From Microcystis aeruginosa NIES-843 (GTDB taxonomy: Bacteria > Cyanobacteriota > Cyanobacteriia > Cyanobacteriales > Microcystaceae): a stretch of DNA of 32,000 nucleotides. Positions 1-32,000 of this stretch are shown here, piece after piece; position 1 is the stretch's first letter, and the number at the start of each line of letters is the position of its first letter. A program made the position numbers and the translations under genes. The stretch lies in assembly GCF_000010625.1 (NCBI RefSeq), contig NC_010296.1, forward strand, positions 1,200,001 through 1,232,000, given 5' to 3'. The notes below the pieces were generated by a model that made no database searches, had not been told where the DNA came from, and saw only the letters and a program-made list of their open reading frames with translations.

Positions 1-29
1 GACTAAACTGTGAGAAGTGAGGCCGCCCT

Positions 30-1274
30 ATGTATCCTTCATCGGTGATATTGAAACTTTTTCTAGGAAAATCCTTAAAAAAGAAGCTGAGTTTATGCAG
101 TGGTCTCGGTTTAGTAATCAGCGGTCTGATTACTCTTGCTCCCAATGCGATCGCTAATTCCGAAACTGGCAGCGAAACCCCAGTGGTGGAAAATGCCGCC
201 CCGACTCTGAAAGCCCCCGTTATCAAAGAAAATACTAATCCTGCCCCCCGTCTGGCTATCCCCGAAAACCATCAAACCGATATGCCTACCCTTGCCCCCC
301 GGGCCGGCGGTAAAAATAATTTTATCGATACTAGAAACTTTAACCCCCCCAGTTCCGTTGTCGTCACCGAGCGCCGCAGTGGTTGCCAAACCATCGCCCA
401 AAATGGTCAACTGGTAGGAGGTAGCTGTAATCTGGCGGCCCGGTCTTCCCGTCGTCAGCCGGTCAGCACTGTGGCCAAACCCTTACCCCCGGTTAATCTG
501 GCCCGGGTGCGTCTCAATCCTAATCCAGCCGTGCGAGTAGGACGGCAGCCCCGAAATCAGCCGGTTATCGCTAATAATTCCCTGGGTCGTTATGCCCCCA
601 CTCTCATCGCTTCTAGCGCCCCGGTACGTCTGGCTGCCCCCACGGTGATTCCCAGTCAGGTGGTAGCCCTCAATCCCCCAGAATGGAATGGCGTAAAATT
701 GGCTTTGGCCCCGGTGACTCGCGCAGAAGTGGAAGCAATCAGCGAAGCGACCACCTATGAGCGGGCCACCCGTTTAAGTCCCACGGATTCTAACCAAACT
801 CAACGCACGGATTTACTCTTTCCCCTCGCCCTTCCCGCCCAAATTACCTCGGTTTTCGGGTGGCGAAATCATCCGGTCAGCGGGAATCGGGCCATGCACG
901 CGGGTACTGATTTAGGCGCGGCGATGGGAACACCTGTATTAGCCGCCTACGCAGGGGAAGTGGCCACCGCCGACTGGTTAGGAGGTTACGGATTAACGGT
1001 GATTTTACGTCACCTCGATGGTAGTCAAGAATCTCGTTATGCCCACCTTTCGGAAATTACCGTCAAACCGGGAGAATGGGTGGAACAGGGCGCGGTTATC
1101 GGTCGTGTGGGTAGTACGGGACTTTCTACCGGTCCGCACCTACACTTTGAATGGCGACACCTAACCGAACAGGGTTGGACCGCCGTAGATGCCGGTTTAC
1201 ATCTAGAATTAGCCCTCGATAATCTGGTGCAGAGAATGCAAATGGCCGCAGCCACTGACTCTAATCAGAATTAA
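30..1274 (+). CDS. Secreted M23/LytM-family metallopeptidase
   Basis: 414-aa ORF. It has an N-terminal hydrophobic signal-like segment (LVISGLITLAPNAIA) and a Pro/Ala/Asn-rich linker. The C-terminus carries the M23 motifs HAGTDLGA (HxxxD) and GPHLHFEWRH (HxH). Confidence 0.85.
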   Translation: MYPSSVILKLFLGKSLKKKLSLCSGLGLVISGLITLAPNAIANSETGSETPVVENAAPTLKAPVIKENTNPAPRLAIPENHQTDMPTLAPRAGGKNNFIDTRNFNPPSSVVVTERRSGCQTIAQNGQLVGGSCNLAARSSRRQPVSTVAKPLPPVNLARVRLNPNPAVRVGRQPRNQPVIANNSLGRYAPTLIASSAPVRLAAPTVIPSQVVALNPPEWNGVKLALAPVTRAEVEAISEATTYERATRLSPTDSNQTQRTDLLFPLALPAQITSVFGWRNHPVSGNRAMHAGTDLGAAMGTPVLAAYAGEVATADWLGGYGLTVILRHLDGSQESRYAHLSEITVKPGEWVEQGAVIGRVGSTGLSTGPHLHFEWRHLTEQGWTAVDAGLHLELALDNLVQRMQMAAATDSNQN

Positions 1275-1374
1275 TTTGTTTTGGGTTACAACCATAGCGG
1301 TTTTTGGAGCTTAAAAACGCATCGTTGAGCTTTTGCCCAATTGATGCGTTTTCATACATTCGCAGTCTTAAGTA

Positions 1375-1588
1375 GGGCTTGCTGAATAAATGTGAAATGT
1401 AGGCAAGGTAAGGGTTTTGTGGCTTTTCTCGCGAAACAGGTGCAAGATTTTGAGAGAATCGTGCTTCAAAACCTGGCATCTTGAGCGGCGCTCGCGTCCT
1501 GTAGGGGCGAAGCATTCGGGCAATAACTTATCGGTGAAACCGTAGATTTTCTATCCGAATGCTTCGCCCGTACTTTTTCAGCAAACCC
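1375..1588. mobile_element. MITE copy A (214 bp) of a family with termini GGGYYTGC...GCAARCCC
   Basis: Near-identical to 21682-21894. The terminal inverted repeat is gggcttgctgaa / ttcagcaaaccc. An internal 19-bp stem pairs 1501-1519 with 1555-1573 (gtaggggcgaagcattcgg / ccgaatgcttcgcccgtac). The left flank is taagta and the right flank is a degenerate tatgtt. Confidence 0.75.
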
Positions 1589-1701
1589 TATGTTCTATAA
1601 AAATGGTAATGCAAGGTTTTTGAGGCTCCCAATCCTCATAGTGTTAATATTCGCTAATCTCATCCAATTGGAAAGGCAAGATTTGAGAAAAAAAGGAGAA
1701 G

Positions 1702-3807
1702 TTAAGGAATACGGAGCATTCGGTCTTCGATTTCTTGCCAGACGGTAGGGGAAATATTAACAGCCACTTTTTGGCATTTGAGAATCAGGCGATTAATATA
1801 AAAATAATGCCTGTCTATTTTGCAAATTTCTTGGATGGATAAATTAAGTAATTTAGGCGTTAAATTAAAAGCAGTATTCCACATTTTAAATAATTGATCA
1901 ACAAATTCTTGACGTTCTTTTTCCGTTGCTTTATCGTCAGGAATAATTTGTTTGAAAGCTTCTAAATCAGCGCTTAATTGGGAAAAATTAACCTTAGAAA
2001 CAATTCGATCCTGAGCAAATAAGTTAACTAACTGGACAAACTCATCGATGAGTTTGGGGGTAAAGGACATCTTGGTGATTAAGTAGGCGATCTCGGGGGC
2101 GTAGGCGTAGGCGATGACGATGCTGTGGATGATGGCGGTGACGTTGGGGATGTGGATGACGTTGTAGCTGTAGATGATGCAGGTGTAGAAGATGACGAGC
2201 CAATAGACGATCGCTCTTCTTCCTACAGGTTTAATCGGACTATCAACAGAATCTTTAGTCATCTCATCTGCCCATTGTAAAATCGGCACTAATTTTTGAC
2301 CGAGGGGCGTTGTAAGATAATTATGGGCTTCTTTCTCCATTGCTAATAACAATTTATCGGCTTTCCCTCGCATCAAACCCGCCACTAACAAAAAGACCTC
2401 TTGCCAACGAGTTTCTGTTATATGATTCTTAACTGTTTCTTCAATCAAATCATTATCATAGATATACTGAGCCGTGAGGTATTCCTGAAGGGTTAAATGA
2501 GAAAAAGAATAGATATCTCTCGCCCGCTCTACTAAAATTCCCTGTTCAATTTCAATGGTTTTTAATACTTTTTCTCCGTCTAAATGTTGCGGAGCATTTA
2601 AGTTTTGTTTAAGGTGATCTTTAATTTGCTTAACAATTTCTCGTTTTTCTAAAAAAAGTTTATCTGCTACAAAATTCTGATAAGCGACTTCAGATAGCAA
2701 AATTTCTTCTTGCTCAATACTGAGATTTTCATAAACTAAACCGCGATTAGGTAAACGTTTTTCGGCTGACCATTTTTCCAATAAAATTCGTAACGCATCT
2801 TGATAAAGGCGACTGCGATTTGTGGGAAAAGATTGATTTTCATCATAAACCAAACACAAAAAAGTCAACAATAACGGTGTATGGGCTAACTCTTTTGTAC
2901 TTTTATACTCCTTTTTTTGCAACAGTTCCCAACAATTTTTAGCCGTCTCATTTTTCCGATCTAATTCGGAACTAAACCAATGTTCAATAAAACTTTGAAT
3001 TTGCTGATCATCAAATTCGACAATTTCAATATCGGTAAATTGTCGAAGATGAGTTCTAGCAGCAGTACGGCAGGAGAGAATAAAACGATTTTTATGATGC
3101 CTATCTACAAAATCTTGAATTTTCTCGATTACATTATAAACATTAGCTGTTGGCACTTCATCCAAACCATCTAATAAAATTAGTAATTCTCCTTTTTCTA
3201 GTTTATTGCTAATATTTTTTTCCACATTGGGAAAACCACAGATTTTAAACTCCTCTTCAATTAATGCCTGAATATTAATCTCGTTTTCTTTAAAGTTTTT
3301 CAACTCCAGTAAAACAGGTGTTAGAGGATGCTGATAACTGCCTTTATTTCCCTTGAGAGCTTCTAGCCCAACTTTTCGCAAAAATGTAGATTTACCAATG
3401 CCGGGATCACCAAGTACCATTAAATATTGTTCTTGATTAGCCAAAAGTAAACCATCTTTTTTACCATCATCCCTAAAGTTAAACCGTCGCTGCTTACTCT
3501 CACGATATTTATTTTCTAAATTTTCATCATAATAATCCCTGACTAAATTCCCCAAACATTTGACATTAATATAAATTGACTCCAAATCCATCGGCTTAGA
3601 CATTTTTAAAACCTTAATCATGCCGTGCCGCTCCCAGTAACGTTGAGTATATTCCCGCAAAAAAAGATACTTTCCTTCTTTGATAAGCTGCCCGACATCT
3701 TTATTCAATAACTCATTTTTATTAATACCCTCCCACCCCGATTTAATCATTTGGCCAATAAAATTATTAGTCAATGCCGTTACAATGGTTGTTTCAATTC
3801 CTGTCAT
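1702..3807 (-). CDS. NACHT-family STAND NTPase with an internal hydrophobic hairpin
   Basis: 701-aa ORF. It has Walker A LGDPGIGKSTFLRK, Walker B LLILLDGLDEV and a downstream RFILSCRT motif typical of NACHT. No recognisable WD40/TPR/LRR repeats. The hydrophobic segment RRAIVYWLVIFYTCIIYSYNVIHIPNVTAIIHSIVIAYAYAPEIAYLITK lies about 125 aa from the C-terminus. The gene is visibly more AT-rich than its neighbours. Confidence 0.85.
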   Translation of the reverse strand: MTGIETTIVTALTNNFIGQMIKSGWEGINKNELLNKDVGQLIKEGKYLFLREYTQRYWERHGMIKVLKMSKPMDLESIYINVKCLGNLVRDYYDENLENKYRESKQRRFNFRDDGKKDGLLLANQEQYLMVLGDPGIGKSTFLRKVGLEALKGNKGSYQHPLTPVLLELKNFKENEINIQALIEEEFKICGFPNVEKNISNKLEKGELLILLDGLDEVPTANVYNVIEKIQDFVDRHHKNRFILSCRTAARTHLRQFTDIEIVEFDDQQIQSFIEHWFSSELDRKNETAKNCWELLQKKEYKSTKELAHTPLLLTFLCLVYDENQSFPTNRSRLYQDALRILLEKWSAEKRLPNRGLVYENLSIEQEEILLSEVAYQNFVADKLFLEKREIVKQIKDHLKQNLNAPQHLDGEKVLKTIEIEQGILVERARDIYSFSHLTLQEYLTAQYIYDNDLIEETVKNHITETRWQEVFLLVAGLMRGKADKLLLAMEKEAHNYLTTPLGQKLVPILQWADEMTKDSVDSPIKPVGRRAIVYWLVIFYTCIIYSYNVIHIPNVTAIIHSIVIAYAYAPEIAYLITKMSFTPKLIDEFVQLVNLFAQDRIVSKVNFSQLSADLEAFKQIIPDDKATEKERQEFVDQLFKMWNTAFNLTPKLLNLSIQEICKIDRHYFYINRLILKCQKVAVNISPTVWQEIEDRMLRIP
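2095..2199 (-). other. Block of 35 consecutive NNC codons (period-3 G on the + strand) within the NACHT CDS
   Basis: Counted base by base: + strand positions 2095, 2098, ... 2197 are all G. The sense codons are therefore all NNC and encode LVIFYTCIIYSYNVIHIPNVTAIIHSIVIAYAYAP. In 2047-2214, 47 of 56 codons end in C, every Ile is ATC and every Val is GTC. The rest of the gene mostly uses A/T-ending codons. Confidence 0.95.
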
Positions 3808-3845
3808 AACTTAACCCCTGTAAATCCTCTGAAGCTTAGTATAAG

Positions 3846-3958
3846 CCAGAAAGCGGGTTTCTCATCAACAACCCAGAAAGCGGGTTTCTCATCAACAACC
3901 CAGAAAGCGGGTTTCTCATCAACCCAGAAACCCACTTTCTTTAAGAAAGCGGGTTTCT
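3846..3958. repeat. 27-bp tandem repeat (3 direct units) ending in a 33-bp near-perfect palindrome, upstream of the NACHT start
   Basis: The quasi-palindromic core AGAAAGCGGGTTTCT occurs at 3848-3862, 3875-3889, 3902-3916 and 3944-3958. An inverted variant, agaaacccactttct, lies at 3926-3940. Arms 3926-3941 and 3943-3958 are reverse complements with one mismatch. Confidence 0.9.
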
Positions 3959-4024
3959 AATCCTTAAACGGCTAAACTGAGAATAGCTGCCTGTCTTGAC
4001 TCTCATTTCTCAGATTGTAAAATA

Positions 4025-4240
4025 ATGCAAATTTATCTTGACTATAGTGCCACTACCCCCACTCATCCCCAAGTGATCGAGCGGGTTGCCACTATTCTCC
4101 GGCATCATTGGGGCAACCCCTCCAGTTTACACAGTTGGGGACAGGATAGGGCGACAGTCATCGAAATGGCCAGAGAACAGGTAGCAGGGTTAATTAATGC
4201 CAATTCAGACCAGATTATCTTCACTTCTGGCGGTACGGCT
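4025..4240 (+). pseudogene. N-terminal remnant of a NifS/IscS-type cysteine desulfurase
   Basis: The first ~71 aa (MQIYLDYSATTPTHPQV...WGNPSSLHSWG...IIFTSGGT) match the conserved class V aminotransferase/cysteine desulfurase N-terminus. The ORF then continues into unrelated low-quality sequence and stops at 4402. The PLP-lysine and catalytic-Cys regions are absent. Confidence 0.7.
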
Positions 4241-4390
4241 ATCAAGCTAAAATTGATCAGCCCCCCGGTAAACCGCCCAAGGCTGGTTCTAATGTTAAGG
4301 AGAAAAAATAAAAATTCTTGGGTGGGAAATGTGGCCGCATCTCATAATCCACTGATTATCTATTCCCCCTTTTACCTGTTCCCTATTCTA

Positions 4391-4425
4391 ACTGATAACT
4401 GATCACCGATTACTGATAACTGAAT
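4391..4425. repeat. Heptamer array (ACTGATN x5) abutting the ABC transporter start codon
   Basis: The units are actgata, actgatc, accgatt, actgata, actgaat, followed directly by ATG at 4426. Confidence 0.85.
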
Positions 4426-6168
4426 ATGGCTTATTCTCGCATTAAAAAACTAGCAAATTATCTACGTCCCCATTGGCAAATAGTAACTGGGGGGGTAGTT
4501 GCTCTGCTTATTGTTAATCTTTTGGGTGTTTATATACCGCTTTTAATCCGGGATAGCATCGATGATTTGAGTAAATCCTTTGACTTTCAAAAAATCATTT
4601 ATTATCTGATTTTAATTGTCGCTTTAGCCTCGATTATGTGGTTTATCCGCATGATTTCCAGAGTATTGTTATTCGGGATCGGTCGTCAAGTAGAGTTCGA
4701 GCTTAAACAAAAAATCTTTCAGCATTTATTAACCCTTGAACCTGCCTATTTTTCTCGGCAAACTTCAGGAGATTTAATCAACCGGGCCACTAGCGATGTG
4801 GATAATATCCGTCGTCTGGTGGGTTTTGCTTTGCTCAGTTTGGCTAATACTTTTTTTGCCTATGGGTTAACTTTGCCTGTAATGTTAGCGATTCATATTC
4901 CCCTTTCAATCGCCGCTATTTCTGTCTATCCTTTGATGTTAATTGCTGTGCAGTTATTTAGTGGTCGTCTGCAGCGGCAACAGAAAAAAGTACAAGAAAA
5001 ACTCTCGCATCTGAGCGATTTAATTCAAGAGGATATGAGTGGTATTACTCTGATTAAAATTTATGCCCAAGAAGGTAACGAGCGCCTAGCATTTAAGCAA
5101 AGAAATCGCAAATTACTACAGGCTAATTTAGATTTAGTCCAGACTCGTAATTTTCTTTTTCCCCTGATTGAAGCTTTGGCCTATGTCAGTTTATTGGCGT
5201 TGCTTGCTCTCGGTACTAGACAAATTATAGCGGGTAATATCACCATTGGGGACTTTATTGCTCTGTTAATTTTGGCAGAAAGATTAGTTTTTCCCACTGC
5301 TTTATTAGGTTTCACTATTACTGCCTACCAACAGGGAGAAGTGAGTATAGATCGCCTGGAAACTATCCTATTAGCCGAGGCTAAAATTAAAGACAATGCC
5401 GATTGTATTCACTTAAAAAATATTCAAGGAAAAATTACCGCCAAAGCCTTGACTTTTTTCTATCCTGATGCTAAGGAACCCGCCTTAAAATCTCTTTCTT
5501 TTACCATTAATCCGGGGGAAACGGTAGCCGTCGTCGGTGCGATCAGATCGGGAAAATCTACCCTTGCTAACGCTATTCCCCGTCTTTTGAATATTGCTGA
5601 GGGACAGTTATTTATTGATGATCAAGATGTCACTCAAATTGCCCTGGAAGAGCTGCGAAAAGCGATCGCTTATGTTCCCCAAGAAAGTTTTTTATTTAGT
5701 ACCACCATTGAAGATAATATCCGTTATGGCGATCCGCTGCTGAATTTTTCGGCAGTGGAATCGGCGGCCAAACAAGCGAGAATTCAGGAGGAAATCGAGA
5801 ATTTCCCGCAAAAATACGGAACTTTAGTGGGAGAACGTGGGATTACTCTTTCCGGTGGTCAACGTCAACGGGCCTCTTTAGCGCGCGCTTTAGCCATCCA
5901 AGCACCGATTTTAATCCTTGATGATGCCCTATCTAGCGTCGATAATCAAACGGCTACAGCTATTTTGGAAAATATCAGCCAAGAAAGCCAAAAAACCGTG
6001 ATTTTTATCTCCCATCAATTATCGGCCGCTGCCACTGCTGATCGCATTTTTGTCATGGATCGCGGAGAAATTGTCCAGATAGGAACCCACGAGGAGTTAA
6101 TCGCAGTCCCCGGAGTCTATCAAAATCTCTGGCAACAGCAGCAGTTAGAGTCTAAGGTTTTACATTAG
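4426..6168 (+). CDS. ABC exporter, fused permease/ATPase (MsbA/MdlB-type)
   Basis: 580 aa. The N-terminal half contains six hydrophobic segments. The C-terminal NBD has Walker A GAIRSGKST, signature LSGGQRQR and Walker B ILILDDALS. Confidence 0.9.
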   Translation: MAYSRIKKLANYLRPHWQIVTGGVVALLIVNLLGVYIPLLIRDSIDDLSKSFDFQKIIYYLILIVALASIMWFIRMISRVLLFGIGRQVEFELKQKIFQHLLTLEPAYFSRQTSGDLINRATSDVDNIRRLVGFALLSLANTFFAYGLTLPVMLAIHIPLSIAAISVYPLMLIAVQLFSGRLQRQQKKVQEKLSHLSDLIQEDMSGITLIKIYAQEGNERLAFKQRNRKLLQANLDLVQTRNFLFPLIEALAYVSLLALLALGTRQIIAGNITIGDFIALLILAERLVFPTALLGFTITAYQQGEVSIDRLETILLAEAKIKDNADCIHLKNIQGKITAKALTFFYPDAKEPALKSLSFTINPGETVAVVGAIRSGKSTLANAIPRLLNIAEGQLFIDDQDVTQIALEELRKAIAYVPQESFLFSTTIEDNIRYGDPLLNFSAVESAAKQARIQEEIENFPQKYGTLVGERGITLSGGQRQRASLARALAIQAPILILDDALSSVDNQTATAILENISQESQKTVIFISHQLSAAATADRIFVMDRGEIVQIGTHEELIAVPGVYQNLWQQQQLESKVLH

Positions 6169-6244
6169 CCGATAAAATAGGGAATCTGCCAGTTATTGCC
6201 GGTTAAGCTGTGGACTATCTCAATTACTCCTTAAGACCGTTTAA

Positions 6245-7906
6245 ATGCAGCACAGCAGTTATCTTTTAGCGACAATGAACAAGAATCAACTTTTAACCGA
6301 ACCTTTTTTACAATTACCCACCGAAACATCAGTACAAGTGATTTGGTTTACGGAATTTTTTGGCGCTCGTCATCAGGTGCGCTACGGGGAAAAACTAGAG
6401 AAAATTGCCCTCGCTCGCACTAGCAAATTAACTAGAGTTAGAGAAGATGCAAAATCGAGAACCGTTGAAGCTTATCAATCTTTAACCGCTCGAGAAATCT
6501 GGCGACATCAGGCCGAAATTACTGATTTAAATCCCGGGGAAAGGATTCCCTATCAAGTCACCAGTTTTCAGGAAAATACAGCGATTATAAGTGATATTTA
6601 TACCCTTACCCCAAGACCCAAAAAAGGAACTAATCTCAAAATTTTGCTCACTTCCGATCATCAATTAATGCCCATGACTGCCGCTAATTTACAAAAAGTT
6701 AGCGAAACTATTGGACAGGTAGATGCAGTTTTTTTAGCAGGAGATTTAGTTAATATACCCGATCGAGCTTCCGAATGGTTTGATGATATTCGCGGTGGGG
6801 CATTCTTTCCCTGTTTACAAGGTCGTGCCAATTATACTCTGACAAAGAATGGTATTCAGACTATTTATAAAGGGGGAGAAATTATTCAAAATGCGCCCTT
6901 ATTTCCTGCTATTGGTAATCATGAAGTTATGGGCAGATTTTCTACTTCCAGAGGTTTAAATGAACAGTTTGAAGATGCTATTCCTCAGTTTACTGCTAAA
7001 CAACTAGCAGAGGATACAGCAGCAATTAATGAAACCTGGTTAAAAAATAATGCTTTCAACACAGAAACCTACGAAGAAATTTTTTCTTTGCCTCAAAATA
7101 AATATTATTCTCTAACCTTTGGCGATATTCGTTTAGTGGTTTTATATGTTACTAATATCTGGAGAAATCCCAATTTAGAACCCAGTGCAAGGGGAAGATA
7201 TTACGAAAATCAAAGAGATTTAGATAGACCCGACCGCTGGGGTTACGGTCAGCATATTTTTGAGCCAATTGCTCAGGGTAGTCCTCAATATCAATGGTTA
7301 GAAAAAGAGTTAAATAGTCGAGAATTTCAAGAGGCTAAATATAAAGTAGTTATGTTTCATCATCCTCCCCATACCCTAGGAGGAAATATCGTTCCACCTT
7401 ACACCAATCCCGTGCCGACAATTCAACGGGATACCACGGGAAAAGTTACATCGGTACGTTATGATTATCCCCGAGAAAATGATTATATTATTCGTGATCT
7501 AATTCCTTTATTAGAATCAGCCAAGGTTAATTTGGTTTTTTATGGTCATTCTCATTTATGGAATCGTTTTCTTAGTCCTAAGGGTATGAATTTTCTCGAA
7601 TCTTCTAACGTTGGCAATAGTTATGGCGCTCATTTAGGAGATAAAAAACGTCCTGTACCCCTCGATAGAAATTATGCAGCCATCGGTAATCCTAATGGAT
7701 TAGAAGCAATTATCCCGAACATTGCTCCTCTAGTGGATTGGGTTAATCAACCTTTACCCTATATTGCCAGTAATGATCTGACGGTTTTTAGCATTTTAGA
7801 TACAGAAAAAGGAACCGTGAGCAGTTATCGTTTTGATACCCGTTATCCTGACTCCGAGGTAATTAAATTTGATGAATTTTCCCTTTTTAGCGTAGGTGAA
7901 GTCTAA
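6245..7906 (+). CDS. Calcineurin-like metallophosphoesterase (purple-acid-phosphatase-like)
   Basis: 553 aa with the ordered motifs SDHQ (DxH), AGDLVN (GDxx), GNHE, HHPPH and GHSH. An alternative start is Met11 (6275). Confidence 0.8.
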   Translation: MQHSSYLLATMNKNQLLTEPFLQLPTETSVQVIWFTEFFGARHQVRYGEKLEKIALARTSKLTRVREDAKSRTVEAYQSLTAREIWRHQAEITDLNPGERIPYQVTSFQENTAIISDIYTLTPRPKKGTNLKILLTSDHQLMPMTAANLQKVSETIGQVDAVFLAGDLVNIPDRASEWFDDIRGGAFFPCLQGRANYTLTKNGIQTIYKGGEIIQNAPLFPAIGNHEVMGRFSTSRGLNEQFEDAIPQFTAKQLAEDTAAINETWLKNNAFNTETYEEIFSLPQNKYYSLTFGDIRLVVLYVTNIWRNPNLEPSARGRYYENQRDLDRPDRWGYGQHIFEPIAQGSPQYQWLEKELNSREFQEAKYKVVMFHHPPHTLGGNIVPPYTNPVPTIQRDTTGKVTSVRYDYPRENDYIIRDLIPLLESAKVNLVFYGHSHLWNRFLSPKGMNFLESSNVGNSYGAHLGDKKRPVPLDRNYAAIGNPNGLEAIIPNIAPLVDWVNQPLPYIASNDLTVFSILDTEKGTVSSYRFDTRYPDSEVIKFDEFSLFSVGEV

Positions 7907-7953
7907 TAAAATCAAAGAGTGCCGGTTAAATAGATTCTCTTGGGGTTAATTCT

Positions 7954-8406
7954 ATGACTACTGTCACCAGCAATGATATTCAAGAATTGAAAGACTTACT
8001 CTCGGCAATGCGACAGGAAAACCGCAAGCAAATGATTTCCCTGCGAGAAGAAACCCGCAAGCAAATTGATACGCTAAAGGAAGATAATCGCAAACAACTA
8101 GAAACCCTGAGAGAAGAAAATAACAAGCAATTTATTAACCTACACCAAGAAATTACGGAAGTCAAAATTATCACAGCTAAAATTGAAGGAACAATTCAAT
8201 CCCAAGCAGTATTAACCCCAAAAATTCCCGATTTAATCGAGAAAGTTGGGGAATTAAAAAACTGGAAACAAATAGCTATTGTCGCTATCACTGCTTTTAC
8301 CAGTGCCACAATTACTTGGTTTATTCGAGGAGGAAATCGCCAATTCAAAAATGAAACGCATCAACCTCAAGAGTTGACAGAAAAAGGCTCATCAGGTACT
8401 GTCTGA
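7954..8406 (+). CDS. Coiled-coil protein with a C-terminal membrane anchor (hypothetical)
   Basis: 150 aa. Four tandem 11-residue repeats (RQENRKQMISL / REETRKQIDTL / KEDNRKQLETL / REENNKQFINL) are encoded by 33-bp DNA repeats at 8011-8142. The hydrophobic segment is IAIVAITAFTSATITWFI. The 3' end may be altered by the adjacent IS. Confidence 0.6.
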   Translation: MTTVTSNDIQELKDLLSAMRQENRKQMISLREETRKQIDTLKEDNRKQLETLREENNKQFINLHQEITEVKIITAKIEGTIQSQAVLTPKIPDLIEKVGELKNWKQIAIVAITAFTSATITWFIRGGNRQFKNETHQPQELTEKGSSGTV

Positions 8407-8435
8407 GCATTAACAAAAACAAATCAGACCCAAAA

Positions 8436-9520
8436 ATGAGCCGAAAACATCTTAACATAGAACAAAGAAACTTACTCTACCAACTTAGTCAAGAGGGAAA
8501 TTTATCTCAACGGCAAATGGCCGTCTGGCTCGGATGTCATCAAAGCACGATATCACGAGAATTAAGAAGGAATCAAAGTTCCCTGGGGTGCTATCTACCT
8601 GACACAGCACAAGCTCAAAGCGAGACGCGCCGAAAAAATGCCAAACAACCCTTTAAAAATGTCAGCGAGTCGGCCTTAGAGTTGGTGAAAAAAGGATTGA
8701 AAGATTATCATAGTCCCGAACAAATAGCAGGTCGTCTGAAAAAAGCTGGTCAAGAATCGCTCAGTCATGAAACCATCTATCAAATGATCTATCAGAACTA
8801 CCCTTGACTGTGGAAAGTATCAAGAATGCCTACGTCAAGGACGAGGAAAAAGAAAGAGTCGAAATGGAGCAAAAAGTAAGCGTGGAGGGATTCCAGGGCC
8901 TGTAGATATCAGCGAGCGACCAGCAATTGCTGACCAGAAAACCGAAATCGGTCATTGGGAAAGTGACACAATGATTGGAGTCAATCATCTAGGAGTTCTC
9001 GTTACTCATGTGGACAAGGCCTCGAAATTTCTAGTAGCAGGATTAGCCAAAAACAAAACCGCATCGGAAATCAACCCTTGTCACAGAAAAACTTTTCCAA
9101 GAGATTCACCCTGACAAAAGAAAAACCTTTACTTGTGACAACGGCAAAGAATTTTGTGGACATCAAGAGTTGAGTCAGAAACTAGGAGCAGATTTTTATT
9201 TTGCTACTCCTTATCATTCTTGGGAGAGGGGATTAAACGAGCATACCAATGGACTGTTAAGTAGTCGTGCAAAATTAATTTCCTAGTGAAGATAGGCAAG
9301 AGGCAAGAGGCAAGAGGTGGTTAGATATGTGTAATTAATTTTGCTTAGGTACTTAAGACAATTTTTTTCCAAGGGAACGAATTTCAAAATTGTTAAGCCA
9401 GAGCAGGTAGAAAGAGCCGTAAACTTGATTAACAATCGTCCTCGAAAATGTCTTGACTATCGTACCCCGAATGAGGTATTCTATGAAGGTAGATCAGACG
9501 GTGATGCAATTCAGACTTGA
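8436..9520 (+). pseudogene. IS30-family transposase, inactivated by frameshifts and a nested MITE
   Basis: The N-terminal HTH ORF spans 8436-8807. The catalytic region is readable only by changing frame at least twice (GHWESDT..., TFTCDNGKEF..., SWERGLNEHTNGLL / RQFFPKGTNF...NNRPRKCLDYRTPNEVF). The DDE residues are recognisable. The coding sequence is interrupted at 9262-9352. Confidence 0.8.
9262..9352. mobile_element. 91-bp MITE inserted in the IS30 transposase gene
   Basis: It splits the codons for GLL|RQFF. It is flanked by the direct repeat TTAAG (9257-9261 and 9353-9357). The ends share the inverted gcaaaattaatt / aattaattttgc. The interior carries (AGGCAAG)x3. Confidence 0.65.
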
Positions 9521-9555
9521 ATTGGCCGACTTCATTATAGCGGTAGAGACATATT

Positions 9556-9664
9556 TATACTAAATCCGTTGAGTATAGGCTACTTATGAGGACAGGCACT
9601 CATGCAATAGGCAATAGGCAAAAGGGGGAATAAATAATCATTCTTTAATAACCAGATTTAGTAT
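9556..9664. repeat. Small inverted-repeat element (MITE-like)
   Basis: The ends tatactaaatccgtt (9556-9570) and aaccagatttagtat (9650-9664) are imperfect reverse complements. The left end recurs as a 17-mer at 10781-10797. Confidence 0.4.
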
Positions 9665-9740
9665 GACTTTCCTAGCAAGGCTTTTGATGATTTTTACAAA
9701 TCTTTATCGATAATGCCAGCTAAATTATGGTAGATAAATA

Positions 9741-9946
9741 GGGTTTGCGGCAAAAAGTTTTTCCTGGGGGCAGGGTGTGGGGTGTGGGGTGTGGGGTTTT
9801 ACCAGTTTTGAGGTGGCCAATTACCTAATTTTCAGGGAAAAAGTGCCTAAATTTCCCCCCGATCACTCCCAGCTCCAGTACTTTTTGATTGACAAAAGGT
9901 CTAAAAGTCTTACCCAACAAGGTTTTTAGATTTATTCAGCAAGCCC
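9741..9946. mobile_element. MITE copy C (206 bp), same terminal family as copies A and B, inverted orientation, different interior
   Basis: Its termini are gggtttgcggcaaaaag... and ...tttattcagcaagccc, matching the reverse complement of the copy A/B ends. It has a perfect 6-bp target-site duplication TAAATA (9735-9740 and 9947-9952). The interior carries (GGGGTGT)x3.5 at 9773-9796. Confidence 0.7.
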
Positions 9947-9970
9947 TAAATACTCCACTACAATCTGGCA

Positions 9971-10780
9971 CTAATAATTTTTGATCATTAATTCTCTGCC
10001 AGATGCCGCCGCTCCTTGTTTATAATTATTCATGCCATACTGAAGATTCCACTCGATAATATGGGCAAAATCAAAGAGTTTTCGTATCTCTGGACAATCA
10101 TCGTAGGTAATTAACCATTTAGCCTGACATTGACGCATATTATCGGCAAAACGTTGATGATCGAAGCTGGTATGTAAATTACCTCTTACACCGTACAAAC
10201 GGGATTTTGTGGCACTATAGTAGGGGGGATCGAGAAAGATAAAAACTTCTTTTCCCTCAGCAAATAATAATTCTTCGTAGTCTTGGTTAGTAATTTTGAC
10301 CGATGCTAATAACGGCGCAATTTGAGTTAATCTGGCTATCGATGAATCAGTAAATCTACTGGTAAAAGCTGCTTGGGAATACCCCCCCGAATCCACTGTT
10401 CCCGAAAAAGTAATCCGATTTAAGATAAAAAAACGCACCGCTTTCTCAAAGTTGGTTAACTTTAAATCTTCCCTTGTCAAATCTTGAAATAATTCTCGTC
10501 CGCTATCATATTTCTGTTTAATTTCTGTTATTTTTGCTACCAATAACTCAATATTTTCTTGAGCGCATTGCCAGAAACAATATAAATCATAATTTAAGTC
10601 ATTAATCCAATAGGTTTTTATTTGTTGTCCAAAGAGTTGCTTAACAGCAAAAAACACAGAACCACCACCAAAAAAAGGTTCTCTATATTCCCTAATATTG
10701 ACAGAAATTTGCGGCAGAATTTGCTTAATTGCCCGGGATTTCCCCCCCGGATAGCGCAAGGGACTTTTAATTTTTGACAT
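9971..10780 (-). CDS. Dam-like (D12 class, alpha-type) N6-adenine DNA methyltransferase
   Basis: 269 aa with LRYPGGKSR, EPFFGGGSVFF (SAM-binding FxGxG) and the catalytic FLDPPYY (DPPY) motif. Confidence 0.9.
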   Translation of the reverse strand: MSKIKSPLRYPGGKSRAIKQILPQISVNIREYREPFFGGGSVFFAVKQLFGQQIKTYWINDLNYDLYCFWQCAQENIELLVAKITEIKQKYDSGRELFQDLTREDLKLTNFEKAVRFFILNRITFSGTVDSGGYSQAAFTSRFTDSSIARLTQIAPLLASVKITNQDYEELLFAEGKEVFIFLDPPYYSATKSRLYGVRGNLHTSFDHQRFADNMRQCQAKWLITYDDCPEIRKLFDFAHIIEWNLQYGMNNYKQGAAASGRELMIKNY

Positions 10781-10852
10781 TTTATACTAAATCCGTTTAT
10801 TATTGAATTTCGTCTAACGACCAAGTTAGTCCTCGTGCTTCTCCCCAGACTT

Positions 10853-11440
10853 CTACTTACTTTGTCTAGCTTGACCAACTTTTAGCCATGCAAAGATTTG
10901 TTGTGGAGTCAGTGTCAACTGAACCCCTGCAATTACCTTAAGCTGGTGATCCCCTCTGCAAACTTCCGGCTCTTGTTGGGGAGTAAACATTAAAACAGAA
11001 TAATCATCTGGATCAAGCATCCATCCTAATTTACTGCCATGTTTTAAACAATGTAAAATGTTGTCAATTACACGGTTTACCTTTTGATCCGGTGAAAGAA
11101 TTTCGATAGTCCAATCAGGTGCTTCCCTAAAGTCGTCCTCTGGTTCACCTGCTTGATTGAGGTTAATTCGATTCCATGCAATTACGGCAACATCAGGAAC
11201 GATCGAACGCCCGCCGAAGGTACATCGCAACTCAGGTAAGGCTGTATAATCAACAGTGTGGCTGTCAACCGCAGCTAAAAGACGTTTTTGCAGGATAGAG
11301 TGTCGAGTCTTAGGCATGGGTTTCTGAATTGCGACTCCATGCAAGTATTCCCATGCTGGAGAATCTTCCAAATATGGCAATTCGAGGAAATCTTCAAGGG
11401 TGATACCCTCAGTCAAGGAAGTCGTCATCGGTTCAAGCAA
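10853..11440 (-). CDS. Uma2-family (DUF820) PD-(D/E)xK-fold endonuclease-like protein
   Basis: 195 aa with the family-typical WEYLHG, IVPDVAV and TIEILSPDQ motifs. It lies 72 bp upstream of the methyltransferase and is co-directional with it. Confidence 0.8.
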   Translation of the reverse strand: MLEPMTTSLTEGITLEDFLELPYLEDSPAWEYLHGVAIQKPMPKTRHSILQKRLLAAVDSHTVDYTALPELRCTFGGRSIVPDVAVIAWNRINLNQAGEPEDDFREAPDWTIEILSPDQKVNRVIDNILHCLKHGSKLGWMLDPDDYSVLMFTPQQEPEVCRGDHQLKVIAGVQLTLTPQQIFAWLKVGQARQSK

Positions 11441-11640
11441 AGGTTTTTTTGTGACTTTATTATAAATGAACTTTATCTGGGTTGCTTACCGACGATTCAG
11501 GTATATTTGAGGAGAATTTGCCCTCTCAATCAAATGGGTCGATTTCTTAACTATTCTAACTGACCGGTATCACTGGAAATGCCCACGGGGATCACAAAAT
11601 TGGCCAATTGTCAATAGCTTTTCAGATGCTCTCACCTTGG

Positions 11641-12237
11641 TTATGGCGCTTCCCACTCTTTCTTTTCTAGACACTCTGCAATTCGATATGTGTTTGCAAT
11701 TCCTCCTATTTTTCCATGAGATCCTAATATTGGTAAATGGCCATGTGGAGCATTCAGAGAAAAGTTAGGATCTTTTCCTTTTTTCCATCCCACTGCACTG
11801 CGAAACCTATGGTAAGCCTCTGAATTCTCATCAGTTAAATAGGGTTCACCGCCTTCACTTTTCCATATTTTTTGCTGAGTATCAAAGCCAAATCTGCCTT
11901 GACTTGCTTTTGACCACAAATCTTCAATAATCAACAAATCTTTGCAAGGAAATTCTTTCATAGTTTTTGTATCTATAAATCCTTCTCCTTCTCTATTGAC
12001 CGTTTGCAACATTAGTCTTAGAGTCTCTCTATTAGCGTCCTCCCACCTATTTTCTTTAAGCAGTTTACGAAGACATGAATAATAAGCATCTCTGTTTGAC
12101 GAAAATCCCTCCATAGGTTTACAAGTTACAAAGTGGCGATCATAGAAAAAATAGACAAAACCCATAATTGTAGCCAAAGCTGATAGAAAAGCTACAATTT
12201 CGATAGTAGTATGAATACCTAACTTTTTCCCAGACAT
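11641..12237 (-). CDS. GUN4-domain protein with an N-terminal transmembrane anchor
   Basis: 198 aa. The TM-like segment is IEIVAFLSALATIMGFVYFFY. A GUN4-like core follows (WEDANRETLRLML...EFPCKDLLIIEDLWSKASQGRFGFDTQQKIW). Confidence 0.75.
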   Translation of the reverse strand: MSGKKLGIHTTIEIVAFLSALATIMGFVYFFYDRHFVTCKPMEGFSSNRDAYYSCLRKLLKENRWEDANRETLRLMLQTVNREGEGFIDTKTMKEFPCKDLLIIEDLWSKASQGRFGFDTQQKIWKSEGGEPYLTDENSEAYHRFRSAVGWKKGKDPNFSLNAPHGHLPILGSHGKIGGIANTYRIAECLEKKEWEAP

Positions 12238-12521
12238 ACAGTCTCTCAGCTAGTCAATTTGATTGAGTCGGGTGCAATGATTGGTGATACCTCGATCTGC
12301 TTGCATCATGGCTTAGAACACTTCGTGACCGCTCCCGCTTATCGATTCTTAACCTTTGCGATCATCGATAATTTCTCGGAACTCAGCAACGAAGCTAACC
12401 ATTTTTGCTCGTCTAATCCCTTCGAGAAATAGACAAACTTAATGGGTATATCGCTATCGATCTAACGGTTGAACTCACCCGCCTTGTCAAAGTCTAGCAG
12501 AAAGTCGGGTGCAGTGATATG

Positions 12522-12767
12522 TCAGACAGTCGGCAGCCGGTCATAGGCTTCTGGCTCAACATCGGGAACTTTTGTTAAGATTGCCTGATACTTTTCTCGA
12601 CTTCCCTTTTTGGACTTTTCTATTAGGTAATTTTCTGTCATCAACGCTGAAAGTTTCTCAGCGATCGCAGTAGAGATAAATTGATCGATCGAAATTCCAT
12701 CACGAGCCGCTAGATCATCTAAACTTTTCTGTAATGAGTCGGGAATTTGAACTTGGATGGTACTCAT
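12522..12767 (-). CDS. Antitoxin-like small DNA-binding protein (RHH/HicB-like C-terminal type)
   Basis: 81 aa (IPDSLQKSLDDLAARDGISIDQFISTAIAEKL). Its start codon overlaps the stop of the upstream PIN gene (ATGA on the - strand at 12764-12767). Confidence 0.65.
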   Translation of the reverse strand: MSTIQVQIPDSLQKSLDDLAARDGISIDQFISTAIAEKLSALMTENYLIEKSKKGSREKYQAILTKVPDVEPEAYDRLPTV

Positions 12768-13198
12768 GGTAACTTACCTATTAATCGTAGGAAACCTGAA
12801 GGCTCAAGCAGACATAAACCAAATTGCTCAACACCAGCAAAGTCACGGGTGTTATATGTGATTATACTCTGACATCCTGCTTTAACTGCAAGCTCCAATA
12901 CCATATCGTCTTTGGGATCACGCAGAAATGGTCGCCACAGGAAGAAAATTTTATGAGGTATCCCCACCGAGCAATAGAAATCAATTAAGTCATCTACTTC
13001 TTCTCGACTTAAATAGAGATTGGGCAACTCCCGCAATAGGACATCTGTATATTCCAAGACGAGAGGAACAGATAAGTGCATATCAAATTTTCCTGTACCT
13101 ATAAGGCTAAGAAGTTGAAACGCACTTCCACGCCTAGATCTTAATCCAGCAATAATGACATTGGTATCAATAACAATCTGAGGTAACGACATTCGCAA
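12764..13198 (-). CDS. PIN-domain toxin (VapC-like ribonuclease)
   Basis: 144 aa. It begins with IVIDTNVIIAGL (first acidic PIN residue), and further conserved acidic positions are in DDMVLELA and TYNTRDF. Confidence 0.8.
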   Translation of the reverse strand: MRMSLPQIVIDTNVIIAGLRSRRGSAFQLLSLIGTGKFDMHLSVPLVLEYTDVLLRELPNLYLSREEVDDLIDFYCSVGIPHKIFFLWRPFLRDPKDDMVLELAVKAGCQSIITYNTRDFAGVEQFGLCLLEPSGFLRLIGKLP

Positions 13199-13352
13199 CT
13201 GGGCAACGATGATTATTGGTACAGTTACATCTTAACTTTATCATCACAGAACAAAAATAGCGTGGGTTTCATTTTTGAATTGGCGCTCTTACAAAAACCT
13301 AGCCACCTTTACTCGATCGATAAATTACGATCAAACCAATTAGATTAACTAT

Positions 13353-15284
13353 CTACTTAACTGTTGGTTTGCGGAATTTGGAAGGAGAAGGAAAATATTC
13401 TACCCGTTCATTTTTAAGAGCTTGTGCCATAAAATCGCGCCAAATGGGAGCGGCAAAACCACCACCGGTGATACCTTTGCCTAAAGTGCGGTTTCGGTCA
13501 TCTCCAATCCACACTGCGGTGGCTAATTGGGGAACATAACCGACAAACCAGACATTTTTCTCGTTATCGGTAGTACCGGTTTTTCCCGCTGCTGGACGAC
13601 CGATTTGGGCCGAGGTTGCTGTTCCTCCCTGAATAACTCCCTGTAGGACAGAGTTAAGAGAAGCGGTGGCCCAGGGGTCTAAAACTAGCTTCGGTTTGGG
13701 TGTATTATCGAGCATGACGTTACCGCGACTATCGGTAACACGCATGATAAAGGTAGGATCGGAATGCCAGCCATTACTGGCAAAAGTAGCGTAGGCCCCC
13801 GCCATTTCCAGAGGGGTAACATCCACGGAACCCAAAGGTAAAGAGGTCACGGCAATTAAAGGACTCTCGAAACCCAACAGACGACAGACTTCAATGACTT
13901 TATTTATCCCGACACGACGACCGAGAACAACTGCGGGAATATTCAGAGACTGCATCAGAGCGCTACGCAGGGAAACTTGACCAGAATAGCCGCCACCGTA
14001 GTTTTTTGGGCTATAGAAGCCGCCGGCCTCGCGAAAACGAATGGGAGCATCATTAACTACCGTTTCGGGGGTAAAACGACCACTAGCGAAGGCAGTATAG
14101 TAAACGAAAGGTTTAAAAGCTGACCCCGGTTGACGACGGGATTGGATGGCGCGGTTTAATTGACTTTTATTGTAATCAACGCCACCGACGAGCGCCTTGA
14201 CGAAATGGGTGCGGGGATCCACTGCGACTAGAGAAATTTGTAGGTCTTTGGTGCGAATACCGCGACGACGCAAGCTATTATAGGCCCGTTGGATGGTGGA
14301 CTCGGCCATGTTTTGAAAGTCGAGATCGATCGTGGTTTGAATCCGCATTCCCCCTTTAGTTAGGGTTTCTTTGCCAAATTTTTGCCGCAATTCTGCCACC
14401 ACTGCATCGGTAACGTAGGGTAATTTACTTTCTTGCCAAGCGGTGGGTTTACCCAGTTTCAGAGGTTCCTTTAAAGCGGCCTCTTCCTGTGCGGGGGTAA
14501 TCCAACCTAAAGTACGCATCCGACTGAGAACCAGTGCCTGTCTTTCCTTGGCGGTTTTATAATTATTAAAAGGACTATAAACTTCCGGCGCTTGGATTAA
14601 ACCAGCCATCATCGCCGATTCTGCTAAATTTAACTGGGCAGCGGGTTTATTAAAATAACTTTTAGCGGCGGTTTGCACTCCGTAATTATTATGACCCCAA
14701 TAGATATTATTGAGGTACATTTCCAGAATGTCATTTTTGCTAAAAACCTGTTCCACTCGTACTGCCAGGACCGCCTCGGCTAATTTACGGCTAACGGTGC
14801 GCTGATGGGAGAGAAAAATATTTTTGACTAACTGCATGGTGATAGTAGATGCACCTTCCACCACACCGCCACTTTTCCAGTTAGCGACTACTGCCCTGCC
14901 GATACTATTAGGATTAATACCACGATGGTGATAAAAATGGCTATCTTCGATCGCCATCACGGCGCGTTTTAGATTGGGAGAAATTTGATCGAGTTCCACC
15001 ACCTCCCGATTCGCTTCCCCGTGTAAGCTGGTCAGGGGTCTGCCTTTAACATCGTAGATATAACTGGTTTCCGTGGGGACGTAACCCCGTAAAATCCTCA
15101 CATCGGGTAGATTGCGGTAACTAATCGCTAATCCTACCACAGCCCCAGTCACCACGGCCGTGGATACCATCAACAGGCCGAGAACAGTTCCCCCTGCGAC
15201 TCTGGAGACTCCTTGGAAAAAGCTATCCGAGTCACTACTAGGTTTCTGCTCTTTGTCTTGATTGCCGAGGGTACTGGTGGACAC
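13353..15284 (-). CDS. Class A penicillin-binding protein (bifunctional transglycosylase/transpeptidase, PBP1A-type)
   Basis: 643 aa with an N-terminal TM anchor. GT51 motifs are EDSHFYHHRGI and GASTITMQL. Transpeptidase motifs are SAFKP (SxxK), SLN (SxN) and KTGTT. Confidence 0.9.
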   Translation of the reverse strand: MSTSTLGNQDKEQKPSSDSDSFFQGVSRVAGGTVLGLLMVSTAVVTGAVVGLAISYRNLPDVRILRGYVPTETSYIYDVKGRPLTSLHGEANREVVELDQISPNLKRAVMAIEDSHFYHHRGINPNSIGRAVVANWKSGGVVEGASTITMQLVKNIFLSHQRTVSRKLAEAVLAVRVEQVFSKNDILEMYLNNIYWGHNNYGVQTAAKSYFNKPAAQLNLAESAMMAGLIQAPEVYSPFNNYKTAKERQALVLSRMRTLGWITPAQEEAALKEPLKLGKPTAWQESKLPYVTDAVVAELRQKFGKETLTKGGMRIQTTIDLDFQNMAESTIQRAYNSLRRRGIRTKDLQISLVAVDPRTHFVKALVGGVDYNKSQLNRAIQSRRQPGSAFKPFVYYTAFASGRFTPETVVNDAPIRFREAGGFYSPKNYGGGYSGQVSLRSALMQSLNIPAVVLGRRVGINKVIEVCRLLGFESPLIAVTSLPLGSVDVTPLEMAGAYATFASNGWHSDPTFIMRVTDSRGNVMLDNTPKPKLVLDPWATASLNSVLQGVIQGGTATSAQIGRPAAGKTGTTDNEKNVWFVGYVPQLATAVWIGDDRNRTLGKGITGGGFAAPIWRDFMAQALKNERVEYFPSPSKFRKPTVK

Positions 15285-15454
15285 GATGGTTACAATTTCC
15301 TTTTTCCAAGAGGGGACTGATCGATCGAACTGACTTGAAAGTCTATTCTAAAGGTTGTGTTAAAAAATTGAATACTAGCTTACAGCAATTATGGCCGATC
15401 TGGCTCTAGTTTGATCGGTCATGACAGCGCGATTCGGGGCAGCATAGTTAGGTA

Positions 15455-15940
15455 TCAGCGACAAAATAGGGTATCGCGGGTATTTCTGCCAGTTACTGGG
15501 TTAGTTCCCGTCGCTCTCTCACAAAGATATTTTTCCACATCGGAGCGAATAATTGCATCGGTAAAATCGGCCCCGTCGATAATTGCACCTTTGATTAAAA
15601 TGTTAGTGGCAAAAGCTCCTTCGAGAACGGCATTGGTAAAGTTGGCTTTGGTTAAACGGGCCGATTCTAAATCCACATTTCTCATATTGGCATCGCTAAA
15701 GTTGGCCCCCTCCAAGTTGGCAGAAAAAAAGCGTACTCCTTCCAGGTTGGCACGACTGAAGTTACTACCGCGCAGATTAGAGTGATCGAAGGTGGAATCG
15801 CGCAAATCCTGCCCCGCAAAGTCATTATCGGTCAAATTACGGTTATTATAACTTAGCGCCTGGGCCGGAGCTAAAGAGGATAATAATACTAATATACTAG
15901 CAACCAAGGTTAGTAGAGTTTTGCGAGAAAATTGCGCCAT
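15455..15940 (-). CDS. Pentapeptide-repeat protein with a signal peptide
   Basis: 161 aa. The signal-like N-terminus ends in APAQA. It is followed by runs of A(D/N)LxG-type pentapeptides ([46 protein letters not shown]). Confidence 0.85.
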
Positions 15941-16068
15941 ATTGCCACCTGATCAATCAACCTTTTCTATAATAAGCTGTACTGGATTTAAACCGCATAT
16001 CGGGAATTTTAGTACAAATGCTCGAACTAGCCGCCCCCCTATAGCTTCCAAACAGGATTTATGATCAT

Positions 16069-16243
16069 TAGACCTCTTGGATAATTAATTTTTGATGGTT
16101 CAAAAACGGCAAAAATAAGAATTAAACTGCCTAAAATCTGTAAATAGACCATTTAGTTAATTATTATTCATTCTTAATTCTCCTGACGACCGGCTACTGA
16201 CTCCTAACCCTAACAACAATTTTTAGTTTTCACAAGAGGTCTA
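16069..16243. repeat. 175-bp AT-rich element bounded by an 11-bp inverted repeat (MITE-like)
   Basis: tagacctcttg (16069-16079) is the exact reverse complement of caagaggtcta (16233-16243). It lies in the intergenic region upstream of yebC. Confidence 0.4.
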
Positions 16244-16330
16244 TTACCCGGCACTCGTTGACAATTATCCCCGGATTTACCAAGGGCGATCGATCTGCTA
16301 GATTTTTGATGTTGGATATCTTAGACAGAT

Positions 16331-17095
16331 ATGGCTGGTCATAGTAAATGGGCAAATATTAAACGACAAAAAGCCCGAGTTGATGCCAAAAAAGGGCAAA
16401 CTTTCACCCAGTTATCCCGGGCCATTATTGTGGCTACCCGTAACGGTGTTCCCGATCCGGCGGGCAATTTTCAGCTACGCACGGCGATCGAAAAAGCCAA
16501 GGCGGCCGGTATTCCCAATGACAATATCGAAAGAGCGATCGCTAAAGGGGCGGGAACTTGGGAAAATGACTCGGCTTTTGAGGAAATTCGCTACGAGGGT
16601 TATGGTCCGGGGGGTGTGGCGATCCTGATCGAAGCACTGACCGATAATCGCAATCGCACAGCGGCGGCTCTGCGGGCGGCTTTTAGCAAAAATGGCGGTA
16701 ATTTAGGTGAAACGGGCTGTGTGGGCTGGATGTTTGACCATAAGGGGGTAATTCGCCTTGAGGGAACTATTGATGAGGATAAGCTTTTAGAAGCTTCCCT
16801 AGAGGGCCAGGCCCAATCCTACGAGTTTTTTGACAGTGAGGAGGAAGGTCAAGGAGCAGAAGTATTTACTGAGGTGTCTAACCTGGAGAGATTGAATAAG
16901 GTTCTGCAAGCAGCGGGATTTAAGGTCAAAGAAGCAGAATTACGCTGGATTCCCACTAATACCCTAGAAGTGAGCGATCGAGAACAGGCCCGTTTTTTAT
17001 TGAAGTTAATCGACACCCTAGAATCCCTCGATCATGTGCAATCGGTAACGGCTAATTTTGATTTAGTCGAGGAATTGATGTTACTGGATCTGTGA
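16331..17095 (+). CDS. yebC: YebC/PmpR-family DNA-binding regulator
   Basis: 254 aa starting with [22 protein letters not shown], with [10 protein letters not shown] and the rest of the family signature throughout. Confidence 0.9.
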
Positions 17096-17183
17096 TCCTA
17101 AATTCCTAGGCAGTGATCACTGATCAGATTTGATTTTTCAGTGCGCGGTATGAAGTGAGAGTAAGTAGTGGGACAATCTTGAT

Positions 17184-17225
17184 TACTGATCACTGATTAC
17201 TGTTTACTGATCACTGATTACTGAT
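17184..17225. repeat. Heptamer array (YACTGAT x6)
   Basis: The units are tactgat, cactgat, tactgtt, tactgat, cactgat, tactgat. The unit is the same as the arrays at 4391-4425 and, in reverse complement, 25030-25070. Confidence 0.85.
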
Positions 17226-17422
17226 TCTGGGCCTGATCAAGAGATAATCTGTCCCCAAAATCCCGTAAAAATTCGGGCTCTTCGGGACTTGGTATGGTTC
17301 GATATGGGGGCATAAATCGACTGAATCCTTATCTGGCAATAGATTTAATTGATTAGTTCGCTCTAGAGCAAAAACAATTGACAAAAATCGCTAAATGCCT
17401 TTCTATATAAGGGTTCCATCCC

Positions 17423-18043
17423 TTATAACCCCCGTCCATTGCATAACACAAACCGAAGAGCCAAAATTCGGGTTCCGTCTTTGAGAATATGAATTTCCAC
17501 TTGATCCGATGCCCAATTAATCTGATCTTCCAGAGCGGGATTGAGGACATGAATCCGTTGATTGCTAGAAGAAACGGGAGAATCGGGGGAATGAATAGCG
17601 AGGGATTCCACATAGGCCCCATCCACCAAAATATCTAACTGGGCCAATAATTCTTGAGAGTGAGGCGGTGCTTGGGTTGAGCGCAATTGTTCGATCGTAA
17701 ATCCCGTGAAGGACATCACATTTAAGCCTTTTTCTTTAACATATTTAGCTAATTCTGTCAAGGCTTTTGCTTGCCAAAAAGGTTCACCTCCGGAGAAAGT
17801 TAGGCCACTATTGCGGGGATTAGCCAAAATTTTGGCAGCTAGAGACTCAACAGTAATTAATTGATTGATCTTAAAGGACCAGGAAGCTGGATTAAAACAA
17901 CCCCGACACTCGCGAGAACAACCCTGTACCCAGACCACGGCCCGACAGCCAGGGCCGTTAACGGCGGATTCATCCACATAGCCCATGATATTGAGATGAT
18001 GGGCGGGAATTTGTGCTAATTGGGCAGCAATAGTCAGACTCAT
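17423..18043 (-). CDS. NrdG/PflA-like radical-SAM activase-family protein
   Basis: 206 aa. The segment NGPGCRAVVWVQGCSRECRGCFNP contains the CX3CX2C cluster motif in the context typical of glycyl-radical-enzyme activases. A GGEP motif follows. The C-terminal ~20 aa are uncertain. Confidence 0.75.
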   Translation of the reverse strand: MSLTIAAQLAQIPAHHLNIMGYVDESAVNGPGCRAVVWVQGCSRECRGCFNPASWSFKINQLITVESLAAKILANPRNSGLTFSGGEPFWQAKALTELAKYVKEKGLNVMSFTGFTIEQLRSTQAPPHSQELLAQLDILVDGAYVESLAIHSPDSPVSSSNQRIHVLNPALEDQINWASDQVEIHILKDGTRILALRFVLCNGRGL

Positions 18044-18124
18044 CGCTTATAATCCTCGATCGATTCCTATCTTTTTCATGCTAGGGAAAAAACGACAAAA
18101 ATCGATCGCTCTGGCAATGATTTG

Positions 18125-19306
18125 TTAACCTTTGACACACAGCACCTGCTTGAGAGTGGCGACAATTTCCACTAGATCCGCCTGTTGATTCATCACCTGT
18201 TGGATCGGTTTATAAGCTCCCGGAATCTCATCAATAACTCCCTCATCCTTGCGGCATTCAACCCCTTGAGTTTGGGCGATTAAATCATCAAGAGTAAAGG
18301 TTTTTTTAGCCAGATTTCTCGACATCAAGCGCCCGGCCCCGTGGGAACAGGAACAGAAGCTATTATGTTCTCCTTTGCCCTTAACAATATAAGATTGCGC
18401 TCCCATGGAACCGGGGATAATACCATAATCGGTTTCTCTAGCGCGGACTGCTCCTTTGCGGGTGACATAAACCTCCTCCCCAAAATGAATTTCTTTTTCA
18501 GCATAATTGTGATGACAATTAACCACTAAGAGGGGTTTAGTTGGTTTGCCTCCCGCTAGATGTTTTTCAACAATGCGTTTAAATCTAGCCATCATAATTT
18601 CCCGATTATAACGGGCATATTCCTGCGCCCATTGTAGATCGTGCCAGTAGGCGGTAAATTCTTCTGTACCGGCAACAAAGTAGGCCAGATCGAGGTCAGG
18701 TAATTTACCTTCTGCTAGTTTTGCTAACTCTTTGGCCGTATCAATATGACATTGTGCCAGTTGATTACCAATACCTCTAGAACCGGAATGGAGCATTAAC
18801 CAAACTTGATTGTCTGTATCTAAACAAATTTCGATAAAGTGATTACCACCCCCCAGAGAACCCATTTGTTTAAGGGCTTTTTTCTCTAGGTTCTGCACGC
18901 CTCGATGAATCTGTTTAAATTCCGCCCATTTTGGCCATTTAGTCACTTCCCGATCTACTTCTTTATTTTCCGCAAAACCGACGGGAATATTCGCCTCTAC
19001 ATCGAGGCGAATTTTTTTGAGTTTTCCCTGCAATTGTTCGCCAGTAAAAGGCATTTTTAGGGCAGCCATGCCGCAACCGATATCGACTCCGACGGCGGCA
19101 GGAATTACGGCATCTTTGGTGGCAATCACCGAACCGACTAAAGCGCCTTTACCCAAGTGAACATCGGGCATTAAAGAAATGTGTTTATAAACAAAAGGTA
19201 GGGAAGCGACATTTTTGGCCATTTGGGTTTCTTGGGGTCCTAATTCATGCCCCGCCCAAGATAAAATCGGTGTCGGTGTGGAAATATCCAGAGTTTCGTA
19301 AGCCAT
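18125..19306 (-). CDS. rtcB: RtcB RNA 3'-phosphate ligase
   Basis: It carries the motifs GGGNHFIE, HSGSRGIGN, NCHHNY and SHGAGR. I prefer the ATG at 19306 (MAYETLDIST...) over the ORF-track start at 19360. Confidence 0.9.
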   Translation of the reverse strand: MAYETLDISTPTPILSWAGHELGPQETQMAKNVASLPFVYKHISLMPDVHLGKGALVGSVIATKDAVIPAAVGVDIGCGMAALKMPFTGEQLQGKLKKIRLDVEANIPVGFAENKEVDREVTKWPKWAEFKQIHRGVQNLEKKALKQMGSLGGGNHFIEICLDTDNQVWLMLHSGSRGIGNQLAQCHIDTAKELAKLAEGKLPDLDLAYFVAGTEEFTAYWHDLQWAQEYARYNREIMMARFKRIVEKHLAGGKPTKPLLVVNCHHNYAEKEIHFGEEVYVTRKGAVRARETDYGIIPGSMGAQSYIVKGKGEHNSFCSCSHGAGRLMSRNLAKKTFTLDDLIAQTQGVECRKDEGVIDEIPGAYKPIQQVMNQQADLVEIVATLKQVLCVKG

Positions 19307-19667
19307 AGTTTTTATGAAATAATCAGGTAAAAAGCCGATGTAACCAAGACAATAAGGCAATTGAGATTCTGCGATGAATTAGATAAATTGTGATCGGCGA
19401 TCGTGTTTTAGCGCCAGAGGATAAGCTGTTGACTATCTAAATTACTCGTTCAGACTGCCCTCCGGGAGAATTTTTGACTTTCACCGCAGGTTTACCGACT
19501 ACTGTAATACTACCAAAAAGGTTCGGATACCTACACTATCGAGAAAGCGGGGTTATTTTGCACTATAGAGATAACGAAGGAACTGATAGGGGTGGGTATC
19601 GCCTAAAAACCGAGTACAGTTCCGATTCTAGAAGTCACTATAGTTGTATCGGAGCAGCACAAAGATT

Positions 19668-21572
19668 ATGGGAAAAGTAGTTGGAATTGACTTAGGGACG
19701 ACTAACTCCTGCGTTGCGGTTATGGAAGGGGGCAAACCCACCGTTATCGCCAACGCCGAAGGATTTAGAACCACGCCCTCAGTCGTCGCCTACGCCAAAA
19801 GTGGCGATCGCCTAGTAGGACAAATCGCCAAACGTCAAGCGGTAATGAACCCGCAAAATACTTTTTATTCCGTCAAACGCTTCATCGGCAGGAAATTCAA
19901 CGAAGTTACCAACGAAGCCACAGAAGTATCCTACAAAACTCTCCAAGACGGCAACGGCAACGTTAAATTAGACTGTCCCGCCCAGGGCAAACAATTCTCC
20001 CCCGAAGAAATTTCCGCCCAGGTACTGCGGAAACTGGTGGAAGATGCCAGTAAATACCTCGGCGAAACCGTTACCCAAGCAGTCATCACCGTACCCGCTT
20101 ATTTTAATGACTCCCAACGTCAGGCCACCAAAGATGCCGGTAGAATTGCTGGGATTGAAGTTCTCCGCATTATCAACGAACCCACTGCCGCCTCTCTTGC
20201 CTACGGATTAGACAAAAAAGCTAACGAAACCATTCTTGTTTTTGACTTGGGTGGGGGAACCTTTGACGTATCGGTTCTAGAAGTGGGTGATGGTGTCTTT
20301 GAAGTTCTCGCTACCTCTGGAGATACTCATCTCGGTGGTGATGACTTCGATAAAAAAATCGTTGATTATCTAGCCGGAGAATTCAAAAAAGTTGAAGGAA
20401 TAGATCTCCGTCAAGATAAACAGGCCCTGCAACGTCTCACAGAAGCGGCAGAAAAAGCCAAAATTGAGCTTTCTAGCGTTACCCAAGCGGAAATTAACCT
20501 GCCCTTCATCACCGCTACCGCCGAAGGGCCAAAACACCTAGATACTACCCTAACCAGAGCTAAATTTGAGGAAATTTGCGCCGATTTAATTGATCGCTGT
20601 CGGATTCCCGTCGAAAATGCCATCCGTGATGCCAAAATCGATAAATCTGCCCTCGATGAAGTGGTTCTCGTCGGTGGTTCAACCCGGATTCCCGCCGTCC
20701 AGGAATTAGTTAAAAAAGTTCTGGGCAAAGATCCTAACCAAAGCGTTAACCCCGATGAAGTGGTAGCCGTCGGTGCTGCCATTCAAGGTGGTGTTCTCGC
20801 CGGTGAAGTCAAAGATATTCTTCTGCTTGATGTTTCGCCCCTGTCTTTGGGTGTGGAAACCCTCGGCGGTGTGATGACGCGGATTATTACCCGCAACACC
20901 ACTATCCCCACCAAAAAATCGGAAGTTTTCTCCACGGCAGTAGATGGACAAACTAACGTGGAAATCCACGTCCTGCAAGGGGAACGGGAAATGGCCAAAG
21001 ATAACAAGAGTTTGGGAACTTTCCGACTCGATGGTATCCCTCCCGCTCCTCGTGGTGTGCCTCAAATCGAAGTGGTCTTCGACATCGATGCTAACGGTAT
21101 TTTAAATGTCACCGCTAAGGATAAAGGTACAGGAAAAGAACAATCGATCAGCATCACCGGCGCTTCTACCTTGCCCCAAAATGAAGTGGAACGCATGGTT
21201 AATGAGGCAGAATCGAACGCCGCAGTCGATAAGGAACGTCGCGAACGCATTGAACGCAAAAATCAAGCTGAAAACGTGGTTTATCAAGCTGAGAAGCAGT
21301 TAGCCGAGTTGGGCGATAAGGTTCCCCCATCCGAGAAAAATAAAGCCCAGGCATTGATTAAGGAACTGGAAGAAGCGATCGCTCAAGACGATGATGGTAA
21401 GATCAAAACCATCCTACCGGAATTACAACAAGCCCTCTACGCGATCGGTAGCAGTATGTATCAGCAAGGGGCCCCTAGTAATCCCACCGGTGGCAATGAT
21501 GGCAATGGCCCCTCTGGTGGTGCTGGTGGTGGCGATGATGTCATCGATGCGGAATTCTCCGACGCTAAATAA
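19668..21572 (+). CDS. dnaK: Hsp70 chaperone DnaK
   Basis: It carries [22 protein letters not shown] and [13 protein letters not shown], with a Gly-rich acidic tail. The true start is the ATG at 19668, inside the longer tracked ORF. Confidence 0.95.
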
Positions 21573-21594
21573 AAATTAAGTTCCTAGCTTCGGC

Positions 21595-21624
21595 AAGGAC
21601 ACAATTTACTTTGTGTCCTTTTTT
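21595..21624 (+). terminator. Rho-independent terminator after dnaK
   Basis: The 10-bp stem aaggacacaa / ttgtgtcctt has a 6-nt loop and is followed by TTTT, 23 nt after the dnaK stop. Confidence 0.8.
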
Positions 21625-21681
21625 CATTGCGGCTTTCTTACAGATAAGGTTGTTACTGAAAATTAGGACTAAACTTAAGTA

Positions 21682-21894
21682 GGGTCTGCTGAATAAATGT
21701 GAAATGTAGGCAAGGTAGGGATTTTGTGGCTTTACGAGCGAAACAGGTGCAGGATTTTGAGAGAATCGTGCTTCAAAACCTTGCGTCTTCATCGGCCCGC
21801 GTCCTGTAGGGGCGAAGCATTCGGGCAATAACCTATCGGTGAAACCGTAGATTTTCTATCCGAATGCTTCGCCCGTACTTTTTGCCGCCAACCC
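21682..21894. mobile_element. MITE copy B (213 bp)
   Basis: It aligns end to end with copy A. It has a perfect 6-bp target-site duplication TAAGTA (21676-21681 and 21895-21900). The internal 19-bp stem pairs 21806-21824 with 21860-21878. Confidence 0.8.
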
Positions 21895-21929
21895 TAAGTA
21901 GAGCATCTTGGAGAACTAAGATTAAGAAA

Positions 21930-23138
21930 ATGGAAATTTACCAATTTAGCCAACGCCAGACAATTATTATGGCTATTCTAGTCCTCTATCTCGGTAAGTA
22001 TTTAACCAAAAATATCAAATTTCTGCAAGACTATAACATTCCTGATGCCGTTGCTGGTGGTGTCTTAGCTTCCTTATTTTTCGGTCTATTTTTTGCTGTT
22101 TTTAAATGGCAAATTGAATTTACCCTTAATGTTCGGGATGCCCTGTTAATCGTTTTTTTTACTACTATCGGGCTGTCCTCAAAACTAAAAACCCTGCTGC
22201 AAGGGGGTAAACCCTTGCTAATTTTATTAATAACCGCCGTGGTTTATCTCATTCTACAAAATTTAGCTGGGTTAGGAGTGGCAAAAGTGATGGGATTAGA
22301 TTTACCCATCGGTTTGATTGCTGGTTCCGTTTCTTTGAGTGGCGGTCACGGGACTGCCATTGCTTGGGCTTCTATTTTTCGTGATAATTATGGCATCGCC
22401 AAAGCATCAGAAATCGGTGTAGCTAGTGCTACTTTTGGGCTAGTTTTAGGGGGAATTATTGGCGGACCGGTGGCTAAATGGTTAATTACTAGAAATCGAC
22501 TGCGAGCCAATAATCAAGACCAAGATTTAACGGTGGGAATTAAACAAAGCCAGAGGAATGTCAATATCGATTACAATACAATGCTCCATTCAATCTTAGT
22601 GATTGGTTTAACTATCGGTTTAGGTAATCAGATTAACTACTGGGTAACTCCCCTTGGTTTAAAATTACCGGATTTTGTCCCCTGTTTATTGGCAGGAATT
22701 ATCCTGACTAATACCGTACCTTTGGTGTTGAAACGCTTTCCTTGGCCCGCTAATACGCCCTCTTTAGCCTTAATTTCTGATGTTAGTCTCGGTTTATTCC
22801 TATCTATGTCCTTGATGAGTTTACAATTATGGACATTGATCGATTTGGCCGGACCGATTGCTATCCTGTTATTAGTGCAGTTCTCACTCAGTATTATTTA
22901 TACTGTTTTACTGGTCTTTCCCGTAATGGGAAAAAACTATCATGCTTCAGTAGTTTGCGCCGGTTATTTGGGTTTAACTCTAGGGGCAACTCCCACAGCG
23001 ATCGCCAATATGACCGCGGTGACGGAACATTTTGGGGCTTCTCCCCAGGCATTTATTATTGTTCCTTTGGTGGGGGCATTTTTTATCGATTTGTCTAATG
23101 CTTTTATCATCCAGCAATTTTTGAATTTTCTGACTTAA
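21930..23138 (+). CDS. gltS: Sodium/glutamate symporter GltS
   Basis: It resembles GltS along its full length (SLSGGHGTAIAW, MGKNYHASVVCAGYLGLTLGATPTAIANMTAVTEHFG, VPLVGAFFIDL). The start is set at the ATG at 21930 because the tracked start (21864) lies inside MITE copy B. Confidence 0.9.
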   Translation: MEIYQFSQRQTIIMAILVLYLGKYLTKNIKFLQDYNIPDAVAGGVLASLFFGLFFAVFKWQIEFTLNVRDALLIVFFTTIGLSSKLKTLLQGGKPLLILLITAVVYLILQNLAGLGVAKVMGLDLPIGLIAGSVSLSGGHGTAIAWASIFRDNYGIAKASEIGVASATFGLVLGGIIGGPVAKWLITRNRLRANNQDQDLTVGIKQSQRNVNIDYNTMLHSILVIGLTIGLGNQINYWVTPLGLKLPDFVPCLLAGIILTNTVPLVLKRFPWPANTPSLALISDVSLGLFLSMSLMSLQLWTLIDLAGPIAILLLVQFSLSIIYTVLLVFPVMGKNYHASVVCAGYLGLTLGATPTAIANMTAVTEHFGASPQAFIIVPLVGAFFIDLSNAFIIQQFLNFLT

Positions 23139-23324
23139 AAATTTTTATCGATCAAGTAATTTTTGAGGAAAGTTGACTAATCTTTTCCGTCAAGATTGGC
23201 AAAAGCTTGCAGTAAAATCGGAATAATACCAAATCCGTTTTTAATAGTATCATTAACTGCCAATCAAGCTTTAAAAACCCAGTTATGGATTGTTTCTTGC
23301 TGCTCCGGCACTCCCCGTTTCCAC

Positions 23325-23353
23325 AAGGACACAAGTTACCTTGTGTCCTTTTT
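23325..23353 (+). terminator. Terminator hairpin, near-duplicate of the dnaK terminator
   Basis: The stem aaggacacaa / ttgtgtcctt is identical to 21595-21620, the loop is gttacc, and TTT follows. It lies between convergent gltS and por. Confidence 0.6.
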
Positions 23354-23371
23354 CAGGCTCAAAATCGGAAA

Positions 23372-24364
<993 letters not shown>

Positions 24365-24414
24365 CTAGGGAATATCCAAAGGATTCCGATTATAAATTTT
24401 ATCTCAAATGTCGG

Positions 24415-24451
24415 GGTTTCATCCCGTCGCTTTTAGGGACGGGATGAAACC
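24415..24451. other. Perfect 14-bp stem-loop upstream of por
   Basis: The stem ggtttcatcccgtc / gacgggatgaaacc has a 9-nt loop. No U-tract follows on either strand, so it is not a canonical intrinsic terminator. Confidence 0.7.
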
Positions 24452-24827
24452 AAGCGCCAATATAAAACAGCACTTCGACACATTTCGACAGGCTCAATGT
24501 AAAGGCTCAACGTAAAGGCTCAGTGACACGAAGCACGATTAAAAATAAGCGTCCAGTCTCCTGACAAAATCTCGAATAACTTCTTCTTGTAAGGGTCTTG
24601 ACCTACTCAGGCCAAATAGCTACCATGTAAGTAGAGCGGATAGGGTAATCAACCGCTTTAAAAACCCATGTAGTCTAACCACTACGCTATCTGCACCTTG
24701 ACAATTAAAGATATGGGGTTCTACTCAATAGTTCTAGTTTCCCCCTGCTCGTGATGTAAAATCTTTACAGGAAATAGACAAAGCAGTATTTGAAGCTAAC
24801 GTTTCAATTCAAGCAAACTTTGTACCC

Positions 24828-24866
24828 CCCCCTTGCCCCCCCCGACGTCGGGGGGGGGCAAGGGGG
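24828..24866. repeat. Extreme GC palindrome centred on GACGTC
   Basis: The sequence is cccccttgcccccccc-gacgtc-ggggggggg-caa-ggggg. The arms pair over 16-19 bp with a one-G bulge. Confidence 0.85.
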
Positions 24867-25029
24867 ACTATCGTAGGGCATACGAAAAGTAACGCTTAGG
24901 GAGAGAACCACCTCTGGGTTGGATAACGCAAGGCATCTAATTTAAGTGGACTCGTTGAACTAAGAATCCCGAAGCGCTTAGTGCGACGGGAGTGTCAAAT
25001 AACTTCAAATTTTCGTGAGTGTTCACTTA

Positions 25030-25154
25030 TCAGTGATCAGTGATCAGTTATCAGTGATCAGTTATCAGATTTAAGTTTACCGATCTTCCCACTTCCCACT
25101 TCCTCACTTCCCCACTTCCCCACTTTCCGATTCATAATTCATAATTCATAATTC
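25030..25154. repeat. Three different heptamer/octamer arrays in tandem
   Basis: The arrays are (TCAGTKA)x6 at 25030-25070, (TTCCCAC/TTCCCCAC)x5 at 25086-25123 and (TTCATAA)x3 at 25131-25154. They lie immediately 3' of the CsgG-like gene stop (25159). Confidence 0.9.
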
Positions 25155-25158
25155 CCGA

Positions 25159-26160
25159 TTAACGAATGGGTTTAGCTAAATCACCGACTTTAAAACCATT
25201 ACCGGTAATGATGCGACCGACGCTAGATTGACCATCAGCTTCGACAATTTCGAGAGTGCCAATCGGTTGAGTAATCTGACGGATAACCTTACCCGTTTGC
25301 GGATCCTTGACCGTTTGAGTCGTCCGTTCGATGGAAATGCGTAAACCGACACGATAGCCTTCTCCCGTACCTTTATTGAGAATTACCTGATTTCCCGCCA
25401 CGGCAGCCACTAAAGCGGTGACAGTCGGGAGCGAGCGAGGTGTAGCGGCGATTTGGTCGGCTTTATCATTGAGATTATCCACCACCCGCGCCACTGCCTT
25501 ATCGGTGGCAATACTGAGTAATTTCCCTTCATTGGAAGTTTGGGAACCACCCCCAACGCCTAAAACCACGGTTGAACCATCGGATTGATTGGCAGTACCA
25601 TCTCCCTGAGCGGTGGTAATAATTTCGGCCGTGGTGGTATTAATTGCCCGGACATTTAACTTGACAAAAGCATCGGTTTCTGTCTTGGCGGTGCTAAAAA
25701 TAATAAACGAGCCACCGGATTGTTTTTTTTGTAAATCGAATTGGGTAATCGAACCGATAATCACCACATCTACCCCCAAAATTTGCCCGATTTGAGCGGC
25801 GGTAGCGGCATCTACCCGTCCCGAAGCCCCCAAATTCTGTTCTCTGAGGACAGCATCAATGCGACTGCGCTCAATGACTGTATAGCGACCACTTTCCACC
25901 AATCTATTGACGAGAATATCACTGACACCACTGGCTCCACCATTGAGAAATGTTAACCACTGGGGATTACTGAGACCGCTATAATCGAAGTCTAAAACCG
26001 CTACTCGCACCTTTTCGCTTTTTTGGGCTAAGAGTAGGGGTAAATTGTTAGAGATAGCTTGGGAGAAAGCCGGTGCGTTAAAGCTAAAACCCAAACTAGA
26101 AGCGACTCCCACAAGGGTGATTAGGGCAGAAAAACCACGGATACTATCTCGATCGAACAT
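25159..26160 (-). CDS. CsgG/HfaB-like secreted or lipoprotein-family protein
   Basis: It has a signal-like N-terminus. The core VAVLDFDY...ILVNRLVESGRYTVIERSRIDAVLREQNL...VDVVIIGSITQF resembles the CsgG fold family. I prefer the ATG at 26160 to the TTG at 26181. Confidence 0.55.
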   Translation of the reverse strand: MFDRDSIRGFSALITLVGVASSLGFSFNAPAFSQAISNNLPLLLAQKSEKVRVAVLDFDYSGLSNPQWLTFLNGGASGVSDILVNRLVESGRYTVIERSRIDAVLREQNLGASGRVDAATAAQIGQILGVDVVIIGSITQFDLQKKQSGGSFIIFSTAKTETDAFVKLNVRAINTTTAEIITTAQGDGTANQSDGSTVVLGVGGGSQTSNEGKLLSIATDKAVARVVDNLNDKADQIAATPRSLPTVTALVAAVAGNQVILNKGTGEGYRVGLRISIERTTQTVKDPQTGKVIRQITQPIGTLEIVEADGQSSVGRIITGNGFKVGDLAKPIR

Positions 26161-26233
26161 GATAAGGGGTTCTCCAGTCAAATAGAATATAGATCATAAT
26201 ACATCTGAAAATTGCTCTAACTATCGAGAGTGA

Positions 26234-27217
26234 TCAAGAGCGAGAATTTTGAATGGCAGTAATTAAACCTCTCACCTCCTCGGTTCCCTCGGAAGCTTCA
26301 AAGGAAGTGGGAAATTTACCCTTAGCAATCATCCGCAATCCCAAGGGGGCAATACTTAATAAACCCTGTAAATCGCGCCAATAATTGCCCACCACATAGA
26401 GGCCGAATTTGCGTTCATCAACCCATCCCCCTGCTTTGACTAATTCCACTAAAACTTTCCGGTGACGAATGGGACGACTACTATCGTCCGACTTGCGAGC
26501 GAGTATTTCCTGTTTAATTTTACTAATCTGATCCATGGGAGCCACTTCCATGGGACAAACCGCATTACAGAAATAGCAGCGCGTACACCCCCAAACCCCT
26601 GCGGTGCCTTGATTATAAAGTTCTAGGCGACTTTCCTGATTACCATCGCGGGAATCTGCTAGGGTGCGCTGCGCTTTTGCTAAAGCGTGGGGACCGACAA
26701 AATCGGGATTCACTTGCTTGGCATTACATTCCGAATAACAGGCGCCGCACATAATGCAGTTACCCATCTGATTGAGATTGGCTCTTTCTTCTGGAGTTTG
26801 CAGAAATTCTCGTTCGGGAATGGTGCGTGCTTGACTACTGATATAAGGTTCAACCTTTTCTAAATCGTCCCAAAACGGTTGCATATTGACGATTAAATCC
26901 CGGATAATCGGTAAATTACCCAGAGGGGCGATCGTGATTTCGGGAATTTCTCCGGCATCTTTTTGGCTACAATGGTTTAATTCACTGGCGATATTTTTTT
27001 GACAAGCCAAGGCCGAACGGCCGTTAATTTTCATCGCACAGCTGCCACAAATTGTATTGCGGCAATTTTTACGAAAGGCCAAAGTTCCATCAAGTTCCCA
27101 TTTGATGCGATTAAGGCAGTCGAGAATTGTATTTCCCGCCTCCACCTCTAGGGTAAAATTTTCTAGGTAGGGGGTGTCGTTGGGTCGTTGACGCAGAATT
27201 TTAAAAGAAACTTCCAT
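26234..27217 (-). CDS. sdhB: Succinate dehydrogenase/fumarate reductase iron-sulfur subunit
   Basis: Cluster motifs are CRNTICGSCAMKINGRSALAC (2Fe-2S), CIMCGACYSEC (4Fe-4S) and CTRCYFCNAVCP (3Fe-4S). There is a cyanobacterial-type C-terminal extension. The start is set at the ATG at 27217 (MEVSFKIL). Confidence 0.85.
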   Translation of the reverse strand: MEVSFKILRQRPNDTPYLENFTLEVEAGNTILDCLNRIKWELDGTLAFRKNCRNTICGSCAMKINGRSALACQKNIASELNHCSQKDAGEIPEITIAPLGNLPIIRDLIVNMQPFWDDLEKVEPYISSQARTIPEREFLQTPEERANLNQMGNCIMCGACYSECNAKQVNPDFVGPHALAKAQRTLADSRDGNQESRLELYNQGTAGVWGCTRCYFCNAVCPMEVAPMDQISKIKQEILARKSDDSSRPIRHRKVLVELVKAGGWVDERKFGLYVVGNYWRDLQGLLSIAPLGLRMIAKGKFPTSFEASEGTEEVRGLITAIQNSRS

Positions 27218-27749
27218 ACTCGGCACGGGGATGAGGGACTCCTAATACTCAGGATAATCGATGTTAACGGGCCAAAGGGGAGCTAGTAATGGTAATTAAT
27301 CCTTAAGATTTTCCCCGGTCGGTTGAGCCAAGGGGTGGGTATCTAGACCTAATCATAGATGGGCAAGTCGATGGAAAACAGTTTAATCACCCCGGATTTA
27401 CTGCTCTGGGTCATTAGTTTTTTGCCAACTCCAACCAGAAGTATAGTTTCTCAATTCCTTGCTAGGTATAGCTTGATCGGTTTTATGTCCTCACTTTCTC
27501 CTCCCTGTTTTCCTCGCACCCGACCAAAAATTGCGAGAGTCTTAACCAAAAATTTCCTCTCCCCCACAAGGTTTACACTTACTACCTAGTCTGGGGTCTT
27601 CTTAGCACGATTGTCATCACCGAACCATCAGTTTTAAAAAATTTATTATTCCCCTCTAGACATTTTTGGCAAGATTTTTGGTATGATCAATTTGTCAGTG
27701 TAAACTTAATTGACAGTCAGTCAAAAATCAAGGGACATTTAAAAGTACC

Positions 27750-28136
27750 ATGAGTGATATCTCTCCTACTCCCCTAACCGGGAAAGCTCTACTACAAAAA
27801 GTCAAAGAGTTGGCCCACTTACCCCGTCGCGAAACGGCAAAACGTTGTGGTTACTACTCCCAAAGTAAAGATGGTCAAGTTCGGGTCAATTTAACCGACT
27901 TTTACGATGCTGTTTTGGGTGCAAAAGGGGTTCCTCTCGATCCCGAAGGCACTAAAGATGGCCGCGGCCGCGAACCCACTTTCCGGGTTAGTGTCCACAA
28001 AAATGGTCAAATCGTCATCGGTTCCACCTATACCGAACAAATGAACTTGCAGCCCGGCGATGAATTTGAAATCAAACTTGGCTACAAGCACATCCACCTC
28101 AAACAAATGGAATCAGAAGAACCAGTAGAAGCTTAA
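27750..28136 (+). CDS. Cyanobacterial AbrB-like (CyAbrB) transcriptional regulator
   Basis: 128 aa. The N-terminal region is LTGKALLQKVKELAHLPRRETAKRCGYY. The C-terminal AbrB/SpoVT swapped-hairpin domain is RVSVHKNGQIVIGSTYTEQMNLQPGDEFEIKLGYKHIHLKQ. Confidence 0.9.
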   Translation: MSDISPTPLTGKALLQKVKELAHLPRRETAKRCGYYSQSKDGQVRVNLTDFYDAVLGAKGVPLDPEGTKDGRGREPTFRVSVHKNGQIVIGSTYTEQMNLQPGDEFEIKLGYKHIHLKQMESEEPVEA

Positions 28137-28304
28137 ATAGGTTACGGAGTAGGGATAAGGATAAAAAAAATCGGCAGTCAAAAGGGCTAGTTTTGACAAG
28201 ACCGACCAAAAAGACAATATAGATTCTTATCCCTAATTCTAACCCCTGACCGCCTCTTTCATCAACTCGAGGGGTTTTCCTTAAGCACTTTTTCTTCTTT
28301 TTCG

Positions 28305-28385
28305 CAACCCCCTAGGGATGGATTTTTGTTGGAGCTAGGCTTTTCCAGAGCAAAGTTCCACAGTTATCCTATGCCTAGGGGGTTG
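28305..28385. repeat. Perfect 12-bp inverted repeat separated by 57 nt
   Basis: caaccccctagg (28305-28316) is the reverse complement of cctagggggttg (28374-28385). It is a MITE-like or long hairpin element between cyAbrB and the CPBP gene. Confidence 0.5.
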
Positions 28386-28452
28386 GTTTTATGGGTGTTA
28401 GGAGACAGGAGACTCCGAGTTAGTATTCAGGAGATTATTTTTGTTTATTCTT

Positions 28453-28534
28453 CCCACACCCCACACCCCACACCCCACACCCCACACCCCACACCCCACA
28501 CCCTACACCCCACACCCCACACCCCACACCCCAC
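28453..28534. repeat. (CCCCACA)n heptamer array with 12 C-tracts
   Basis: 82 bp with one variant unit (ccctaca). It ends 21 nt before the ATG at 28556. The - strand reads (GGGGTGT)n. Confidence 0.95.
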
Positions 28535-28555
28535 TTCTCTAACACCTAATTGACA

Positions 28556-29350
28556 ATGGACATTGCTGCCTTAATAAAAATTATTATTTTCCTGTTAGTC
28601 TGGTTAATTCTCTGGCTGCCCATTGCCATTGTTTTAGGGAGTCGTTTGGGATGGCAACCGCTGCAAGGGACAAAACCTGACCAGAAATTGCCACTGGTGG
28701 CCTCTCTTTACGTCTTGGCTCCCTTAGTTATCTGGGGATTATTAAAGATAGAGGGGAGCAGCCTCCATAATTACGGATTAATTTGGTCATTTTCCCTATT
28801 TATCTCCCTAACTAAAGGATTAATCCTAGCAGTGGTGGGATTAGGGATAATTTTTTTCCTAGAGGGGATTTTGACATGGGTACATTGGCAGCCCAAAAAC
28901 CTCACTCGCGCTTTTTTCTTGAGTTCACCCCTGTTGATAGTGGCCCTCTGGGTGGGTATTACCGAGGAATTAATCTTTCGGGGCATCTTTTTGAGCCAAT
29001 TAAGCCAAGAATACGGTTTTTGGGTGGCGGGAGCCATTTCTAGCCTAATTTTTGCCCTGCTGCACCTGCTTTGGGAACGTCAGCAAACGCTGCCGCAACT
29101 ACCCGGTTTATTTCTGATGGGGATGGTTCTGGTCTGGGCGCGGGCGATCGATCATGGTAGTTTAGGATTAGCTTGGGGACTTCATGGCGGTTGGGTATGG
29201 GGATTGGCCTTGCTAGACAGTGCCGAATTGATGTCTTACAGCGATTCTGGGTTAGCTTGGGTTAAAGGTATCTATAACCAACCTTTAGCGGGTTTAGCCG
29301 GCATTCTTTGCCTCTTGGGGACAGCTTGGGGGTTAAACTTGCTTCAGTAG
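28556..29350 (+). CDS. CPBP-family (CAAX/Abi-type) intramembrane glutamic endopeptidase
   Basis: It is a multi-TM protein with ITEELIFRG (EExxxR), FALLH (FxxxH) and a later HGGW motif. The start is set at the ATG at 28556 rather than the TTG at 28550. Confidence 0.8.
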   Translation: MDIAALIKIIIFLLVWLILWLPIAIVLGSRLGWQPLQGTKPDQKLPLVASLYVLAPLVIWGLLKIEGSSLHNYGLIWSFSLFISLTKGLILAVVGLGIIFFLEGILTWVHWQPKNLTRAFFLSSPLLIVALWVGITEELIFRGIFLSQLSQEYGFWVAGAISSLIFALLHLLWERQQTLPQLPGLFLMGMVLVWARAIDHGSLGLAWGLHGGWVWGLALLDSAELMSYSDSGLAWVKGIYNQPLAGLAGILCLLGTAWGLNLLQ

Positions 29351-30130
29351 CCAAAAGCCGGTAAAAGTGCGACCAGAATCATCCGGTTGTATGAGGAGAA
29401 AGTGTAAACCTTGGCCTTCCTCTTTGGTTGCTTGATAAGCATTGGCTGCCCGGGCCACTTCTTCATCTTCGTAGGTCAGGAAAATCCAACGCTCATTTAG
29501 ACCCGATTCCAAGACTAAACCGCCCGATCGCCCCGTTTCTGTGGGAATATGATCGATAAATACTGGGTTAATTTCCTCTAACCAACGAGCGATCGCCAGA
29601 GATTTTTTACCACCGGTAATAACCACACTGGGGATCATTAAAGTGGAGGCTAAACCTAGTTTTAAAGGAGAAAAGGCCTCTGGTAGGGAAAGAATCGGTA
29701 TTCGGCGATCGCCAAAAAAGTTAACTAAATCAACGGCGGGAAAACGAGCAAAACGCCACTCTTGACCTAAAAATTGGTCGGGTACGGGTTGTGGTGGAGG
29801 ATAGTCGATATTTATGGGGATTTGCCGCAATTCTAGCTGTTTTTTCAGGGCGTTAACGTGACGGGTTAACTCGATTTTGATCTGTAAATTCTGACCAGCG
29901 AGGAGAAATAAATTGGCGCATTGGGGGCGAAAAACTTGGATAATTTCTGGGGGGGAGACTTGACAAGCTTGCTGTAACTGTTGGGTTAACCAGTCGCTAT
30001 TAGCTTGGGATTGGGGACAGGAATTTTCATAGATAAGATGACCGAGAGGATCGGAAATTAACAATTGCCAGACTGTGCCAAGAGGGGAAGAAGATGAAGA
30101 TTTATAAAAATCCGCTTGCCAAATAGTCAT
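29333..30130 (-). CDS. Tab2/DUF1092-like RNA-binding protein
   Basis: 265 aa. The N-terminus MTIWQADFY...VWQLLISD resembles the WELDFY...W.LLICD start of the cyanobacterial Tab2 family. The assignment is from memory of the family pattern only. Confidence 0.6.
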   Translation of the reverse strand: MTIWQADFYKSSSSSPLGTVWQLLISDPLGHLIYENSCPQSQANSDWLTQQLQQACQVSPPEIIQVFRPQCANLFLLAGQNLQIKIELTRHVNALKKQLELRQIPINIDYPPPQPVPDQFLGQEWRFARFPAVDLVNFFGDRRIPILSLPEAFSPLKLGLASTLMIPSVVITGGKKSLAIARWLEEINPVFIDHIPTETGRSGGLVLESGLNERWIFLTYEDEEVARAANAYQATKEEGQGLHFLLIQPDDSGRTFTGFWLLKQV

Positions 30131-30280
30131 AATTCAGTAAAAAGTCACCAGTAAAAAGTCAAAAAATGGTCAGGAGTAGAGGTCAACTAAAAATTTTACC
30201 TTACCAAGACTTTTAAAATCTAGGAGCGAGACAAAAAAGGCTATATACTAGGGAAAGCTATAGCAAAAAATATCGAGACA

Positions 30281-30859
30281 ATGGAAGAAAATTGGCTAGA
30301 AATTGGGACAATAGTAGCACCCCAGGGACTGGAGGGAGAATTGCGAGTTTTATCGGTATCAGATTTTCCCGAACGTTTTCAGAAGCGAGGGATGAGGGGA
30401 ATACAAGGACCCCAGGGGGGAGAAATCCGAGAAATTACTCTGCTCAGGGGACGTGAGCTACCGGGCAAAAATGTTTATGTTATCAAGTTAGAGGGGGTTG
30501 AAAATCGGGAACAAGCCGAAGCTTTGCGCGGATATAAATTATGGGCGAATAAACTAGAAAAACCGCGCCTAAAAGCGGATGAATATCATGTTAGCGAGCT
30601 AGTGAACTTAGAGGTTTATCATCACCTTACAGGAGAAAAAATCGGGGTTGTGGTAGATATTTTCTGGGCGGGTAATGACATTTTAGCAGTGCAACTAGAA
30701 GCAAATCTCGCCTCTGTCAAGAAAAAAAGTCCATCCTCCGACTCAGAGGCCAGGGCCTTGGTCCCCTTCGTCAAAGAAATTGTTCCACTGGTGGATCTGA
30801 AAGCGGCACGCATCGAGATTGCGCCACCACCGGGGTTATTAGAGATCAATTTATCCTAG
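30281..30859 (+). CDS. rimM: 16S rRNA processing protein RimM
   Basis: 192 aa. It has an EIGTIVAPQGLEGELRV N-terminal RimM barrel and a C-terminal PRC-barrel-like region. Confidence 0.85.
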   Translation: MEENWLEIGTIVAPQGLEGELRVLSVSDFPERFQKRGMRGIQGPQGGEIREITLLRGRELPGKNVYVIKLEGVENREQAEALRGYKLWANKLEKPRLKADEYHVSELVNLEVYHHLTGEKIGVVVDIFWAGNDILAVQLEANLASVKKKSPSSDSEARALVPFVKEIVPLVDLKAARIEIAPPPGLLEINLS

Positions 30860-30936
30860 TGGGACTTAAACGATCAACAAGAGTATAATAGAGTATAATC
30901 GTTACAGAGTAAGCACTTGACGTTGAGAGAGCAGCG

Positions 30937-31375
30937 ATGAAAGAGACAACCCCAGCCGCAATGCCCCCATGCTTTGACCGATGGTGTCGGCGGTTTGACA
31001 ATTGCTTCAAAAACGAAGCGCAAAAAAACGGCTTCAGACAATATTTAGGAGGATTATTAGGGGAAAGTGAGAGGAAAAACCTCACTCAAATGGCCAATAA
31101 TGCCGTCGGAGTAGTTTATAACCGATTACATCACTTTTTGACCGAATCGACTTGGTCAGACCGTAAGGTAAATGAATGTCGGTTGCAAGTGATGAACCAA
31201 TGCCGCCAGACGGGAATCCCCCGAGGATTTGCGCTGATTGTCGATGACTCAGGACATCGAAAAAGCGGCAATCTGACCGCCGGAGTTGGGAGGCAGTACC
31301 TGGGAGAAATTGGCTCCCACAGACAAGGGAATAGTCACCGTCACTACCCATCTCTACGACGGGAAAAAAAGTTGG
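30937..31375 (+). pseudogene. IS701-like DDE transposase, 5' fragment with a frameshift
   Basis: The N-terminal 125 aa (FKNEAQKNGFRQYLGGLLGESERKNLTQMA...LHHFLTESTWSD...ALIVDDSGHRKSG) are typical of IS701-type transposases. The frame slips near 31310 (the alternative frame reads TDKGIVTVTTHLYDGKKSW). The gene is truncated after ~31375. Confidence 0.6.
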
Positions 31376-31576
31376 TAATGATTCGGTAGTAGTGGCGTAG
31401 CCCTCTTGCTTACCTGGTATGAATTGTGTAAAATATTTATTAATAAAAATAATTGCAACCCGCTCAGTCTTTAAACCTCTAGCTTGATCATGACTTTTCT
31501 AATAACTGGACTTCCCCGTTGACAAAAAGCCATAACCTATGCTGTAGGAGGGATTAAGAGAATTTCCAGCACCCCG

Positions 31577-31906
31577 TTACTGGGTACAAATCAGGGAAAC
31601 TCCCAATAAATCTAACGCTTTTTGTTGCAGTTGAGTCGGTCGAGTTATCTTAGAAAAACGATAACTTCCCTCTCTAATCGTACATTCCACTGTATTCAAG
31701 CAAATTGTCCCCAGGTCTTCCAACAAAGTCCGAAAACTATGCACAGGAAAGTTCTCTTGATTCCGTTTTTTTCTTTCCTTAGATTGCACCGATTCACTGC
31801 GACTCGCTTTAATCACATTCAGAGAACCATCATCAATTTCTTCATCCTCAAATAACAAAGGAGCCAAAGACTGTTTTAAATGCCATTCCACATAATAAGC
31901 CAACAT
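31577..31906 (-). pseudogene. C-terminal fragment of an IS4/IS1634-like transposase
   Basis: The 109-aa ORF begins inside the conserved (M)LAYYVEWHLKQ region and ends LLGVSLICTQ. No N-terminal catalytic part lies upstream. Confidence 0.5.
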
Positions 31907-32000
31907 ACATAAAAAGGCTCTTCGTTACCCTTTATGCTAAATCAACATACAAGATGCCAAGATAACATACTTCTAACCCAAAAATTCCGAAAGTTTCTCA

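Follow-up and report, generated by a model that had tools for sequence, protein, structure and literature searches.

A hypervariable, codon-periodic array in a cyanobacterial NACHT gene and its possible origins

The NACHT gene MAE_13420 and its array of NNC codons

The window, by which we mean the whole 32-kb stretch of Microcystis aeruginosa NIES-843 DNA that was analysed, carries on its minus strand a gene for a NACHT/STAND NTPase in which a hypervariable array of codons, most of them ending in C, lies between a conserved anchor and the C-terminal helical domain. The features of the locus are as follows.

1702..3807, minus strand: NACHT/STAND NTPase gene MAE_13420, 701 aa (open reading frame and Pfam)
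2968..3426, minus strand: NACHT NTPase domain, residues 128-280 (Pfam PF05729)
3388-3411, minus strand: Walker A motif GDPGIGKS, residues 133-140 (read in the translation)
2215..2232, minus strand: conserved 5' anchor KPVGRR, residues 526-531, directly before the array (orthologue alignment)
2207..2214, minus strand: HIP1-like octamer GCGATCGT, 7 of 8 matches to GCGATCGC (read directly)
2047..2214, minus strand: codon-periodic array of hypervariable sequence, residues 532-587, consisting of a degenerate repeat of the hexamer ATC-GCC with a less pure 3' tail
2095..2199, minus strand: core run of 35 successive NNC codons, residues 537-571 (codon count)
2161..2229, minus strand: predicted outgoing hairpin helix, residues 527-549, running from the anchor into the array (AlphaFold2)
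2068..2160, minus strand: predicted low-confidence tip and return helices, residues 550-580 (AlphaFold2, pLDDT about 50-53)
1711..1977, minus strand: NCH2 (NACHT C-terminal helical domain 2), residues 611-699 (Pfam PF22727)
2083..2280, plus strand: open antisense frame made up of GNN codons, which arises as a by-product of the array and is not proposed as a gene (translation)

An earlier, sequence-only reading had placed the array in a NACHT gene, and this is borne out by two Pfam matches of the MAE_13420 protein, both above their cut-offs (PF05729, E = 1.6e-12, 48 bits against 26.7; PF22727, E = 7.5e-10, 39.3 bits against 27). The translation is 100% identical to the protein recorded for M. 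aeruginosa NIES-843. Pfam finds no repeat of the WD, ANK or TPR type in the protein, and no PADLOC model matches it. By family membership only, this NACHT/NCH2 protein may have an anti-phage or cell-death role. The KPVGRR anchor is almost invariant among 120 Microcystis proteins, and its family-wide form is KP..[KR]R.

The signal in codons 537-571 is confirmed. G occupies each third plus-strand base from 2095 to 2197, at exactly the coordinates first read, so that these codons are all NNC, and the earlier count of 47 C-ending codons among the 56 in 2047-2214 was reproduced (C3, the fraction of codons ending in C, is 0.84), against a C3 of 0.104 over the gene's other 646 codons. Isoleucine is always ATC and valine always GTC in the array, whose peptide is as originally quoted, and alanine is GCC throughout the core run, giving one codon per amino acid. 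Given the peptide, an unbroken set of 35 C-ending codons has a probability of 10^-27.6 under the codon usage of MAE_13420 itself and of 10^-17 under that of 15 other open reading frames (ORFs) of the window; the second-longest period-3 run of a single base in the whole 32 kb is 10. A lack of Gly, Asp and Arg, which had also been remarked upon, holds for the NIES-843 run but is not a rule, as GGC, GAC and CGC occur in other alleles.

The NIES-843 array is barely repetitive, with 15% of it lying within repeated 3-codon words, and its core is still C-ending at 35 of 35 codons. Set against ATC/GCC, the run has about 30 changes at 70 sites of positions 1-2 and 0 at 35 third positions. At the 5' edge, GCGATCGT forms the array's first codons, GCG ATC GTC (Ala-Ile-Val), and HIP1 has a count of 9 in the 32 kb window.

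An AlphaFold2 model of residues 431-701, built from a 61-sequence alignment (mean pLDDT 87.8), predicts a helical hairpin in front of NCH2, with the array as its tip. The outgoing helix (model residues 97-119, with pLDDT going from 91 down to 75) is helical in the full-length model too, and the tip and return helices correspond to model residues 125-136 and 141-148. A fold search of the C-terminal model against the PDB returned no significant match.

Variation and repeat structure of the array

Dozens of array allele classes exist inside one bloom-forming species. Among about 120 Microcystis orthologues, whose proteins are 688-737 aa long, the flanks are near-identical and the array differs in sequence and in length, the latter ranging from 3 to 140 residues family-wide. 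Whatever its peptide or length, every Microcystis allele examined at the DNA level is NNC-coded, with a block C3 of 0.75-0.88 against 0.10-0.11 in the flanks. A fixed position 3 with free positions 1-2 had been read from the NIES-843 sequence as a nucleotide-level rule, and the rule extends across alleles and genera. Homologues down to 42% identity, from Snowella, Pseudanabaena and uncultured cyanobacteria, have NNC or NNY arrays of their own at the same site, and those with 71%, 63%, 46% and 45% flank identity carry unrelated arrays there with a C3 of 0.75-0.83. Further lineages form a stepwise decay series of C3, from 0.61 (L017) through 0.57 (L037), 0.51 (L040, with T at 0.40) and 0.44 (L035) to 0.16 (L038), and five more have NNY arrays with other vocabularies, for example ARDL, ALDRSL, AYAY and AKAY. 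The codon-periodic array is a feature of the protein family, not of NIES-843 alone.

Between classes, divergence at positions 1 and 2 amounts to 0.36 per site in the array, 0.08-0.11 in NCH2 and about 0.01 upstream. The N-terminal 510 codons are conserved and the array and NCH2 are divergent, NCH2 also evolving fast between array classes, a profile that is usual for NLRs, in which the core is conserved and the sensor diverges. Within one allele family, position 1-2 polymorphism is 1.4-1.6 times that of the flanks, that is, about equal, which argues that the array changes episodically and not by continuous hypermutation. Counts of words that are single-nucleotide neighbours were rejected as evidence of hypermutation; they are biased, since a fixed third base pushes chance near-matches to positions 1-2.

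Codon autocorrelation in the arrays alternates, with values of 0.12-0.17 where the lag is even and 0.03-0.04 where it is odd. The most frequent codon pair is ATC-GCC (50 occurrences), and mean uses per codon type are 120 for GCC/ATC, 25 for their one-step neighbours and 19 for their two-step neighbours. A decayed hexamer repeat was one of four explanations offered by the sequence-only reading, and this even-lag periodicity and GCC/ATC-centred spectrum make it the best supported of them. Exact internal duplications spanning 3-8 codons, tandem and in frame, are present, as is a patchwork of exact segments of at least 15 nt common to different alleles. A gene-converted or foreign patch had also been suggested: the mosaic alleles with their shared segments support the first half of that proposal, and the second half fails, as four-fold codons take C and not G (GCC 110 against GCG 13; GTC 53, ACC 49, CCC 27 and CTC 31, with no G-ending counterparts). 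Import from a high-GC source and GC-biased gene conversion were rejected on the same ground.

In lineage L043 the unit is GCC CGT GAC CTT, with the third base tied to the codon family (chi-square p = 1.5e-4), as amplification of a unit predicts; in L048, leucine is CTC 17 times and CTT 2 times. Features expected of a slippage repeat are present: short-unit periodicity, codon homogeneity, whole-codon length polymorphism and recent tandem duplications. An array-only protein query for like arrays in other families gave 0 scoring matches and was uninformative. In other Microcystis alleles and in L017, L018, L032, L034 and L046 the array begins with the complete HIP1 octamer GCGATCGC; this octamer lies two codons inside the array in L039, L024 and L045 have the core CGATCG only, and both octamer and core are missing from the decayed or array-poor L035, L037 and L038.

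Origin of the array and constancy of the third codon position

We propose, giving the idea about an even chance of being right, that the array derives from a repeat, can expand and serves as a sensor segment, and that it has been diversified by slippage, by recombination and by selection acting on codon positions 1-2. This expandable low-complexity array occupies a fixed site of the NACHT family, between KP..[KR]R-A-I-A and NCH2. In Microcystis it is a degenerate hexanucleotide repeat with the modal unit ATC-GCC (Ile-Ala), starting at the HIP1-type octamer GCGATCGC followed by C, and it is predicted to encode the distal part of a hairpin that projects from the C-terminal helical domain, which is conserved. 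The sensor side of NLR-type proteins is the region C-terminal to the NTPase, and a sensor role is what we infer for the array. New alleles could arise in three ways: in-frame slipped-strand duplication or deletion of 6-24 nt units, recombination between alleles, which would yield mosaics, and substitutions at positions 1-2 that diversifying selection would retain. Arrays of this kind tolerate heavy change at positions 1-2 because (NNC)n holds no stop or start codon in any sense frame. Third-position C (C or T in other lineages) would be inherited from the seed unit and kept uniform by continual copying among units, a putative concerted evolution of the silent position, and once turnover stops the third position would decay towards T. 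The array, its variability across the family and within populations, its periodicity, duplications and mosaics and the decay series are observations, whereas the sensor role, diversifying selection and homogenisation of position 3 belong to the proposal.

Is slippage by itself enough to keep the third position at C? Relative to the seed codons, units differ by about 0.36 per site at positions 1-2 and about 0.11 at position 3; this is not the equality of neutral change, and an extra force beyond neutral slippage is needed. Fresh slippage was considered as the source of the purity and rejected, as C/(C+T) does not correlate with repetitiveness across lineages (rho = -0.14). Taken together with the non-repetitive NIES-843 allele and its pure C3, this makes a simple legacy of recent slippage insufficient. 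Either positive selection must be very strong, with a ratio of position 1-2 to position 3 change no lower than 5, or position 3 must be protected. Among alignable allele pairs the array has a ratio of 4.2 and the flanks one of 0.47, values that are confounded by recombination. About 2% of third bases in four-fold codons are non-C, which is near the per-lineage value that follows from the pairwise third-position divergence of about 4.7% in the flanks and argues that classes became unalignable within a short neutral time. Translational optimisation was discarded as an explanation: C3 reaches only 0.33 in dnaK, a highly expressed gene whose codon choices are mixed.

Polymorphism within a single allele family, F1, bears on protection of the third position. 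There, 0 of 47 third positions segregate in the array and 70 of 645 in the flanks (p = 0.01), within a low-diversity valley that is wider than the array and spans adjoining non-array codons (514-615), about 20-35 codons past the array on both sides. As the valley reaches beyond the array, the 0 of 47 fits constraint or a young haplotype alike. Silent diversity is zero in codons 511-532, which is not unusual, the same being found in 3% of codon windows.

A different account, which we consider unlikely, is that an undescribed targeted process rewrites codon positions 1-2 and spares position 3, acting in bursts followed by stable inheritance. The rewriting might be done by a retroelement that acts in trans from a template resembling (AAC)n and is present in only some strains or mobile elements, or it might need no reverse transcriptase (RT). 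Adenine mutagenesis of AAC by diversity-generating retroelements (DGRs) yields NNC codons, the array classes are radically different with silent positions that have hardly diverged, and the non-repetitive NIES-843 allele has pure C3. Stability within classes combined with large differences between them fits bursts, and the share of residues with NNR codons only is cut by half in the arrays, while D/E and N/K are up about 2.3-2.5-fold family-wide. DGRs also diversify NACHT-fused sensors in other multicellular bacteria (PMC10907252).

A DGR as such had been among the first explanations put forward, and every feature of it that could be tested fails: RT, template, constant length, AAC spectrum and fold. 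ORFs with RT motifs (YxDD plus a DGR or group II motif) are absent from the window and from about 474 kb of flanks at 41 loci, a Pfam scan that covered 20 of the window's 31 ORFs of at least 100 aa detects no RT, and RT typing of NIES-843 lists 7 RTs, all of group II intron type (10.1101/2021.01.26.428298). The supposed template copy was no more in evidence, as no repeat of the block or its flanks occurs in the 32 kb window, and no second period-3 C/G tract was found there or within 4-10 kb of about 45 loci, stretches that are also free of RT-motif ORFs. Searches of phage, plasmid and viral collections with the block and its flanks (blastn) gave nothing relevant, and no relative turned up when viral contigs were scanned at the protein level; an exact match to the 5'-flank pattern in one phage contig was discarded as unrelated and due to chance.

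These negative searches weigh against a targeted process as well, and so do array lengths of 3-140 residues, tandem duplications and mosaics, a codon spectrum centred on GCC/ATC and not on AAC, and unit-specific T or A thirds in related arrays (CGT, CTT, AAA, AGA). The array lies about 115 residues ahead of the C-terminus in an all-helical model, and the predicted fold is neither C-type lectin nor Ig. We regard it as unlikely that cyanobacterial NCH2-type NACHT proteins carry a 'codon-library cassette' whose first two codon bases are rewritten in bursts with no DGR at the locus, the third base being spared so that the NNC repertoire stays free of stops; the agent would be a trans-acting or mobile retroelement with an AAC-like template or an enzyme independent of RT. 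If true, nature would have a second way of making the proteins of bacterial immune sensing hypervariable in a targeted manner.

It also seems unlikely that third-position C is itself selected as a nucleic-acid property, the peptide being a loosely constrained linker. The benefits might lie in the absence of stop and start codons from the three sense frames, the absence of GATC and A/T runs of at most 2; slippage might be kept in register, or the periodic C might be read by an RNA- or DNA-binding factor, although we know of no reader of a period-3 C signal. Such selection would agree with the retention of C3 in lineages whose flank silent sites are saturated, with the choice of C over G in four-fold codons, with the great freedom of array length and with alternative sense frames that are open across the array. 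In F1, moreover, 0 array third positions segregate against 16 of 67 C-ending flank codons (p = 1.5e-4). However, the F1 valley extends past the array on both sides and fits a young haplotype, and the benefit would be second-order, a matter of evolvability. In several homologues that look functional, T makes up about 40-50% of third positions or the array has amplified AAA/AGA codons, which indicates that C is not required.

We find it very unlikely that the block is a membrane-inserting hydrophobic hairpin, with two transmembrane (TM) helices between basic flanks and codons that serve co-translational insertion. The NIES-843 peptide does read RR, about 20 hydrophobic residues, HIPN, about 24 hydrophobic residues and TK; its top 19-residue hydropathy of 1.74 is exceeded in F2 (1.99) and L005 (2.47), and AlphaFold models have two helical arms. 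The two TM segments proposed by the sequence-only reading hold for some alleles only: 8 of 14 alleles or lineages (F3, L009, L033, L018, L034, L043, L045 and L046) have no 19-residue Kyte-Doolittle window of 1.6 or above; structure prediction gives a helical hairpin, and hydropathy is TM-like in some alleles only. In L024, L039, L043, L046 and L048 the array contains 12-29 charged residues, and a length of 3-140 residues and the low C3 of dnaK, which argues against ordinary translational optimisation, also tell against a membrane hairpin. Hardly credible is a plus-strand antisense gene or RNA with GNN codons and a D/V/G/A-rich peptide: the frame at 2083-2280 is open, as first noted, and has GTG codons, but it is open by construction in every allele because GNN is never a stop codon, the sense frame runs unbroken through the array and the conserved NACHT and NCH2 domains, the antisense peptide would vary as much as the sense peptide, and no promoter-like site lies directly upstream.

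What would a repeat-derived, selected sensor segment signify? Bacterial NLR-like proteins are thought to recognise phage and other invaders via their C-terminal parts, and how these parts keep pace with their targets is, to our knowledge, known only for DGR-linked cases. Here a hypervariable segment occupies one fixed site and follows a stop-free NNC grammar, with no retroelement found in the window or near the loci. The array was not described in the literature searched (NNC codons, Microcystis DGR/NACHT, NCH2). If the explanation by repeat and selection holds, the array would show how a variable sensor can be built by minimal, self-contained means, and it would also be a useful marker of Microcystis strain and phage dynamics. 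If it fails, the third-base rule would point to an undescribed mutational or corrective mechanism.

Comparison with known systems

With the bNACHT anti-phage proteins, MAE_13420 shares the NACHT and NCH2 domain family (10.1101/2022.07.19.500537). NACHT proteins are reported there to be especially common and paralogue-rich in cyanobacteria, and a search of the paper's text gave no mention of a hypervariable or codon-periodic segment (10.1101/2022.07.19.500537). MAE_13420 matches no PADLOC model, and the defence role of its clade is putative.

DGR-diversified sensors fused to NACHT are known in multicellular bacteria (PMC10907252). DGR variable regions resemble the array in having C at position 3, free positions 1-2 and a stop-free codon repertoire, and in forming a segment of the putative ligand-sensing part of a conflict protein. 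The array differs in that neither RT nor template was found in the window or near the loci, and in its variable length, duplications and mosaics, its GCC/ATC spectrum, its predicted helical fold and the unit-specific T or A thirds of related arrays.

In-frame coding tandem repeats of the VNTR or contingency type arise by replication slippage. Codon homogeneity, length steps of three, tandem duplications of recent date and a rapid turnover of alleles are common to these repeats and the array; in contrast to them, units here are degenerate at positions 1-2, many alleles are barely repetitive while position 3 is uniform, and the array belongs to a cytoplasmic STAND protein rather than to one on the cell surface. 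HIP1 (GCGATCGC) is the highly iterated palindrome of cyanobacteria. HIP1 or a near-HIP1 octamer forms the first array codons (Ala-Ile-Ala) in most pure-array lineages, and the 3' part of GCGATCGCC reads ATC-GCC, the modal unit. HIP1 may have seeded the repeat; the array interior is free of HIP1 and GATC because position 3 is C.

Fungal NLRs carry hypervariable, internally conserved WD, ANK or TPR repeats that are shaped by concerted evolution and positive selection (PMC4986451). Those repeats are folds of 30-42 residues that build a solenoid or propeller, whereas the array unit is 2-4 codons (6-12 nt) and the array is predicted to form one helical hairpin. Both lie C-terminal to a NACHT/STAND NTPase and show repeat-number polymorphism and reshuffling between alleles, and in both the silent sites are homogeneous and chosen positions hypervariable.

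The NNC codon array and its variation

The NACHT gene of Microcystis aeruginosa NIES-843 contains a hypervariable stretch of C-ending (NNC) codons, here called the array. The relevant features, in window or residue coordinates, are as follows:

1702-3807, minus strand: NACHT-domain ORF, 701 aa, 100% identical to proteins named MAE_13420 / NACHT domain-containing protein
Residues 128-280: NACHT domain (Pfam)
Residues 611-699: NCH2 domain (Pfam)
2047-2214, minus strand: the array, residues 532-587
2095-2199, minus strand: run of 35 consecutive NNC codons, codons 537-571 (codon count)
2207-2214: octamer GCGATCGT, close to the highly iterated palindrome of cyanobacteria (HIP1), opening the array

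C-ending codons make up 47 of the 56 in the array and 10.4% of the rest of the gene; within the array, isoleucine is always ATC and valine always GTC. These counts, including the 35-codon run, are exactly those of the sequence-only reading. The second-longest single-base period-3 run across the 32 kb is 10, and the probability of 35 C-ending codons given the encoded peptide is 10^-27.6 under the gene's own synonymous usage and 10^-17 under that of other ORFs in the window.

About 120 Microcystis orthologues (74-100% identity) share nearly invariant flanks, SPIKPVGRRA and IDEFVQLVNLFAQD, between which the stretch is wholly different in sequence and length (e.g., FIANANVTANANFIVTANANFIGIAITNSIYIANAYAPEITY and AIANYLVIANVFAYGIAIAYVPEIIHVIAINIATV). 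DNA was compared for 27 metagenome loci, 14 genome loci, and 13 more loci from individual contigs, and every Microcystis allele follows the same codon rule, with the fraction of codons ending in C (C3) at 0.75-0.88 in the block and 0.10-0.11 in the flanks. At 71%, 63%, 46%, and 45% flank identity, homologues that include one uncultured lineage and Pseudanabaena sp. lw0831 each fill this site with an unrelated array, and C3 there is 0.75-0.83. In Snowella (L032, flank identity 70%) C3 reaches only 0.67, and a decay series of homologous loci runs through L017 (0.61), L037 (0.57), L040 (thirds 0.51 C, 0.40 T), and L035 (0.44) to Pseudanabaena BL-A-41, where C3 of 0.16 is at background.

Among 1.8 billion representative proteins searched, the position of the array is constant, between KP..[KR]R-A-I-A and the NCH2 helices, while its length ranges from 3 to 140 residues and its vocabulary is lineage-specific (AYAYANAI, ARDLARDL, ALDRSL, IDSNIDSN, AKAYAKAF). 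In the arrays of these family-wide proteins, amino acids with only NNR codons fall to half, and the D/E, N/K, and H/Q ratios rise by a factor of 2.0 to 2.5; in five lineages with other vocabularies, the array DNA is again NNY (C or T third).

Gene context and other elements of the window

In Microcystis proteins P0104-P0117 and loci L014-L016 and L021 (74-75% overall identity), an ordinary, non-variable C-terminal module, KRSIILFDRLNKGINFTK..., takes the place of the array, suggesting that the module after the NACHT core was replaced as a whole. The array-plus-NCH2 module also occurs behind other N-terminal parts (L046/L047 and L045): one host is a 990-aa fusion of a protein kinase with NACHT, another an 845-aa form adjoining an S8 peptidase gene; L046 adjoins a phage-type integrase gene. 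Two Microcystis alleles, L020 and L010, are interrupted far ahead of the array by a frameshift or stop codon (near codon 195 and at codon 94, respectively) and represent either pseudogenes or errors of MAG assembly; L013 likewise has an abnormal end following its array.

Window 3838-3940, immediately 5' of the NACHT start codon (3807, minus strand), holds a 27-nt unit, AACCCAGAAAGCGGGTTTCTCATCAAC, repeated four times in tandem; every copy includes a short AGAAA...TTTCT inverted repeat, and the element may have a regulatory role or be mobile. The 125-aa ORF at 4025-4402 covers no more than positions 1-78 of a 371-position class-V aminotransferase profile and is a truncated gene fragment adjoining the NACHT gene; the neighboring gene in other strains is a full aminotransferase of 368-388 aa. 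One copy of a dispersed, MITE-like repeat of ~215 nt (copies 89-98% identical) sits shortly after the 3' end of the NACHT gene (1367-1578); the other separates dnaK from the glutamate symporter gene (21674-21883). Intergenic heptanucleotide arrays of ACTGATN, or of GGGGTGT and its complement ACCCCAC, occupy 4391-4431, 17114-17225, and 25018-25084, and 9766-9797 and 28453-28531; short tandem repeats of this type are known in cyanobacteria. Two adjoining genes may form a restriction-modification-like pair (9971-11440):

9971-10780: D12-class N6-adenine DNA methyltransferase
10853-11440: Uma2-family putative endonuclease

Predicted structure and tempo of change

The full-length AlphaFold model is poor in its N-terminal part. 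Residues 431-701, modeled from a 61-sequence alignment, are predicted with confidence to be all-helical (mean pLDDT 87.8, pTM 0.84), and no solved structure matches this domain. A long helix (527-549) begins in the conserved anchor and extends into the array; beyond it come a tip modeled at low confidence (pLDDT ~50) and helices that lead back to the conserved helix 584-600. The array is thus predicted to be the distal part of a variable-length helical hairpin. From sequence alone, the peptide had seemed to hold two transmembrane or beta-prone segments. Membrane-like hydropathy is indeed present, but in some alleles only, and several lineages carry 12-29 charged residues in the array, so the family function is not that of a transmembrane hairpin.

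Identical arrays co-occur with up to 46 amino-acid differences in the flanks, within allele families the array is no more than 1.4-1.6 times as polymorphic as the flanks, and in the NIES-843 family (nine sequences) 7/94 position 1-2 sites segregate in the array versus 68/1290 in the flanks. There is no continuous hypermutation of the array. Between classes, position 1+2 divergence per site is 0.36 in the array, 0.08-0.11 in NCH2, and ~0.01 in the first 510 codons, a pattern that is that of a conserved NTPase core with a putative diversifying sensor side. The whole gene is fast-evolving, amino-acid differences (~5%) being no rarer than third-position ones (3.5-4.7%) among Microcystis alleles L001-L033, and across Microcystis loci the position 1-2 divergence of NCH2 is ~10-fold that of the N-terminal 510 codons.

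Origin and maintenance of the third base

How might such an array arise? The best-supported explanation is a repeat-derived, expandable segment with a putative sensor role. Microcystis arrays have hexamer periodicity (codon identity 0.12-0.17 at even lags, 0.03-0.04 at odd lags), and ATC-GCC is their most frequent codon pair. GCC and ATC are each used ~120 times, their one-step neighbors ~25 and two-step neighbors ~19 times; AAC is not the center of this spectrum. Most pure-array lineages open with a HIP1 or near-HIP1 octamer (GCG ATC GCC), which three lineages, decayed or array-poor, lack. Stretches of 3-8 codons are often duplicated exactly within an array, and exact 15-mer painting reveals clear mosaic alleles, such as L003, L004-like at its 5' end and NIES-843-like at its 3' end. 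The amplified unit of L043, GCC CGT GAC CTT, has codon-family-specific third bases (p = 1.5e-4), L046 repeats GCC-AAA, and arginine is AGA in L024 and L039, so a unit passes on its own third base, which need not be C.

We propose that an ATC-GCC-type unit, plausibly seeded at the HIP1 site, would be amplified and trimmed through in-frame slippage, with recombination swapping pieces between alleles and diversifying selection retaining substitutions at codon positions 1-2. Continual unit-to-unit copying would keep the silent third position uniform, and once turnover stops it would decay to T. The result would be a DGR-like, stop-free codon repertoire with no diversity-generating retroelement (DGR) in evidence.

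The repeat-derived account does not explain the purity of the NIES-843 allele well. This allele is barely repetitive, with ~30 position 1-2 changes and none at 35 third positions, and purity does not follow repetitiveness across lineages, so what is needed is either very strong positive selection, which would be feasible in very large populations, or a third base that is protected or rewritten. Two rivals, an unknown targeted process and direct selection on the periodic C, seem about equally unlikely to us. The silent position of the array hardly changes: four-fold array codons not ending in C (~2%) roughly equal the per-lineage expectation from the flanks' ~4.7% pairwise third-position divergence. 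In the NIES-843 family, 0/47 array third positions segregate versus 70/645 in the flanks (p = 0.01) or 16/67 C-ending flank codons (p = 1.5e-4), but in both comparisons the low-diversity valley (codons 514-615) reaches past the array and may reflect a young haplotype rather than constraint on C.

The suggestion of a DGR-like region found no support. The window and the 4-10 kb around ~45 loci contain neither an RT-motif ORF nor a second period-3 C tract, and phage, plasmid, and viral collections yielded no relatives. The seven reverse transcriptases of NIES-843 are all of group II intron type (published classification, 10.1101/2021.01.26.428298). Unlike a DGR variable region, the array has length polymorphism, duplications, mosaics, a GCC/ATC-centered spectrum, unit-specific non-C thirds, and a helical predicted fold. 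The supposed antisense feature, a GNN frame at 2083-2280, is open by construction and without support as a gene. High-GC import and GC-biased conversion are excluded, as four-fold array codons use C and never G, as is ordinary codon optimization, since even in dnaK, which is highly expressed, C3 is no higher than 0.33.

We found no description of the array in the available literature. The same regime as in the repeat-derived account has been described for the hypervariable WD, ANK, and TPR repeats of fungal NLRs (PMC4986451), relative to which the array unit is scaled down to two to four codons. The kin of the array are hypervariable repeat-based NLR sensor regions and coding VNTRs, from which its unusual third-base rule sets it apart.
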